A DNA stretch of 64,000 nucleotides from an uncultured Candidatus Binatia bacterium (GTDB lineage Bacteria; Desulfobacterota; Binatia; UBA9968; JAJDTQ01), in contig OZ244070.1 of NCBI GenBank assembly GCA_965215605.1, forward strand, positions 128,001 to 192,000. The letters run 5' to 3'. The first letter of the stretch is position 1, and every line of letters starts with the position of its first letter. The notes below the pieces were generated by a model that was not told where the DNA came from, searched no databases, and saw only the letters and a list, made by a program, of their open reading frames with translations. The translations under genes were made by a program, and so were the position numbers. Shown here one piece after another: positions 1 to 64,000 of the stretch.

Positions 1-102
1 CCATGTTTCCCCCTCGTGATTTTCCGTTCCGCCCGGGTCAGGGAATCGACCGAACTCCTCTCCCGTGGGCGTCTTTCGGTGATACCCGCACTGTCCGTGA
101 TT

Positions 103-150
103 GAGCCGTATTTAGTGCAGAACTACCACAATACCCACAACATATAGTGC
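103..150. promoter_or_regulatory. Tandem NrdR-box-like operators
   Basis: CCACAACATATAGTGC (135-150) fits the consensus acaCwAtATaTwGtgt; a weaker copy GAGCCGTATTTAGTGC (103-118) lies 32 bp away. Both are upstream of a minus-strand ATG at 4-2 that has a GAGGGGG RBS. Confidence 0.65.
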
Positions 151-264
151 TGTCAAGAACAACCTTCCGAGAAATTCCGGGCCGGGGGCTTGATGCCGCG
201 CCGCGCCTGCGGCTATGCTGAACCCTGTAACAGCCGCCCGCGCCCGGCGGCAGGCATTGGAACC

Positions 265-702
265 ATGGAACGACTCGGCGACATTCTCCACCGCACGGTG
301 CGGCGGCTGCCGCTCAAGCGGAAGCTCGACGACTACGCCATCTGGGATATCTGGGAAGAGACCGTGGGCGCCACGGTGGCCCGCAACGCCCGGCCCGAGA
401 AGATCCGCAACGGCACGCTCTTCGTCAAGGTCCGGGCCGCCGCCTGGATGCAGCAACTCCAGTACATGAAGGACATTCTCCTGGAAAAGCTCAACCAGCG
501 GCTTGAGCGCGAGGCGGTCCGGAACATCTTCTTCGTGGTCGGCGAGTTTCCGCTCGACACGCCGCCCGAAAGCCCGGAAGGGCCGGCCCCAGCGGTGGAC
601 ACCGCACGGCTGCCGGAACGCGAACTGGGCGGCATCGACGATCCCGAACTCCGGGATACCCTGCGGAGCCTGCTGCTGAACCACTTGCGGAAACGGGGGT
701 AG
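265..702 (+). CDS. DUF721 / DciA family protein
   Basis: MERLGDIL..WEETVG..ARNARP..IRNGTLFVKV..AAWMQQL..LLEKLN pattern. Confidence 0.8.
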   Translation: MERLGDILHRTVRRLPLKRKLDDYAIWDIWEETVGATVARNARPEKIRNGTLFVKVRAAAWMQQLQYMKDILLEKLNQRLEREAVRNIFFVVGEFPLDTPPESPEGPAPAVDTARLPERELGGIDDPELRDTLRSLLLNHLRKRG

Positions 703-761
703 GCTTCTGTGGACAAGGTATGGCCCATTCAAATTTGAACGCGCCATACCTTCACGCCGGC

Positions 762-1493
762 CTACCTCCCGGCCCTCAGCAATCCCGCCATCTCGTCCGT
801 GTACTCGTCCTCCCGCCGATAGATGACCAGCGGAGGCAGCACCGTCAGGCTCGGGCGGGCGCCCTTGACGCCCTCGGCGAGGACCAGGGCGGCGGGGTCG
901 CCGGCAAACGAATGCACGAACCGCGCGCGCCTGGGCTCGAGGCCGTGCTGGCGCATGGCCGAGAACAGATCCACCGCCCTTTCCGACGGATAGACCAGAT
1001 ACATCCGTCCCCGGTGCCGCAGCAGCCATGCCCCGGCGCGAAGGAAGTCCGCCAGCGTTCCCTCCACCTCGTGCCGGGCCACCAGCCGCTCCCGGTCGGG
1101 ATTCACCCGGCCGCTCCGGCGCGCCCGGTACGGCGGATTGCACACCGCCGCGTCGAAGCTCCCGGACGTTAGCTCCGTTGCCAGGTCGCGCACGTCCCCC
1201 CGCACCATGCGGACCCGTTCCCCGAGGCCGTTCAGCACCGCGGCCCGAGCCGCCCGGTCGACCATGTCCTCCTGCAGTTCCACGCCCACGGCCTCCACCC
1301 CGCCCTTCAGCACCGCAAGTGACAGGGCAAGAACGCCATTGCCGGTCCCGAGGTCGACGATCCGCTCCCGCCCGCGCACCTCCACGAAACGCGCCAGCAA
1401 TAGCGAGTCCAGCGCGAACCGGTAGCCCCCGCGCCGCTGAATGACGGCGACGCGGCCGTCGAACACCCTGTCGATGGTTTCCCGTGTGTTCAT
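762..1493 (-). CDS. tRNA1(Val) adenine(37)-N6 methyltransferase family (YfiC/TrmN6)
   Basis: GYRFALDSLLLARF, DLGTGNG SAM motif, NPPY, ARHE. Confidence 0.85.
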   Translation of the reverse strand: MNTRETIDRVFDGRVAVIQRRGGYRFALDSLLLARFVEVRGRERIVDLGTGNGVLALSLAVLKGGVEAVGVELQEDMVDRAARAAVLNGLGERVRMVRGDVRDLATELTSGSFDAAVCNPPYRARRSGRVNPDRERLVARHEVEGTLADFLRAGAWLLRHRGRMYLVYPSERAVDLFSAMRQHGLEPRRARFVHSFAGDPAALVLAEGVKGARPSLTVLPPLVIYRREDEYTDEMAGLLRAGR

Positions 1494-1557
1494 GGCGAGG
1501 CTGCGGCCTTACGGTAGTTGGCCGATCCGGATTTCTCGTCTATCCTGTTGGAATTCG

Positions 1558-2328
1558 ATGATCGCACTCCTCGCAAACATCGGCGGACGGACCCTTAGCT
1601 ACCTGGCGGGCATGGGCGCGGGCGTGACCTTTCTCGGCTCCGCCCTGGCCTGGGCGGCGCGGCCGCCCGCCAAGATCCGTCTCATCATACAACAAATCCG
1701 CGCCATCGGGGTGGACTCGCTGCTGGTGGTGCTGCTCTCCGGCCTCTTCACCGGCATGGTGCTGGGGCTCCAGGGGTACTACAGCCTGCGGCAGTTCAAC
1801 GCCGAGAGCTTCCTGGGCGCGATGGTGGCCCTGAGCCTGCTGCGGGAGCTCGGTCCGGTGCTGTCCGCCTTCATGGTCACCGGCAGGACCGGCTCCGCCA
1901 TGGCGGCGGAGCTGGCCTCCATGCGGGTCACCGAGCAGATCGACGCCATGCATTCCATGGCCCTCAATCCGGTCAAGTACCTGGTGTCGCCCCGCGTCGT
2001 CGCGGGCGTCATCGCCATGCCGCTCCTGACCAGCATATTCAACGTCATCGGCATCTGGGGCGCCTACCTCGTCGGCGTCGGCCTGCTGGACCTGGGCTCG
2101 GGCAGCTACATCTCCGGCATGGAACAGGCCGTGCAACTCCGTGACGTGGTCGAAGGGCTGATCAAGTCCGCAACCTTCGGGCTCATCATTTCCTGGGTGT
2201 GCTGCTACAAGGGGTTCCATGCGCTCCCCATGGCCACGGGGGTGGGCCGGGCCACCACCGAAGCGGTGGTGCTCTCGTTCGTCCTGATTCTGGTGTCGGA
2301 CTACTTCCTCACCTCGGTGATGCTGTAG
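1558..2328 (+). CDS. mlaE: MlaE family ABC permease
   Basis: RELGPVL, GRTGSAMAAELASMRVTEQIDAM, GVGRATT. Confidence 0.92.
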   Translation: MIALLANIGGRTLSYLAGMGAGVTFLGSALAWAARPPAKIRLIIQQIRAIGVDSLLVVLLSGLFTGMVLGLQGYYSLRQFNAESFLGAMVALSLLRELGPVLSAFMVTGRTGSAMAAELASMRVTEQIDAMHSMALNPVKYLVSPRVVAGVIAMPLLTSIFNVIGIWGAYLVGVGLLDLGSGSYISGMEQAVQLRDVVEGLIKSATFGLIISWVCCYKGFHALPMATGVGRATTEAVVLSFVLILVSDYFLTSVML

Positions 2329-2337
2329 GGGCCTGTC

Positions 2338-3084
2338 ATGATCGAAGTCATCGACGTCCACAAGAACTTCTCCCATCAGGAGGTCCTCAAGGGCACCAAC
2401 CTGACCATCGAGGAGGGCGGCATCACGACGATCATCGGCGGCAGCGGCTCCGGCAAGACCGTGCTGCTGAAGACCATGATCGCGCTGCTGCTCCCCGACC
2501 GGGGACAGGTCCGGGTGGACGGGACGGACATCACCCGGCTGGGAGAGAAACCCCTTAACGAAGTCCGGCAGAAGTTCGGCTTCCTGTTCCAGGGCGCCGC
2601 GCTGCTGGATTCCATGACGATCTTCGACAACGTGGCCTTCCCGCTGCGGGAAAGGACGCCGCTCGGCGAGGACGCCATCGGCGCCAAGGTCAGGGAGCGG
2701 CTGGATCAGGTGGGGCTCAAGGACATGGGCTACAAGTACCCGGCGGAAGTGAGCGGCGGCATGAAGAAACGGGCCGGATTCGCCCGGGCGCTGGTGACCG
2801 ACCCGGAGATCGTGCTGTTCGACGAGCCCACCACCGGCCTCGATCCGCTGCTGGGCAAGAGCATCCACCAACTCATCGCGGACATGCAAAGCCGGGTCGG
2901 GTTCACGGGCGTGGTCGTGAGCCACGACATTCCGGCAGTCTTTACAATATCCCACCGCGTGGCTATGTTGGCCGATGGAGTGATCGCCGACAGCGGCCCC
3001 ACCGAGGAGTTCCTCAAGTCATCCAACCCGGCGGTACGGCGGTTCCTGAACAGCGACGCATCGGAAGCGACGGACGCGGTATGA
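2338..3084 (+). CDS. mlaF: MlaF family ABC ATPase
   Basis: Walker A GGSGSGKT, SGGMKKR signature, FDEPTTGLDP. Confidence 0.9.
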   Translation: MIEVIDVHKNFSHQEVLKGTNLTIEEGGITTIIGGSGSGKTVLLKTMIALLLPDRGQVRVDGTDITRLGEKPLNEVRQKFGFLFQGAALLDSMTIFDNVAFPLRERTPLGEDAIGAKVRERLDQVGLKDMGYKYPAEVSGGMKKRAGFARALVTDPEIVLFDEPTTGLDPLLGKSIHQLIADMQSRVGFTGVVVSHDIPAVFTISHRVAMLADGVIADSGPTEEFLKSSNPAVRRFLNSDASEATDAV

Positions 3085-3536
3085 ACCACAGAGCTACGGA
3101 AATCATCGTGGGGACCTTCGTGGTGGCGGGCCTCCTCTGCCTGGGCTACCTCGCCATCAAACTCGGCAAGCTCGACGCCTTCGGCAATTCCGGATACGTG
3201 CTGTACGCCGACTTCGCCAGCGTGGCCGGACTCCGGCGCGGGGACGTGGTGGAGATCGCCGGCGTCAGCGTCGGCCGGGTGGATTCCATGGCCCTGGTGG
3301 AAGACCGCGCGCGCCTGACCCTGCGGATCAACCCGGGCGTGGCCGTCCAGGAAGACGCCATCGCCTCCGTCCGGGCCAGGGGCCTCATCGGCGACAAGTT
3401 CATCTCCATCTCGCCGGGCGCGTCCGACCGGATCATCCCGTCCGGCGGCAAGATCCGCGAGACCGAGTCGCCGCCCGACATCACCGACCTCATCGGCAAG
3501 ATGATCGGCGGCAACGTCACGGAAGGCGCGCCCTAG
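3081..3536 (+). CDS. mlaD: MlaD (MCE-domain) protein
   Basis: N-terminal TM, GL..GD.V.IAGV.VGRV, GLIGDKFISISPG; ATGA overlap with mlaF. Confidence 0.9.
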   Translation: MNHRATEIIVGTFVVAGLLCLGYLAIKLGKLDAFGNSGYVLYADFASVAGLRRGDVVEIAGVSVGRVDSMALVEDRARLTLRINPGVAVQEDAIASVRARGLIGDKFISISPGASDRIIPSGGKIRETESPPDITDLIGKMIGGNVTEGAP

Positions 3537-3542
3537 CGTCGC

Positions 3543-4844
3543 ATGCCCTTCAAGAACGTCATTCAAAACTGCCGGAGCTATCTTTCGTTCCACGGCTGGC
3601 GGATGGTGCTGGTGGGCTGCCTCTTCCGGTTTCTCGGCGGCGGCTTCCACTTCTACGGCTTTACCGTCTTCGTCTCGCCGCTGGAAAAAGACCTGGGCAT
3701 CACTCGCCGCGCCACCAACCTCATATTCGGTCTGGCCCGGGCCGAGGGCGCCATCGAAGGCCCTCTCGCGGGATATCTCATCGACCGTATCGGGCCGCGG
3801 CCCATCATGATGATCGCGGTCCTGCTCACCGGCCTGGGTTACATCGTGTGCTCCTGGGTCGAGTCCTACTGGGCCTTCCTGGTCATCTACCTGGGGGTGG
3901 TCTCGCTGGCCTTCGGCGCCGGCTTCATGCACTGCCCGATGGTGCTGGCCAATAGCTGGTTCGTCCGTTTCCGCGCCAGGGCCATGGCGCTGGTGAGCTG
4001 CTCCATCGGCATCGGCGGCGCCTTGCTGGCGCCGGTACTTGCATACGTGGTCTACTACTTCGGCTGGCGTTGGGGGATGGTGTTCGCCGGCACCGTGTTC
4101 CTCGCGCTGGGCACGCCGCTGGCGGCCGTGGTGCGGCGATCGCCCGAGGACATGGGGTTGGTGCCGGACGGCGACTATGCCGCGCGCACCTCTCAAACCT
4201 CGGACCGGCCGTCAGCCGGCGGCGTGGCGGCGGCCGAGCCCGACGTAGGCATCTGGGAGGCCCTTCGCGGCGCTCCTTTCTGGCTCCTCGTCGCTTCGAC
4301 TCTCTTCCGGGTGTTGGGCCTCAGCACCGTCATCGTCAATTTCGTGCAAATCCTCGAATGGAAAGGCGTGGGAGCCCTGGCGGCAAGCTGGTTCCTGGGC
4401 GTATTCGCGGCGCTGTCCCTTCCGACGCACCTCGCGGTGGGCTGGCTGGCGGACCGGCTGGACAAGGCGAGGGTCATGGCCGTCTGCATGCTGATCGCCG
4501 CCGCCGCCCTGGTGCTGCTCACCTACTCCCGGGGCACGCTGTTGATCTGGCTCTTCCTTCCCCTGTTCTCCCTCGTGGAAGCCGTCTTTCCGGTGACATG
4601 GGCCATGGTCGGGGAGTTGTATGGCCGCCGCAGCTTCGCCAAGGTGCGCGGCAACATGGGCTTCTTCTACCAATGGGGCGGCATGATCGGACCCTACCTG
4701 GCGGGCGCCATCTACGACGCGACCCACAGCTACAAGCCCGCGCTCCTGGGGATGGCCGGCCTGTACGTGCTCTCGGCCGTCCTCTACCTGCTGCTCGGCA
4801 GGACCCGGCTCGCACGGATGCGGGCCGCCTCCCAGGCCTCGTAG
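3543..4844 (+). CDS. MFS transporter (OFA/MCT-like)
   Basis: About 12 hydrophobic segments; GYLIDRIGPR and GWLADRLDK motifs. Confidence 0.85.
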   Translation: MPFKNVIQNCRSYLSFHGWRMVLVGCLFRFLGGGFHFYGFTVFVSPLEKDLGITRRATNLIFGLARAEGAIEGPLAGYLIDRIGPRPIMMIAVLLTGLGYIVCSWVESYWAFLVIYLGVVSLAFGAGFMHCPMVLANSWFVRFRARAMALVSCSIGIGGALLAPVLAYVVYYFGWRWGMVFAGTVFLALGTPLAAVVRRSPEDMGLVPDGDYAARTSQTSDRPSAGGVAAAEPDVGIWEALRGAPFWLLVASTLFRVLGLSTVIVNFVQILEWKGVGALAASWFLGVFAALSLPTHLAVGWLADRLDKARVMAVCMLIAAAALVLLTYSRGTLLIWLFLPLFSLVEAVFPVTWAMVGELYGRRSFAKVRGNMGFFYQWGGMIGPYLAGAIYDATHSYKPALLGMAGLYVLSAVLYLLLGRTRLARMRAASQAS

Positions 4845-4878
4845 CCGGACGCCTTCATCCCCCCACCGGACCGCCAAC

Positions 4879-5742
4879 TCATCCTCCCAGTGAGATGGCC
4901 GCGGTGCCCGTGATGACGCAGACGGCGCCGGCGATCGTCTGGGGCCGGACCTGCTCCAGGTCCCGGAGGAAGATGACGGTTCCCAGCAGCACCCACAGCG
5001 GGCTGATGCCCACCAGCGGGGAGACCGTAATCACGCTGCCGATGCCCAGGGCGGTGATCACCAACAGGATACCGCAGGTCTCGGCGGTTCCGGCCGCCAG
5101 GAATGGCAGCATGGCGCGCCGGTGCCACACCAGCGGCTCACGGCTGAACGGGGTGTAGACGAGGAAACACGCGAGCGAGACGACCCCCACCAGGGCGGCA
5201 AAGAACAACGGCTCGTGGGAAATGGACAGCGCGTAGCGGCGCATGGGATGGACGATGCCCGCCAGCAGCGCGGCGGTGAGCGGGAACAGGAATTCCCACC
5301 AGCGGAACGACCGCACCTCCGCGGCCCGCTTCCAGGTGATGAGCACGATGCCGCACACCACCGAGACCACGCCGGCGAGGATCACCAGGTTGGCGTTCTC
5401 GCCCAGCACCATGATGGCGATGCACACGCCGAACATGGGATGCGTCGACCGGATGGGGCCGCTGCGGGCGGCGCCGACCCTTTGCACGCCGGTGTAGGTG
5501 CACAGGCGGATGATGGGCTGGAGCATGCCGGCGACGACGAAAACGTAGACCGCCACGGCATCCACCCGGGGAATCCCGCCGGTGAGAAACACCGCGGTCC
5601 AGGTGCTGACCGTGTGGACGATCAGCGAGATCAGGGTCACGGTCTTGGGAGTCGAGAACTGCATGCCCCGGCGCGAGGTCACCAGCACGCAGGCATAGGA
5701 CAGGGAGGCGCAGAGGGCGATGACCTGGGGAGGTATGGACAT
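4879..5742 (-). CDS. DMT/EamA family transporter
   Basis: 287 aa, about 10 TM segments in two repeats, VLGE motif. Confidence 0.8.
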   Translation of the reverse strand: MSIPPQVIALCASLSYACVLVTSRRGMQFSTPKTVTLISLIVHTVSTWTAVFLTGGIPRVDAVAVYVFVVAGMLQPIIRLCTYTGVQRVGAARSGPIRSTHPMFGVCIAIMVLGENANLVILAGVVSVVCGIVLITWKRAAEVRSFRWWEFLFPLTAALLAGIVHPMRRYALSISHEPLFFAALVGVVSLACFLVYTPFSREPLVWHRRAMLPFLAAGTAETCGILLVITALGIGSVITVSPLVGISPLWVLLGTVIFLRDLEQVRPQTIAGAVCVITGTAAISLGG

Positions 5743-5765
5743 GTCGGGGCGTTCTCTCCCGCGGA

Positions 5766-6164
5766 CTATTCCCGGGAGACACCGGAACCGGAGTCCGGCC
5801 CGCCCTCCAGAGACAGCCGCGGGAGGCGCAACTCGGGAACCGCGCCCCTACTGGCGAACCACGCTTCGAGTGCGTTCAGATCGGCTCCGACGTTGGCCAG
5901 AAAATCCGTCACGTCGACGCCCAGACAGGCCGGCCGGTAGGGTTCGATCCTCCGAACGCCCGCGCGCAGCAGCTTGAGCGTGCCCAGCGGCACCTCCTGC
6001 TGCCACTTGAAGTAACCCGCGGCCACCTGAATAATGCCTTGGTAGAACTCGCGCTCGGGGCCGTGGTCCTCGAGCCAGATCTCCTCCAGGGTCTCGTGAG
6101 CCTGGTAGAAGAGTCCGCGGTTGAACTCGTCGATGCCCTTGAGGAAACGCGGATCGTGTTCCAT
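5766..6164 (-). CDS. DUF309 domain protein
   Basis: FNRGLFYQAHETLEEIW..FYQGIIQVAAG. Confidence 0.85.
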   Translation of the reverse strand: MEHDPRFLKGIDEFNRGLFYQAHETLEEIWLEDHGPEREFYQGIIQVAAGYFKWQQEVPLGTLKLLRAGVRRIEPYRPACLGVDVTDFLANVGADLNALEAWFASRGAVPELRLPRLSLEGGPDSGSGVSRE

Positions 6165-6333
6165 GGCGTGAAGGCGGCCTCCCATGCCGCGCGGCGACAA
6201 GCCGCTTGAACCCTCAATACGTAGCCGATATCAATGACTTGTCAAAGGAACACGGAGCCCACTGTCGCCGGCGGTGACGCGGCATTGCACCGCCTCTCAT
6301 GTCCGTTGGGGTGAGTCGTCCGGAAACAACGCA

Positions 6334-7626
6334 ATGACGGACTACCCCATCCTCACCATCGATTCCCTGATTCACGGCCCCTGGGGGCTCGGGCGGGACC
6401 AGGGCAAGGTGGTCCTGGTCCCCATGACGGCACCGGGCGACCAGGTGTCGGCGGAAGTGGTGGAGGAGCACAAGCGGCACTCGGTGGCCCGGACGGTGTC
6501 GCTCCTGCGCCCGTCGCCCGTACGCCGGGAACCGCCCTGCCCCTACGCCGGGACCTGCGGCGGCTGCGCATGGCAGCAGGTGTCCTACGAGGCGCAACTC
6601 CACGCCAAGCAGCAAAACGTCGCCGACGCCCTGGCCCGGGTCGGGGGCATCAGCGGCTTCGATCCCCTGCCCATCCTGCCCGCGTCGCAGGAGTTCCACT
6701 ACCGGCGGCGCATCGCTCTCCAGGTCGACGACCGCCGCAGGCTCGGGTTCCGCCGCGCGTTTTCGCGGGAGTTGGTGGAGGTGGACCATTGCCTCATCGC
6801 CGACCCGGACGCGGACCGCGGCATTCCGCTGGCGGCCGAATGGGTCGCACGGCTGGAAACCGAAGTCACGAGAGTCGAGATACTGAGCGGCGACCGCCCG
6901 GGCGAGGTGGTCCTGTCGGCCACCGCCCGCCACCGGCCGGGCGGCGCCGACGAACGTGCCTGCGAGGCGTCCGTAGCCGGCCCGGTGACGGGAATCGTCA
7001 TGGCGGGCCAAGGCTGGCGCCGGCAGTGGGGCGACACCACCGTCTCCTTCGTGGTGGACGGCGATCTGACATTGCGGCACGACGCCGGCACCTTCGGACA
7101 GGTCAACCCGGCGGGCAACCGGAAGCTGGTGGACGAGCTGCTTTCATGGGGCGCGTGGGGCGCGGAGGACAGCGTCCTGGAGCTCTACGCCGGCGCCGGC
7201 AACCTGACGCTTCCCGTGGCGCGCCGGGTCCAGCGGGTGATGGCGGTGGAAGGCCGCCGGCGACTTGTCGAGAACGGCAGGCGCAACGTCGCGGACAACG
7301 GTATCCGCAACATACGGTGGCGGGGGCAGGATGCCCTGGCGGCGGTGGAGGATTTCATCCGCCGCGGGCGCCGCTTCAACACCCTGGTACTCAATCCTCC
7401 CCGGGCCGGGGCCAAGGTGCTGGCCCCTAAACTGGCCGCGCTGGGGGCGGAAAGAATCCTTTACGTCTCGTGCGATCCGGCGACGCTGGCGCGGGACCTT
7501 CGTCAGATTACCGCCACGGGCTACACCCTGCGCCGGGTCCGCCCGGTGGATCTCTTTCCGCAGACCTTCCACGTCGAAACGTTGGCCGAACTGATCGCTT
7601 CCAAGCCGTCCGACCCGTCCACGTAG
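6334..7626 (+). CDS. rlmD: 23S rRNA (uracil-C5)-methyltransferase, TRAM domain (RlmD/RumA family)
   Basis: TRAM N-terminus, CPYAGTCGGC Fe-S motif, ELYAGAG, NPPRAG, YVSCDPATLARD, DLFPQTFHVE. Confidence 0.88.
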   Translation: MTDYPILTIDSLIHGPWGLGRDQGKVVLVPMTAPGDQVSAEVVEEHKRHSVARTVSLLRPSPVRREPPCPYAGTCGGCAWQQVSYEAQLHAKQQNVADALARVGGISGFDPLPILPASQEFHYRRRIALQVDDRRRLGFRRAFSRELVEVDHCLIADPDADRGIPLAAEWVARLETEVTRVEILSGDRPGEVVLSATARHRPGGADERACEASVAGPVTGIVMAGQGWRRQWGDTTVSFVVDGDLTLRHDAGTFGQVNPAGNRKLVDELLSWGAWGAEDSVLELYAGAGNLTLPVARRVQRVMAVEGRRRLVENGRRNVADNGIRNIRWRGQDALAAVEDFIRRGRRFNTLVLNPPRAGAKVLAPKLAALGAERILYVSCDPATLARDLRQITATGYTLRRVRPVDLFPQTFHVETLAELIASKPSDPST

Positions 7627-7773
7627 CTGAACGAATGAGCCGTTTTTCGGGGGGTTACGGTTTGTATGTACATCTCTACTTGAAAGGAAATCGTGGCCGG
7701 GACGCGCCGTTACCCAAACTTCAGGGTTGAGTTGCGGACTCCAACTGGTGTAGAGTGTGCCGGGGAGGAAGAA

Positions 7774-8019
7774 ATGACCCAGCCGAAGAAAAGGGTAACT
7801 CCGAAGGTCACCATCATCGACAGCAACGGCGCCAGCCAGACGATCAACTACCTGCTCGAAGACCGGGACGAGCTCGAATGGCTGATGGCGGTGGGACGGA
7901 ACAAGAACGGTGACATCTTCTTTTACGACACCGGCGGCGACATTCTCCATGATCTCGGAGCGCTGGAGTACGTAAAGGAGCGGATTCTCAGGGACTACTT
8001 CGGCGAAATGGACGAGTAA
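7774..8019 (+). CDS. Small acidic hypothetical protein (81 aa)
   Basis: GGAGGA RBS, host-like codon usage, globular composition. Confidence 0.7.
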   Translation: MTQPKKRVTPKVTIIDSNGASQTINYLLEDRDELEWLMAVGRNKNGDIFFYDTGGDILHDLGALEYVKERILRDYFGEMDE

Positions 8020-8047
8020 CCACTCCTGACGGCGGTGGCGGCGGGGC

Positions 8048-9412
8048 TCAGCGGTCCGGCTTCGCGGAACCCTGAAGACGCATCCACAGGAAGGCCGCGG
8101 CCGCCACGACCATCACCGCACTGAGATACTGCCCCCGGGACAGTCCCAGCGCCAGCCCCAGATGGGCGTCGGGTTCACGGAAGAACTCCACCATGAACCG
8201 GACGGCGCCGTAGCCGCCGATGAACGCCCAGGTCACGACGCCGTGTGCCCGCACCCGCGTTCCCAACCACAACAGCAGCGCCAGTAGAACCGCCCCCTCG
8301 AGAAACGCCTCGTAGAGCTGGGAGGGATGGCGCGGCAAGGGACCGCCGCCGGGAAAGACCATCGCCCACGGCACCTCCGTGGCGCGGCCGTACAACTCCC
8401 CGTTGATGAAGTTGCCGAGCCGGCCGAGTCCCAGGCCAAGGGGCGCGGCGGCGATGATGCAGTCCGCCGCGGGATAGAACGGCAAACCCTGCTTGCGCAC
8501 GTACCACCATCCCGCGAGCAGCGCCCCCAGCATGCCGCCGTGAAAGGACATGCCGCCGTGCCAAAAGGCGAAGATCTGTGACGGAGAGGCCAGATAATAC
8601 GAGAGATTATAGAAGATCACGTAGCCCAACCGGCCGCCCAGAACCACGCCGATGGCCACGTAGCTGATGAGCTCCACCAGTTGCTCGCTGCCGAGAGCGA
8701 GGCCTCTCCGGCGGGCCAGCCACAGGGCAATGAAATAGCCGCCGACGAACCCGAACAGGTACATGAGGCCGTACCACCGCACCGACAGCGGCCCGACCCG
8801 GAACGCCACGGGGTCGATGCGGGGAAAGGACCACGGCGCCGCCTCCACGGCTCCCCTGTCCACGACGGCCGTGCTCTCGATCTTCCCGTCCCCGAGCAGC
8901 GCGGCCACCAGCTCGCGCACGTCGTCCTTGTACCAGTCCTTGTATCCGATGGCCTTGGCGATGACCTCGCCCTTGCGTCCGATCAGCACGGACACCGGCA
9001 GCCGCATCACTCCGTACTGCTCGGCGATGTCGGCCTGTCTGTCCAGCAGCATCGGATAGGTCAGCTTCTGTTCGTCCGCGAACGCCCGCACCAGGTCTGG
9101 GGACTCCATGAAGTTCACCGCCACCACCTCCAGCCCCTTGCCGCGGAACTCCTGGTAGAGCCGCTCCATGGCCGGCATCTCCAGACGGCAGGGAGGGCAC
9201 CACGTCGCCCAGAAGTTCAGCAGCACCAGCTTGCCCCGGAAGGACGCGGCGTCGACACGGTTTCCGGCCGCGTCCTCGGTGGTGAAGCCGGGTGATTCGA
9301 CGAAGCCTTCCTGCACGAGGAAGCCGAGCTTCTTCAGGCGATCGTCCGCCGCCGCGCCCACGACCGCCGGGCAAAGCGCGATGAGAAGCAATGCGAGCAG
9401 ACAGCGTTTCAT
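8048..9412 (-). CDS. lgt: Fusion of a TlpA/ResA-like thiol-disulfide oxidoreductase and prolipoprotein diacylglyceryl transferase
   Basis: Signal peptide, LNFWATWCPPCRLEMP, then DPVAF..RWYGLMY, GGMSFHGG, LGRLGNFINGELYGR, HPSQLYE, VEFFREPD in one uninterrupted frame. Confidence 0.9.
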   Translation of the reverse strand: MKRCLLALLLIALCPAVVGAAADDRLKKLGFLVQEGFVESPGFTTEDAAGNRVDAASFRGKLVLLNFWATWCPPCRLEMPAMERLYQEFRGKGLEVVAVNFMESPDLVRAFADEQKLTYPMLLDRQADIAEQYGVMRLPVSVLIGRKGEVIAKAIGYKDWYKDDVRELVAALLGDGKIESTAVVDRGAVEAAPWSFPRIDPVAFRVGPLSVRWYGLMYLFGFVGGYFIALWLARRRGLALGSEQLVELISYVAIGVVLGGRLGYVIFYNLSYYLASPSQIFAFWHGGMSFHGGMLGALLAGWWYVRKQGLPFYPAADCIIAAAPLGLGLGRLGNFINGELYGRATEVPWAMVFPGGGPLPRHPSQLYEAFLEGAVLLALLLWLGTRVRAHGVVTWAFIGGYGAVRFMVEFFREPDAHLGLALGLSRGQYLSAVMVVAAAAFLWMRLQGSAKPDR

Positions 9413-9422
9413 GACCGTATGG

Positions 9423-10481
9423 CTATGGGGCGGAGCGGCCCGGCCCCAGGGCGAGCCCCCCGTCGCCGCCCCCGCTCGCGGCGTTGGCGGCGTCGTCCTC
9501 GGCGATGAGCCTGCAGGCCACCAGCACCAGTATCGGGACGATGTACATGTGGCCGCTGACCCACATGATGCCGCCGCCGAGGGCCTGGTCCTGGACCGGG
9601 CTCAATTTCTCGATCACCGGAACGGCCGCGTAGAACGGATACAGAACGCGCTCGGGCAGGGCGATGGCCATGCCGAGCAGCGTGTTCTGAAGGGTCGCAG
9701 CCAGCAGGTACACGATTCTCCACCCCAACGGGCGCATGGGGCGGAACAGCGGCGCGGCGTTGACGACGGGCCACCAGAAGAGCACGGCCGTGCCGAAGAA
9801 CAGCCAGTGCTCCAGGTCGTGCAGCCACCAATACTCCAGCGCGGCCTGGTACAGCGCGGGGTGGTGCCAAGCCCACAGGTTCGCCACGTAGAGGGCCCAG
9901 GCTACCGGCATGGAGGTCAACACGGACAGCGCGGACCGGAGCGGAGCGCCGTCGCGGAACAGCGCGGCGAAGCGCTCCCGGATCGCGGCGGGGAGGCCCC
10001 AGACCACGGCGGCAAAGGGGTTGGCCAGGAGGATCCCCAGCGGCGCCACCATCAGCAGCAGGATGTGCTGCACCATGTGCATGCTGAGCCGCTCCGAGGC
10101 CAGACGGTCCACCGGAGAGACCAGCGCTGTCAGGAGGGCGGCGATGCCGCCGAGGTAGAGAGCCAGACCGGACAGGGTGGCGGCGCCATCGGCCTGTCTG
10201 CGGAGCCGGCGCCACCCGGTGAGATAGACGGCCGCGGCCAGCGCCAGTGCCAGAAGAATGTCCGCGCGGAAGTTCCACGGGATCATCCCGAACACCAAGA
10301 CCAGTGCGTCGAACGGCAACGGCTCGTGCGGTGAGCCGCCGTGACCGTAGAGTGCCCCCGGCCACCACCACGCCGCCAGCGTCAGGCCGGCGGTGTTCGC
10401 CGCGGACCGGAGCCGCGGCCTCGGGCTTCTCTTCCCGTCCGCCAGACGGCACCGGCCGCCGGGTCTCAAGACACCCGCCAC
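9423..10481 (-). CDS. ctaG: Caa3-type cytochrome c oxidase assembly factor CtaG
   Basis: SMHMVQHILLLMVAP, WAWHHPALY, HDLEH..F, DQALGGGIMW; exact start uncertain. Confidence 0.85.
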   Translation of the reverse strand: MAGVLRPGGRCRLADGKRSPRPRLRSAANTAGLTLAAWWWPGALYGHGGSPHEPLPFDALVLVFGMIPWNFRADILLALALAAAVYLTGWRRLRRQADGAATLSGLALYLGGIAALLTALVSPVDRLASERLSMHMVQHILLLMVAPLGILLANPFAAVVWGLPAAIRERFAALFRDGAPLRSALSVLTSMPVAWALYVANLWAWHHPALYQAALEYWWLHDLEHWLFFGTAVLFWWPVVNAAPLFRPMRPLGWRIVYLLAATLQNTLLGMAIALPERVLYPFYAAVPVIEKLSPVQDQALGGGIMWVSGHMYIVPILVLVACRLIAEDDAANAASGGGDGGLALGPGRSAP

Positions 10482-10831
10482 AGCATGAACCCCCAGGAGG
10501 GCAGCAGCGCCACGGCGCCGAGGAACCAGTAGACGGCCCCCGGGACTGTCGCCGGCCGCGCCTTGAGCCGTCTCACGCAGAACTCCGTGACAATGACGCC
10601 CAGCAACCCGCTGGCGGTCGAAAGCGCGAGCAGTGCCTTCATGCCCTTGTCCGGATTCTCTCCCGACAAACCGCCCAGCAACACCATCAGGGCGATGATC
10701 CAGGCCGGCGCCGTGGCCGCGAGGCCCACCATCCAGTAGCGCTCGGGCTTGCCGAGACGATCCCGCAGACAGGCCGACGCCAGCGCTCCCGCCAGCACGC
10801 CGATCACTCCGATCCAGATGGATAGCGTCAC
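10466..10831 (-). CDS. Hypothetical 4-TM membrane protein
   Basis: GTG start after a purine-rich RBS; four hydrophobic segments; first gene of the ctaG/tlpA-lgt run. Confidence 0.65.
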   Translation of the reverse strand: MTLSIWIGVIGVLAGALASACLRDRLGKPERYWMVGLAATAPAWIIALMVLLGGLSGENPDKGMKALLALSTASGLLGVIVTEFCVRRLKARPATVPGAVYWFLGAVALLPSWGFMLWRVS

Positions 10832-10864
10832 TCCCCTGCTCCTTCTCCGGCGGCGTCCGAACGC

Positions 10865-10889
10865 GGGCGGGTTTGAAACCCGCCCCTGC
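10865..10889 (-). repeat. GTAG-type REP element
   Basis: Minus strand GCAGGGGCGGGTTTCAAACCCGCCC hairpin; near-identical copy at 12643. Confidence 0.75.
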
Positions 10890-10990
10890 ACGGAAATCTA
10901 ACAGCCGGGACCGTGACTTGAAAGCGCGCCCCGGGCCTGGGCTTGCCGGTGGCGCCCACTACGCGTAAGACGGGAGCATCGAGCCCCGAC

Positions 10991-12205
10991 ATGCGCTTTT
11001 CCGTTTCCTCCCTGTTCGACCTGGGCGAGCTTCCCGCGGAGCTTCGCCGCTCGCTGAGCCTCGTCTACGCCTCCAGCGTGCTGGCGATCATGGGGGTGAA
11101 CCTCATCCAACCGGTGCTGCCGGCGATGATCGCGCCGTTCGGCATCACCGACGCCGACGTCGGGCTGGTGATCGCGGTCTACACCGCTCCCGCCATCCTG
11201 CTGGCGCCGCTCCTGGGAATCGCGGCCGACCGCTGCGGCCGGCGGCCGCTCCTGGCGGGAGGATTGATCCTGTTCGGCGCGGCCGGCACCGCCGTGGCCT
11301 TCGCCCCGGACTTCCGCTGGGTGCTGGCGCTGCGGGCGGTGCAGGGCATCGGCTTCAGCGCCGTCATCCCGCTCACCATCGTGCTTATCGGCGACCTGCT
11401 GGAGGAGCGCCGGGAGGTATCCGGCCAGGGCATGAAGGTCTTCATCGACCGGATCGGCGAGCTGGTGCTGCCGCCCCTCGGCGGCGCCCTTGCCCTGGTC
11501 GGCTGGCGCTGGCCGTTCCTGTCCTACGCGGCCGCCGTTCCCCTGGGGTTGCTGGTGCTCCGTTGGATGCCCGAGACCCGTGGAACCAGCTCCGCTTCGC
11601 TGGGGCGCTACCTCAGGGACGTGGCCCGGGTGGCCAGGAACCCGCGGCTGCTGCTGGCCTTCGCCGCCGGCTTCCTGCGCTTCTTCCTGGACTACGCGTT
11701 CTTCACCTATCTGCCGCTGTTCGTGGTCCGGACCCACGGCCTCACCACCGCCGGGGCGGGGCTGCTGCGGTCCCTGCACGCGCTGGGCGCCATGGTCACT
11801 TCCAGCCAGGCCGGGCGCCTGGCGGGCTCGTGGGACAAGGGGACCCTGGTCCTCGGCGCCTTCATCGTGAGCGGGCTCGCCCTCCTGGCGGTCCCCTTCA
11901 CTCCGGACATGGCAACCCTGGCTCCGGTGCTGCTGTTCTATGGAGTGGCCAACGGAATCATCTCGCCGATGCAGAAGAGCCTGTTGACCCAGAACGCCCC
12001 GCTGGAGCTGCGTGGCGGCGTCATCTCCCTGGACCGGCTGAGCCAGCAGATCGCCAAGACCGCCGGGGTGTCCGGCATCGGCCTGATGCTGGGGGTGGCG
12101 GAGATATCCACGCTCTTCTGGATCATGGCGGTGCTGTCGTTCGTGAGCGTCGGGCTGATGGCGCCCCTGGCCTGGAGCTCCAGGGACCGGGCGCTAGCGC
12201 CTTGA
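10991..12205 (+). CDS. MFS transporter (DHA1-like)
   Basis: QPVLP, GIAADRCGRR motif A, LRAVQGIG motif B, 12 TM segments. Confidence 0.85.
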   Translation: MRFSVSSLFDLGELPAELRRSLSLVYASSVLAIMGVNLIQPVLPAMIAPFGITDADVGLVIAVYTAPAILLAPLLGIAADRCGRRPLLAGGLILFGAAGTAVAFAPDFRWVLALRAVQGIGFSAVIPLTIVLIGDLLEERREVSGQGMKVFIDRIGELVLPPLGGALALVGWRWPFLSYAAAVPLGLLVLRWMPETRGTSSASLGRYLRDVARVARNPRLLLAFAAGFLRFFLDYAFFTYLPLFVVRTHGLTTAGAGLLRSLHALGAMVTSSQAGRLAGSWDKGTLVLGAFIVSGLALLAVPFTPDMATLAPVLLFYGVANGIISPMQKSLLTQNAPLELRGGVISLDRLSQQIAKTAGVSGIGLMLGVAEISTLFWIMAVLSFVSVGLMAPLAWSSRDRALAP

Positions 12206-12253
12206 CTTCGAACCGGCCCGTTGATGTAGTGCCCCACCAGGAGGAGGACACCC

Positions 12254-12646
12254 ATGCCCAGATATACCCGGGACCACATCCATCTCAGGAGCCGGGATCC
12301 CAAGGCCACGGCGCAGTACTACCACGACATGTTCGACGCGAGGATCGTCGAGACCGTCCAGACCGACGGGCGTCCCCGGGTCGACCTGGAGATAGACGGC
12401 CTGACCATCTGCATCGCCAGGGCGCAGCCGGAGCACGACTCGGCGCCGGAACGGCCGTACGTCGGACTCGACCACTTCGGGCTGCAGGTGGAGGACCTCG
12501 ACGAGGCCGCCGCGGACCTGAGGAAACGGGGCGCCGAGTTCTACTCCGAGCCGCGCCTGCTCCGCCCCGGCCTCAAGATCGCCTTCGTGCGCGCTCCGGA
12601 CGACGTCCGCATCGAGATCCTTGAACGAAAGAACGACGCCACGTAG
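12254..12646 (+). CDS. VOC/glyoxalase family protein
   Basis: DHIHLRS, GLDHFGLQVEDL, AFVRAPDDVRIEILE metal-binding pattern. Confidence 0.88.
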   Translation: MPRYTRDHIHLRSRDPKATAQYYHDMFDARIVETVQTDGRPRVDLEIDGLTICIARAQPEHDSAPERPYVGLDHFGLQVEDLDEAAADLRKRGAEFYSEPRLLRPGLKIAFVRAPDDVRIEILERKNDAT

Positions 12647-12668
12647 GGGCGGGTTTCAAAACCCGCCC
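12643..12668 (+). repeat. GTAG-type REP element
   Basis: GTAGGGGCGGGTTTCAAAACCCGCCC between convergent genes, overlapping the VOC stop codon. Confidence 0.75.
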
Positions 12669-12699
12669 GTGTCGCGGACCGGCGCTCCGGGACCGGCGT

Positions 12700-13788
12700 C
12701 TACGTTTCCCGGAACTCCGCGCCGTCGATGGGAAGCTCGGTGCCCAGCCCCTTCTCCCTGGCGCGCTGGTAGAGCAACTCGCCGATGGCCTGGTCGCCCA
12801 CGCCCCAGAAGGCATTGTTCTTGTAGAAACTGATCTGCTCCTCGGACGTCCGCCCGGGCACTTGCCCGGCCAGCAACTCGCCGAGGTCCCACACGTCGTC
12901 CCAGGTGATGACGCCCTGCTGGACCGGATCCCACAGCACCCCGGGCTCGTCCAGGATCTCCTGCCGCTTGGAGTTGCAGACGATGATGTCGCAGCGCTGA
13001 AGCGTCTTGTCGTCCACCTCGCGCCGCTTCTGCTGGATGAAACCGCCGCGCATGAGGCCGATGTTGCTGGAGACGATGGAGCACAGGTGCACCCCCGGCT
13101 CCAGCCAGTCGCCGTCGAAGGTGGGCACGTTGGAGTTGGTCACCGACAGCAGCACGTCCACGCCCTGGACCGCTTCGCGGTTGGTGGCCACCGGGCGCAC
13201 CTCCATGTCCAGCAGCTCGGTCATCTTGGCGGCGAACCGGGTGCGGTTTTCCGGATTGGGGCTGTAGACCTTGGCTTCCTCGATGCCGGGGATGACCGCC
13301 TTGGTCGCGAGCAACTGGCACTCCGCCTGGGCCCTGGAGCCCAGCACCCCCACCACCCTGGAGCTCTGGCGCGCCAGGTGCTTGATGCCCACCGCGGTGG
13401 AGCAGGCGGTCTGGACGTTGACCACGTTGTTGGCGTCCGGCAGTTCCTTCACCCGGACCTCGCCCACCGTGATGCACTTGAGCTCGGCGTTGTTGCCGTT
13501 GAACATCACCCGCACCGGGCGCCCCCGGGTCTGGTAGGTCTGGATGCCGTTGTCGTGGATCATCACGTGCTCGCAATGGGTCAGGATTCCCGTGACCCCT
13601 GCGGAGTTCGGCGCCCCCTGGTGCACCGTGACGCGGGCGTTGTCCACCGAGTGCACGCGGCGCCTCAGCGCCCCCAACTCGCGGTTCTTCGCCCAGTCCA
13701 TGTAGCCCCGCTCCATGGCGTCCACCGCCTCTTTCATCGTGATGAGCCCGGCCATGTCCTCGGGGCCCAGCAGTAGTACCGATGCCAT
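12700..13788 (-). CDS. Ornithine cyclodeaminase/mu-crystallin family protein (divergent copy)
   Basis: OCD layout: VGVLGSRAQA, VYSPNPENR, VTNS, LEPGVH, DLGELLAG..PGR, YKNNAFWGVGD. Confidence 0.82.
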   Translation of the reverse strand: MASVLLLGPEDMAGLITMKEAVDAMERGYMDWAKNRELGALRRRVHSVDNARVTVHQGAPNSAGVTGILTHCEHVMIHDNGIQTYQTRGRPVRVMFNGNNAELKCITVGEVRVKELPDANNVVNVQTACSTAVGIKHLARQSSRVVGVLGSRAQAECQLLATKAVIPGIEEAKVYSPNPENRTRFAAKMTELLDMEVRPVATNREAVQGVDVLLSVTNSNVPTFDGDWLEPGVHLCSIVSSNIGLMRGGFIQQKRREVDDKTLQRCDIIVCNSKRQEILDEPGVLWDPVQQGVITWDDVWDLGELLAGQVPGRTSEEQISFYKNNAFWGVGDQAIGELLYQRAREKGLGTELPIDGAEFRET

Positions 13789-13826
13789 TGCAACACCTCC
13801 CTGACAGTCGTCCGTTTACCGGCGCC

Positions 13827-14996
13827 TTAGTTGACTGGCGCCGCTCCTCGCTTCAATAGCAGAAAGAGCCGGCCCGGGCTCTTCATGTATCCCGCCTGGG
13901 CTCCGGCCGAGTCGCCAGCGCCGAAATAGAGGTCCACCCGCGCCGGACCCCGGATCGCCGCGCCGGCGTCCTGGTTGAGAACGAACCGCCCCACCGGGCG
14001 CCAGCCCGCCAGCGCGCCGTCATCGTCCACCACGGGCGTCCGGGTCTCGACGAACAAGAGCGCCCCCTTGGGGTAGATCCGGTGATCCATGGCCGCCGAA
14101 CGGCCCGCCGTGAGCGGAACCCCGAGACTTCCCAGCGGCCCCCTCTCGTCCAACCGGAAGAAGATGTAGCGCTCGTTCCGCGCGAACAACTCCTCGCGCT
14201 CGCCCGGAAACTCCGCGAGCCAGGCGCGGATGCGCTGCATCGACATGGACTCCCCGTCCAGCCTGCCCTGGTCGATGAGCACCTTGCCGATGCTGGTGTA
14301 GCGCATGCCGTTGGTGGCCGCGAAGTTGAGCGGGATCTCGCGCCCGTCGGCCATCCGCAAGAGCCCCGAACCCTGGATATGCAGAAAGAAGCGGTCCACC
14401 GGGTCCCGCAGCCACGCAATCTCGTAACCCCTGCCCTTGAGGCTGCCCAGCACGTCGATGTCGCGGCGGGTGTAACCGGCCGCCTTCCGGGCCCGGCCGC
14501 GCAGCTCGTCCGGCTCCCGATAGACGGGATAGCGGTAGTCCGCGGTCTCCACCGGGCTGGCGTCGATTACCGGCTGATAGTAGCCGGTGAACAGGACGTC
14601 GCGCCGTGCCGCGTTCAGGGGCGCGGGAAAGAAATCGAACCGCTCCGCCACCCGATGGGGCCACGCCTTGTCCGATACCGTCGGGTTGTCCAGGAGATCC
14701 AGAAACTCGGCCAGGGACGCCCGGATCTCTTGCGCCGTAACCCGCCTGGGCCACTGTCCCAAAGGCCGCGCCGCCGGGACCGCATCGAGGAACCGCAGGC
14801 TCTCCGCCACGGCCGCCCGGAGCGACCGCGCGCCGTGATCGTCCGGGACCTCCACCGGCAACCTGGGGGCTTGGCCCGGCTGCGCCAGGGGCGCCGGGGG
14901 CAGCGGCAGCGCCGGCCCGCAACCGCCCAGCAGTTGAAGCGCCGCGAACACGACCCCAAGGACCCGCGCCGCGCTCCGCCCCTCCCGCCAAGCCAC
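13827..14996 (-). CDS. mltA: Membrane-bound lytic murein transglycosylase A (lipoprotein)
   Basis: Lipobox-like LGGC, FTGYYQP, FFLHIQGSG, NERYIFF, QDAGAAIRGPARVDLYFG. Confidence 0.88.
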   Translation of the reverse strand: MAWREGRSAARVLGVVFAALQLLGGCGPALPLPPAPLAQPGQAPRLPVEVPDDHGARSLRAAVAESLRFLDAVPAARPLGQWPRRVTAQEIRASLAEFLDLLDNPTVSDKAWPHRVAERFDFFPAPLNAARRDVLFTGYYQPVIDASPVETADYRYPVYREPDELRGRARKAAGYTRRDIDVLGSLKGRGYEIAWLRDPVDRFFLHIQGSGLLRMADGREIPLNFAATNGMRYTSIGKVLIDQGRLDGESMSMQRIRAWLAEFPGEREELFARNERYIFFRLDERGPLGSLGVPLTAGRSAAMDHRIYPKGALLFVETRTPVVDDDGALAGWRPVGRFVLNQDAGAAIRGPARVDLYFGAGDSAGAQAGYMKSPGRLFLLLKRGAAPVN

Positions 14997-15010
14997 CGGA
15001 CGGCGGCGCC

Positions 15011-16099
15011 TCAGTCCCGGATGTCCTGGGTGAACCATTCCGTGGGCAGCTCGCGCCCCATGCCCTTCTCCTTGGCCATCTGGTAGACCCGCCCGGCGCA
15101 AGCCGCGAACTGAAGGCCCTGGGTTCCCGCGTTGATGAAGAAGGTGGTCTGATCGGGGCTGGTCCGCCCCGGCTTGCGGCCGAGCTTCACGTCTATGAAG
15201 TAGCTGAAGTAGTCGCCGGTATAGACGTCCTGCACGGGGTTCGGTATGCGCGCGATCTCCTCGGGCTGACCGGCCACGTAGCCCACGTTGCCGTGGAGCC
15301 GCACCATGCCCTCGTCCATGGTGACCACGGTGTTCCGCCCCAGCTTCACCGAGATATCGCAGGCCTTCACCACCCGGGGGCCGATCTCGCAGGCGCGCAC
15401 GCAGGTGATGTGGGCGCCGCGCTTGAGCCACTCCGGATTGTCGAACACAACCCGGGTGGAGTCGGTGCAGGCGGAGATGATGTCGGCCCCCCGGACCACG
15501 TCCTCCGGCCGGTCCACCGCAACGACCTTGAGGCCCAGGGTCTCGCTCATCTCGGCGGCGTAGGCCTCGCGGTTCGCCTTGGTCGGACTGTAAGCCCTCA
15601 CTTCCTCGATCTTCCGCACCTCGTTGAACGCCATGAGATAGGTCCGCGCCATGCCGCCGGAGCCGAACATGCCCACCACCGCGGCATCCTCCCGGGCGAG
15701 TTCCTTGGCGCCCAGTCCGGCGCAGCCTCCCACCCGCATGTGCTGCAGCACGCCGTCATTGATGATGGCCAGGGGCTCGCCGTTGGCGATGCTGAACACC
15801 ATGATGAGCCCGCAGTAGTTGCCGGGCTCCATGCAGTACTTCTCCTCGGTGTCGCCGCCCGGCCAGTAGACCACGTCCGACTTCATCCGGATCGCGAACG
15901 TGCCGATGGTGCGGCTGGCCCCTTCCATGGTGCCCCAGCGGTAGTAGCCGTCGGGCCGCTCGCAGGGCACCCACACATCCAGCCGCGGCCGGTACACCGC
16001 GTCGTTGCGGCCGAGATCGTCATAACCTGTCTCCAGCGCGTCGAGACAGGCCTTCATGTTCATCAGCTCTTCCACTTCCTGGTTATTGATGAGCAGCAT
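15011..16099 (-). CDS. Ornithine cyclodeaminase/mu-crystallin family protein
   Basis: IRMKSD, QHMRVGG, GSGGMA Rossmann motif, GTQGLQFAA. Confidence 0.85.
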   Translation of the reverse strand: MLLINNQEVEELMNMKACLDALETGYDDLGRNDAVYRPRLDVWVPCERPDGYYRWGTMEGASRTIGTFAIRMKSDVVYWPGGDTEEKYCMEPGNYCGLIMVFSIANGEPLAIINDGVLQHMRVGGCAGLGAKELAREDAAVVGMFGSGGMARTYLMAFNEVRKIEEVRAYSPTKANREAYAAEMSETLGLKVVAVDRPEDVVRGADIISACTDSTRVVFDNPEWLKRGAHITCVRACEIGPRVVKACDISVKLGRNTVVTMDEGMVRLHGNVGYVAGQPEEIARIPNPVQDVYTGDYFSYFIDVKLGRKPGRTSPDQTTFFINAGTQGLQFAACAGRVYQMAKEKGMGRELPTEWFTQDIRD

Positions 16100-16215
16100 G
16101 CGTGTTCCTTCCGGTCGTTGGGTTGGTCAGGCCCTATTTTCCTATACGATGCAAGGCACCTTGAAAAGGGACGCCCGGCACAGTCGAGGACACGGACAGG
16201 TCGGCCAATCCCCCG

Positions 16216-16280
16216 GGACCCTGGGTCAAACTTGCCTCGGCCTTGACCCCGGATCAGGTCCGGGGCAGGCTCCGGGGTCC
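16216..16280. repeat. Palindromic intergenic repeat (CCCCGGATCAGGTCCGGGG core)
   Basis: Hairpin core related to those at 33157-33181 and 46121-46143. Confidence 0.55.
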
Positions 16281-16396
16281 GGAGACGCTGAGGCACCCGC
16301 CCTTGGCACCGACGCACAGTTGATGATCCGAGGCCCGGCCTGTATGCTCTCAGGCCGGCAACGGAAGCCGCCCGACGGCTCGGAAGCCTGACCCCC

Positions 16397-17509
16397 ATGG
16401 ACGCGGACATCATCGCAAAGCAGCGGAAAGCGATGGAGGAGCGGGGCCTCGACGCCCTCATCGCCAGCTCCCCCGAAAATCTCGCCTATACCACGGGTTT
16501 CGTGGTGCCATCCCAACTCCTCATGCGCTGGCGTCACGCCATGTGCATCGTCGACCGCTCCGGCCACGCCACCATGGTCACCATCGACATGGAGGAGACC
16601 ACGGTCAAGGCCCACGCCGCCTTCGACGACATCCGCGTCTACCGGGAGTTCACCGACGATCCCATGCGCGAGGTGGCCGCCGCACTGAAAGACCGGGGGC
16701 TGGCCGGAGCCCGGGTGGGCGTGGAGATGGACTATCTTCCCGCCGGAGACTTCGCCACCCTCCGGGACCTGCTGCCGGACACCCGCTTCGTGGCCGCCGA
16801 CGGTCTCTTCTGCAAACTCCGCCAGGTCAAGACGGCGCGGGAGATCGCGCTCCTCCGCTCCCTGAGCCGCATCACCGACTCGGCCATCGGCGGGACCCTG
16901 GCATGCGCGCTTCCGGGCATGACCGAGCTGGAGATGGCCGGGGATCTCACCGGGCGGATCTTCGCCGGCGGCGCGCAGCACTTCAAGCTCATGATCATCG
17001 CCTCCGGCGAACGCAGCCAGTTCCCCAACGTCGGCCCCACCGACCGGGCGCTTGGGAAGGGCGACCTGATCCGCATGGAGATTTTCGGGGTCCTCGACGG
17101 CTACCACGCCGGCGTGTGCCGCACCGCGGTGGTGGGCGAGCCGACGCCGGAACAGGAGCGCATCTGGGACAACCTGGTCGAGTGCAAGCACTTGGTCATG
17201 GACCTCATCAGGCCCGGGGCCCTTGCCAAGGCAGTGTACCAGCGGTTCCTCGAAAAATTCGACGAACTGGGGCTGGAACCCATCAGCTTCGTGGGCCACG
17301 GCATCGGCGTGTTCCTGCACGAAGAGCCCTACCTGGGGCGCTACGGCGAGGAGGTGCTGGAGGAAGGCATGGTGGTGGCCATCGAGCCGCTGGTCTACAT
17401 CCCCGGCCGCATGGGGCTTCAGAACAAGGACATGCTGCTGGTGACCCAGGACGGCTGCGAACTGCTCTCGGACGCCACCGGCACGGACAAGCTCATTCCG
17501 ATCGGCTAG
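16397..17509 (+). CDS. M24 (Xaa-Pro peptidase/creatinase fold) hydrolase
   Basis: Creatinase N-domain, RQVKTAREI, GHGIG..HEEP, IEP; first two metal ligands atypical. Confidence 0.85.
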   Translation: MDADIIAKQRKAMEERGLDALIASSPENLAYTTGFVVPSQLLMRWRHAMCIVDRSGHATMVTIDMEETTVKAHAAFDDIRVYREFTDDPMREVAAALKDRGLAGARVGVEMDYLPAGDFATLRDLLPDTRFVAADGLFCKLRQVKTAREIALLRSLSRITDSAIGGTLACALPGMTELEMAGDLTGRIFAGGAQHFKLMIIASGERSQFPNVGPTDRALGKGDLIRMEIFGVLDGYHAGVCRTAVVGEPTPEQERIWDNLVECKHLVMDLIRPGALAKAVYQRFLEKFDELGLEPISFVGHGIGVFLHEEPYLGRYGEEVLEEGMVVAIEPLVYIPGRMGLQNKDMLLVTQDGCELLSDATGTDKLIPIG

Positions 17510-17519
17510 CGGAGCGAAG

Positions 17520-18680
17520 ATGAAGATCCAATCCATCGAAACCATTCCGGTCAGGCTGCCCACGCGCCGGGTCCACCAGTGGGCCAACCTCAAGACCCCC
17601 ATCGGCGTCTACCTGCTGGTCCGGCTGGAGACGGACGATGGCTGGACCGGCCTGGGCGAGGCGCCGGCGCTGAAGGACTGGGGCGGCGACCACATGCGCT
17701 ACTACGGCGAGACCCCGGCGTCGGTGGCCGGGGTGATCCACGACATCCTGGCGCCGAGCATCGTGGGCGAGGACCCGCGCCGCATCGAGTGGATCCACAC
17801 CCTCATGGACCAGGCCGTCAAGGGGTACCCCTACTCCAAGGCGGCCATCGACATGGCGCTGTACGACGTGGTGGGAAAGGCCGCGGCTGTACCCGCCTAC
17901 CAGCTCCTGGGCGGACTCTACCGGGAATCGGTCCCCATCTCCCACAGCATCGGCCTCATGGACATGGACGAGGCAGTGGCCGAGGTGAGGCGCGTCCAGG
18001 CAGAGGGCGTCAAGACCATCAAGCTCAAGGGCGGGGTGGAGCCGGGACGGGATGTCGAGTTGCTGCGGCGCGTCCGGGAAGCCCTGGGGCCGGACATGAA
18101 CCTCACGGTGGACGCCAACAACGGCTACCGGTCCGCCAAGGAAGCGGTCCGGACCACCAAGGCCATGGAGCCTTACAACATCCTCTACATGGAACAGCCC
18201 GTGGAAGGCCTCGACGCCATGGCCGAGGTCACCCGGCGGGTGGACACTCCCGTCATGGCCGACGAGAGCGCCTGGACCACCTGGGACGTCCTGGAGATCA
18301 TCGAGAAGAAGGCCGCCGACATCATCTCCATCTACACCACCAAGCCCGGCGGCCTGCTCAAGGCCAAGAAGGTGGCCGCCATCGCCGAGGCCGCGGGGTT
18401 CCCGTGCAACGTCAACGGCTCGGTGGAAATGGGTGTAGGCAACGCCGCCAACGTCCACCTGGCCGCCTCCACCGCGGCGGCGAACCTGGCCTGCGTGATC
18501 CCGGTCACCGTCCCGGACGCGGAAGCCTCGGGACGCACCGCCGGCATCTATTACAAGGACGACATCGTCACCGAGCCGTTCGAGTTCGCCGACGGCGCGG
18601 TCAAGGTGTCCGACCGGCCCGGGCTGGGCATCGAGCTGGACGAGGAGAAGGTGGAGCGGTACCGGACGGACCGGGGATAA
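17520..18680 (+). CDS. Enolase superfamily enzyme (MLE subgroup)
   Basis: GLGEA, AAIDMALYD, KLK, DAN, EQP, ADES, PGLGIELD. Confidence 0.9.
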   Translation: MKIQSIETIPVRLPTRRVHQWANLKTPIGVYLLVRLETDDGWTGLGEAPALKDWGGDHMRYYGETPASVAGVIHDILAPSIVGEDPRRIEWIHTLMDQAVKGYPYSKAAIDMALYDVVGKAAAVPAYQLLGGLYRESVPISHSIGLMDMDEAVAEVRRVQAEGVKTIKLKGGVEPGRDVELLRRVREALGPDMNLTVDANNGYRSAKEAVRTTKAMEPYNILYMEQPVEGLDAMAEVTRRVDTPVMADESAWTTWDVLEIIEKKAADIISIYTTKPGGLLKAKKVAAIAEAAGFPCNVNGSVEMGVGNAANVHLAASTAAANLACVIPVTVPDAEASGRTAGIYYKDDIVTEPFEFADGAVKVSDRPGLGIELDEEKVERYRTDRG

Positions 18681-18715
18681 GTCGGGAATGACCTGTCCGG
18701 GCGCCGGGATCGATC

Positions 18716-19825
18716 ATGAGCATTGCAACAGTCGCAATCCTGGGAGCCGGCAACGGCGGGTGCGCCACCGCGGCGGATCTCGCGCTCCGTGGTTTCGAGA
18801 CGCGGCTCTACTCCCGTTCGGAGAAGACCCTGGAACCGTTGCTGCGGCGCCGCGGCATCGAGCTGGTGGAGGACGGGCGGGAGTCCGTCGGACAGCCCCA
18901 CCTCATCACGTCGGCGCTGGAAGACGCCGTGGCCGGAGCCGATCTCGTCACCATCGCCGCCCCCGCGGTGGCCCACGAGTTCATGGCCCGCGCCCTGGCG
19001 CCGCTTCTGACCGACGAACAGATCGTGCACCTGAACCCCGGACAGACCGGCGGCAGCCTGCATTTCGTGCACGAGCTGCGGCGGGCCGGTTGCGGCATCC
19101 CGGTGCGCTGCTGCGAGACCGTGACCCTGACCTGCATCTGCCGCATGGCCGGCCCCGCGCGGGTGGAGATCTACCGGCGCACCGCCAACCTCGGATGCGC
19201 GGCCTTCCCCGCCGCGGCCGGTCCGGACACTCTGCCCGAGATCGCAACCGTGTTCCCCAACACCGTGCCCGCCGAGAACGTGCTGGAGACGGGCCTGTCC
19301 AACATCAACGCCATCATGCACCCCGCCGGCATGGTGGGAAACGCCGGCTGGATCGAGCAGCACGGCGGCGACCTCCTGTTCTACCGGCAGGCCCTCTCAC
19401 CCTCGGTGGCGCGTCTCATCGAGGGAGTGGACCGGGAGCGGCTGGCCATCGTGAGTGCGCTGGGGCTCTGTCCGCGCACCTTCGTGGAGATCTTTCACGC
19501 CGCCGGCCTCACCTCGGACGGGGCGCTCGAGAGCGGTTCCGTCTACCAGGCCACCCAGGAGAGCGAACCCAACAAGACCATCGCCGCGCCCACCACCCAC
19601 GACCACCGCTACGTCCACGAAGACGTGGGCTACGGCCTCGTGCCCATGGCCGAGCTCGCCGCCCTGCTGGGCATCGGCACTCCCGTCATCGACGCCCTCA
19701 TCACCCTGGCCTCGGAGATGAACCGCACCGACTACCGCCGCGACGGCCTCACCCTGGCCCGGATGGGATTGGAGAGTGCAGGCCCAGCCACCCTCCATGG
19801 CATCCTTGAGGCCGGCTTTCCATAG
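18716..19825 (+). CDS. NAD/NADP octopine/nopaline (opine) dehydrogenase family
   Basis: GAGNGG, LNPG, ET, NINAIMHP, D.ERLAI, HRYVHEDVGYGLVP. Confidence 0.88.
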   Translation: MSIATVAILGAGNGGCATAADLALRGFETRLYSRSEKTLEPLLRRRGIELVEDGRESVGQPHLITSALEDAVAGADLVTIAAPAVAHEFMARALAPLLTDEQIVHLNPGQTGGSLHFVHELRRAGCGIPVRCCETVTLTCICRMAGPARVEIYRRTANLGCAAFPAAAGPDTLPEIATVFPNTVPAENVLETGLSNINAIMHPAGMVGNAGWIEQHGGDLLFYRQALSPSVARLIEGVDRERLAIVSALGLCPRTFVEIFHAAGLTSDGALESGSVYQATQESEPNKTIAAPTTHDHRYVHEDVGYGLVPMAELAALLGIGTPVIDALITLASEMNRTDYRRDGLTLARMGLESAGPATLHGILEAGFP

Positions 19826-19866
19826 GCTGGCTATCCGCACTGTCTGCGGCGCAAGCAGTTGGCTGG

Positions 19867-20103
19867 TCAATCCTCTTCACTCCTCGTCAAGACCGCCACG
19901 CGCCGGAACTCCGCGATCACGGCTCGAAGGGAATCGCGGTAATGCGCATGTTTGGGCCGCTCGGCGACGGCCTCATATTCGGCGAGAATCAGGTTGGAAA
20001 GGATAATGTCGTGCCACCGGACTACGTTGTCGATGACCTTCCTGCAGACGCCGTCAACACGAGATGCGGATACCAGGACGTTGCAGTCGACGACAACGTT
20101 CAT
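19867..20103 (-). pseudogene. Truncated PIN-domain toxin
   Basis: MNVVVDCNVLVSA..EYEAV..RPK start, but stops at 78 aa without the C-terminal acidic motif. Confidence 0.7.
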
Positions 20104-20393
20104 GCCTTGCGGTTTCGACGCTCTCGGCGAGAGTCGGCGATGTCGGCGGTGGTATCCGCCATGATCTCGTCTTCGGTGCGTCCGACGTCTTCGGACGACT
20201 GCGCCGCGGCCGAGAAACGGGCGGCAATACGATCCGCGGCCTTGTGCCGGTCCACCACATCCATGGGACGAAACAGGATGCCGTCTCCCACCACGGTGGC
20301 CTCCATGATGTCGCCCTCACGGAGGTTGATTCCCCTGCGCAGTTTCACAGGTATTGTGACCTGGAACCTCGGTTTGACAGTGACCAGCGGCAT
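20100..20393 (-). CDS. AbrB/MazE/SpoVT family antitoxin
   Basis: VKPRFQVTIPVKLRRGINLREGD; ATGA overlap with the PIN gene. Confidence 0.85.
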   Translation of the reverse strand: MPLVTVKPRFQVTIPVKLRRGINLREGDIMEATVVGDGILFRPMDVVDRHKAADRIAARFSAAAQSSEDVGRTEDEIMADTTADIADSRRERRNRKA

Positions 20394-20526
20394 GGTATAC
20401 CTCTCAGAAACTCGGGTTTTCGTATTTTCTAACAATCGAAGTGAGAACGGTCAAGTCAAAGCGGACACTAGCCCGGCCGTCGGCGTCGTCTTTTATTCCC
20501 TTCCCCTTTGTTCTAATCTGACCGCC

Positions 20527-21501
20527 ATGCACGCTGGCTTGTGTTTCGACGGCTTCTACTCGATCCAGGAGATGATCGAGCTGGCGCAACTGGCCGACGA
20601 CATCGGCATGGACTCCATCTGGATGTCCGACCACATCTGTTTCCGGGACTCCATCGCCTCGGCCATGGCGTTCCTCGCCAGGACTCCACGCATCAAGGTC
20701 AACCCGGCGCCCCTGAGCCCCTATTCGCGCCACCCCATGGTCACCGCCATGGCGCTGGTCACCATGGAGGAGTTCGCCCCCGGACGGGTAGCCGCCACCG
20801 CGGGCACCGCCAACCCCACCGCGCTCCGGGAGATCGGCATCGAGGCCCACCGGATGCTCAGGACCATGCGCGAGTACATGACGCTGCTGCGCCGGCTGCT
20901 GGCGGGCGAGACCGTTGAGTTCCAGGGCGAGGTCTTCACCATGCGTGGGGCCAGCATGGGGCTCACGCCCGGAACCGAGGTCCCCATCTACATGACCGCG
21001 GTTCGGCCGGGGATGCTGCGACTGGCCGGCGAGACCGCGGACGGCGTGCTGCTGTCCGCGGGCTGCACGCCCGCCTACATCCGGCGCTGCGTCGAGGAGG
21101 TGGAGAAGGGTGCGGCCCGGGCCGGAAAGCCGGCCAAGGGAGACGTGGCCGGCTTCATCGCGGCCTCGGTATCCGACGACCCGCGCGAGGCCATGGAGGC
21201 CACCAAGACCTTCCTGGCCTATATCTTCCGCAACAAGCACCACGCCGAAAACCTGCGGCTCGGCGGCGGCGCGGTGGACCAGGACCGGCTCGCCGACGCC
21301 ATCGCCCGGCGGGCGTGGGACGAGGCCAAGGGCCTCATCAGCGACGAAGTGGTCCACGCCCACTCGGTCACCGGCACTCCCGAGGAATGCCGGCGGCGCC
21401 TGGACGAGTTCGTCCGGGGCGGCCTGGACCTCCCCCTGCTCATGCCCTTGGGTACTCAGGAACAGCGCAGGCGTGTGGTGGAAATCGCCCGGGAGACGTA
21501 G
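20527..21501 (+). CDS. LLM-class flavin/F420-dependent oxidoreductase (Mer-like)
   Basis: SIWMSDH, PYSRHP, APGR, PIYMTA..PGMLRLAGETADG, GTPEEC. Confidence 0.85.
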   Translation: MHAGLCFDGFYSIQEMIELAQLADDIGMDSIWMSDHICFRDSIASAMAFLARTPRIKVNPAPLSPYSRHPMVTAMALVTMEEFAPGRVAATAGTANPTALREIGIEAHRMLRTMREYMTLLRRLLAGETVEFQGEVFTMRGASMGLTPGTEVPIYMTAVRPGMLRLAGETADGVLLSAGCTPAYIRRCVEEVEKGAARAGKPAKGDVAGFIAASVSDDPREAMEATKTFLAYIFRNKHHAENLRLGGGAVDQDRLADAIARRAWDEAKGLISDEVVHAHSVTGTPEECRRRLDEFVRGGLDLPLLMPLGTQEQRRRVVEIARET

Positions 21502-21567
21502 TGGTACGCCGGCAGGGGTGCAGGAGATCCGTGGGAATTCCGGAACGTGTAGAGAAACGGAGAGCTT

Positions 21568-22869
21568 ATGACCCAGAGCCTCACGGAACGCTTGAAGGAA
21601 ATCGCTGAACGGTCCGAGCGCAGGCTCCCCGCCCTGACCGACATCCGGCGCGGCATCCACCGGCATCCGGAGGCCGGCTGGACCGAGTTCCGGACCACCG
21701 GCATGGTGGTGAACCGGCTGCGGGAGCTGGGCTACCGGGTGCAGACGGGATCGGACTGCGTACATCCGGACGCGGTGCGCGGGTGGCCCGAGGACGCGGT
21801 GGTGAGGGAGAGCCGGGCCCAGGCCGGCGATCTCGCCAGGGACATCGAGGTCCCCGGGGCGGTGGGCATCCTCGAGCGCGGCGACGGCCCCACCGTGGCG
21901 CTTCGCTTCGACATGGATGCCACCGAGGTTTCCGAGTCCGACGATCCCGCGCACCCGCCGGTAGCCAAAGGGTTCGCTTCCAACAAACCCGCGGTCATGC
22001 ACGCCTGCGGCCACGACGCCCACGTCACCATCGGCCTGGGCGCAGCCGAGTTGCTGGCCGAGGACCCGGACTGGCGCGGCCGCGTGAAGCTGCTGTTCCA
22101 GCCGGCTGAGGAAGGCGGCCGTGGCGCCCATCCCATGGTGGAGGCCGGAGTGGTGGACGACGCCGACTATTTCGCCTGCCTCCACATGGGCGGGCCCACG
22201 CTGCCGCTGGGGGAAGTGGCCCTGGAGGCCACCCACTTCCTGTCGTCGGTCAAGATGGAGGCGCGCTTCCGCGGCGTGGCTTCCCACGCCGGGGGCGCGC
22301 CGGAGCGGGGACGCAACGCGCTGCTGGCAGCCTGCCAGGCCACCCTGGCGCTGCACGCCCTGCCCCGCAACGGCCAGGGCGCCACTTTCGTCAACGTCGG
22401 CGTGCTGAACGCCGGCACCGGCACCAACGTGGTGCCCTCCGACGCGCTCATGAAGTACGAGGTGCGCGGCGGCACCGACGAGATCTGCGAGCTCATGGAG
22501 GAAGGCGCCCGGCGCTGCCTGTCGGGCGCGGCCACTCTCCAGGGGGTGGAGGTCGACACCGAGATCACCGGCCGCACCATCGGCGCCAAGTCGGACAACG
22601 AGATGAAGGACCACCTGGCCTGGGTGGCCGGGTCATCGCCGGTGGACTTCCGCGTCCACGACGCCCGGCCCCTGGGCGGCGGCGAGGACGCCACCTACTT
22701 CATGCGCCGGGTGCAGGAACGCGGCGGCAAGTCCCTCTACTTCCTGCTGGGGGGCAGCACCCCCACGGGACATCACACGTCCACCTTCGACGTGGACGAG
22801 AAGGCCCTGGCCCACGGCGCCATGCTCATGGCCGGCATGGTGCTGCGGCTTACCGGCAAACATGCCTGA
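21568..22869 (+). CDS. M20D amidohydrolase (AbgA-like)
   Basis: HRHPE.GWTE, RFDMDA, HACGHDAH, FQPAEEG, GGED, HHTSTFD. Confidence 0.88.
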   Translation: MTQSLTERLKEIAERSERRLPALTDIRRGIHRHPEAGWTEFRTTGMVVNRLRELGYRVQTGSDCVHPDAVRGWPEDAVVRESRAQAGDLARDIEVPGAVGILERGDGPTVALRFDMDATEVSESDDPAHPPVAKGFASNKPAVMHACGHDAHVTIGLGAAELLAEDPDWRGRVKLLFQPAEEGGRGAHPMVEAGVVDDADYFACLHMGGPTLPLGEVALEATHFLSSVKMEARFRGVASHAGGAPERGRNALLAACQATLALHALPRNGQGATFVNVGVLNAGTGTNVVPSDALMKYEVRGGTDEICELMEEGARRCLSGAATLQGVEVDTEITGRTIGAKSDNEMKDHLAWVAGSSPVDFRVHDARPLGGGEDATYFMRRVQERGGKSLYFLLGGSTPTGHHTSTFDVDEKALAHGAMLMAGMVLRLTGKHA

Positions 22870-24085
22870 GATCAAAGTGGACGCCGCGGCCCTGGTGGAC
22901 CTCGCCGGCGAGCTCATCAAGATTCCGAGCTTCTGTCCCGACGAAACTCCGGTGGCCCTGTTCTTGCGCGATTACCTCTCGGACCGCGGCTACCGTGTGG
23001 AGTTGCAGGAGGTGGAGCCCGGCCGCTTTCAGACCATCGCGACCCTCGAGGGCTCGGGCGGCGGCCCGAGCCTGATGTTCAACGGCCACATCGACATCAA
23101 CTCCCTCACCCGGGGCGGCAAGCGGGACCCCTGGACGCCGTCGGTGGAGGGCGACCGGCTCTACGGCCACGGCGTCCAGAACATGAAAGGCGGCGTCGCA
23201 TCCATGATCACGGCCGCCGAGGCCGTCCGCCGCGCCGGCGTGAAGCTGCGCGGCGACCTGGTGCTGGCCTGCGTGGTGGGCGAGACCCAGGGGGGCGAGG
23301 GCACCCACTTCCTCATGGAAAGCGGCCTCCGCACCGACGCGGCGGTGCTGACGGAGCCCTTCGGCATCGGCAACCTCGTCACCGTGCACGGCGGCATTGT
23401 CCACTTCGCCGTCCATACCTACGGGGTCACCGGACACGTGAGCAGGATCGAGGATACGGTGAACGCGGTGGGGCAGATGACCCGGGTCATCGAGGCGCTG
23501 CGCAACGTGGAGTTCACCTACACGCCAAGGGCCGACCTCCCTGCCCTCCCCCGCCTGAACGTCGGCAGCATCATCGGCGGCCGCGGCGAGGGTTACGTGC
23601 TGACGGAGCCGCCCTACGTGCCGGATCTGTGCACCGTAATCGTGGATGTGCACTTCGTGCCGGGCCAGAGCGCGGACTCGGTCATCGCCGACGTAAGGCG
23701 AGCCCTCGACTCCCTGAAGGACGGCGACCCGGGTGTCGACTACGCCATCGAGATCCCACCGCCCGCCTTCTTCAAGGGCTGCCGGCGGCTGGTGATGGAC
23801 CCGCTGGACGTGCCCGCGGATGCCGCCATCGTCCGGGCCGTGGCCCGGAACCACGAGAAGGTCACCGGCTCTCCGCCCAACCTCATCGGCGCCCACCTGC
23901 CCATGTCCTACTCCGCCGGAGACAGTTGCTGGCTGTGGAAGCACGGCATCCCCTGCCTCCACTACGGCCCCGGCGGCGGCTTCCTGGATCCGGGGCCGGA
24001 CGGCAGCTACATCTTCATCAGCGAGATGGCGACGTGCGCCGAGGTGCTGGCGCACACGGCCATGGACGTGTGCGGCACGGTATGA
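22862..24085 (+). CDS. M20A ArgE/DapE-family protein with degenerate metal ligands
   Basis: FNGHID, LYGHGVQNMKGG, VGETQGG, TEP, YGPG. Confidence 0.8.
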   Translation: MPEIKVDAAALVDLAGELIKIPSFCPDETPVALFLRDYLSDRGYRVELQEVEPGRFQTIATLEGSGGGPSLMFNGHIDINSLTRGGKRDPWTPSVEGDRLYGHGVQNMKGGVASMITAAEAVRRAGVKLRGDLVLACVVGETQGGEGTHFLMESGLRTDAAVLTEPFGIGNLVTVHGGIVHFAVHTYGVTGHVSRIEDTVNAVGQMTRVIEALRNVEFTYTPRADLPALPRLNVGSIIGGRGEGYVLTEPPYVPDLCTVIVDVHFVPGQSADSVIADVRRALDSLKDGDPGVDYAIEIPPPAFFKGCRRLVMDPLDVPADAAIVRAVARNHEKVTGSPPNLIGAHLPMSYSAGDSCWLWKHGIPCLHYGPGGGFLDPGPDGSYIFISEMATCAEVLAHTAMDVCGTV

Positions 24086-24133
24086 AGAACCATCGCTTCC
24101 GTACCACTGCCGAAAGTAGGTATTAGCAACACC

Positions 24134-25051
24134 ATGAGCATCTCCGACAGCAACTACGAAGTCACCGGGGCGGTGGACCTGCACGTACACTGCGGGCCGG
24201 AGGGTATTCCGCGGCGTTTCGACGCGGTGTCGCTGGCGCGGCACGTGGAGCAATCCGGGCTCGGCGGCGCCGTGCTCAAGTCCCACATGGCGGCTACCGG
24301 GAGCTGGGCGCAGATGGCCCACGAACTCACCGGCGTCCGGCTCCACGGCTCCGTGGTGCTCAACCACTACGTTGGCGGCATCAATCCCGCGGCGGTGCGG
24401 GGCGCGCTGGGACCGTCGGCGGGCGGCGAGCCCTATCTCAAGGTGGTGTGGCTGCCCACGGTCCACGCAGCGGCCCATCTCACGGCCCGGCACCACGAAG
24501 GCGAGCAATACGACATCCCGCCCGAGTGGTGCGGCGGCACCGTCTCGGCCCTGGCCCGGCCCCTCGACGAGGTCGACCCCATCAACGTGCTCGCCGCCCA
24601 CCTGCGGCCGCCCCTCGACGAGATCCTGCGGATCGCGGCCGACCATGACCTGGTGCTGGCCACCGGACACGCGGGACGGGACGAAGTGTTCTACGTGATG
24701 GAAAGGGCCAACGCCCTCGCGGTGCGGAAGGTCATCGTCACGCACCCGTGCTACGATCCGCCGGCCATCGACGTGGCGGAGCTTACCGAACTGGCCGCTG
24801 CCGGGGCCTACATCGAGTTGAGCTTCATCCTGGTGGACATGGGCCTGGTGTCGTTCGAGGACACCGCGGCGATCTTGAAGCGGGTGGGGCCGGGCCGGAC
24901 GATCCTGTCAACCGATGTCGGGCAGGTGGACCGGGTGGCTCCCGCCGAAGGACTGGCGGAACTCGGGGCGGGTCTGCTCGCGGAGGGAGTTCCGCGCGAA
25001 GACATCGACATTGCGATGAAGCGCAACCCCCGGTTCCTCGTAGGCCGGTGA
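24134..25051 (+). CDS. DUF6282 family metal-dependent TIM-barrel protein
   Basis: DLHVH, LKSH, GGINP, WLPT, ATGH, THP, STDVGQ. Confidence 0.8.
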   Translation: MSISDSNYEVTGAVDLHVHCGPEGIPRRFDAVSLARHVEQSGLGGAVLKSHMAATGSWAQMAHELTGVRLHGSVVLNHYVGGINPAAVRGALGPSAGGEPYLKVVWLPTVHAAAHLTARHHEGEQYDIPPEWCGGTVSALARPLDEVDPINVLAAHLRPPLDEILRIAADHDLVLATGHAGRDEVFYVMERANALAVRKVIVTHPCYDPPAIDVAELTELAAAGAYIELSFILVDMGLVSFEDTAAILKRVGPGRTILSTDVGQVDRVAPAEGLAELGAGLLAEGVPREDIDIAMKRNPRFLVGR

Positions 25052-25135
25052 ACCCCTCTTCCGAAGGCCTCGACCCGTTGATTCGCAATGACGAAACCGG
25101 TTCCCGGAGATGCTCCCGGGAAGGCCGGAGCGCAC

Positions 25136-26308
25136 CTACCAGGCCATCTCCAGGCACTCCAGCACCTGCGACGCCGAGTGGATCTTCTTGGGGTTGTTGT
25201 GGGTACTGATGTCGTCCAGCGCCGCCTCGGCCAGGGACGGCAGCGCGTCGTGAGGGATGTCCAGGTCCCGCAGCCGTAGCGGCAATCCCATCTTGACGTT
25301 CATGCCGTAGACCACCTCGGGGGCCTCGGCCGCGGCCTTGACGTCGTCGGGCTCGCGGACTCCCATGACCCGGGCCATGCGGGCCATGGCCTCGGTGGTG
25401 CCGTCCAGGTTCCAGCGCATGGCGTAGGGCAGCATGAGGGCGTGGATGTTGGCGTGGGGCACGGTGAACCGGCCGCCGATGACGTGCACGATGCCGTGGT
25501 GAATGCCGGTCCAGGCGCTGTAGACGCCCATGCTGGAGAGGGTGGCGGCCACCTGCATCTCGCCGATGGCCTCAAGGTCGTTCATGTCCGCCACCAGCCG
25601 CGGCAGGTAGGTGGTGATGGGGCCGATGGCAGCCATGCAATAGGCCTGGCTCAGAATCTGGGTCTGGGTCGAGTAGACCGCCTCCACGCAGTGGGCCAAC
25701 GCGTTCATGCCCGACGCCGCCAGGAGCCTGGCCGGGGCGGTCTGCGCCGCTTCCGGATCCAGCATGACCGTCCGGGGAGACATCTTGGGATCGGCCAGGA
25801 TCAGCTTGTGGCCCCCTTCCGCCAAGCCCGCGGAGTAGCTGTACTCGCCGCCGGAGAACGTGGTCGGGATGGCGATGTGCGGCAGCTTGGGCGCCGGCAT
25901 GGGCGGCACTTCCTTCTTGTCCGGCGGAATGAAGTGGGTGGCCAGATCCTTGAGCGGGCGGCCCTCGGCCAGGAGCGCGGCCATGCCCTTGGCGGTGTCG
26001 ATGGAGCTACCGCCGCCCACGCTCACGAACGCGTCCGCGCCGGCATCGGCGGCCTGCCTCGCCGCCACGCCGATGGAATCCGTCGGCGAATGCGGCTTTA
26101 CGGTATCGAAGACTCCCACGCAGAGACCGCCCAGGGCCGACCGCACCGCATCCAGGAGGTACGTCCTGGCGATGGACGGCGAGGTCACGACAAATACGCG
26201 GCTCGCCTCCAGGCGCCCGACCTCGTCCGCCAACTGCTTCACCACCCCGCGGCCGAAAACTATGCGCTCCACCCGTGGATTGCTGTACTCGAACGCTGAA
26301 ACCGCCAT
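25136..26308 (-). CDS. Iron-containing alcohol dehydrogenase family (maleylacetate reductase-like)
   Basis: GGGSSIDTAK, IPTT, NALAHCVEA, HHGIVH, HANIH. Confidence 0.88.
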   Translation of the reverse strand: MAVSAFEYSNPRVERIVFGRGVVKQLADEVGRLEASRVFVVTSPSIARTYLLDAVRSALGGLCVGVFDTVKPHSPTDSIGVAARQAADAGADAFVSVGGGSSIDTAKGMAALLAEGRPLKDLATHFIPPDKKEVPPMPAPKLPHIAIPTTFSGGEYSYSAGLAEGGHKLILADPKMSPRTVMLDPEAAQTAPARLLAASGMNALAHCVEAVYSTQTQILSQAYCMAAIGPITTYLPRLVADMNDLEAIGEMQVAATLSSMGVYSAWTGIHHGIVHVIGGRFTVPHANIHALMLPYAMRWNLDGTTEAMARMARVMGVREPDDVKAAAEAPEVVYGMNVKMGLPLRLRDLDIPHDALPSLAEAALDDISTHNNPKKIHSASQVLECLEMAW

Positions 26309-27002
26309 CCGTCACCTCCTCGATGATGCGTGGGGTGTGAGAACCACACGCCGAAGGGCGTGTCAATCGCACTTCCTGACCGCTCAAACCATCGGGCGAT
26401 GAAAGCCGTTGTGCCACCGGTAGTTAGCCCGAGCGGCGCATGAGCGGCGGCGCCCGCCGCGCACTTGCGGAGACAGTTCTCGAACCGCCGCGCGGCTTCC
26501 AGGCGTGCACTATAGGAAGCACGAGGTAACAAATCAATCGGCGAGGACACGCGTATGGGCCGGCACACTACAGGCCTGCACTGTCGGCGACGGTGCGTGC
26601 GGCCAGCGCTGGATTCAGGCTCTGCAAGACGCTGCATCGGAAGGTCCAGGCGGCGCGGCTGCTGTGCGTCAAGCAACGGACCGCCGCCGTGGTCAGCTAC
26701 CGGGAGGTAAACAAGAGCGCGTCGATGCAGAAGCTCGGGGCGCACCAGCGCTCCGTTATTTCCAACGTCAGTCGGTCTGGTGCCTATATGCAATCCGAGC
26801 GGCATGTGTCCGACGGCACAATCCCGGCCGGGACGGGATGCTTCGATGCAACTGCCTTCAGCGAGACTCCTTGATCCACGGCCTCGGGCCATTGCATATT
26901 CTTCCAACACACATTGCCCGTCGATGCGGTCGGGAACCGGATTCATCTGGAACCAGAGGAGAGACGCGATGATTCGACGATTGATGATGCCGCTTGTGCG
27001 GG

Positions 27003-27898
27003 CGGTAAAGACCTTGCTCACAGCAGGCGCGGACGTGAACGCCAAGGACAAAGATGGGAGTACTCCCCTTCACGAGGCGGCAGCCGAGGGCGAAGCGGGA
27101 GCGGTGAAGGCCTTGCTCACTGCTGGCGCGGACGTGAATGCCAAATACAAAGATGGGTGGACTCCCCTTCACTGGGCGGCACTCAAGGGCCAAGCGGGAG
27201 CAGTAGAGGCCTTGCTCGCTGCCGGCGCGGACGTGAATGCCAAATACAAAGATGGGTGGACTCCCCTTCACGGGGCGGCACTCAAGGGCCAAGCGGGAGC
27301 GGTGAAGGCCTTGCTCACTGCTGGCGCGGACGTGAATGCCAAATACAAAGATGGGTGGACTCCCCTTCACTGGGCGGCAGCCAAGGGCGAAGCGGGAGCG
27401 GTGAAGGCCTTGCTCACTGCTGGCACGGACCTGAACGCCAAAGACAAAAATGGACGGACTCCCCTTCACGCGGCGGCACTCAAGGGCCAAGCGGGAGCAG
27501 TAGAGGCCTTGCTCGCTGCTGGCGCGGACGTGAATGCCAAATACAAAAATGGATGGACTCCCCTTCACTGGGCGGCAGCCAAGGGCGAAGCAGGAGCGGT
27601 GAAGGCCTTGCTCACTGCTGGCACGGACCTGAACGCCAAAGACAAAATTGGATGGACTCCCCTTCACGCGGCGGCACTCAAGGGCCAAGCGGGAGCAGTA
27701 GAGGCCTTGCTCGCTGCCGGCGCGGACCTGAACGCCAAAAGCAAAAATGGGTTGACTCCCCTTCACGCGGCGGCACTCGAGGGCCAAGCGGGAGCAGTAG
27801 AGGCCTTGCTCGCTGCTGGTGCGGACCTGAACGCCAAAGACGAAAATGGGGCGACTCCCCTTCACGCGGCGGCACTCGAGGGCCAAGCGGGAACGGTG
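27003..27898 (+). repeat. 99-bp coding tandem repeat (about 9 ankyrin units)
   Basis: ACTCCCCTTCAC recurs every 99 bp within near-identical units. Confidence 0.95.
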
Positions 27899-28181
27899 CA
27901 GGGCAACCTCGGACGTAGCATCGTGATCGACACGACAACGCCGGAGGCTTCCGAGTATCTGGAATTCCTGCGCAACCTGGATGACTCCGTGATCCAAGTT
28001 GTCAATGGCAACCGAAAACTGCACACATTTGGCAATCGAAAACTGCACACTTTCGAGAAGAGCGTCCGTGCAGAAGTGACGCTCTGCGGTTGGTTCGGTT
28101 CATGGGTCATGGTCTGGACGGAGGGAGCGGAGCGAGCGGAGTCCAGGCCATGACGGGTTGCAGATCGGCAGGACATGGCGC

Positions 28182-28979
28182 TCACAGGACGCCTCCCTGG
28201 CGAGGCTGCTCGTCGGCTGACCGCATGAGGTTGCGGTGTTCGCGCATCCTGTAGCTGTTGCCGCGGATGTTGACGATGTGGCAGTGGTGGAGGAGCCGGT
28301 CGATGAGGGCAGCAGCCATGACCTCGTCGCCGAGGACGCTGCCCCAGTCCTCGAAGCCCTTGTTGGAGGTGAGCACGGTGGAGGCGCGTTCGTGCCTGGC
28401 GTTGATGAGCTGGAAGAAGAGCACGGCGCCGTCCTGGGTAACCGGCAGGTAGCCGATCTCGTCCACCAAGAGCAAGGCGGGATAGGTGAGGACCCGCAGC
28501 CGGCGGGAGAGCTCGCCTGCGGCCTTGGCCTCCAGCAGCGACTCGATCAGTCCGGCCAGGGTTCCGTAGTAGACGCGGCGGCCGGATTCGGCGGCGGCGA
28601 CGGCTAGGCTGATAGCCAGATGAGTCTTGCCGACCCCGGGCGGCCCGAGAAAAATGACGTTTTCGCGGCGATCCAGGAAGCCGAGTTCGTGGAGGCTCTC
28701 GATCTGCTCGCGCTTGATGCTGGGCTGGAAGGCGAAGTCGAACTGGGCCAGGGTCTTCACGGCCGGCAGCCGCGACGAGCGCATGGCGGTCTGGAGGCGG
28801 CGGTTGTTGCGCAACCCGATCTGGGCGTCCAACAACTGCTCGATAGCCTCGCTGGCGGTGGCCGCCCCGCTGTCGGCCTGGGCCAGGACGTCGTCGACGG
28901 CCTCGAGCGCGCCCGGCATCTTCAGATCCGCCAGCATCGCCCGCAGCCGGTCGCGCCGGTTGCCTGCCTCGGCCCTCAT
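28182..28979 (-). CDS. istB: IS21 helper ATPase IstB
   Basis: FDFAFQP, GPPGVGKTHLA, VDEIGYLP, TSNK, DRLLHH, GNSYR. Confidence 0.95.
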   Translation of the reverse strand: MRAEAGNRRDRLRAMLADLKMPGALEAVDDVLAQADSGAATASEAIEQLLDAQIGLRNNRRLQTAMRSSRLPAVKTLAQFDFAFQPSIKREQIESLHELGFLDRRENVIFLGPPGVGKTHLAISLAVAAAESGRRVYYGTLAGLIESLLEAKAAGELSRRLRVLTYPALLLVDEIGYLPVTQDGAVLFFQLINARHERASTVLTSNKGFEDWGSVLGDEVMAAALIDRLLHHCHIVNIRGNSYRMREHRNLMRSADEQPRQGGVL

Positions 28980-29998
28980 GACACCGCCTCCGCGTAGACC
29001 CTGAGCGAGCGCCGCTCGACGTCTACGGTGACGGGCAGGGGGCGCCGGGCTTGCTGTGGAAGCCTGTGCATACCAAGGCGCCGATACGGGCAACTCGCCA
29101 ACGGCAGCAGCGCCTGCTGCTCGTCGCGCTCGAAGCGGTCCACCGGGCGCTCCCTGGTGGTGCCGTGCCAGCGCCGGTTCGCGGTTCCCTCAAGCCACAA
29201 GCGCGCCTGCTCGTTCAGGTCCTCGTCGTTCAGGAACTCCCGGCCGTAGAAGAAGTTGTTGCGGATGTAGCGGATCGGCCGCTCCACCTTGCCCTTGGTT
29301 TGGGCTCGGTACGGCCGGCATGCCCGAGGCCGGAACCCCCAGTGCGCGGCGAACCGCAAGAAGTCCGCGTTCAACACCAACTCGCCCCCGCCCGCGCGGC
29401 CGTCCGACAGCACCACCGTCCGCATCTGGTCGAACAAGAGCTCCTGCGGCACCCCGCCGAAGCACTCGAAGGCGCTCTCCAGCCCTTCGATCAGCACTGC
29501 CATCGTCTGCCGCCGGTAAAACCGCAGCCACAACAGCCGGGAGTGGCTCAGAACCATCACCAAAGCATGCCGCCGCCCCCAGGGAAGCGTGAACGTCGCA
29601 AAGTCCACCTGCCCCTGCCGTCCCGCCGGCGTCTCGAACCGCACCACCGCCTCCGCCGGCTCCCTTGGCCGCACCGCCCGAACGTACTCCCTCACACGGA
29701 CGTACCCGCCCGTGTAGCCTGCCCCTCGTACCTCGTCGTACAGCCGCTTCGCCGACAACCGCGGATACTCCTCCAGTCGCGCCTCGATGATCCCCTTGTA
29801 CGGATCCAGCTTGTGACACACCGGCGGCCTCGCCCTGTATCGCGTCCCGCCTCCCGACAGATCCCGGTCCAACTGTCCTGTCTCGATCCACTCGTGGATC
29901 GTCCGGCGACTCACCCCGAACCGCCGCGACAGCTCCGTCTTCGTTACACCCCGTTCCAGATAGTGCCTAAGCAGCATCCTCGTCTCCCATCCGTGCAT
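28976..29998 (-). CDS. istA: IS21 transposase IstA
   Basis: N-terminal HTH, KLDPYK, RFETPAGRQGQVDF, FDQM, KGKVER. Confidence 0.95.
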   Translation of the reverse strand: MHGWETRMLLRHYLERGVTKTELSRRFGVSRRTIHEWIETGQLDRDLSGGGTRYRARPPVCHKLDPYKGIIEARLEEYPRLSAKRLYDEVRGAGYTGGYVRVREYVRAVRPREPAEAVVRFETPAGRQGQVDFATFTLPWGRRHALVMVLSHSRLLWLRFYRRQTMAVLIEGLESAFECFGGVPQELLFDQMRTVVLSDGRAGGGELVLNADFLRFAAHWGFRPRACRPYRAQTKGKVERPIRYIRNNFFYGREFLNDEDLNEQARLWLEGTANRRWHGTTRERPVDRFERDEQQALLPLASCPYRRLGMHRLPQQARRPLPVTVDVERRSLRVYAEAVS

Positions 29999-30871
29999 CT
30001 GTGCTCCGCTCCGTTCCTGTTGGTCTTGCCAACAGCCTGGACCCGAGCACTCACGCCAGCAATCAATGTGTGCAGTTTTCGATTGCCATAAATGGGAAAT
30101 TTACAGTTGCCACCAACATCCAAGTCAACGGACGTACCTATTTGGTGGGCTTCTACGTACCGTACGTGTTGAAGCGAGGGCCGATTCACGAATGGATTGA
30201 AGCGGAAACCGGACTAGTATTCCGTGTCGGAGACTCCTACTACGTCTGTTGCCGAGTGACGCGGGAACGGCCCGCGCCGGTTCTTCCGCTTCCCAACCCG
30301 TCCTAGACGCGCCGACGGTGGAGGTCTTGCTCGCTGCTGGCGCGGACGTGAACGCCAAAAACAATGCTGGGGCGACTCCCCTTCACTGGGCGGCACTCAA
30401 GGGCGAAGCCGGAACGGTGAAGGTCTTGCTCGCTGCTGGCGCGACGGTCAACGAGAGAACCGGAGATAGAATAACTCCTCTGGAAGCAGCCCGAGTCGGG
30501 ATGGAAAAGACAGAGGGAAACGTCAAACATTTTCAGGAGGTGGTGCGGACACTGGAAGCACACGGGGCACGCGAAGGATGAGGCCGATGAATGGACAGGG
30601 AACGCTCGTGGAAGCGAGCGGCGGACTCCTCCCGCATCCTTGCGGAGCCTGTCCGTGCCACGATGCTCTCGTCTCCCGGGATAGAGGAGGTCATCAAGCC
30701 CGCAAGGGCTTGCCAGGAACGGCTAACCCAGCCGAATTGAGGGAATGTGCAACCATAACCGATCAATCATCTGCGGCTCAGAAGGATGCTTCTATTCCGG
30801 GCTGTTTCCCATTTCTCCTCCCTTGGTTTGCTGGTTTTCGACAGGCAGCGGCGAAATGATTCAGGCAAACG

Positions 30872-32090
30872 CTATACCCTTTTGGCATCAGGAACACGGG
30901 GTCGGGGCACGGTGGCGGGTTTGAGGGAAGGAATCGGGCACATTGCCCCGAGGTGCGTAGAAGGCGACGTCTGGTCGAGGCCGATGGAGCCGGCAATGAG
31001 TCTCCCCACCCTCTCTGCCGCCTCGGCCATATGGCGGTCGGCGAGATGGGCGTAGCCCGCGGTGGTGCGGTGCCGCCGGTGCCCGAGCAACCTGCCGACC
31101 AGGGGAAGATTCTCGCCGGACATCACGGCTTGGCTGGCGATGGTGTGCCGAAGGTCATGAAGGCGAAGCCTTCCGAGCTTCGCGGCCGCGCACGCCGCGC
31201 GCGGACGGTCCCGCAAGGGATGATAGCCCTTCCCGTGCGCGTAGGTCGGAAACAGCAGCCCATCCGGATCGCGAAGACCCCGCAGCGTCTCGATATGCGC
31301 CCGCGCGGACCGGTCTTGGAGTCGCCAAGGTTGAGCGCGTCCCGGCCGACATCGCGCCAGGGCAGATTGAGCACCTCGCTTCGGCGGCATCCGGTGAGCG
31401 CCAGCAGCCGGATCGCGGCGACGGCGACGGCCTCGGGCCATCGGGGCTCGCCGGCGTCGAGCGCGCGACCGAGGCGCGCCAGTTCGTCCGCGTCGAGAAA
31501 CCGGGCGATGTTGTTCCGCGGGTTCTTCCTGATGCCGACACAAGGGTTGCTGTCGCGTTGGCGCAAACCCCACTCTTCGGCGCGGAACATCATCGAGCGC
31601 AGTATCTCGAAGGCGCGGTTGGCCGCACCGGGCCGGTCCTTGCTGGCTGCGTCGAACCACGCGGCCACATCCTCGGGACCGATGCGGTCGAGCGGTATCC
31701 TGCCGAAGGCAGGTAGGATGCGGGACTTGATATAGTTGCGCACGGTCTTGCGTCCTGAGGGCTTCCAGTGCGGACCGCAGCGACGCAGGTACTCGTCCGA
31801 GAACTGCGCAAGGTCAAGGTCTCTTTCTCCCTGCGGTTGTCGCCCGCGCGAATGCGCCCAAGCATGTCACGGGTGCGACGGCAGGCCTCGGCGATCTCGA
31901 TCTCGGCATGCCGAGCGATGACGATGCGGCGGCTCCGTCCCTCGATGCGCGCCTGCACGATCCAGACCTTCCGGCCTGATGGATGGATGCGAAGCCCGGA
32001 GCCGGGGAGTTTCCTGTCGAACAGGATCGTGTCCCTGTCGCCAGGCCCACTTTGGCGGGCCAAGCGCGGGGTGAGGTCAACGGTGGACAT
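30872..32090 (-). pseudogene. Frameshifted tyrosine recombinase (Arm-DNA-binding plus integrase domains), copy 2
   Basis: Pieces in at least three frames: GLRIHPSGRKVW, GAANRAFEILR, LTGCRRSE, SKTGPR, RLHDLRH, LLGH..TTAGYAH. Confidence 0.85.
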
Positions 32091-32903
32091 GATGTGCTCC
32101 TCCCTCGTGCTCCGCGTCCCTTCCGGCCAGGGCCATGTGGATACGGCCCGAAACCCGGTCGGCGGCGTCCGTAACGGACTGATCGGAAAGATGGGCGTAA
32201 CGCTCGGTGGTCTCTACCAAGGCATGACCGAGCAGCTTCGCGATGGTCACCATGTCCACGCCATTCATGGCGGCTACCGAAGCCCAGTTGTGGCGGAGGT
32301 CATGAAGCCGCAAGCCGGGCAAGCTCGCCTCATTGCGGATGCGGTGCCATTGGTGTTCGAAGTTGTCGATGTGCCGCGTTGGCGGTCGCGCAGGGAACAG
32401 GAACGGGCAATCGGGACTGTAGCGCGGGATGGCGGCGATGAGCGCACGTGCGGCGCTCGACAGCCAGACCGTGCGCGGCCCGGACTTGGAATCGGGAAGG
32501 TGGATGCGCTTGCCGCGAATCCAGTCCCATTCGAGGGAGACGATTTCTCCGCGCGGTACCCCGTCAGCATCAACAGGCGGATGATGGCCACGACATGCGG
32601 GCGATAGAACTCGTCGCGGGTGAGCACGGGTCCGGTATCGTTCCTGGCCGGGTCGATGAAGGTGGCGAGGAGCCTGCGGGCCTCGCGCCGCGCCTCGGGC
32701 ACGGTGAGGGTGTCGGCGCTGCCGATGGTGGCGGAGCGGATGCGCCCGCGCACGCTGCGGCGCACGAAGAACGAGCGATTTCCGCTAGTGCCGACGCGGA
32801 GGCCGAGGCCGGAGATCACGTCGTCCCAGACATCGTACTTCCTGGCGCGGGGTTTGGCGGCGCGGACGCGCTTGGCGAAGGTGGACCTGAATTCGTCGGT
32901 CAT
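32077..32903 (-). pseudogene. Internally deleted, frameshifted tyrosine recombinase, copy 1
   Basis: YDVWD..GLGLRV..EARREAR arm domain joined directly to IIRLLMLTG; after a frameshift SKSGPR, RLHDLRH, LLGH..TERYAH. Confidence 0.85.
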
Positions 32904-33156
32904 GGCTTGCGGCTCCTTTGTTGGGCCGCGCGACCCGCGGTCAGAACAGGAAGCGGTCGCGGCGGTGTTTGTTCGAGGAAGCCGCTTGGCGGTGCGGGAC
33001 GGGGTGAGCCGTAAGGCTCTGAATCTACGTGTGTTTCCGCACTATTGCGTGATGGCGGACACTAACCGGAAGGGCATCCCCGGTGCGTGAGGTGTGAGAT
33101 ACCCGGGCGGGTTTGTCAACGGCGGAGAATCGGACCCGGGCGTCGGACCGGCCTCC

Positions 33157-33181
33157 GGACCCCGGGTCAAGCCCGGGGTCC
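33157..33181. repeat. Palindromic repeat / possible terminator hairpin
   Basis: GGACCCCGGG-TCAAG-CCCGGGGTCC just past the vapC stop. Confidence 0.6.
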
Positions 33182-33198
33182 GGAAAGATCCGCGCGCT

Positions 33199-33588
33199 TC
33201 ACCATCTGGAACTGACCGGATATTGGCGGATGGCGTTATCCGGCGTCAGGATGGTAGCGTTGGCCCCAAGGGCGACCGCCACGAGAAGGCGGTCGAACGG
33301 ATCCCGGTGATGGTCGGGCAGTTCAGAGGCGCGATAGATGTCTGCCCGTCCCAGACCGAGACAATCCAGGCCCCAGGCGTCGATCTGTGCTTCGAGCCAA
33401 TGCCGGGGCGGGTCGGGAAGGACGAGCTTTCCGGCGTTCCACTTGAGCGCTATCTCCAGGGTCGAAACGTCGCTCCACAGAAGTGTGGAATCGGAGGCGT
33501 CAATGGCTTGTACAGATGCGGGGGAGAGCTTTTCCGGCTCCGTGGCCAGCCAGATCAACGTACAGGTATCCAACAGAAATTGGATCAA
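33199..33588 (-). CDS. vapC: VapC (PIN) toxin
   Basis: FLLDTCTLIW, SDVSTLEIALK..GKL, HHRDPFDRLLVAVA, LTPD; likely TTG start overlapping the antitoxin stop. Confidence 0.88.
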   Translation of the reverse strand: MIQFLLDTCTLIWLATEPEKLSPASVQAIDASDSTLLWSDVSTLEIALKWNAGKLVLPDPPRHWLEAQIDAWGLDCLGLGRADIYRASELPDHHRDPFDRLLVAVALGANATILTPDNAIRQYPVSSRW

Positions 33589-33824
33589 AGGCCCCACTCC
33601 TTCAACCGGTGGTCGTCAAGCGGCTCGAACGCATCGGAGACGTACTGAACGGGTGGCGAGGTGCGAGTGCCGACTCTCGGCCGCCGTCCCGTAGACGGCT
33701 CAATGGCGGTCAATTGGGCCACCGGCGTGGAGCCGTTGAGTATGATGATGGTCTCACCCCGCTGGATCTCCTTCAGCATCCGGGAAAGGTGTGTCTTGGT
33801 CTGGTGGATCGTAGCGGTCTTCAT
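33585..33824 (-). CDS. Phd/YefM family antitoxin
   Basis: IHQTKTHLSRML..GETIII..G.PVAQL. Confidence 0.88.
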   Translation of the reverse strand: MKTATIHQTKTHLSRMLKEIQRGETIIILNGSTPVAQLTAIEPSTGRRPRVGTRTSPPVQYVSDAFEPLDDHRLKEWGL

Positions 33825-33830
33825 TTGCAT

Positions 33831-33859
33831 AGACTAGGACTTAGTCATGACTAAGTCAA
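33831..33859 (-). promoter_or_regulatory. Sigma70 promoter with palindromic TA operator
   Basis: TTGACT-17 bp-TAGTCT on the minus strand; perfect 20-bp palindrome GACTTAGTCATGACTAAGTC (33838-33857). Confidence 0.75.
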
Positions 33860-33902
33860 TAATCCACACAGCAACGATACAACGGCTCCCAATTGCGGCC
33901 AC

Positions 33903-34790
33903 TCATCCCCCGTGGCTGAGCACCCAGACTCCCCCGACGATGAGCGCCGCGGCCAGCCCGTCCCGCGGGGTGACGGACTCCAGGGCGCGGAGCGTGAAGT
34001 GGGACAGCACGAAAGTGATGAGGGGCGAGATGCGCCAGATGGGCGCCACCAGCACCGAGGGCGCCAGCAGCAGCGCCTTGTAGGTGCACAGCGACGCGAT
34101 GGCCTCGGTGATGCCGGCAATGCCGAAGAGCACCGCGCTCTTGAGCGGCACCCTCTCCTGCCGCCAGGCCTGGATGCCCAGCGAAGGGCCGGCGGTGAAC
34201 AGGATCACCGTGGCGGTGATATGGTTGACCAGCGTGCCCAGCGCCGGCACGGCGGCGGCCACGAGTCCCCATTTCTTGAAGATGGGATTAATCCCGAAGG
34301 CCAAGGAAGACAGCAGCGGATACATGAAATAGACCAGCCGGTTGGGAGGCTGCTCTCCTTCGGGCGGGCTCACCGTCAGCAGCAGCACGCCGGCCACGAT
34401 CACCACCACCCCGGCGCTGATCTCCCAACCCACCTGCTCGCGCAGGAGCCCCCATCCCAGCAGCACGGTTATGAGCGGCGAGGAGTTTTTCACCGTCACC
34501 GACTTCGACGCCCCCACGCTGTCGATGCCCAGGTTGAGGAACACCTTCCCCAGGCAGGCGGCCACGCCCGTCAGCATGAAGGAGAGCAAGGGCAGCCAGT
34601 CCAGCCTCACGAACTCCCCGCGCCAGGCGGTGGCGGCCACCAGGGTCGCCAGGGACCAGTACTGGGTCCAGAGCGTCGCCATGGTGACGTTGGACTCCGC
34701 CATGCCCTTCTTGAGCAGGGTCGGGACCACGCCCCATATGACGCCGGCGGCCAGGGCGTAGAGGATGGCTTCGGTGGTGGCGTCGGTCAT
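33903..34790 (-). CDS. DMT/EamA family transporter
   Basis: About 10 TM segments, GASKS..SPL..LLREQV. Confidence 0.82.
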   Translation of the reverse strand: MTDATTEAILYALAAGVIWGVVPTLLKKGMAESNVTMATLWTQYWSLATLVAATAWRGEFVRLDWLPLLSFMLTGVAACLGKVFLNLGIDSVGASKSVTVKNSSPLITVLLGWGLLREQVGWEISAGVVVIVAGVLLLTVSPPEGEQPPNRLVYFMYPLLSSLAFGINPIFKKWGLVAAAVPALGTLVNHITATVILFTAGPSLGIQAWRQERVPLKSAVLFGIAGITEAIASLCTYKALLLAPSVLVAPIWRISPLITFVLSHFTLRALESVTPRDGLAAALIVGGVWVLSHGG

Positions 34791-34903
34791 GGGGTGGGAA
34801 AGCGTACGTGTTACAAGGAGCGACTGACGAGGGGAAGCCGCATCGAAGCAGCGAAGCCTACAAATTAGACCGCGGCGGTGACCAGGTCAATCGGGACGGG
34901 TCG

Positions 34904-34932
34904 TTGACACTCCCCTACCCTCCGGGCATGAT
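34904..34932 (+). promoter_or_regulatory. Putative sigma70 promoter
   Basis: TTGACA-17 bp-CATGAT, about 40 bp upstream of 34972. Confidence 0.5.
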
Positions 34933-34971
34933 TCATGGTCACCCTTTCACGTTTCCACCCTGGAGCCTACC

Positions 34972-36423
34972 ATGAGCGACGTCCGTTTTATCGATACCAC
35001 CGTGCGCGACGGCAACCAGAGCCTGTGGGCGCTGAACATGCGCACCGATCACATGCTGGCGGTGGCGGAGCACATCGACGAGGCCGGGTTCGAGTCGGCC
35101 GAGTTTTTCGTCACGGTGATGTTCAAGAAGCTCGTGCGGGAACAGAAGGAGGACGCCTGGGACTGGTTCCGGCTCGGTACGAAGCGCTTCAGGAAAACCC
35201 CGCTGCGGCTCCACGGCGGGCTCAAGCTCATCGAGAAGATCCCGGTGTGCGTGTTCGAGTTGATGATCGAGCGGATCATGGACTACGGCATCACGCTGAC
35301 CCGCACTTCCAACTCCTGGAACAACTACGACGAGTTCGACGTGGAAAAGACCGAGCTCAAGAAGCTCGGCATGGACACGGTGGTGAACCTGATCTACTCG
35401 GTGTCGCCGCGCCATACCGACGAGTACTACGCGCGGAAGGCCCGGGAAGCCGCGGCCCTCGACCCGGTGCGGATATGCTTCAAGGACGTGGGCGGGCTGC
35501 TGACCCTGGAGCGGGCCCGGACCTTGATTCCCATCGTGCTGGAGAACATCGGCGACACCCCGGTGGAGTTCCACGCCCACTGCAACAACGGGCTGGCGCC
35601 GCTGTGCTACCTCGAAGCCGTGGACATGGGCCTGACCACGCTGCACACCGGCATCCCGCCGCTGGCCAACGGCTCGGCGCAGCCGTCGATCTTCAACGTC
35701 GCGCGGAACCTGCGCGCCATGGGGCACAACCCGCTCATCGACGAGGAGGTGCTCAGGCCGGTGACGGAAAAGCTCAACTACATCGCGAAGCGCGACCACC
35801 TGCCGGTGGGCCGGGTGGTGGAGTTCGACGAGTCGCAGTACACACACCAGGTGCCGGGCGGCATGATCTCCAACTTCCGCCACCAGCTCGGTCTCATCGA
35901 CAAGCGCGACAAGCTCGACGCCATCCTGGAGGAATGCGTCCGGGTGCGCGAGGAGTGGGGCTATCCCATCATGGTGACGCCGCTGTCCCAGTTCGTGGGC
36001 ACCCAGGCGGCCATCAACGTCATCGTGGGCGAGCGCTACAAGGAGGTCACCGACCAAGCCATCCAGTACGCCCTGGGCTACTGGGGCCGGGAGGGCGCCG
36101 AATACATGCACCCCGAAGTGAAGGACAAGATCCTGGGGCGCCCACGGGCCAAGGAGTGGGAGCACTGGGAGCTGCCCGCGCCGTCGATCCAGGAGGTGCG
36201 CCGGCAGCTCGGCGCCACCCACCTGTCCGACGAAGAGTTCCTGCTCTGGGTCTTCGCCGGCGAGGAGGCGGTGAAGGCGCTGCCGGACGGGGGCGCGCCC
36301 AAGGAATACCTGAGCGCCGGCACCCCGCTGGTGCGGCTGGTGGGCGAGCTGACCCGCCAGGACAAGGCCAACCACATCTACATACGCAAACCGGACTTCT
36401 CGCTGACGTTGGGGCGCGCCTGA
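34972..36423 (+). CDS. Stand-alone pyruvate carboxylase/oxaloacetate decarboxylase carboxyltransferase domain
   Basis: DTTVRDGNQSL, FKDVGG, HAHC, HQVPGGMISN, GYPIMVTPLSQFVGTQA; no AMKM biotinyl domain. Confidence 0.88.
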   Translation: MSDVRFIDTTVRDGNQSLWALNMRTDHMLAVAEHIDEAGFESAEFFVTVMFKKLVREQKEDAWDWFRLGTKRFRKTPLRLHGGLKLIEKIPVCVFELMIERIMDYGITLTRTSNSWNNYDEFDVEKTELKKLGMDTVVNLIYSVSPRHTDEYYARKAREAAALDPVRICFKDVGGLLTLERARTLIPIVLENIGDTPVEFHAHCNNGLAPLCYLEAVDMGLTTLHTGIPPLANGSAQPSIFNVARNLRAMGHNPLIDEEVLRPVTEKLNYIAKRDHLPVGRVVEFDESQYTHQVPGGMISNFRHQLGLIDKRDKLDAILEECVRVREEWGYPIMVTPLSQFVGTQAAINVIVGERYKEVTDQAIQYALGYWGREGAEYMHPEVKDKILGRPRAKEWEHWELPAPSIQEVRRQLGATHLSDEEFLLWVFAGEEAVKALPDGGAPKEYLSAGTPLVRLVGELTRQDKANHIYIRKPDFSLTLGRA

Positions 36424-36603
36424 CTGGAGCGGTGACTATCTGTCGGGACGTCTCGGATTGATTGAAGAAAAGGAAGACTTGTCCCGACAGGGTCCCGATC
36501 TGCAAGCTCGCGAGATTGACACGCTCCTGCCGATCGGATAATCCCGAAGAACGGCTAACCGCCGCCCGCGACCGCTGCATTTCATTCTCAGGGAGGGAAC
36601 ACC

Positions 36604-37725
36604 GTGACCTCAACCAATCCCCGACGCATCATCGACGGCGACGGCCATGTCGTCGAAGACATTGCGGCCATCATCGGCAACATGCCGCCGGAGTACACCG
36701 GCAAGACGTTCTCGGAGGCGCGCGCCAAGAGCCCGTTCCCGCCCATCGACCACCTGCACTCGGCCAACCGCCACTACGTACCGGAAGGGGCCTTCGCCAA
36801 CGTCGGGCCGGAGGGCTGGGAGGTGTTCCTGGAGGACGTGCGCATCGACGCCACGGTGCTCTACACCAGCGCCGGGCTGGCGTTCGGGAAGATCGTCAGC
36901 CGCGACTGGGCCATTGAGCTGGCGCGGGCCTACAACGACTGGATCCACGAAACCTACGTGGCCCGGAGCCCGCGGTTCCAGGCCATGGGGCTGCTCCCGT
37001 TGCAGGAGCCCAAGGCCGCGGCCGAGGAGTTGCGCCGCATGGTGGAGGAGCTGGGCCTGTGCGGCGCCATGCTGCCGTCCACCGGCGCCAACATGCCCCA
37101 CCTGGGCTCCGAGCGCTACTGGCCGATCTACCGGGAAGCGGAGCGGCTGGGATGCGCCATCGGCATACACGGCGGCGCCCACGAGGGCATGCTCATGGAC
37201 GACCTCACCCCCTACGCGCCGGTGAACGCCCTAGGCCATCCCATGGGACAGATGATCGGCTTCGCGGGCATCGTCTTCAACGGCGTCCTGGACAAGTTTC
37301 CGGGGCTGCGCATCGGCTTCCTCGAAGCGGGCTGCGCCTGGCTGCTGACGTGCCTCGAGCGCTTCAACGGCTCCTGGGCGAGCCACGTGCAGTACGACCC
37401 CCGCGGACGTTTCCTCGAACTCGGCGACGGCATGAACATGACCGACTACATCTGCCGCCACATCGACGAGGGCCGCATCTTCGTGGGCGTCGAGGGCGAC
37501 GAGCTGTCCATCGCCGAGGCGGTGCGGGTGGTGGGCAACAAGCCGTTCCTGTTCTCCTCCGACTACCCCCATGAGGTGGACGCGGCCACCTGCAAGCACG
37601 AGCTGCAGGAGCTGGAAGAGAACGAGGAGCTGAGCGACGACGACAAGGACGCCATCCTCTTCCGCAACGCCCAGCGGTTCTATCGCCTGGGCGAGGGAGC
37701 GGCGCAGACGGGAGGCCAACCGTGA
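36604..37725 (+). CDS. Amidohydrolase_2 family protein
   Basis: IDGDGHVVE, RAYNDW, IH, FLEAG, SSDYPH, NAQRFY. Confidence 0.88.
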   Translation: MTSTNPRRIIDGDGHVVEDIAAIIGNMPPEYTGKTFSEARAKSPFPPIDHLHSANRHYVPEGAFANVGPEGWEVFLEDVRIDATVLYTSAGLAFGKIVSRDWAIELARAYNDWIHETYVARSPRFQAMGLLPLQEPKAAAEELRRMVEELGLCGAMLPSTGANMPHLGSERYWPIYREAERLGCAIGIHGGAHEGMLMDDLTPYAPVNALGHPMGQMIGFAGIVFNGVLDKFPGLRIGFLEAGCAWLLTCLERFNGSWASHVQYDPRGRFLELGDGMNMTDYICRHIDEGRIFVGVEGDELSIAEAVRVVGNKPFLFSSDYPHEVDAATCKHELQELEENEELSDDDKDAILFRNAQRFYRLGEGAAQTGGQP

Positions 37726-38810
37726 GCACGTTACAGGATCGGACCGTCGTCGACGGCGACGGCCACGTGGTGGAGGACCACGAGGCCATCTGGCGGCGGA
37801 TGCCCGAGGATTACCGGGTCAGCAACTGGTCGATGCGCAGTCCCTTCGGGCCCAACGACCACCTGCACTCGGCCAACCGTCATTTCGTTCCCGAGGGCGC
37901 GTTCGCCAAGGTGGGACCCGAGGGATGGATCGAGTTCCTGGAGGACGTGGGCGTCGAGAGCACCGTCCTCTACCCCTCCAACGGTCTCACCCTTGGCCGG
38001 GTGGTGAGCCGCGACTGGGCCATCGAGCTGTCGCGCGCGTACAACGACTGGCTCCACGACGAGTACACGGCCCGGAGCCCACGCTTCCAGGCCGTGGGGC
38101 TGATCCCGCTGCACGAGCCGGACGAAGCGGTGGCGGAGTTGCGGCGCATCGTCGAGGAGCTTCACTTCGCCGGCGCCATGCTGCCGGGCACGGGCGCAAG
38201 CCAGCTCCAGAACCATCTGGGGGACGAGCGGTACTGGCCCATCTACGAGGAGGCGGACCGGCTCGGCTGCGCTCTCGGCATCCACGGCGGCGTGCACGAC
38301 AACATGGGGCTGGACGACATGAGCCCGTATGCCCCGGTGAACGCCCTGGGCCACCCCTTCGGGCAGATGGTGAACTTCGCCGGCATCGTCTTCAACGGCG
38401 TGCTGGACCGCTACCCCAACGCCCGCTTCGGCTTCCTGGAGGCCGGCGCCGCGTGGTTCGTGAACTGCCTGGAGCGCTTCGAGCGGTCCTGGAGCAGCCA
38501 CGTCCAGTACGATCCCAACAACCGCTTTCTCCAACTCAAGGAGAACGAATCCGTCACCGACTACGTGCTCAAGCACGTGGACGCCGGCCGGATCTTCGTG
38601 GGCGTGGAGGGGGACGAGCTGACCCTGCCCTTCGCCGTGCGCATCGCGGGCAACAAGCCGTTCCTGTACTCTTCCGACTTCCCTCACGAGGTGAATCACG
38701 CCACCGCCAAGGAGGAGATCGAGGAACTGCGGGAGAACCCCCGGCTCACGGACGACGACAAGGCGGCGATCCTGCACGCCAACGCCCGGCGTTTCTACCA
38801 GCTCGGATAG
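37722..38810 (+). CDS. Amidohydrolase_2 family protein (tandem paralog)
   Basis: Same motifs as the upstream gene with long identical blocks; GTGA overlap. Confidence 0.88.
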   Translation: MSTLQDRTVVDGDGHVVEDHEAIWRRMPEDYRVSNWSMRSPFGPNDHLHSANRHFVPEGAFAKVGPEGWIEFLEDVGVESTVLYPSNGLTLGRVVSRDWAIELSRAYNDWLHDEYTARSPRFQAVGLIPLHEPDEAVAELRRIVEELHFAGAMLPGTGASQLQNHLGDERYWPIYEEADRLGCALGIHGGVHDNMGLDDMSPYAPVNALGHPFGQMVNFAGIVFNGVLDRYPNARFGFLEAGAAWFVNCLERFERSWSSHVQYDPNNRFLQLKENESVTDYVLKHVDAGRIFVGVEGDELTLPFAVRIAGNKPFLYSSDFPHEVNHATAKEEIEELRENPRLTDDDKAAILHANARRFYQLG

Positions 38811-38828
38811 GGACTGGCCGGGCAATCC

Positions 38829-40106
38829 GTGGCGACGCGCCGCCAACCTCCCCTCTCGGTGCGCTTCTTCTACGGCTGGATCGTGGTGGCGCTGACGTTC
38901 TGCGTCAACCTCACCGCGGCTGGCACACGCTCCGCCGCAACCCTGTTGATCAGGCCGCTGGAAGCGGAATTCGGCTGGAACCGCACCATGGCGTCCGGGC
39001 CCGGGGGCCTGAACCTTCTCCTGTTCGGCATCGGCGCGCCGGCGGCGGGCTGGCTGGTGGACCGCTTTGGCGTCCGCCGCGTTGTGATGGTTGCCTTGGC
39101 ATTGGTCACCGCGGGCCTGGTGGGTACGGCCATCAGTCAGCAGTGGTGGCACCTGCTGCTGTTCTGGGGCCTGGTGGTAGGCTTCGGCACCAGCGCCACA
39201 CCCGTGCTCGCGGCAGCGGTGGCCAACCGCTGGTTCGTGAAGCACCGGGGCGTAACCCTGGGTTTGCTGACCAACGGCAACGCCGCCGGCCAGATGGTTT
39301 TCCTGCCCCTGTTCACCATCGTCATCGCCGCGACCGGCTGGCGCGGCAGCATGCTGTTCCTGGGCGCTGTCGCCTTCGGCCTGATGACGCTGGTGTCGCT
39401 GTGGATGCGCGACGAGCCGGAGGAGGTGGGCCTGGAACCCTACGGCCGGGCCGCCGCCGTTGCTTCCGGGACCATGCGATCCGACACACAGGCATCCGCC
39501 ACCCCCATCCGCGACGCATTTCACAGCTCCACCTTCTGGCTCCTGAGCGGCGGCTTCTTCGTGTGCGGCCTCACTGCCAACGGGCTCATCGGCCTGCACC
39601 TGATACCCCACGTGGTCGAGAACCTCGGCATTGCCGGGGTCGTCGCCGGCCTGATCGTCGGCGTCATGGGCGGCATCAGTTTCATCGGCACGCTGGGCGC
39701 CGGCTGGCTGGTGGACAAGGTGGACGCGCGCAAGGTGCTGGCCTTGGCCTATTTCCTGCGCGGGTGCTCGCTGTTCCTGCTGCCGTTTGTCGACTCCCTC
39801 GCCGGACTGATCCTGTTCGCCATGGTATACGGCATCGACTGGTACGCCACCGGCCCGGCGACCACGGCCATTGCCGCGGACACCTTCGGCCGGCAGGCGG
39901 TGGCGCGCATCTTCGGGTGGATCTTCCTCGCACACCAGTTCGGCGCCACCTTCGCGGGCTACGGCGCCGGCGTGATTTACGATATATTCGGCGAATATCA
40001 GTACGCGTTCCTGGCCGGCGCCACCATGGCGCTCATCGCCGCGGCCCTGGTGCTGCAGATCTCGCCGCGGACGTCCCGGTTGACGCCCGCCCCGAGCGCC
40101 GCGTGA
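38829..40106 (+). CDS. MFS transporter
   Basis: FFYGW, GWLVDRFGVR, NRWF, HQFGA; 12 TM segments. Confidence 0.85.
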   Translation: MATRRQPPLSVRFFYGWIVVALTFCVNLTAAGTRSAATLLIRPLEAEFGWNRTMASGPGGLNLLLFGIGAPAAGWLVDRFGVRRVVMVALALVTAGLVGTAISQQWWHLLLFWGLVVGFGTSATPVLAAAVANRWFVKHRGVTLGLLTNGNAAGQMVFLPLFTIVIAATGWRGSMLFLGAVAFGLMTLVSLWMRDEPEEVGLEPYGRAAAVASGTMRSDTQASATPIRDAFHSSTFWLLSGGFFVCGLTANGLIGLHLIPHVVENLGIAGVVAGLIVGVMGGISFIGTLGAGWLVDKVDARKVLALAYFLRGCSLFLLPFVDSLAGLILFAMVYGIDWYATGPATTAIAADTFGRQAVARIFGWIFLAHQFGATFAGYGAGVIYDIFGEYQYAFLAGATMALIAAALVLQISPRTSRLTPAPSAA

Positions 40107-40160
40107 GGCTCCCGGACATCCTCGCCGACTGAATCGATCATCGCCAACGGAGGTTCATCC

Positions 40161-41171
40161 ATGCAACTACCGCCCATAGCCGCCACAACCATCGGCAGCT
40201 TCCCGCGACCCAAGTGGCTGGCCAACGCCACCCGCAGCCAGACGACGTTCAATCTGGAGGGAGAACGGCTCCGCGAAGGCCTCGACGACGCCACCAGCGT
40301 GGCCATCCGAGACCAGGAGCTGGCGGGCCTGGATCTGGTCACCGACGGCGAACAGCGGCGGCCGCACTTCATCGACCACATCCTGAACTCGCTGGAAGGC
40401 GTGGACACGGTGAACCGGGTCCCCAAGGGGGTGTACCGGCGGCGCGACGACGTGCACCAGGTACCCCACGTGCACGGAGCCCTCAAGCGGCGGAAGCCCG
40501 CCGTGGTGGAGGATCTGCAATTTGCCAAGGGACGCACGGACCGGCCGGTGAAGATGGCGGTGCCCGGGCCCATGACCGTGGTGGACAGCACCCTGGACAA
40601 CCACTATGGCGACGAGGCGGCCATGGCCATGGATGTGGCCGCGGCCCTCAACCAGGAACTGCGGGAACTCCAGGCCGCCGGCGCCGACGTGCTGCAGATC
40701 GACGAGCCCGCCATGACCCGCTACCACGAGAAGGTCGCGGCCTACGGCGCCCGGGCTCTCGACCGCTGCATCGAGGGCATCACCGTCCCCACCATTGTCC
40801 ACCTCTGTTACGGCTATCCCGGCGGCAAGGACCTGCAGCACGAGTACGAGTACCCGGAGCTGTTCCCGCTCCTGCTCGAGACCAACATCGGCGGCTTCGC
40901 GGTGGAGTTCGCCCGCAGCAACTACGATCCGGCCATCCTGGAAGTGTGCAAGGATCGGCTCGTCATGTTCGGCTGCGTGGACCCCAGCGACGTTCCGGTA
41001 CCGCCCTTGGAATCGGTGGTGACTCGGGTCCGCCACGCGCTCCGGTACCTCGACCCGGAGAAGCTGCTGCTGGCGCCGGACTGCGGCCTCATGACCGTGA
41101 GCCGGGAGCTGGCCTTCGCCAAGGCCAGGCTGCTGGCGGACACTGCCTCCGAACTGCGGCGGACGCTGTGA
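40161..41171 (+). CDS. Cobalamin-independent methionine synthase catalytic-domain family (single barrel)
   Basis: TTIGSFPRP, TDGEQRR, QIDEP, HLCYG, PDCG zinc ligands; 336 aa. Confidence 0.85.
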   Translation: MQLPPIAATTIGSFPRPKWLANATRSQTTFNLEGERLREGLDDATSVAIRDQELAGLDLVTDGEQRRPHFIDHILNSLEGVDTVNRVPKGVYRRRDDVHQVPHVHGALKRRKPAVVEDLQFAKGRTDRPVKMAVPGPMTVVDSTLDNHYGDEAAMAMDVAAALNQELRELQAAGADVLQIDEPAMTRYHEKVAAYGARALDRCIEGITVPTIVHLCYGYPGGKDLQHEYEYPELFPLLLETNIGGFAVEFARSNYDPAILEVCKDRLVMFGCVDPSDVPVPPLESVVTRVRHALRYLDPEKLLLAPDCGLMTVSRELAFAKARLLADTASELRRTL

Positions 41172-41206
41172 GCCCGTCACCCGCAGGCGGCAACCAAGCC
41201 GCGCAG

Positions 41207-41701
41207 ATGTACCGCGTCGTGAAACTTCCCGACGGGATCACGGGCCGCCTGTATCTCGGCAGCATGCCCGGACGCTACGAGGTGTTCGACGAAGCGTGGC
41301 GGGCCATCGTCGAGCGCGAGATCACGCGGGTGATCTGCCTCGTGCCGCCCGAGGAACTGCAGGACAAGTCGCCGCTCTACGCCCGCGCGCTGCGGGAAGC
41401 CAGCATCCCGTGGGAGCACGAAAGCTTCCCCGTCGAGGACTTCGAGGCGCCGGCGGACCGGGAGGCATTCTGGACCCTGGCGCGGGAAACGGCCCGGTTG
41501 CTGAAGGCGGGAGAAGCCATCCTGGCTCACTGCGCCGCCGGCATCGGCCGCACCGGCACCTTCGCCGTGTGCGCGCTGCTGGCGCTGGGCATGAGCGCCG
41601 CCGCGGCGCGCGCCGCGGTCCGAAGGGCCGGCGCCGGACCCCAGACCGCGGCCCAGGAAGACGTGGTCCAGTGGGCCGCGGGACTGGACTCCGCCGGCTG
41701 A
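41207..41701 (+). CDS. Dual-specificity protein phosphatase family
   Basis: LGSMPG, FPVEDF, HCAAGIGRTG P-loop, PQT..Q. Confidence 0.88.
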   Translation: MYRVVKLPDGITGRLYLGSMPGRYEVFDEAWRAIVEREITRVICLVPPEELQDKSPLYARALREASIPWEHESFPVEDFEAPADREAFWTLARETARLLKAGEAILAHCAAGIGRTGTFAVCALLALGMSAAAARAAVRRAGAGPQTAAQEDVVQWAAGLDSAG

Positions 41702-41781
41702 GTTTCTTCCTTCCCGCACTGCGTCGTGATAGAAAAGAAGCGGTCCGCGGGACAAGACTGCCTTCGAGGGAGAGAACAAGG

Positions 41782-42300
41782 ATGAGCCGTATCACACCGC
41801 CTCTCAACTTCTCCAAGTGGATCGACGAGCACCGTCACCTGCTCAAGCCCCCGGTGGGCAACCAGGTGGTCTACAAGGACACCGAGTTCACGGTCATGGT
41901 GGTGGGCGGACCCAACACGCGCAAGGACTACCACGTGGACGAGGGCGAGGAGTTCTTCTACCAGCTCGAAGGCGACATGACGCTCAGGATCATGGAAGAC
42001 GGCGCACCCAAGGACATCCCCATCCGGGCCGGCGAGATCTTCCTGCTGCCGCCCAAGGTGCCGCACTCGCCGCAACGGCGGGCGGACACCGTGGGCCTCG
42101 TCATCGAGCGCCAGCGGCGCGACGGCGAGCTGGACCGGTTCCAGTGGTACTGCGACGACTGCCACGCCAAGATCTACGAGGAATCGGTGCAGCTCACCGA
42201 CATCGTCGCCCAGCTCCCGCCCATCTTCGAGCGCTTCTGGAACAACCAGGACAACCGGAAGTGTGACGGCTGCGGCTCGGTGATGGAGCCGGTCAACTGA
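41782..42300 (+). CDS. nbaC: 3-hydroxyanthranilate 3,4-dioxygenase
   Basis: LKPPVGN, GGPNTRKDYH, EEFFYQ, PHSPQR, two CxxC rubredoxin-like motifs. Confidence 0.95.
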   Translation: MSRITPPLNFSKWIDEHRHLLKPPVGNQVVYKDTEFTVMVVGGPNTRKDYHVDEGEEFFYQLEGDMTLRIMEDGAPKDIPIRAGEIFLLPPKVPHSPQRRADTVGLVIERQRRDGELDRFQWYCDDCHAKIYEESVQLTDIVAQLPPIFERFWNNQDNRKCDGCGSVMEPVN

Positions 42301-42899
42301 GCCGCGAGTCGGACGCACCCGTCTCCACCTTCTACCGCGGGCTGGCCAACAGCCTGACCCTGGGGCGCTTCGCTGCCCCTCTCCCGTTCATCTACCTCAT
42401 GCTGGAAAGCCACGGCGGGGCCTCTCGCTCCACCGGCGCGCTGCTCTTCGTCCTGTATCTGGTGACCGCGTTCTCCGACCTGCTGGACGGATACTTTGCC
42501 CGCAAGGCCGGCTCCGCGAGCGCCAAGTGGGGACGGCTGGATGTGCTGGCGGACGTGTGGTTCAATACGTCCGCTCTGCTGGCGGCGGCGTGGCTCGGAA
42601 TCGTAGGCTACTGGGTGCCGCTGGGGATAGCTGTTCTCGCGGCGCAGTTCCTGCACCGGAACCGGACTACCCTGCCCGAGCGACGGTCCCGGCTCCGCGA
42701 GGACCTTCCGGGCAAGGCCGCCGGAGTCGTCTACTACCTGCTGGTGGGCGCCGTGGCCCTGGGAATCTGGCTGGACGATGGCCGGTGGTCCGCCTGGACC
42801 GGGTGGGTGGGCAATGCGGTCTTCGTGTACACGGCCCTCGTATTCGCACGGAATCTCCGGCGCAACGCAAATGCCGGATCATCTTCGACCCGGTTGTAG
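42297..42899 (+). CDS. CDP-alcohol phosphatidyltransferase family
   Basis: ANSLTLGR, SDLLDGYFAR..G..LDVLAD motif; start probably upstream of the called ATG at 42399. Confidence 0.8.
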   Translation: MSRESDAPVSTFYRGLANSLTLGRFAAPLPFIYLMLESHGGASRSTGALLFVLYLVTAFSDLLDGYFARKAGSASAKWGRLDVLADVWFNTSALLAAAWLGIVGYWVPLGIAVLAAQFLHRNRTTLPERRSRLREDLPGKAAGVVYYLLVGAVALGIWLDDGRWSAWTGWVGNAVFVYTALVFARNLRRNANAGSSSTRL

Positions 42900-42963
42900 C
42901 CAAGCACCCTCCGGCACCACCTGTGCTTTCAAATCTTCCGGGTTCACGACCTTGCTGCGCCCA

Positions 42964-44238
42964 TCAACAAGCGCTCCGGTCACCAGTGTACAGCTTCAGA
43001 GGCATGAGGCACGCCGCCGACAGGAAAACGAAAATTCCCGCCAGGACGAACGCGGAGCCGATCCCGTAGTGATCCGCAAGATACCCGGCGACGATCGGAG
43101 TCGGGAGCACGGCCACCTGGGCGATGACGGTGGTGAGGCCCTGGGACGAGGCCTGCACGTTGGCGCCGGAGACGTCCGAGATCACCGCCGTAAGCACGTT
43201 CATCAGGGTGTAGAAGAAGGTGCCGATGACGATGATGACAAGGGTCAGGGGCGCCACGGGCGGAGCCACGGCAAGAAGCATATACAGGGCGCCCAGCACG
43301 AACATCGATGGAACCAGTACCGGTTTCCGGCCGTAGCGATCGGACAGATAGCCCAGCGGGGTCTGCGAGAAGATTCCCACGACGTGAAGGAGGAAGACGT
43401 AGACGCCGAGCGCCTCGCCCGAGAAATGGAGCTCCTCGACAAGATAAACGGGCAGGAAAGAAAGGATGACGACGCGGCCCATGGTGAGGAGGCCCCTCGA
43501 CGCCGATATCGCCACGAACGAGCCCTTTCGCAGCAACGCCATCATTTCCCGGAAACGCGTGGTGCGAGACGGGGCTCTCGTGTCCTGCCTGAAGGCGCCG
43601 AGCAGACCGCGCAGGACAAGAAAGCCGAAAAACACTCCCGGCACGATGTGCCACCAGAGCACCCCTTCCCAAGGCAAGGCGGCCACGAGCACTCCCTGGG
43701 CCAGTGGCGACAGGCTGTCGCTCACCGTGGCGCCGGTGCCGTGGACAGCCATGGCCGTGGCCCGGCGTTGGGGGAACTTGGAAGTGAGCGTGGCCGCGGC
43801 CGTAGGGTGCCACAGCGCCGTGCCGAAACCGATGAGCACGCTGGCGGCGAAGGCCGTCCAGAAACCGCCGCCGCTGCCGAACAGGAGATAGGCGAGCCCC
43901 ATCATGACCAACGACGAGGCCAGGATCACGTCCCGATGCCGGTACAGCGAGTCCCCCAGCATGCCGGCGGGCAGATTGAGGGTGCCCTGTCCGAACTGCC
44001 GCGCCGCCGCCAGCGCCCCGTACTGAACCCCGCTGAGACCCAGCCCCACCTTGATGAACGGCTGGGCCACGGTGAACAGCTGCTGGAACCAATGGATCGC
44101 GATGTGCCCGCTGGTCACGACGCCCAGCAGCCGGACCCGTTCCCGCCCCAGTTCCCGGGCCTCGGCCACGAGACGCCGGGCGCCTGAGCGGATGAACGAA
44201 GGGGACGGCGAAATGGTACGCGAACGTCGAAAGGCCAA
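42964..44238 (-). CDS. MFS transporter (Fsr-like)
   Basis: GH..IH, GTALWHP, AMAVHGTG, GYLSDRYGRK; start uncertain. Confidence 0.85.
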   Translation of the reverse strand: MAFRRSRTISPSPSFIRSGARRLVAEARELGRERVRLLGVVTSGHIAIHWFQQLFTVAQPFIKVGLGLSGVQYGALAAARQFGQGTLNLPAGMLGDSLYRHRDVILASSLVMMGLAYLLFGSGGGFWTAFAASVLIGFGTALWHPTAAATLTSKFPQRRATAMAVHGTGATVSDSLSPLAQGVLVAALPWEGVLWWHIVPGVFFGFLVLRGLLGAFRQDTRAPSRTTRFREMMALLRKGSFVAISASRGLLTMGRVVILSFLPVYLVEELHFSGEALGVYVFLLHVVGIFSQTPLGYLSDRYGRKPVLVPSMFVLGALYMLLAVAPPVAPLTLVIIVIGTFFYTLMNVLTAVISDVSGANVQASSQGLTTVIAQVAVLPTPIVAGYLADHYGIGSAFVLAGIFVFLSAACLMPLKLYTGDRSAC

Positions 44239-44241
44239 CGC

Positions 44242-45204
44242 TCAGTCCCCCAACCTGCGCCTGGAGAACAGGTCCGCGTAGACCCTGGGCAGGAAGATCA
44301 GGCCGAAGGAGCCGTTGGCCAGCATGAAGGTCAGGTGGGCGGCGAGGCTGTAGGCGAGCAGGTCCGCCTCGGCGGCATAGCCGCCGAAAAAGAAGATCCA
44401 GGCGGCTTGGGAGGTGCCGAGGTGGGCCACGGTCACGGGCAGCGCGGCCACCAGATAGACGATGGGCAGGAACGCCAGCAGCGGCAACATCGGGACCTCG
44501 ATGCCGAAGAACGTCAGCGCCCTGGCGTGGACCAGGAGCGAAAGGAAGAACACCGAGCCCTTGAGGAGCAGGATCCCCAAGGCTTGGCGCAGCCGGACCT
44601 TCCGGAACGTCGACAAGAGCACGTTGCCGCCCGCCCGCCGCCCCAGCGCGCCGAGCCCGCCGCGGGCGATGCCGAGGACGGTGATCCACAGCAGGGCCAG
44701 CAGCGCCGGCAACACGAAGAACACCGCCGGGGCGCCGCCGGGAAAGACTGCCGAGCCCAGGGTGGCGAAGAAGATCAGATTGGTGGCCTCCAGCAGGATA
44801 AGCAGCACGACGGAGCTGGTGATTTCCCCCAGGGGGGTGCGGAAGCGGCGGTTCAGGTAAAGCGCCAGCGCGGCCTGGCCAAGCTGCGTGTTGATGATGG
44901 CAACCACATAGGTGGACGCCCGCACCGGCAGAAGCTCCCGGTAGCGGATCGGCCCGTGGAACCAGCGGATCAACATGGTGAGCACCGTGGAGTCCAAGAG
45001 GAAGAAACACAGCGAGAAGAATCCCATAAGGGCGAAGAACGGCAGCAGCCGCGCGCCGGAGACTGCCTCCCAGAAGGCCTGGAACGGGATGCGCCAGAAG
45101 ATGATCCCGAAGATGACGATGGTGAGCGCCGCCGGGATGAGCCGCGCCCACACGCTTGGCTCCTTGGGCGGAGCCGCTGCTTCACGAGTGGCGGAGTCGT
45201 TCAC
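44242..45204 (-). CDS. Lysylphosphatidylglycerol synthase TM / flippase-like membrane protein
   Basis: About 8 TM segments, LPVTVAHLGTSQAAW motif. Confidence 0.7.
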   Translation of the reverse strand: MNDSATREAAAPPKEPSVWARLIPAALTIVIFGIIFWRIPFQAFWEAVSGARLLPFFALMGFFSLCFFLLDSTVLTMLIRWFHGPIRYRELLPVRASTYVVAIINTQLGQAALALYLNRRFRTPLGEITSSVVLLILLEATNLIFFATLGSAVFPGGAPAVFFVLPALLALLWITVLGIARGGLGALGRRAGGNVLLSTFRKVRLRQALGILLLKGSVFFLSLLVHARALTFFGIEVPMLPLLAFLPIVYLVAALPVTVAHLGTSQAAWIFFFGGYAAEADLLAYSLAAHLTFMLANGSFGLIFLPRVYADLFSRRRLGD

Positions 45205-45219
45205 TTGTCTCTTCCAGAA

Positions 45220-46125
45220 TCATCGGGCGGACAGCCCGTCCAACAGTTCGTTCAACGGCGTCAACGGGAACGGCAGGAGTTGCCGTGTTTCCGTGGCGTC
45301 GCCCAGGTGTTCGTTGAACAGCGTATCGAAAAGAGTCCAGTTCCAGCCCCGTCCCAGCCGCCCCGCGATGATCGCCGTTCCCTCCGCCAACCACCCGGGT
45401 ACGCCCAGGACCAGCGGCCGGCGGCCGGCGCGCTCGGCCGCCCGGCGCAGCAGCTCGACGTAGGTCAGGGTCTCGGGACCCACCAGATCCAGCACACGGA
45501 CCGGCGGGCTCTCCACCGCCATCGCCCATTGGATGGCGCCGACCACGTCCGCCAACCCCACCGGCTGGATACGGACCCTCCCGCCCCGCACGAGCGGCAC
45601 CACCCGCTTCCCGGCCAGATGAAGAAGCGTCCGCGTGGAAGGCGTACCCGGCCCCAACACCATGGGGACACGGAACACCACCGCCTCGAACCCGGCCCGG
45701 CGTATGGACGATTCGGCCCGAGCCTTGGAACGGAGGTACCGGTTGGGTGAAGCCAGCTCCGCGCCGGGTGCGCTCAGATAGACGAACCGCCGGACGCCGG
45801 CTGTCTGGGCGGCGGCGACGGCCGACCGGGTGGTGGCCACGTTGGCGTCATCGAGCTGCTCGCCGCGCCGGGGTTGCAGGGCGCCCGCAAGATGTATGAC
45901 GGTGGCGACGCCCTTCAGCGCATCCGTCAGAGAGCTGGCATCGCCGTAGTCGACCTGCAGGACCTTGACCGGGAGACCGTCGAGGACGGCGGCCTGCGCC
46001 GGGCCCCTGACCAGGGCGCGCACGCCTTGGGCGGCAGGCGGCGCGGTTTCCGCCAAACGGCGGATCAACGCCTTCCCCAATACGCCGTTGGCTCCGGTGA
46101 CTACGGTGGCGATGAGATTCGTCAT
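45220..46125 (-). CDS. NAD(P)-dependent epimerase/dehydratase (atypical SDR)
   Basis: VTGANGVLG, IHLAG, YLRSK, IQPV. Confidence 0.85.
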   Translation of the reverse strand: MTNLIATVVTGANGVLGKALIRRLAETAPPAAQGVRALVRGPAQAAVLDGLPVKVLQVDYGDASSLTDALKGVATVIHLAGALQPRRGEQLDDANVATTRSAVAAAQTAGVRRFVYLSAPGAELASPNRYLRSKARAESSIRRAGFEAVVFRVPMVLGPGTPSTRTLLHLAGKRVVPLVRGGRVRIQPVGLADVVGAIQWAMAVESPPVRVLDLVGPETLTYVELLRRAAERAGRRPLVLGVPGWLAEGTAIIAGRLGRGWNWTLFDTLFNEHLGDATETRQLLPFPLTPLNELLDGLSAR

Positions 46126-46197
46126 CCCGGGCTTGACCAGGGAGCCAGGGATGGGGAGGACGACGACGCGCTTCCCCTGCCCTGCCGACCCGGCGCT

Positions 46198-47442
46198 TCA
46201 ACTGAGCATCCGGTGCGTCGGCGCCAGGAGCTTCTCCACCGGCAGCCCATGGGTGCACGATCCCGCGCAGTCCTGGGTCGGGCAGGTAAGGCAGGCGGCG
46301 GCGCCGCTGCCGAGAAGGGCGTACTCGCTGCGCGCCAGCTTCTCGTCCTGGTAGTCCCGGGCGTACATGCGGGTCCTCAGCACGTCGGCGATGGGGACGC
46401 CGTAGGGACAGGCGTTCTCGCAGTCGTTGCAGGCATGACGGCAGTACGAGGCCCCGTTCATGCGCGCGTAGCCCTTGAGCAGCTCGAAGTCGCCACGGGC
46501 CGCGGTGGTCCAGCCCGAGGCGCCCAGATACTCCCGGGTCGTCCCCGTATCGGTCATGGAGATGATCAGCGCGTGCACCTGGGGGTTGGACAGGACCCAG
46601 CGGAACGCCGCCTGGGCATAGGTGGCGCCGTCCTTCTCGAACGGCCGCATGTCGTTGAGACGCGCGCCCATGAGGGTCTTCATGGCGATGACGCCCACGT
46701 TCTTCGTCTTCGCCTTGTCGAGCACCCGCGGCAGATCCGGCTGACGCGCGATGAAATCGAAGCCCTGGGTGAAACGTTCGTAGAACTTCGGATCCTGGCC
46801 GAAGTTGTAGGCCACCAGGATCACGTCCACCATGTCCCGGTCCAGCGCATAGTCCAGGCACGGGATGAGCCGTCCGGCGTGACCGGACAGGCCCGAGAAG
46901 CGGATCTTCCCCTGCCGCCTGGCCTGGGCCACGAACTCGTGCCACTCGGGGTTCTCGAGCCGGCCCACGCTGTTGACCGCGTGGGTGAAGTAGACGTCCA
47001 CGTAGTCTGTCTGCAGGCGCCGCAGGCTGGCCTCGAGGGAGCGCATCATCGAGGCCCGGTCTTCGCTGGCGCTGGTGTGGGTCTTGGAGGCGATGAAGAC
47101 CTTGTCCCGCTTGCCCCGGAGCGCGTTGCCGATGGTGATTTCGGAATCGCCGCCGCGGTAGCTCTCCGCCGTATCGAAGTAGTTGATGCCGCGGTCCAGA
47201 GCATCCAGCACGAGGTTTTCCTCGCCGGCGTCAAGCCGGCTGGAGCCGAAAGAGATGTCGGAGATCTCGAGTCCCGTGCGGCCCAGGGTGACGTAGCGCT
47301 TCACCTCGGCCCGGGACTCCGCCCGCGCCGCCCCGCCGGCCGCTCCCGCAAGGGGCAAAAGGCCCGCGGCCACCCCTGCCATGGCACCTCGCCGCAGAAG
47401 CTCCCGCCGGCCCAGCTTCTCACCATCGTCGGACTTTTTCAT
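46198..47442 (-). CDS. Aldo/keto reductase with a Tat-like signal and C-terminal Fe-S cluster motif
   Basis: GRRELL, LGRTG, FDTAESY, ASK, LRRLQTDYVD, CRHACNDCENACP...CLTC..C...C. Confidence 0.85.
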   Translation of the reverse strand: MKKSDDGEKLGRRELLRRGAMAGVAAGLLPLAGAAGGAARAESRAEVKRYVTLGRTGLEISDISFGSSRLDAGEENLVLDALDRGINYFDTAESYRGGDSEITIGNALRGKRDKVFIASKTHTSASEDRASMMRSLEASLRRLQTDYVDVYFTHAVNSVGRLENPEWHEFVAQARRQGKIRFSGLSGHAGRLIPCLDYALDRDMVDVILVAYNFGQDPKFYERFTQGFDFIARQPDLPRVLDKAKTKNVGVIAMKTLMGARLNDMRPFEKDGATYAQAAFRWVLSNPQVHALIISMTDTGTTREYLGASGWTTAARGDFELLKGYARMNGASYCRHACNDCENACPYGVPIADVLRTRMYARDYQDEKLARSEYALLGSGAAACLTCPTQDCAGSCTHGLPVEKLLAPTHRMLS

Positions 47443-47543
47443 GGTGCCTCCTCGGTCCCTGGATGGGCAGATTGACGCGCGACAACGCTTCCGTTCAGTA
47501 CACAGGAAAGGAGATGAAATGTCCAACGGAACGAACCCCGGGG

Positions 47544-48263
47544 TCACTCCCCGGCCACCCCTACCAGCGAGTTGAGCAGCGGCTCGTCCGCCGCCAGGTC
47601 GGCGCTGGGGCCGTCGTAGACGATGCGGCCGCGGTTCATCACCACCGTCCGTTCGGAGAACTCCAGGGCGATGCCGGTGTGTTGCTCCACCAGGATGATG
47701 GTGAGCCCCTCCTGGGAGCGGAGCGTGTGCATGGCTTCCACCAGTTGCTCGATGATCACCGGCGCCAGCCCCTCGGTGGGCTCGTCCATGAGCAGCACCG
47801 ACGGATTCCCCACCAGCGCCCGGGCGATGGCCAGCATCTGCTGCTCGCCGCCGGAGAGCTGATTGCCCTTGTGGGTCCTGCGCGCCGCCAGTTGCGGAAA
47901 CAACTCGAAGACCTGCTCGAAGGTCCAGCCGCCGGCCCGGCGCGCCACGGCGAGATTCTCGTGCAGGGTCAACGACGGGAACACCTCGCGTTCCTGGGGG
48001 ACGTGGCCGAGGCCGGCGCGCACCCGGTCGTAGGTCCTGGCATTGGAGATGTCCCGGCCGGCCAACTCGATACGCCCGGAGTGGAGCGTCGTGTAGCCCA
48101 TGACGGTTCCCAGGAGCGTGGTCTTCCCCACCCCGTTGCGGCCGACGATGCTCAGCCGCTCGCCGCGCCGGAGGGCCAGGTCGATGTCCTCGAGCACGAC
48201 GGTCCTGCCGTGGCCGGCGTTGACGGCGGCCAGCTCCAGCGCCTTGTCCGCGTGCGCGCTCAA
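47544..48263 (-). CDS. livF: Branched-chain-type ABC ATPase (LivF-like)
   Basis: GRNGVGKT, LSGGEQQM, DEPTEGLAP; TTG start overlapping the upstream stop. Confidence 0.88.
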   Translation of the reverse strand: MSAHADKALELAAVNAGHGRTVVLEDIDLALRRGERLSIVGRNGVGKTTLLGTVMGYTTLHSGRIELAGRDISNARTYDRVRAGLGHVPQEREVFPSLTLHENLAVARRAGGWTFEQVFELFPQLAARRTHKGNQLSGGEQQMLAIARALVGNPSVLLMDEPTEGLAPVIIEQLVEAMHTLRSQEGLTIILVEQHTGIALEFSERTVVMNRGRIVYDGPSADLAADEPLLNSLVGVAGE

Positions 48264-49030
48264 CGCCTTCCTCCGTGCAGCTCGGCGTTCTCCCCGAGAT
48301 AGACCTCCTGCACGCGCGGGTCCGCGCCCACCTCGGCGGGGGTCCCCTCGGTGAGGATCGCACCCGACACCAGCACCGTGACCCTTTGGGCGAAGCGGAA
48401 GACAATGTCCATGTCGTGTTCGATCATGAGCACCGCCATGGACTCGGGCAGGGCCTCCACCGCCTCCAGGAGCACATGGCTCTCCCCCGACGGCACCCCC
48501 GCGGCGGGCTCGTCCAGCAGCAGCACCTTGGGGCGCAGGCCCAGCGCAATGGCCAGCTCCACCAGCCGCTGCCGGCCGTAGGGAAGCTCCCGTACCTGTC
48601 TCCGGGCGTCGGCGTCGAGCTTCACGGATTCGAGCAGCCCCATTCCTTCGGCGATCACGTCGCGGCGGGCGTCGGCGCGACGCCACAGCCTCGCCGAGAG
48701 GGAGCGTCGCTCGCTGATGCCCATGCAAATGTTCTCTATGACGCTCAGGCCGCGGAACAGGGTGTTGATCTGGAAGGTCCGGGCCAGCCCGTGCTTCACC
48801 CGGCGCGCCTGAGGCCAGTGGGTGATGTCGTTGCCGTCCAGCATGATGGCGCCCGCGGAGGGCTCCACGGTGCCGGTGACGAGATTCACCAGGGTGGTCT
48901 TGCCCGCGCCGTTGGGTCCGATGAGTGCATGCCGGGCGCCGGGCCGGAGCGCCAGCGAAATCCCGTCCGCCACCACCAGCGCGCCGAAGCTCTTGCACAG
49001 GTCACGGACCTCCAACAGCGGCTCGCTCAT
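48260..49030 (-). CDS. livG: Branched-chain-type ABC ATPase (LivG-like)
   Basis: GPNGAGKT, ARTFQ, LPYGRQR, DEPAAG, EHDM. Confidence 0.88.
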   Translation of the reverse strand: MSEPLLEVRDLCKSFGALVVADGISLALRPGARHALIGPNGAGKTTLVNLVTGTVEPSAGAIMLDGNDITHWPQARRVKHGLARTFQINTLFRGLSVIENICMGISERRSLSARLWRRADARRDVIAEGMGLLESVKLDADARRQVRELPYGRQRLVELAIALGLRPKVLLLDEPAAGVPSGESHVLLEAVEALPESMAVLMIEHDMDIVFRFAQRVTVLVSGAILTEGTPAEVGADPRVQEVYLGENAELHGGRR

Positions 49031-50010
49031 GGCGCCTCCCGCCTGGCCCGGACGCCGTAGCGCTTGATCACTCCCAGGATGCCCTCCGGGGCGTACAGAA
49101 TGGTGGCCACCAGCAGCGCGCCGATGCCGAAAAGCCAGTACTCCGGGCTGAGCCTGGCGAGATGGTCCTGCAGGATCATGTAAACCGGCGCGCCGATGAA
49201 AGCGCCGTACAGCCGGCCGGTGCCGCCCAGGATCAGCATGATCATCACGTCGCCGGAGCGTTCGAAGCTGAGCACGTCGAGGGCCACGAACTCGGTGGTC
49301 TGGGCCAGCAGGGCGCCGGCGATGCCGGCCATGACCGCGGCGATGGTGTAGGCCCGCAGCATCTGGCGGTACACCGGGCAGCCGATGGCGTGCATGCGGC
49401 GCTCGTTCTCACGGATTCCCCGCAGCGACTGGCCGAAGGACGAGTTCACGATGGCGCGGGCGGCGACGAACACCACGAACAGCACCGCCAGCGCGTACAG
49501 ATACGCGGTCCGGCCATGGAGATCGAACTCGAAGAGCCCCAGAAGCGGCTCCATCACCACCCCTTGCAGGCCGTCGTCGCCGCCGGTCCAGTGCTCCTGC
49601 TCGTTGGCCAGCTCCTGCAACAGGATGGTGACGGCCAGAGTGAGCATCAACAGGGTGAGTCCGCGGGTAGACAGGATGACGGCGCCGCACACGAAACCCA
49701 CGACACCTGCCGCCAGGCCCGCGATCACCAGTCCGCTCAAAGGCTCGCTCCAGCCCAGGTGCGCCGACAGGATGCCGGCGGCGTACGCCCCGGTGCCGAA
49801 CAACGCCGCGTGCCCCAGCGACACGATGCCGGCGTAGCCCAGGATAATATCCAGGGACATGGCGAAGAGCACCATGATGAGGATCTGGGAACCAAGCTGC
49901 AGATAGTCCGGGAACAGGAAGAAGCCCAGCACCGCGGCCAGCCAGGGCAGAAGTTCGGCGGGACGGATGGCCGCCGTTAGCAGCGGGTTGCGGTACGCTG
50001 ATTGTTCCAT
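49027..50010 (-). CDS. livM: Branched-chain-type ABC permease (LivM-like)
   Basis: GYAGIVSLGHA, TGGDDG, GIRENE, LGGTG. Confidence 0.88.
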   Translation of the reverse strand: MEQSAYRNPLLTAAIRPAELLPWLAAVLGFFLFPDYLQLGSQILIMVLFAMSLDIILGYAGIVSLGHAALFGTGAYAAGILSAHLGWSEPLSGLVIAGLAAGVVGFVCGAVILSTRGLTLLMLTLAVTILLQELANEQEHWTGGDDGLQGVVMEPLLGLFEFDLHGRTAYLYALAVLFVVFVAARAIVNSSFGQSLRGIRENERRMHAIGCPVYRQMLRAYTIAAVMAGIAGALLAQTTEFVALDVLSFERSGDVMIMLILGGTGRLYGAFIGAPVYMILQDHLARLSPEYWLFGIGALLVATILYAPEGILGVIKRYGVRARREAP

Positions 50011-50046
50011 GTGAACGCGTTGTTCCTGCGCCTGCGGAGTGGACAG

Positions 50047-50907
50047 CTACCGGGCGTAGAACCCTTGCGGCCGCCACAGAAGCAGCACGATGGTCACCGC
50101 GAAGATGAAGAAGGCGCCGAAGGCGGGGAGGTAGTATTTTCCCGCGGTGTCCACGACCCCAAGGATCAGGGCCGCCAGAAACGCGCCACGCAGACTCCCC
50201 AAGCCGCCCACGGCCACCACGATAAGGAAATAGACGAGGTATTCGAGCGCATAGGTGGGGGTCAACCCGAGGATCTCGGTGCCCAGCGCGCCCCCCAACG
50301 CCGCCAGCGCGCTCCCGAGGGCGAAGGTCAACGTGAACAACCGGCGGATGTTGATGCCGACGGCTTCGGCCATGCGCTGGTTGTCCACCGCGGCCCGCAC
50401 CTTGGCCCCCAGCAGCGTACGCTCGAAGCCGTACCAGAGGCCGATGACGACGGCGACGCTGACCAGCATGATGAAAGTGCGGTAGGTAGGAAACTGCCGG
50501 AAACCCAGGTCCACCTGGCCCTTGAGATAGGAGGGGACGTCGAGCTGCACGTTCAGCGGCCCCCAGATGAACGTGCACACGGCGATGCCCATGAACACCA
50601 AGCCGATGGTCAGGAGAACCTGCTGCAGCTCGTCGGCGCCGTAAAGGCGGCGGTACAGAGTCCGCTCCAGCACGATGCTGATGAGCGCCACCGCAAGGCA
50701 GGCCAGCGGCGCGCCCAGCAGGAACGGCGCCCCCCAATCCCGGATAAGGGACACCGCGATATACCCGCCCAGCATGGCGAACATGCCGTGGGCCAGGTTC
50801 ACGAAGCCCATGAGGCCCATGGTCACGGAGAGCCCCACCGAAATGATGAACAGGATCATTGCGAACGCGAGGCCGTCGAACGCAATGCTGATGAGGGAGT
50901 TGATCAC
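50047..50907 (-). CDS. livH: Branched-chain-type ABC permease (LivH-like)
   Basis: GLMGFVNLAHG, RAAVDN..MAEAVGIN, VGGLGS. Confidence 0.88.
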   Translation of the reverse strand: MINSLISIAFDGLAFAMILFIISVGLSVTMGLMGFVNLAHGMFAMLGGYIAVSLIRDWGAPFLLGAPLACLAVALISIVLERTLYRRLYGADELQQVLLTIGLVFMGIAVCTFIWGPLNVQLDVPSYLKGQVDLGFRQFPTYRTFIMLVSVAVVIGLWYGFERTLLGAKVRAAVDNQRMAEAVGINIRRLFTLTFALGSALAALGGALGTEILGLTPTYALEYLVYFLIVVAVGGLGSLRGAFLAALILGVVDTAGKYYLPAFGAFFIFAVTIVLLLWRPQGFYAR

Positions 50908-50992
50908 GAAGAAAGGGTTGAGGGCCCGCCCGTGGCACGGGCGCGCCGCCCCGTGTCGTCACGGAGCGGCGCCGTGCGGTGCGAAGCCGCCG

Positions 50993-52186
50993 CTACTTCT
51001 TCTTCTGTAATTCCTTCCAGGGATCCTTCACCATTTCGAGCGTGGTGGTCTCGACGTTGGCGAGCGCGTCCCCGCGCTTCTCGACCTTGCGCAGGTACTG
51101 GTTCTGCACGATGTCCCGGGTCTCGGGATCGATCATGATGGGACCCCGCGGACTGTTGAACTTCCAGCCCTTCCACACGGCCAGGGCCTTGTCGGCGTCG
51201 ATCTTGCCGTTGAGGCGCCGCACCGCCTCGTGGATCGCCGCCATGCCGTCCCAGCCCTGGACGCCGAAGAAATCCGGCGAGCTGTCAGCGCCGTAGGCTT
51301 CCTTCCATGCCTTCACGAAGGCTTGGTTCTCCGGCCTGTCCCCGGCGGCGGAGTAGTGGTGCATGGTGATGACGCCCAGGGGGACCTGTCCCATGTTGGG
51401 CAGCTCGGTGTCCTGGGTGATGTCACCCGGCCCGATGAGCTCGATGCCGGCCGCCCGCATGCCGAGGTCGTCGTAGGTCTTCATGACGCCGGTGGCCCAC
51501 TTGCCGGCCGGTATGAAGACGTAGAGGGCATCGGGCTTGGCGTCCTTGACCGACTGCAGGAACGGCGTGAAGTCCGGGATCTTCGGGAACGGGAACGGTA
51601 TGTCCGCCACCACCTTGCCGCCCGCCGCGGTAAAGGCCGTGGTGAAAGCCGTCTTGCTGTCCTTGCCCGGCGAGTAGTTGGCGTAGGCCACCGCCACCGT
51701 GCGGATCTTCATCTTGTCGTAGGCGTGCTTGCCCAACGGGTAGGCCGCCTGCCACATGGTAAAGGATACCCGGGCGGTATAGGGAGATCGGGTCGTAATG
51801 GCCGATGTCCCGGCGTTCATGATGAGCAGCGGCACCTTGGCCTTGCGGGTGACGTCCGAGATGGCGAAAGCGTTGTTGGAATAAACCACTCCCGCCAGAA
51901 TATCGATCTTGTCGCGGGTTATCAGCTCGGTGGCCAGCCGCTTGGCGACGTCGGGCTTGGGGCCCGTGCTGTCCCGCTTGATGATCTCGATCTTGTGTCC
52001 TCCCGTGCCCTTGGCGTTCAGCTTTTGGTACAGCTCGAAGCCACGGTCCACCTGCTGCCCCAGTTGGGCGTTGGGGCCCGAGTAGGGAAGAATAATGCCC
52101 ACCTTGACGGTCTCCGCCCATGCGGTTCCGGTCACCGCCAATACCAGCAAAGACGCGGCCAGAAGCCTGTGAACTTTCATGGTCAT
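50993..52186 (-). CDS. ABC substrate-binding protein, Leu/Ile/Val-binding fold (possibly aromatic-acid type)
   Basis: Signal peptide, VKVGIILPYSG, SPRGP..ID..TRDIVQN.Y. Confidence 0.85.
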   Translation of the reverse strand: MTMKVHRLLAASLLVLAVTGTAWAETVKVGIILPYSGPNAQLGQQVDRGFELYQKLNAKGTGGHKIEIIKRDSTGPKPDVAKRLATELITRDKIDILAGVVYSNNAFAISDVTRKAKVPLLIMNAGTSAITTRSPYTARVSFTMWQAAYPLGKHAYDKMKIRTVAVAYANYSPGKDSKTAFTTAFTAAGGKVVADIPFPFPKIPDFTPFLQSVKDAKPDALYVFIPAGKWATGVMKTYDDLGMRAAGIELIGPGDITQDTELPNMGQVPLGVITMHHYSAAGDRPENQAFVKAWKEAYGADSSPDFFGVQGWDGMAAIHEAVRRLNGKIDADKALAVWKGWKFNSPRGPIMIDPETRDIVQNQYLRKVEKRGDALANVETTTLEMVKDPWKELQKKK

Positions 52187-52291
52187 ACCTCCTCCGAGTT
52201 TGGCGCCCCGCGGCGCAGGTGGGGGATCTTAACACTCCTGTCGTTGACACGGCAACGGCTGCCGGCCTTTCCCGGCCGGCGACGTCGGCGG

Positions 52292-53905
52292 CTACGGATA
52301 GGCCCGGTAAGGTCGCGCGTTTCCCGTCTTGGCCGCCGCCAGACGGGCACGAAGCACCCTCACGGCGACGTCGAGCTTGTCGGTCCCGCGATACCATATG
52401 CCACTGGCCAGCACGGCCTTGCCCCCACCCGCCAGGCGCGTCGGCGAAAGCCTGCGGGGGAGCGTCCTCCCCTGAGTCCGAGCCTCCACGTGGACGGCGA
52501 CGTCGACGAGCGGATAAGACGTCTTGTTGGCGAGTTCCACCAGGACCTGTCCGCTCTGGAGGAACGCCTGCGCCGTCACGTATCGCTCCGGGGCGTCCTC
52601 CACGTCCAGCATGACGAAGCTCTTGCGGGCGGCCTCGCCGGTCTCCCCGCGCACGTTGGCGGCGTTGCCGAACAGGCTCTTGGCGCCCGCGCGGTCACCC
52701 TCGGCAAGGACCACGTGGCCCAGGGCGTGACTGGCCAGTGCGGTGGGCAGGAGTTGCATGCTGCGTTCGAGATCGCGCCGCGCCTGGGCGCGGCGCCCCA
52801 AGGCATCGTAGGCGAGGCCGCGCCCGAGGAAATGCTCGTAGTATTGCGCGTCCCGCTCGATGGCGGCGTTGTAGGCTTCCACGGCCTTGGCGAATTGAGA
52901 CCGCCGGGCCTGGATCTGTCCCTTGAGCCCATGAAACAGCGCTTCGCGCGGTTCCTTCGCGATGGCCTTGCCGACCATGGCAAGGGCGCTGTCCGGGGCC
53001 TTGTCCATCTCTTTGCGGGCACGGTCCGCCGCGGCATAGGCAGGCCGCTTCGCGCGCAGGCCCGCGAGCGCGGCGGCGTACCGTTCACGTCCCACCTCGC
53101 CGCCCGCGGGAAACCTGGCAAGGGCCGCGCGATTGTTCTTCACCCGTTCCGCCGACGGCGGATGGGTGGCGAAGAGCCCCTTGAGCCAGTTTTCCTTCCG
53201 GCCCTTGCTCAGGGCCAGGAACTTCTCCTGGAGTGTCACCGCCGCGCCCGTATCGTAGCCCGCGGCCTTCATGTACCGCATTCCGTGGCTGTCCGCCTCG
53301 CGTTCCGCGTCCCGGCCGTGTTTCCGGCTGATGAGTTGCATCCCGGCGCCGCTGGCCCCCAGAATGTAGTTCGTGTACCTCGAGTACCGCGAGGTCCCGG
53401 CGGCAAGCGCTACCCCCGCCTGCGCCACCTGGAGGATCAGGTTTTGGGTCATGGCCTGGGCGCCGTGTCTCGCGGCCGCGTGCACGACCTCGTGGGCGAG
53501 CACCGCGGCCAGTTCCGCTTCGTTCTCCAGCTCCAGGAGCAGGCCGCGGTTGATGGCGATCTTGCCGCCCGGAAGCGCCCACGCGTTGGGCGTACCGTCG
53601 TTCAGCACGACGAACTCATACGGCAGCTTGCGGTCACTGACGCCCGCGACCCTGCGGCCGACCCGGGCGACGTACTCGTTGAGGTCCGGGTCCGCCCTAT
53701 ACCGCCCCCCCTGCGCCTGTTGGGTCGGGCGATAGTGCTTCGCGCCGGTTTCGATCTCTTGCTCGGTCGAAAACGGGACGAACTCCCTCTCCCGGGTGAC
53801 GGGATTCCTGGAGCAACCGGCGACCGCGACCGCCATCAGCAAGAGGACGATCATCGGCCACAGTCTTGAACGTACGGCGCCTGCCACGTTTGCCTCCTTC
53901 AGCAC
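52292..53905 (-). CDS. M48 metalloprotease lipoprotein with TPR repeats (BepA-like)
   Basis: Lipobox VAGC, PNAWALPGG, HEVVH zinc motif, EREAD, ATHP, TPR-like helices. Confidence 0.88.
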   Translation of the reverse strand: MLKEANVAGAVRSRLWPMIVLLLMAVAVAGCSRNPVTREREFVPFSTEQEIETGAKHYRPTQQAQGGRYRADPDLNEYVARVGRRVAGVSDRKLPYEFVVLNDGTPNAWALPGGKIAINRGLLLELENEAELAAVLAHEVVHAAARHGAQAMTQNLILQVAQAGVALAAGTSRYSRYTNYILGASGAGMQLISRKHGRDAEREADSHGMRYMKAAGYDTGAAVTLQEKFLALSKGRKENWLKGLFATHPPSAERVKNNRAALARFPAGGEVGRERYAAALAGLRAKRPAYAAADRARKEMDKAPDSALAMVGKAIAKEPREALFHGLKGQIQARRSQFAKAVEAYNAAIERDAQYYEHFLGRGLAYDALGRRAQARRDLERSMQLLPTALASHALGHVVLAEGDRAGAKSLFGNAANVRGETGEAARKSFVMLDVEDAPERYVTAQAFLQSGQVLVELANKTSYPLVDVAVHVEARTQGRTLPRRLSPTRLAGGGKAVLASGIWYRGTDKLDVAVRVLRARLAAAKTGNARPYRAYP

Positions 53906-54113
53906 GGTTCCCCGATCACGACAAGAGGTTAACGGACCAGGGTTTCCGGCACAACATGTTGCCCGACCGGATGAAACTCGAAGCCGCCCTCGGAGAAACC
54001 GGCGGTGGACGGGAGCGGTGAAGCCCGCGGGCCGTGGAATTGTCTTTCTGGCCGCAACGGCTATACCTTAGGCGTGCGAACCGTTCCGACCACGGGCTAC
54101 AGGAGACCACCGC

Positions 54114-54797
54114 ATGGACAACCAACCCCTTTCCGCCGACGAGTTCGTCGAACAGCTCAAGAAGGAGATCGCGGTCTTTCACAAGCTGCGCATCAACCAC
54201 CCGTTCGTGAAGGCCATATCCGAGGGCGCCGCCGCCATGGACCACATCCGCACCTGGGCGGTACAGGATTACCAGTTCCGCGTCGCGGTGCCGCGTATCG
54301 CCCTGCTCCGTTACGTAGCGTGCAGCGATCCCGAGTTCGCCCCCAAGCTGTTCGAGGTGGCGGAGGAGGAAACCCGGGGCCTGTTGCCGGGGAGCTCCGG
54401 CCATCCGGACATGTTCGTGGAGTTCGCCGAGGCCATCGGCCTCACGCGCGCGGACCTGGAGAACCCCACGCTGTTGCCGGCCACGGCCGCGCATCTGTAC
54501 TTCGCCGAGTTGGTGATCCACACGCACCCGTGGTTCGTGGTGATGGCGGCGCAGATGGGCGCCGAGGGGACCTTCGGACCGGCCGCGGCGGCGCTGGGAC
54601 AGGGCTTCATCAAGAGCTACGGCATGACCCCCGAATCGGTACGGTTCTTCACCGTCCACGTGGAGGCCGACGAGGAGCACGGCACCCTGGCGGAGGACAT
54701 CGCGCGCCGTTACCTCAACTCGGCCAACCTGCAGCAACAGACGCGCGAGGTCATGTTCCGGCGCATGGAACTGCTGTACGACATCTGGACGATCTAG
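54114..54797 (+). CDS. TenA/PqqC/CADD heme-oxygenase-like diiron protein
   Basis: HPF, EEE..H, E, FFTVHVEADEEH ligand pattern. Confidence 0.8.
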   Translation: MDNQPLSADEFVEQLKKEIAVFHKLRINHPFVKAISEGAAAMDHIRTWAVQDYQFRVAVPRIALLRYVACSDPEFAPKLFEVAEEETRGLLPGSSGHPDMFVEFAEAIGLTRADLENPTLLPATAAHLYFAELVIHTHPWFVVMAAQMGAEGTFGPAAAALGQGFIKSYGMTPESVRFFTVHVEADEEHGTLAEDIARRYLNSANLQQQTREVMFRRMELLYDIWTI

Positions 54798-54830
54798 TGT
54801 TGTGCCCCGAGGGCTAACCGGAATGCGGTC

Positions 54831-57200
54831 ATGAAGGATCAGGGCGCCACACGTCACATGGGGCGCAGCATCCCCATGCAGGAGGCGGGACCGCTGCTGC
54901 GCGGACAGGGGGCCTACGTCAGCGACCTGCGCTTCCCGGGGATGCTCCACGCCGCGGTGCTGCGCAGCCCCCACGCCCACGCGAAGATCCGGAGCCTTGA
55001 CGCGAGCGCGGCGCTGGCGATGCCGGGGGTGGTGCGGGTCCTCACGGGGGAGGACATCCGGGAGGCCATCGAACCCTTTCCTTCGAGCTTCGAGTTCCAT
55101 CCGCGGCCCTGGCTCGACGCGATCCAGCCCGTGCTCAAGGGACCGCGGGCCCGGGTGCTGGCCCTCGGCAAGGTGCGTTACGTGGGCGAGCCCGTGGCCA
55201 TGGTGGTGGCTGAAGACCGCTACCGCGCCGAGGACGCGCTGGACGGCATCGCCGTGGATTACGGGGAGCTTCCGCCCGTGGTGGACCCGGAAGCCGCGCT
55301 GGAGGCCGATGCGGTGCGGGTCCACGAGGATGCGGACGACAACGTGGTGTTCCACTTCAGTATCGCCAAGGGGGACGTGGAGCAGGCCTTGAAAGACGCG
55401 CCCCACCGCATCGAGGAGCGGCTGCACCACCGCCGCCACGGCGGCATCCCCATGGAGGGGAGAGGCGTCCTGGCCATGGCCGAGGTCAAGCCACGGCGGC
55501 TGACGGTGTGGTCCTCCACCCAGGTGCCCCACAGCGTGCGGCGGCAGATCGCCGCCCAGCTCGGCCTTGCCGAGGAGACCATCCGGGTGGTGGCGCCCCA
55601 CGTGGGCGGCGGTTTCGGCCCCAAGGTGCTGGTCTATCCCGAGGAAGTGCTGGTGCCCTACCTCGCCCTGGAGCTGGGCCGGCCGGTGCAGTGGATCGAA
55701 GACCGCAGGGAACACTTCATCAGCACCGCCCATGCCCGGGACCAGATCCACTACGTGGAGCTGGCGTTCGACGACGACGGCAGGATCGTGGCGCTCAAGG
55801 ACCGCTTCCTGCTGGACAACGGCGCCTACAACCCCATGGGCCTCACCGACGCCTACAATACCTCCGCGCACCTGCAAGGGCCGTACCGGATACCCAACCT
55901 CGCCGTCACCGGCACCTGCGTGGCCACCAACAAGGTGCCCAACGCCCCCTACCGGGGCGCCGGCCGGCCAGAGGCGGTCTTCGTCATGGAGCGCTGCATC
56001 GACCGCATCGCCGGGGAGCTGGGGCTCGATCCCGCCGAGGTCCGCTTCCGCAATCTCGTGCAGCCGGAGGAGATCCCCTACGACGCCGGCATCCTCTACC
56101 GGGACGGCGCGCCCGTGCGCTACGACAACGGGGACTTCCCCGCCACCCTCGTCAAGGCCATGGACGCCTGCGGTTACCACGACGTGCGCGCGCGGCAGCA
56201 GCAGGCCCGGCCGGACGGCCGCTACCTCGGCGTGGGCATCGGCTTCTACACCGAGGGCACGGGCGTAGGTTCCTTCGAAGGAGCCCGGGTGGAAGTGGAC
56301 TCATCGGGCAAGCTGCTCGTGTCGGTGGGCGCCAGCGGCCACGGACAGGGACACGAGACCGTGTTCTCGCAGCTCACCGCGGACCTCTGGGGCGTGACGC
56401 CGGAAGACGTCACCGTGGTGGGAGGGGACACCGACGCCATCCGCTACGGCGTCGGCACCTTCGCCAGCCGCAGCACGGTCAATGCCGGCACCGCCATCCA
56501 CCAGGCCACCCAACGCCTCAAGGCCAAGGTGTTCGAGCTGGCCGGCCACCTGCTGGAAGCCAACCCCGACGACCTGACCACGCGTGACGGCCGGGTCTTC
56601 GTGGAGGAGCGCCCGGATCACGGCGTTTCCCTGGCGGAGCTTGCCGGCGCCGCGGTGCCGGGCTGGGCCTCGAAGCTGCCCGAGGGCATGGAGCCCAACC
56701 TGGAGGCTACCTACTACTACGTGCCGCAGACGGTGACCTGGGCCCACGCCGCCCACGTGGCGGTGGTGGAGGTGGACGCGGAGACCGGGGAAGTGGAACT
56801 CCTGGACTACGCCGTGGCCCACGACTCGGGACCCGCCATCAACCCGTTGTTCGTCGAAGGACAGGTGCGGGGCGGCGTCGCCCAGGGGATCGGCGGCGCG
56901 CTCTATGAGGAGTTCGTCTACGACGAGCTGGGACAGCTCCTCACCGGCACCTTCCTCGACTACCTGCTGCCCAGTTGCGGCGAGGTGCCGGCGATAAAGC
57001 AGGTCCATCTCGAAACCCCCTCCCCCCTCAACCCGCTGGGCCTCAAGGGCATCGGCGAGGGCGGCGCCATCGCCCCGCCGGTGGCGGTGGCCAACGCCGT
57101 GGTGGACGCATTGCGGCCCCTGGGCCGAATTGAGATTTCCGAGACCCCGGTCACGCCCGAACGCGTGCTGGCGTTGTTGCGGCAACACCGGACAGTCTGA
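54831..57200 (+). CDS. Xanthine dehydrogenase family molybdopterin-binding large subunit (CoxL-like)
   Basis: RSPHAHA, STQVPH, GGGFG.K, PYRGAGRPEA, GQGHET, QGIG, KGIGE. Confidence 0.9.
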   Translation: MKDQGATRHMGRSIPMQEAGPLLRGQGAYVSDLRFPGMLHAAVLRSPHAHAKIRSLDASAALAMPGVVRVLTGEDIREAIEPFPSSFEFHPRPWLDAIQPVLKGPRARVLALGKVRYVGEPVAMVVAEDRYRAEDALDGIAVDYGELPPVVDPEAALEADAVRVHEDADDNVVFHFSIAKGDVEQALKDAPHRIEERLHHRRHGGIPMEGRGVLAMAEVKPRRLTVWSSTQVPHSVRRQIAAQLGLAEETIRVVAPHVGGGFGPKVLVYPEEVLVPYLALELGRPVQWIEDRREHFISTAHARDQIHYVELAFDDDGRIVALKDRFLLDNGAYNPMGLTDAYNTSAHLQGPYRIPNLAVTGTCVATNKVPNAPYRGAGRPEAVFVMERCIDRIAGELGLDPAEVRFRNLVQPEEIPYDAGILYRDGAPVRYDNGDFPATLVKAMDACGYHDVRARQQQARPDGRYLGVGIGFYTEGTGVGSFEGARVEVDSSGKLLVSVGASGHGQGHETVFSQLTADLWGVTPEDVTVVGGDTDAIRYGVGTFASRSTVNAGTAIHQATQRLKAKVFELAGHLLEANPDDLTTRDGRVFVEERPDHGVSLAELAGAAVPGWASKLPEGMEPNLEATYYYVPQTVTWAHAAHVAVVEVDAETGEVELLDYAVAHDSGPAINPLFVEGQVRGGVAQGIGGALYEEFVYDELGQLLTGTFLDYLLPSCGEVPAIKQVHLETPSPLNPLGLKGIGEGGAIAPPVAVANAVVDALRPLGRIEISETPVTPERVLALLRQHRTV

Positions 57201-57281
57201 CAGGAAACGATGCGGGGGCCTGAGGAGTAGAAGGTATCGCGGTTGCGGCAAGGGTACCTCCGTGTTAAGCCACCCGTCACC

Positions 57282-58688
57282 ATGACAGCATCAACGAACG
57301 GTATGGGAGAGACCCTCGGGGAGGCCATCGCCTTTCTTGAGGCCCACTATCCGGACGAGGTCATCCGGGTCACCCGTGAAGTCGACCCGGTCTTCGAGGT
57401 GACCGGGATTCTAGCCAAGCTGGAGCGCCAGCAGCAGTTCCCGTGCGTGATCTTCGAGAACGTCAAGGGCTCGTCCATTCCGCTGGTCACCAACATGCAC
57501 GCCAGCTTTCCGCGGTTGGCCATGGCCATCGGGCTGCCCTACGACGCCACCCCCGCGGACTTCATCCACGAATACGGCAAACGCGAGGCGAACCCGCTGC
57601 CGCCGGTGGAGGTGGAGAGCGGGCCGTGCCAGGAGGTGGTGCTCACCGGCGACGACGTGGACGTCACCATGTTTCCGATCCTGCAGTACCACGAGCTCGA
57701 CGCCGGCCGTTACATCACCCTGGCCTTCGACGTCATGAAGGAGCCGGACACCGGCATCCGCAACGCCGGCATCTACCGGCTGCAACTCAAGGGCCGGAAC
57801 CGCTTCGGGATCCAGATCTCGGAGACCGCCCACGGCCACTACATCCTCAAGAAGAACAAGTCCCGGGGCCTGCCCACCCAGATGGCCGCGGTCATCGGCG
57901 GCCATCCGGCCATGAACATCGGCAACCTGAGCTTCACCTCCATCGACACCGACGAGTTCAGCATCGCCGGCTCCATGCTCGGCAAGCCGGTGGAGCTGGT
58001 GAAGTGCAAGACCATCGACGTGGAGGTGCCGGCCACGGCCGAGATCGTGCTGGAGTGCGAGATCCATGCCACCGAGATGGAAGAGGAGGCCCCCTTCGGC
58101 GAGTATCCCGGGACCTACGGCCCCCAGCGCGTGAACCCGGTGGTGTACGTCAAGGCCATCACCATGAAGAAGAACGCGCTCTACCAGAGCTCGTTCGTGG
58201 GGCACGCCGACAACCTGCTGCTGTCGGGGGTGACGCGGAACAGCTACATCTACCACACCTGCCGCATCGCCAGCGCCGGCGTGAAGGCGGTGTACGTGCC
58301 GCCCTCCGGCCGCTCCCGCTACATCTGCTACATCCAGATGGACTCCATGATCGACGGCGACGCCAAGAACGCCGCCATGGCCGCCTTCGCTGCGGACCCG
58401 TTCCTGAAGTTCGTCGTCTGCGTGGACGAGGACGTGGACATCAGCAACGACAGCGACGTCATGCACGCCATCGCCACCCGGGTGCGGGCGGACCGTGACG
58501 TGTTCATGGTCACCTACTCCAGGGGCTCCCCGCTGGATCCGGCGTCCTACGACCCGGCCGGCGGCTCGCACCTGGTCACCAAGGTGGGCGTGGACGCCAC
58601 CCGCAAGTCCGACTACCCGCTGGAGATCAAGGTCCCGGGCACGGATGCCATCGACCTGACGAAGTACTTCGGCGACCGCTTCAGGTAA
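57282..58688 (+). CDS. UbiD family (de)carboxylase
   Basis: DAGRYIT, NAGIYR, EAPFGEYPG, VDEDVD, KVGVDAT. Confidence 0.9.
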   Translation: MTASTNGMGETLGEAIAFLEAHYPDEVIRVTREVDPVFEVTGILAKLERQQQFPCVIFENVKGSSIPLVTNMHASFPRLAMAIGLPYDATPADFIHEYGKREANPLPPVEVESGPCQEVVLTGDDVDVTMFPILQYHELDAGRYITLAFDVMKEPDTGIRNAGIYRLQLKGRNRFGIQISETAHGHYILKKNKSRGLPTQMAAVIGGHPAMNIGNLSFTSIDTDEFSIAGSMLGKPVELVKCKTIDVEVPATAEIVLECEIHATEMEEEAPFGEYPGTYGPQRVNPVVYVKAITMKKNALYQSSFVGHADNLLLSGVTRNSYIYHTCRIASAGVKAVYVPPSGRSRYICYIQMDSMIDGDAKNAAMAAFAADPFLKFVVCVDEDVDISNDSDVMHAIATRVRADRDVFMVTYSRGSPLDPASYDPAGGSHLVTKVGVDATRKSDYPLEIKVPGTDAIDLTKYFGDRFR

Positions 58689-58743
58689 ACCGGGCGCCGG
58701 GGCAAGAAAGCCGCGTTCCCCCCGGATGTTGCAAGCGCCGTGA

Positions 58744-58891
58744 GAGCAGGGAGGGCGGTGTCCCGGAAATCTGTTGACGGCGGGCGGACGTGATTCGTGA
58801 TCTCGATCAAGCACCCGTTTCCGCGCGACTCACAACAGCCGAGTCCCGGCGGTACCGTCTCCTGATTTCCGGGACACCGCCCTCCCTGCTC
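58744..58891. repeat. 148-bp element with perfect 28-bp terminal inverted repeats (MITE/REPIN-like)
   Basis: GAGCAGGGAGGGCGGTGTCCCGGAAATC (58744-58771) and its exact reverse complement (58864-58891). Confidence 0.8.
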
Positions 58892-58919
58892 GCTCGGCAA
58901 CTTTGACGCGCCTCCTCTC

Positions 58920-59708
58920 ATGCTGATCGACGCCCACGCCCATCTCGACCACTACGACGAGCCGCGCGAGGTGCTCGGCCACATCGAGCGCCAGCGCATC
59001 CTGACCTTGGCCAACTCCATGGACCCCTCCTCCTACGAGCGCAACCTGGAGCTGGCGCAAGGGTGCCGGTTCGTGCACCCCTCCTTCGGAGTCCACCCGC
59101 GGCGAGCGCCGGAACACGTCGACCATCTCGTGGAGTTGGGTCCCCTGGCAGCACGAAGCCCCATGCTCGGCGAGCTGGGGCTCGACTTCCACTGGGTGAA
59201 GGACCGGGACACGTACCCCCACCAGATCCGCGTGTTTGAATTCCTGGTAAACGAGGCCGCGGAACAGGACAAGGTCGTCAACCTGCATACCAAAGGCGCT
59301 GAAAGGCGGGTCCTCGATACGTTGCGGCGCTTCGGGGTGAAGAAGGCCATCGTCCACTGGTACTCCGGGCCGCTGGACGTGCTCCAGGAGATGATCACCG
59401 AGGGATACCTCTTCACCGTCGGGGTGGAGGTCCTGTATTCGGAGACGATACAGACCATCGCGCGCGCCGTACCTCCGCGTCAACTGCTGTCCGAGACCGA
59501 CAATCCCGGCGGCCACCGCTGGCTTGCCGGGGAAGCCGCCCCGCCGGACATCATCGCCGACGTGGTGGCGGCGATGGCGCGGCTCAAGGGACTGACGCCC
59601 GAGAAGATGGAAGCGTTGATCCAGGCCAACTTCCTGCGTCTGCTGGGAGAAGACCCCCGCCTGGCAGGCATCCGGGCGCTCCTGGAAAAAGAAACCGGAA
59701 CGGGATAA
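58920..59708 (+). CDS. tatD: TatD family hydrolase
   Basis: IDAHAHLD, GVHP, GELGLD, LHT, VHW, ETD. Confidence 0.9.
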   Translation: MLIDAHAHLDHYDEPREVLGHIERQRILTLANSMDPSSYERNLELAQGCRFVHPSFGVHPRRAPEHVDHLVELGPLAARSPMLGELGLDFHWVKDRDTYPHQIRVFEFLVNEAAEQDKVVNLHTKGAERRVLDTLRRFGVKKAIVHWYSGPLDVLQEMITEGYLFTVGVEVLYSETIQTIARAVPPRQLLSETDNPGGHRWLAGEAAPPDIIADVVAAMARLKGLTPEKMEALIQANFLRLLGEDPRLAGIRALLEKETGTG

Positions 59709-59770
59709 CAACGGACAGGGCACGAAGCGCCGTGGAGCGTAAGCCACGAACCAGCCCACAAGGAGGAACC

Positions 59771-60868
59771 ATGCTGTTTCTGACCAATGAACACATCCAG
59801 GAAGTCCTGGACATGAAGACCTGCCTCGACGCCATGGAGGACGCCTACCGCGACCTCTCCAAGAACGAGGCGGCGTACCGTCCGCGGATCGACTTCTACG
59901 TGCCCCGGGAGCCCCACTACTACCGCTGGGGCACCATGGAGGGGGCGAGCCGGTCGCTGGGCTACATGGCCATCCGCATGAAGTCGGACATGCTGGTATG
60001 GGAGAAGAACGGCGAGTTCGAGACCGAGGACAAGTACTGCATGGAGCCCGGCACCTACTGCGGCCTGATCTTCCTCCTGAGCGTGCGCAACGGCGAGCCG
60101 CTGGCGCTCATGAACGACGGCTACCTGCAGCACATGCGGGTGGGCGCCTGCGCCGGCCTCGGGGTGAAGTACCTCTCGCGCCAGAACTCCAAGGTGCTGG
60201 GCATGCTGGGCTCGGGCGGCATGGCACGGACCTACACCCAAGCCATCCACGAGGTCCGGGACATCGAGCTGCTGCGGGTGTTCAGTCCCACCAAGGCCAA
60301 CCGGGAAGCCTTCGCCGCGGAGATGCGGGAGCAGCTTGGGCTCACCGTCGAAACCTGCGGCGATGCCGAGACCGCGTGCCGCGGCGCCGACATCGTGGCG
60401 CTGGCCACCGACTCCCTGGTGCAGGTGATGAAACCGGAATGGGTGGAGCCCGGCATGCACATCACCAACGTCCGCTCCAACGAGGCCGGACCCGAGATCC
60501 TGGCCAAGTGTGACCTGCAGGCGCGCCTGGGGGCCTCCACCCTGGTGCTCGACAACCCTCCGCCGGGGACCGTCCACGGCAGCGACGGCATGTTCGCCTA
60601 CATCGCGGGCACGGACGAGGAAAAGACGAAGATCCCGCCCTCGCCCATCCGCGAGATCGACAACGCCAACATCGGCACCATCCCCGACTTGATGGCCGGC
60701 ACCTGGCCCGGACGCACCAGCGACCAGCAGGTGACGTTCCTCAACAACCAGGGCACCCAGGGCCTTCAGTTCGCCGCGGTGGGCGGCACCGCATTCGAGT
60801 TGGCCAAGGCCAAGGGCCTGGGGCACCCGCTGCCGCGGGAGTGGTTCCTGCAGGACATCCGGGACTAG
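59771..60868 (+). CDS. Ornithine cyclodeaminase/mu-crystallin family protein
   Basis: Close paralog of 15011-16099 (YYRWGTMEGASR, KYCMEPG, QHMRVG, GTQGLQFAA, QDIRD). Confidence 0.85.
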   Translation: MLFLTNEHIQEVLDMKTCLDAMEDAYRDLSKNEAAYRPRIDFYVPREPHYYRWGTMEGASRSLGYMAIRMKSDMLVWEKNGEFETEDKYCMEPGTYCGLIFLLSVRNGEPLALMNDGYLQHMRVGACAGLGVKYLSRQNSKVLGMLGSGGMARTYTQAIHEVRDIELLRVFSPTKANREAFAAEMREQLGLTVETCGDAETACRGADIVALATDSLVQVMKPEWVEPGMHITNVRSNEAGPEILAKCDLQARLGASTLVLDNPPPGTVHGSDGMFAYIAGTDEEKTKIPPSPIREIDNANIGTIPDLMAGTWPGRTSDQQVTFLNNQGTQGLQFAAVGGTAFELAKAKGLGHPLPREWFLQDIRD

Positions 60869-60882
60869 CGCCCCCTCGGTGG

Positions 60883-61914
60883 ATGCCCGGAGTCGAACAT
60901 TCCGCCAGGGTACGATCGCGCATGCGCACGGCGCTGCTGCGCTGGTACGACCGCAACAAGCGTGACCTGCCTTGGCGCAGGACCGGCGACCCTTACGCCA
61001 TCTGGGTCTCCGAGACCATGCTCCAGCAGACCCAGGTGGCGACCGTGCTTCCCTACTATCGCCGGTTCATGGAGACGTTTCCGACGGTGGAGGCCCTGGA
61101 CCGGGCGTCGCTGGACACGGTCCGGAGCGTCTGGAGCGGTCTGGGGTACTACCGGCGGGCCGCCAACCTGAAACAGGCCGTGCGTGAATTGGTGGACCGT
61201 CACAGCGGCACGCTGCCGGCGGACTACCAGGCGTTGTTGCGCCTGCCGGGCATCGGGCGGTATACGGCCGGCGCGATCATGAGCATCGCCTTCGGACGGC
61301 GCCACGCCGCACCGGACGGCAACGTCCGGCGCGTCTACGCGCGCCTGCTGGGCCTGACGGACGCCAGGAAGATCGACAGTGCGGCCGAAGAAATGGTGTC
61401 CCGATCCCGTCCCGGAGATTTCAATCAGGCGTTGATGGAGCTAGGCGCCACCGTCTGCCTTCCCGGAACACCCCTGTGCGACCGTTGTCCCCTGGCCCAC
61501 TGGTGCGACGCACGGGCGTCCCGTAACTTCGACGTCCCACGCCGGCAACCCGTACGCGCCAAAGCGATTCATTGGCCGCTGGTGTTCGTGGAGTCGCGGT
61601 CCCGGGTCCTGCTTCACCGCCGCCCCGACAGCGGCCTGCTGGCCGGCCTGTGGGAGTTGCCCACGCCGGACACGCTGCCGGAGGGACTCGCCGACGAAAC
61701 GCTTCGGCAAACCGAACCCGTAGCGGTCATCCGTCATGCCATCACCGACAAGCGAATCGCCGCTCCGGTCTACGTGCTGCGACGAAGGATCGGAGTGCGG
61801 GGAGATGTATGGCGCTGGGTCGACTTGGACGACCTTTCCTCCCATCCCCTCTCCTCGCTCAGCACCAAGGCCATCGGTGCCGTGCGCAGCCATCTCCGCT
61901 CACTTCGCGATTGA
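60883..61914 (+). CDS. mutY: A/G-specific adenine glycosylase
   Basis: RDLPWR, SETMLQQTQV, GLGYYRRA, HhH LPGIGRYTA, DGNV, 4Fe-4S cysteines, C-terminal NUDIX-like domain. Confidence 0.92.
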   Translation: MPGVEHSARVRSRMRTALLRWYDRNKRDLPWRRTGDPYAIWVSETMLQQTQVATVLPYYRRFMETFPTVEALDRASLDTVRSVWSGLGYYRRAANLKQAVRELVDRHSGTLPADYQALLRLPGIGRYTAGAIMSIAFGRRHAAPDGNVRRVYARLLGLTDARKIDSAAEEMVSRSRPGDFNQALMELGATVCLPGTPLCDRCPLAHWCDARASRNFDVPRRQPVRAKAIHWPLVFVESRSRVLLHRRPDSGLLAGLWELPTPDTLPEGLADETLRQTEPVAVIRHAITDKRIAAPVYVLRRRIGVRGDVWRWVDLDDLSSHPLSSLSTKAIGAVRSHLRSLRD

Positions 61915-61951
61915 CGCTGGCATGGCACCCCGGTATGATCAGGTCATACCG
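61911..61951 (+). promoter_or_regulatory. Sigma70 promoter with TA operator
   Basis: TTGACG-17 bp-TATGAT; inverted repeat CGGTATGA-N5-TCATACCG (61931-61951) covers the -10. Confidence 0.75.
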
Positions 61952-61964
61952 AAGGTTCACCCAT

Positions 61965-62234
61965 ATGACTGTGAAGACCACGCTCAGTTTCACGGACCGC
62001 CACCACCACTTTCTGGTGCAGAAGGTCAACGATGGCGTATTCGCCAGCCAAAGCGCCGCCGTGGCAGCAGCCCTCGAGCAGATGATCCAGGATGAGGTGG
62101 AGCGGGAAGTGGCGCTCACCGCGCTGGCCGAGGAGATCCGCGCCCGCGCGCAGACACCGCATTCCGAGTTCGTCGATCGGGAGCAGGCCTTTTCGGCCGC
62201 GCACGCCGCGATTGAAACGGCTCGCAAGAAATGA
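61965..62234 (+). CDS. ParD-like (RHH) antitoxin
   Basis: MTVKTTLSFTD..KVNDGVFASQSAAV; ATGA overlap with the toxin. Confidence 0.8.
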   Translation: MTVKTTLSFTDRHHHFLVQKVNDGVFASQSAAVAAALEQMIQDEVEREVALTALAEEIRARAQTPHSEFVDREQAFSAAHAAIETARKK

Positions 62235-62548
62235 ACTACAGCCTCCGGTTCCATCCGCTGGTGGGACAGGATCTCGAAACCATCGTTCGATGGATCATCG
62301 ACCACGCGGGCAGCGAGGCGGCCGCCCAGAGACTGCACGAAATCGAGGAGACGATCATGAGCCTGGCCCGCGTGCCACACAAGGGATCGATCCGTAACGA
62401 GATCGCACTGGGGTTGCAGGCCATCCCCGCCGGACGGAAAGCTATCATTGCGTTCACGGTGGACGACACGGCCAAGGAGGTCTTCATTTTCGCCGTCTCG
62501 TATGGCGGCGCGGATTGGGTGGCTCGCACGCGCGCCCGATCCCGGTAG
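62231..62548 (+). CDS. RelE/ParE family toxin
   Basis: YSLRFHP..DLE.I..WI, P.KG..R.EI..GL, FTVD..V.I. Confidence 0.85.
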   Translation: MNYSLRFHPLVGQDLETIVRWIIDHAGSEAAAQRLHEIEETIMSLARVPHKGSIRNEIALGLQAIPAGRKAIIAFTVDDTAKEVFIFAVSYGGADWVARTRARSR

Positions 62549-62563
62549 CCTTGCCGACCACGG

Positions 62564-63268
62564 CTACCGTGCATCAGCCCGAGGGAACCGCCGGCTTATC
62601 CACGCGTGGGTTCTGGGACGGCGGCCGCGCAGCGTGCGCGAACATTCGAAATCCCGCCGAAGCCGCTCCAGGTCCTCCACCACGTCGACATCGTAGGTGC
62701 GGGCCACCATGCGGACCCGGAGCTCCAGTTGCCGCGCCCGGGCCAGGCTGTCCTCCAGCACCGACGCGGTGCTCCAGACCATGCCGCTGAAGAGACCCTC
62801 TTCGGGCCCGTTGAGGCCGATCAGGTAGTAGCCGCCGTCATCCGCGGGCCCTAGGACCAGATCGCACCGGTTCCGTTCCAGGACTTCGCACGCCTCCCGG
62901 ACCGAAGCTGCCCTGAGAGTGACGATGTCGCTTCCGACCACAAGCACCTGCCGGTACCCCACGTGGAAGAGGTCCGTGAATACCGCGTGCATGCGCTCGC
63001 CCAGCGACGCTCCCCGCTGGGGCAGCAGCCCGATACCAGGTTCCGGAAGGCGCTGGAAGTAGTCCCGGCTGCGCTCCGCATACGCCACCCACGTATCCCA
63101 CCGTGTCGATGGCGCCAGTTCGTGCAGCACGTCCCGCAGCACGCACTCGTAGAATTCGGCCGCCTGCTCCGGATCGAAAGGCGGGCACAACCGGGTCTTG
63201 ACCCTTCCGGCCAAGGGCGCGCGTCCCATGACGGCCAGCGCGGGCTTGAGGGAATTTACCTGCGTCAC
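62564..63268 (-). CDS. DUF2064/TIGR04282 glycosyltransferase-like protein
   Basis: RAP.AGRVKTRL, QRG.SLGERM, GSD, LGPADDGGYYLIG, WST, DVD..DL. Confidence 0.85.
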   Translation of the reverse strand: MTQVNSLKPALAVMGRAPLAGRVKTRLCPPFDPEQAAEFYECVLRDVLHELAPSTRWDTWVAYAERSRDYFQRLPEPGIGLLPQRGASLGERMHAVFTDLFHVGYRQVLVVGSDIVTLRAASVREACEVLERNRCDLVLGPADDGGYYLIGLNGPEEGLFSGMVWSTASVLEDSLARARQLELRVRMVARTYDVDVVEDLERLRRDFECSRTLRGRRPRTHAWISRRFPRADAR

Positions 63269-63350
63269 CAAATCAACTATAAATGATCGCGCCCTTGAAA
63301 TCGGCCCCCGGCGCACGGCCAAGCCGCCGATACCTCCGGAAGACGATTCC

Positions 63351-64000
63351 ATGCGCAACTATTGGAAACTTGCGCCGGCCATAGCGCTGGCATGCTGCCT
63401 CGTGGGCAACCGGGCGTTGGCTGCGCCCGCGGCCGAGCTCTGGCCGCGGTGGCAGAAGCATGATCCCGCCGACACCCGCGCCATCGACCATTCGGCGTGG
63501 GGGGCGTTCCTGAAACGGTACCTGGTGACGGGCCACCCGTCCGGGGTGAACCGGGTCCGCTACGGCGACGTCGCCAAGACCGGCAAGTCCGCCCTCGACG
63601 GCTACATCGCGCGCCTGGAGAAGCTGCCCATATCCACCTACGGCCGCAACGCGCAGCAGGCCTACTGGATCAACCTCTACAACGCTCTGACCGTACGCGT
63701 GGTAGCGGAGCATTTCCCGGTGAAATCCATCAAGGACATCCGCCTGTCGTCCGGCCTGTTCGGGGGACTCTTCGGCGGCGGCCCCTGGAAGGCCAAGCTG
63801 GCCACGGTCGAGGGAGAGAAGATCTCGCTGGACGACATCGAGCACCGGATTCTGCGGCCCATCTGGCGGGACAACCGGGTCCACTACGCGGTCAACTGCG
63901 CCAGCATCGGCTGCCCGAACCTGCAGGCCGAGCCCTTTACCTCCGGAAACCTGGAACGCCTCCTGGATGGCGGCGCGCGGGAATACGTCAACCACTCAAG
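63351..64000 (+). CDS. DUF547 domain secreted protein (3' end beyond the window)
   Basis: Manual translation MRNYWKL..IDHSAW..AYWINLYNA..SLDDIEHRILR..RVHYAVNCASIGCP; not in the supplied ORF track. Confidence 0.85.
   Translation, partial: MRNYWKLAPAIALACCLVGNRALAAPAAELWPRWQKHDPADTRAIDHSAWGAFLKRYLVTGHPSGVNRVRYGDVAKTGKSALDGYIARLEKLPISTYGRNAQQAYWINLYNALTVRVVAEHFPVKSIKDIRLSSGLFGGLFGGGPWKAKLATVEGEKISLDDIEHRILRPIWRDNRVHYAVNCASIGCPNLQAEPFTSGNLERLLDGGAREYVNHS

What the first reader, a model, noticed from the sequence alone, without database searches (positions are those of the whole stretch)
8048..9412. Thioredoxin (TlpA)-Lgt fusion: a possible reduce-then-lipidate lipoprotein maturation enzyme
Seen: one 454-aa frame with a signal peptide, a complete TlpA/ResA domain (WCPPC), a linker of about 20 aa and a full Lgt with all signature motifs. 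There is no stop or frameshift between the domains and no Met at the Lgt start. Known: Lgt is normally single-domain, needs the free thiol of the lipobox Cys, and has a periplasm-facing N-terminal arm, so an exported thioredoxin fused there fits the topology. Inference: the fused domain keeps the +1 Cys of prolipoproteins reduced or metal-free before diacylglyceryl transfer. I do not know of a characterised example.
Basis: partly seen in the sequence, partly recalled or inferred. Interest (0 to 1): 0.8.

Follow-up and report, generated by a model that had tools for sequence, protein, structure and literature searches.

The report
Thioredoxin domain fused to Lgt
The bacterium's only lipoprotein-lipidating enzyme (Lgt) carries an exported thioredoxin-type domain on its front end; the join is real and arose more than once among close relatives, but it looks like a membrane-anchor swap, and a role in preparing lipoproteins for lipidation is untested.

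Summary
A 454-aa ORF lies on the minus strand at 8048-9412. It has a signal peptide, a TlpA/ResA-type thioredoxin domain (WCPPC, C72/C75), a linker of about 18 aa, and a canonical Lgt that keeps every essential residue. It is the only Lgt-family gene found in the genome.

The fusion is not an artefact. 8 of 28 species genomes of the genus carry it, 19 of 28 have the two genes split but adjacent, and both domains are under purifying selection.

In split relatives the thioredoxin protein ends in its own C-terminal membrane helix. The fused genes have lost that helix, the stop codon, the spacer and, in the window, the lgt start codon. Junction anatomy and AU tests indicate at least two, probably three, independent in-frame deletions.

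The gene order ctaG, tlpA-like, lgt is genus-wide. In the sister family the thioredoxin gene lies near ctaG or beside an MFS gene, without lgt.

My best reading is that a copper/oxidase-linked periplasmic reductase has been re-anchored on Lgt. The finding is a new variant of known kinds, of moderate interest.

The parts
8048..9412 (-). Whole fused ORF, 454 aa plus stop: signal peptide, TlpA-like thioredoxin domain, linker, Lgt
9347..9412 (-). Residues 1-22: predicted Sec signal peptide with a likely signal-peptidase-I site after VGA. It is not a lipobox, because the Cys in it is not conserved (P0044 has W there).
   Evidence: reading; hydropathy; low pLDDT at 1-20; no predictor run
8909..9292 (-). 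Residues 41-168: AhpC-TSA/Redoxin (TlpA/ResA-type thioredoxin fold)
   Evidence: model pLDDT 80-92
9188..9199 (-). CPPC active site (C72, C75) within WCPPC
   Evidence: invariant in alignment A1
8834..8887 (-). Residues 176-193: flexible linker. Its last codons are the translated former 5' leader of lgt (a GGAG-type Shine-Dalgarno remnant), and the old start codon has been replaced by CCG.
8051..8833 (-). Residues 194-454: canonical Lgt (beta-1, arm-1, seven predicted TM helices)
8387..8425 (-). Lgt signature GRLGNFINGELYG (G330-G342; R331 = E. coli R143, N334 = N146, G342 = G154)
9423..10481 (-). Upstream gene: Caa3_CtaG cytochrome oxidase assembly factor. Its stop lies 10 nt before the fused ORF's ATG. 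It is conserved upstream in all 24 genus loci examined.
10466..10891 (-). 141-aa hydrophobic ORF overlapping the ctaG start by 16 nt, with no Pfam match. It is possibly the first gene of the operon.

Best explanation
This is a genuine, expressed-as-one-frame bifunctional gene. After Sec export and probable cleavage of the signal peptide, a TlpA-family thiol-disulfide reductase domain sits in the periplasm. [quoted passage not shown]

The fusion arose by in-frame deletion between two neighbouring genes. The deletion removed the thioredoxin protein's own C-terminal transmembrane anchor and Arg-rich tail, its stop codon and the spacer. Lgt therefore now serves as the membrane anchor.

The thioredoxin domain most likely keeps the job it had as a stand-alone protein anchored by a C-terminal tail in the ctaG-tlpA cluster. 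That job is to reduce cysteines of membrane-proximal copper-site proteins (the CuA site of oxidase subunit II, and Sco), using electrons from CcdA. On this reading the fusion is a re-anchoring that is tolerated or mildly useful, not a new catalytic coupling.

Shown here: the domain anatomy, conservation of catalytic residues, that this is the only Lgt-family gene found, the deletion origin, recurrence of the fusion, purifying selection, and the gene context. Inferred: signal-peptide cleavage, CcdA as the electron source, and the identity of the clients.
For: Anatomy and catalytic residues.

Only one PF01790 match in the 97%-complete genome.

Split relatives: in the 17 split genus loci read, the TlpA-like protein ends in a TM helix plus an Arg-rich tail, and lgt starts at GTG or ATG immediately before W2. 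The fused forms lack exactly that stretch.

Census of 28 genomes (the whole family, one genus): 8 fused, 19 split and adjacent, 1 without a match (76% complete).

Recurrence: there are three junction types. An AU test rejects one clade for all 7 fused rows (delta lnL 75.2, p 4.5e-6). It also rejects joining L006 to the L002-5 group (p 0.0027).

Selection: dN/dS for the Trx domain is 0.02-0.23 in 7 fused-fused pairs, against 0.09-0.22 for Lgt in 8 fused-fused pairs. CxxC and the cis-Pro are invariant.

Context: ctaG lies directly upstream in 24 of 24 genus loci. In the sister family, L029 has ctaG about 1.4 kb from the orthologue, L030 has the same divergent MFS neighbour as the window, and none of L028-L030 has lgt beside it. 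Those orthologues also have a signal peptide plus a C-terminal anchor. In L026 a Cupredoxin_1 ORF precedes TlpA.

The genome holds the candidate clients and the electron donor: COX1 and COX2 with a CuA motif, two Sco1, and one CcdA.

The cytochrome c role is taken by a separate CcmG-like gene next to CcmH.

Literature: TlpA reduces ScoI and CoxB (passages of reviews PMC6696091 and PMC9145763). Caa3_CtaG is an oxidase assembly factor.

The linker is predicted to be disordered.
Against: Two or three independent fusions within 28 species is a lot for a neutral event, and may mean that proximity to Lgt is selected.

TlpA-like genes sit tightly against Lgt-family genes in unrelated lineages too: L034 and L035 with gaps of 6 and 2 nt, L069 with CcdA between them, L026 and L027, and the reverse-order fusions P0318 and P0327.

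The Trx domain falls below the NCBIfam cut-offs for both ResA (123.1 of 170) and TlpA (94.3 of 230), so its client cannot be read from orthology.

The ctaG gene is not next to the oxidase genes in this genome.

Outside the genus, ctaG was seen near the orthologue in only 1 of the 3 sister-family loci examined.

No experiment bears on any of this.
Confidence: 0.5

Rival explanations
1. Reduce-then-lipidate. The tethered thioredoxin domain reduces, or de-metallates, the lipobox +1 cysteine of prolipoproteins at the periplasmic mouth of Lgt, so that thioether formation can proceed in an oxidising periplasm.
For: The topology fits. The Lgt N-terminus (beta-1) is part of the periplasmic head, next to arm-1 and the front cleft (PMC4728403). 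The short linker keeps the CxxC near the membrane surface, where the lipobox Cys sits. The fusion recurred two or three times. It is the only Lgt-family gene found, so every lipoprotein passes this protein. A VKOR-family oxidase gene indicates an oxidising envelope. Lgt-family and TlpA genes are linked or fused in other phyla.
Against: 19 of 28 congeners keep the two proteins separate, each with its own anchor. The orthologue in the sister family has no lgt neighbour, and its older linkage is to ctaG. The Lgt-family partners in distant lineages are divergent paralogues that lack residues essential in E. coli, so they may not be Lgt at all. Mao 2016 infer that E. coli Lgt needs no partner protein. 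No paper on such a step was found.
Confidence: 0.25
2. The domain is a general envelope thiol-repair or stress reductase with other clients, for example methionine sulfoxide reductase, peroxiredoxin-type partners, or Lgt's own Cys318. Both the ctaG and the lgt neighbourhoods would then be incidental.
For: Membership of the TlpA family says little about the client. The domain misses the ResA, TlpA, CcmG and StoA cut-offs. Thioredoxin domains fuse promiscuously: one search lists fusions with CcdA and other domains. Lgt also accepts unrelated fusions, such as Ank, TauE and Cu-oxidase_4.
Against: The ctaG-tlpA order is conserved in 24 of 24 genus loci, and copper-protein neighbours recur in two further loci. 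No Msr or peroxiredoxin partner was seen beside the gene.
Confidence: 0.15
3. It is not a functional fusion. It is either an assembly or frameshift artefact, or a frame from which Lgt is still made separately by internal initiation.
For: One fused type (L007) keeps the old GTG start and an SD-like motif in frame. The only runs that bridge the junction may be the source of the window.
Against: The frame is intact in 8 species genomes, including single-contig ones, and in 8 protein clusters from several sources. dN/dS is well below 1 in both halves. In the window the old start codon is CCG, and there is no ATG, GTG or TTG between the SD remnant and W194. Contigs from two samples cover 8400-9500 with 0 differences and 0 gaps.
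Confidence: 0.03

Closest known systems
E. coli Lgt (PDB 5AZB/5AZC), prolipoprotein diacylglyceryl transferase
   Same: Residues 194-454 align to it over nearly its full length (209 bits). The equivalents of Y26, G99, H103, G104, G142, R143, G145, N146, E151, G154, E202, Y235, R239, E243 and R246 are all conserved. The model predicts seven helices.
   Different: The window protein carries about 193 extra N-terminal residues: a signal peptide, a thioredoxin domain and a linker. The 2026 survey of Lgt diversity mentions only the M. tuberculosis C-terminal extension, and the terms 'fusion', 'fused' and 'thioredoxin' are absent from its text (PMC13251419).
TlpA (Bradyrhizobium) and ResA (Bacillus), membrane-tethered periplasmic thiol-disulfide reductases
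   Same: The fold matches (ResA 4nmu 94.9 bits, 1st9 92.7 bits; TlpA 1jfu 77.9 bits). It has CxxC and a cis-Pro, and is extracytoplasmic and membrane-tethered. Its gene neighbour is an oxidase assembly factor.
   Different: The motif is CPPC. Scores fall below the NCBIfam cut-offs for both. In the split relatives the anchor is a C-terminal helix after a cleavable signal peptide. From memory, not from a call, TlpA and ResA have an N-terminal anchor. Here the anchor is Lgt.
Reverse-order Lgt-like::TlpA fusions P0318 and P0327 (metagenomic, uncharacterised)
   Same: They combine the same two Pfam families in one protein.
   Different: The order is the opposite: Lgt-family domain, then an internal lipoprotein-like signal segment with Cys, then Trx. 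The Lgt part is a divergent paralogue, with the N146 equivalent as C, the Y26 equivalent as F and the E151 equivalent as D. These are a different family and an independent event.
Bacterial VKOR homologues fused to a thioredoxin-like domain (recalled from memory)
   Same: This is the same design principle: an integral membrane enzyme carrying a periplasmic Trx-type domain in one chain. The window's genome has a VKOR-family ORF with a C-terminal CxxC-bearing part.
   Different: In VKOR fusions the two parts are known redox partners. Here no redox chemistry links Trx and Lgt.
Other natural Lgt fusions: Ank-Lgt (P0145), TauE-Lgt (P0150, P0187), Lgt-Cu-oxidase_4 (P0135)
   Same: They show that Lgt tolerates extra domains at either end.
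   Different: The partner domains are unrelated, and none has been characterised.

Membership tests
Lgt (PF01790 / TIGR00544) | Profile match over the curated cut-off along the whole domain | tested here: met
   PF01790 254.8 bits (cut-off 24.9), profile positions 1-239 of 240. TIGR00544 234.9 bits (cut-off 118.9).
Lgt (PF01790 / TIGR00544) | Residues essential in E. coli (Y26, H103, R143, N146, G154, R239) and the signature motif | tested here: met
   They correspond to Y214, H291, R331, N334, G342 and R405, and the signature is GRLGNFINGELYG. The list of residues comes from PMC13251419 section 11.
Lgt (PF01790 / TIGR00544) | Seven-TM body with a periplasmic N-terminus and head domain | tested here: met
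   The AlphaFold2 model has helices at 213-235, 242-268, 290-307, 312-336, 364-386, 392-408 and 426-448, with pLDDT mostly above 90. This is a prediction only.
Lgt (PF01790 / TIGR00544) | Diacylglyceryl transfer to the lipobox Cys | not testable with these tools
   Inferred from this being the only PF01790 match in a 97%-complete genome that also has one Lsp.
TlpA/ResA-type thiol-disulfide oxidoreductase (Redoxin / AhpC-TSA) | Thioredoxin-fold profile match, CxxC and cis-Pro | tested here: met
   PF00578 103.4 bits and PF08534 94.5 bits. WCPPC and the loop Pro are invariant in 49 rows of alignment A1.
ResA subfamily (NF002854) | Score over NCBI's cut-off | tested here: not met
   123.1 bits against a cut-off of 170. 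In addition, no ResB was found in the genome.
TlpA equivalog (NF047696) | Score over NCBI's cut-off | tested here: not met
   94.3 bits against a cut-off of 230.
CcmG/DsbE (TIGR00385) | Score over the cut-off, and ccm gene context | tested here: not met
   48.8 bits against a cut-off of 123.15. A different Trx gene sits next to CcmH.
TlpA/ResA-type thiol-disulfide oxidoreductase (Redoxin / AhpC-TSA) | Extracytoplasmic location and a membrane electron donor (CcdA/DsbD) | tested here: inconclusive
   The signal peptide is read by eye and by hydropathy only. One DsbD_TM/CcdA gene is present elsewhere in the genome. No link between the two was shown.

The most novel reading that the evidence does not exclude
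The thioredoxin domain is a dedicated prolipoprotein-thiol reductase built onto Lgt. The repeated fusions in this genus, together with the TlpA-like genes welded to Lgt-family genes in Chloroflexota, Actinomycetota and other lineages, would then reveal an undescribed redox quality-control step at the entry of the lipoprotein maturation pathway in oxidising envelopes.
Probability: 0.25. Interest if true: 0.8.

Novelty: new variant of a known kind. Interest (0 to 1): 0.5.

Why it matters
Lgt is the committed step of bacterial lipoprotein maturation, is usually essential, and is being pursued as a drug target. It is treated as a stand-alone single-domain enzyme.

A natural fusion that is conserved, recurred independently, and places a redox-active CxxC domain at Lgt's periplasmic face gives a ready-made way to ask whether the redox state of the lipobox thiol is ever limiting.

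Even if the fusion is only an anchor swap, it is a clean and datable example of how an in-frame deletion joins neighbouring membrane-protein genes only in the way topology allows. It also flags an unstudied family of divergent Lgt-like paralogues that travel with TlpA/CcdA genes.

Tried and rejected
Docking test. Complex prediction with the Lgt half (alignment A2) and the Trx half (A1) returned 'no answer', score 0.00. It counts neither for nor against binding.

Alignment A3 was discarded. MAFFT placed the Trx-only rows in separate columns: P0044 showed 22% identity there against 83% in A1. A4 was used for the fold instead.

The protein-atlas search: the best scores were 0.77-0.80, below the 0.9 threshold, and all hits were TlpA-type clusters. 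No cluster had both families. This is no evidence on novelty.

The search of protein representatives: none of the best 150 of 152,909 hits was a Trx-Lgt protein. I ran Pfam on 10 of those 150. The fused cluster itself was not listed as a representative, so this search is blind to such forms.

Reads. No RNA holder was listed. Runs X5 and X6 of a related organism gave no cover across 8844-8880, and one contig there joins 8834 to 8900 with unknown content. I draw nothing from that.

The promoter/terminator scan of 7600-11400 found nothing useful.

Shared lipoprotein clients. COX2 and both Sco1 proteins have TM or plain signal sequences without a lipobox, by my reading of the ORFs. PCuAC and YtkA/CtaK were not found with these families in a 97%-complete genome. 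The idea that Lgt and the Trx domain share known copper-chaperone lipoprotein clients therefore got no support.

A cytochrome c maturation role was rejected. ResB was not found, and a separate CcmG-like gene abuts CcmH.

I did not pursue the taxon further.

Literature. Four searches and a term search inside the 2026 Lgt survey found no description of a thioredoxin-Lgt fusion or of reduction of the lipobox Cys. Subscription journals and supplements were not searchable, and InterPro architecture tables could not be queried.

Count of Lgt near TlpA-like genes elsewhere. 4 of 79 Trx-bearing loci had an Lgt-family hit within the flanks. The 80 loci were the best of 591 by a score that rewards having both domains, so the rate is biased upward and I do not use it as an enrichment.

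The sub-clade AU tests used groups that I defined after seeing the tree and the junctions, so their p-values are indicative only. Recombination between congeners could mimic independent origins on the tree, but it cannot explain the different junction anatomy of L007.
Full report
OBSERVATION. The ORF exists exactly at 8048..9412, but on the minus strand, and encodes 454 aa. Pfam places AhpC-TSA/Redoxin at residues 41-168 and a full-length LGT domain at 201-443. NCBIfam's lgt equivalog TIGR00544 is passed (234.9 bits against 118.9). The ResA, TlpA, CcmG and StoA models all score below their cut-offs. The active site is WCPPC, with C72 and C75.

Against the solved E. coli Lgt (5AZB, 209 bits), every residue listed as essential is conserved. 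The lists come from Mao 2016 (PMC4728403, passages) and Legood 2026 (PMC13251419, section 11). The equivalents are Y214, H291, R331, N334, G342 and R405, and the equivalents of G99, G142, G145, Y235, E243 and R246 are conserved too.

An AlphaFold2 model built on alignment A4 (79 rows) has mean pLDDT 84.7 and pTM 0.66. It shows two confident domains, a low-confidence signal peptide (1-20) and a low-confidence linker (176-189).

NOT AN ARTEFACT, AND THE ONLY LGT FOUND. The genome (4.06 Mb, 8 contigs, 97% complete) has one PF01790 match, which is this gene, and one Lsp. The same uninterrupted frame occurs in 8 protein clusters at 72-94% identity in a 5.8-billion-protein collection.

A census of the whole family, which is a single genus of 28 species-level genomes, gives three classes:
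- 8 fused: G000, G014, G016, G022, G043, G020, G004 and G013, several of them single-contig assemblies.
- 19 with the two halves as separate but adjacent genes.
- 1 with no match (G018, 76% complete).

Contigs of two samples from one study cover 8400-9500 with 0 differences and 0 gaps. These may be the window's own source, so conservation across species is the stronger argument.

Nei-Gojobori dN/dS is 0.02-0.23 for the Trx domain in 7 fused-fused pairs and 0.09-0.22 for Lgt in 8 fused-fused pairs. In 4 split-split pairs it is 0.20-0.34 for Trx and 0.16-0.26 for Lgt. Pairs involving L008 have dS above 1, and the script did not capture L005's Trx segment. Both halves are therefore kept by selection after fusion.

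HOW THE FUSION AROSE. In the 17 split genus loci that I read, the thioredoxin protein has a signal peptide, the Trx fold, a linker, one C-terminal hydrophobic helix and an Arg-rich tail, then a stop. After 20-150 nt (about 480 nt in L019), lgt begins with GTG or ATG directly before the Trp that is W194 in the window.

The three sister-family orthologues that are not next to lgt (L028-L030) have the same architecture of signal peptide plus C-terminal anchor, so that architecture is ancestral. The fused genes lack the helix, the tail, the stop and most of the spacer. Topology explains why. The anchor runs from outside to inside, whereas Lgt starts outside, so only a deletion that removes the helix leaves Lgt correctly oriented.

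There are three junction types:
- Type A (L002-L005 and L008, which includes the window) keeps a GGAG-type remnant of the lgt leader, but the start codon has become CCG, CCC, TCG or TCC.
- Type B (L006) has ACG at that position and a linker two codons shorter.
- Type C (L007) keeps half of the anchor helix, the SD-like motif and the GTG start in frame. It closely resembles the split L015.

A maximum-likelihood tree of Trx plus Lgt (26 rows) needs 3 changes of state, and no bootstrap tree makes the fused rows one group. An AU test rejects one clade for all 7 fused rows (delta lnL 75.2, p 4.5e-6). Type A is compatible with one clade, while type A-core plus L006 is rejected (p 0.0027; those groups were named after I had seen the tree). 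I conclude that there were at least two, probably three, independent in-frame deletions. In the window's type the product is obligately fused.

CONTEXT. Directly upstream lies a Caa3_CtaG gene (9423-10481), whose stop is 10 nt before the ATG. Before that is a 141-aa hydrophobic ORF without a Pfam match, which overlaps the ctaG start. An MFS gene lies divergently beyond it.

The order ctaG, then tlpA-like, then lgt is found in 24 of 24 genus loci. In the sister family:
- L029 has the orthologue about 1.4 kb from ctaG.
- L030 has it divergent from an MFS gene, as in the window.
- L028 and L029 have MltA nearby.
- None of the three has lgt beside it.

In L026 a Cupredoxin_1 ORF precedes a TlpA-like gene. 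The older association is therefore with ctaG and copper proteins, and lgt adjacency is a feature of this genus.

The genome encodes a heme-copper oxidase (COX1, and COX2 with a CuA-type motif), two Sco1 proteins, one CcdA, and a VKOR-family ORF next to one Sco1. It has no ResB. A separate CcmG-like thioredoxin sits next to CcmH, so the cytochrome c role is already filled.

TlpA of Bradyrhizobium reduces ScoI and CoxB before metallation (review passages, PMC6696091 and PMC9145763). Caa3_CtaG is required for active caa3 oxidase in B. subtilis, with an unsettled role in the CuA or CuB centre. The same review lists Caa3_CtaG, a thiol-disulfide oxidoreductase, and Lgt/LspA together among the B. subtilis caa3 biogenesis factors, because subunit II, Sco and CtaK are lipoproteins there. 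In this genome, however, COX2 and both Sco1 proteins lack a lipobox by my reading, and neither PCuAC nor YtkA was found.

BEYOND THE GENUS. I scored only the Trx part among proteins of 249-795 aa. 10 of the 120 listed hits carry PF01790: the 8 genus clusters plus P0318 and P0327. Those two are fused in the reverse order, with the Lgt-family domain first, then an internal lipoprotein-like signal segment, then TlpA.

In named genomes, TlpA-like genes abut Lgt-family genes in four cases:
- an Ardenticatenaceae MAG (L034, gap 6 nt);
- an Anaerolineae MAG (L035, in the order CcdA, TlpA, Lgt-like, TlpA, with a gap of 2 nt);
- an Actinomycetota MAG (L069, in the order Trx lipoprotein, CcdA, Lgt);
- more loosely, Parageobacillus (L057).

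The Lgt-family partners in L034, L035, P0318, P0327, L026 and L027 are divergent. The N146 equivalent is D or C, Y26 varies, and R143 is lost in two of them. They are therefore paralogues of unknown function, not housekeeping Lgt. Only L069 and L057 are canonical.

Lgt also occurs fused to ankyrin repeats, TauE and Cu-oxidase_4. The association of TlpA-like genes with Lgt-family genes is thus recurrent but heterogeneous.

MECHANISM. The Lgt half should work as in E. coli. The Trx half is an exported CxxC reductase kept close to the membrane surface. [quoted passage not shown] The fusions keep it from W2 onward. The domain therefore hangs beside the head and arm-1 on a leash of about 18 residues.

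My best-supported reading (0.5) is re-anchoring. The stand-alone reductase, anchored by a C-terminal tail in the ctaG cluster, lost its own anchor and now rides on Lgt, and it still serves copper-site cysteines. Recurrence and topology favour that reading. The 19 split congeners, the ctaG linkage, and Mao's inference that Lgt needs no partner count against it. A general repair role (0.15) and a non-functional or internally initiated frame (0.03) complete the list.

NOVELTY. Both families are well known, and the fused proteins already sit unnamed in public collections. I found no description of the architecture or of such a step. The finding is a new variant of known kinds, of moderate interest, with a testable and bolder reading attached.

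Supplements and InterPro could not be consulted. The complex prediction gave no answer.

Noticed in passing
L034:6409-7197, L035:6450-7217, L026:2334-3110, L027:1907-2677; proteins P0318, P0327: A set of divergent Lgt-family paralogues sits immediately beside, or fused to, TlpA-like and CcdA genes in several phyla. In them the E. coli N146 equivalent is D or C, Y26 varies, and R143 is lost in two. Their function is unknown. P0318 and P0327 carry an internal lipobox-like segment between the two domains.
   Followed up: partly
L113:428-1507 (-) = own genome, contig C1, near position 1.79 Mb: A 360-aa ORF with a VKOR domain (90.5 bits) and a C-terminal part bearing a CxxC motif lies next to a Sco1 gene. 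It is probably a VKOR-thioredoxin-type disulfide oxidase, which implies an oxidising periplasm.
   Followed up: partly
own genome G000:C1:1821772-1822143, C1:1130723-1131121, C1:67604-67939; many sister-family matches: Thioredoxin- and Sco-like matches each contain one in-frame TGA. They are possible selenocysteine-containing redox proteins. NCBIfam also gave a weak WAxxUGC-type hit for the query domain.
   Followed up: no
window 10466-10891 (-): A 141-aa hydrophobic ORF without a Pfam match overlaps the ctaG start by 16 nt. It may be the first gene of the ctaG-tlpA::lgt operon.
   Followed up: no
L019 (G001:C12), between tlpA and lgt: The spacer between the split genes is about 480 nt here, against 20-150 nt in the other split genomes. 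This looks like an insertion of unknown nature.
   Followed up: no
proteins P0145, P0150, P0187, P0135: Other natural Lgt fusions occur in metagenomes: ankyrin repeats-Lgt, TauE-Lgt (two clusters) and Lgt-Cu-oxidase_4.
   Followed up: partly
window 5766-6200 (-), 6274-7626 (+), 10943-12205 (+): The neighbouring genes are a DUF309 protein, a TrmA-like RNA methyltransferase with a TRAM domain, and an MFS transporter. The MFS gene is also the divergent neighbour of the TlpA orthologue in the sister-family locus L030.
   Followed up: partly
window residue C318 (about nt 8459-8461, minus strand): The single Cys of the Lgt half lies next to the D129 equivalent. It is conserved in the genus sequences that I read, but it is not part of the general Lgt consensus.
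   Followed up: no
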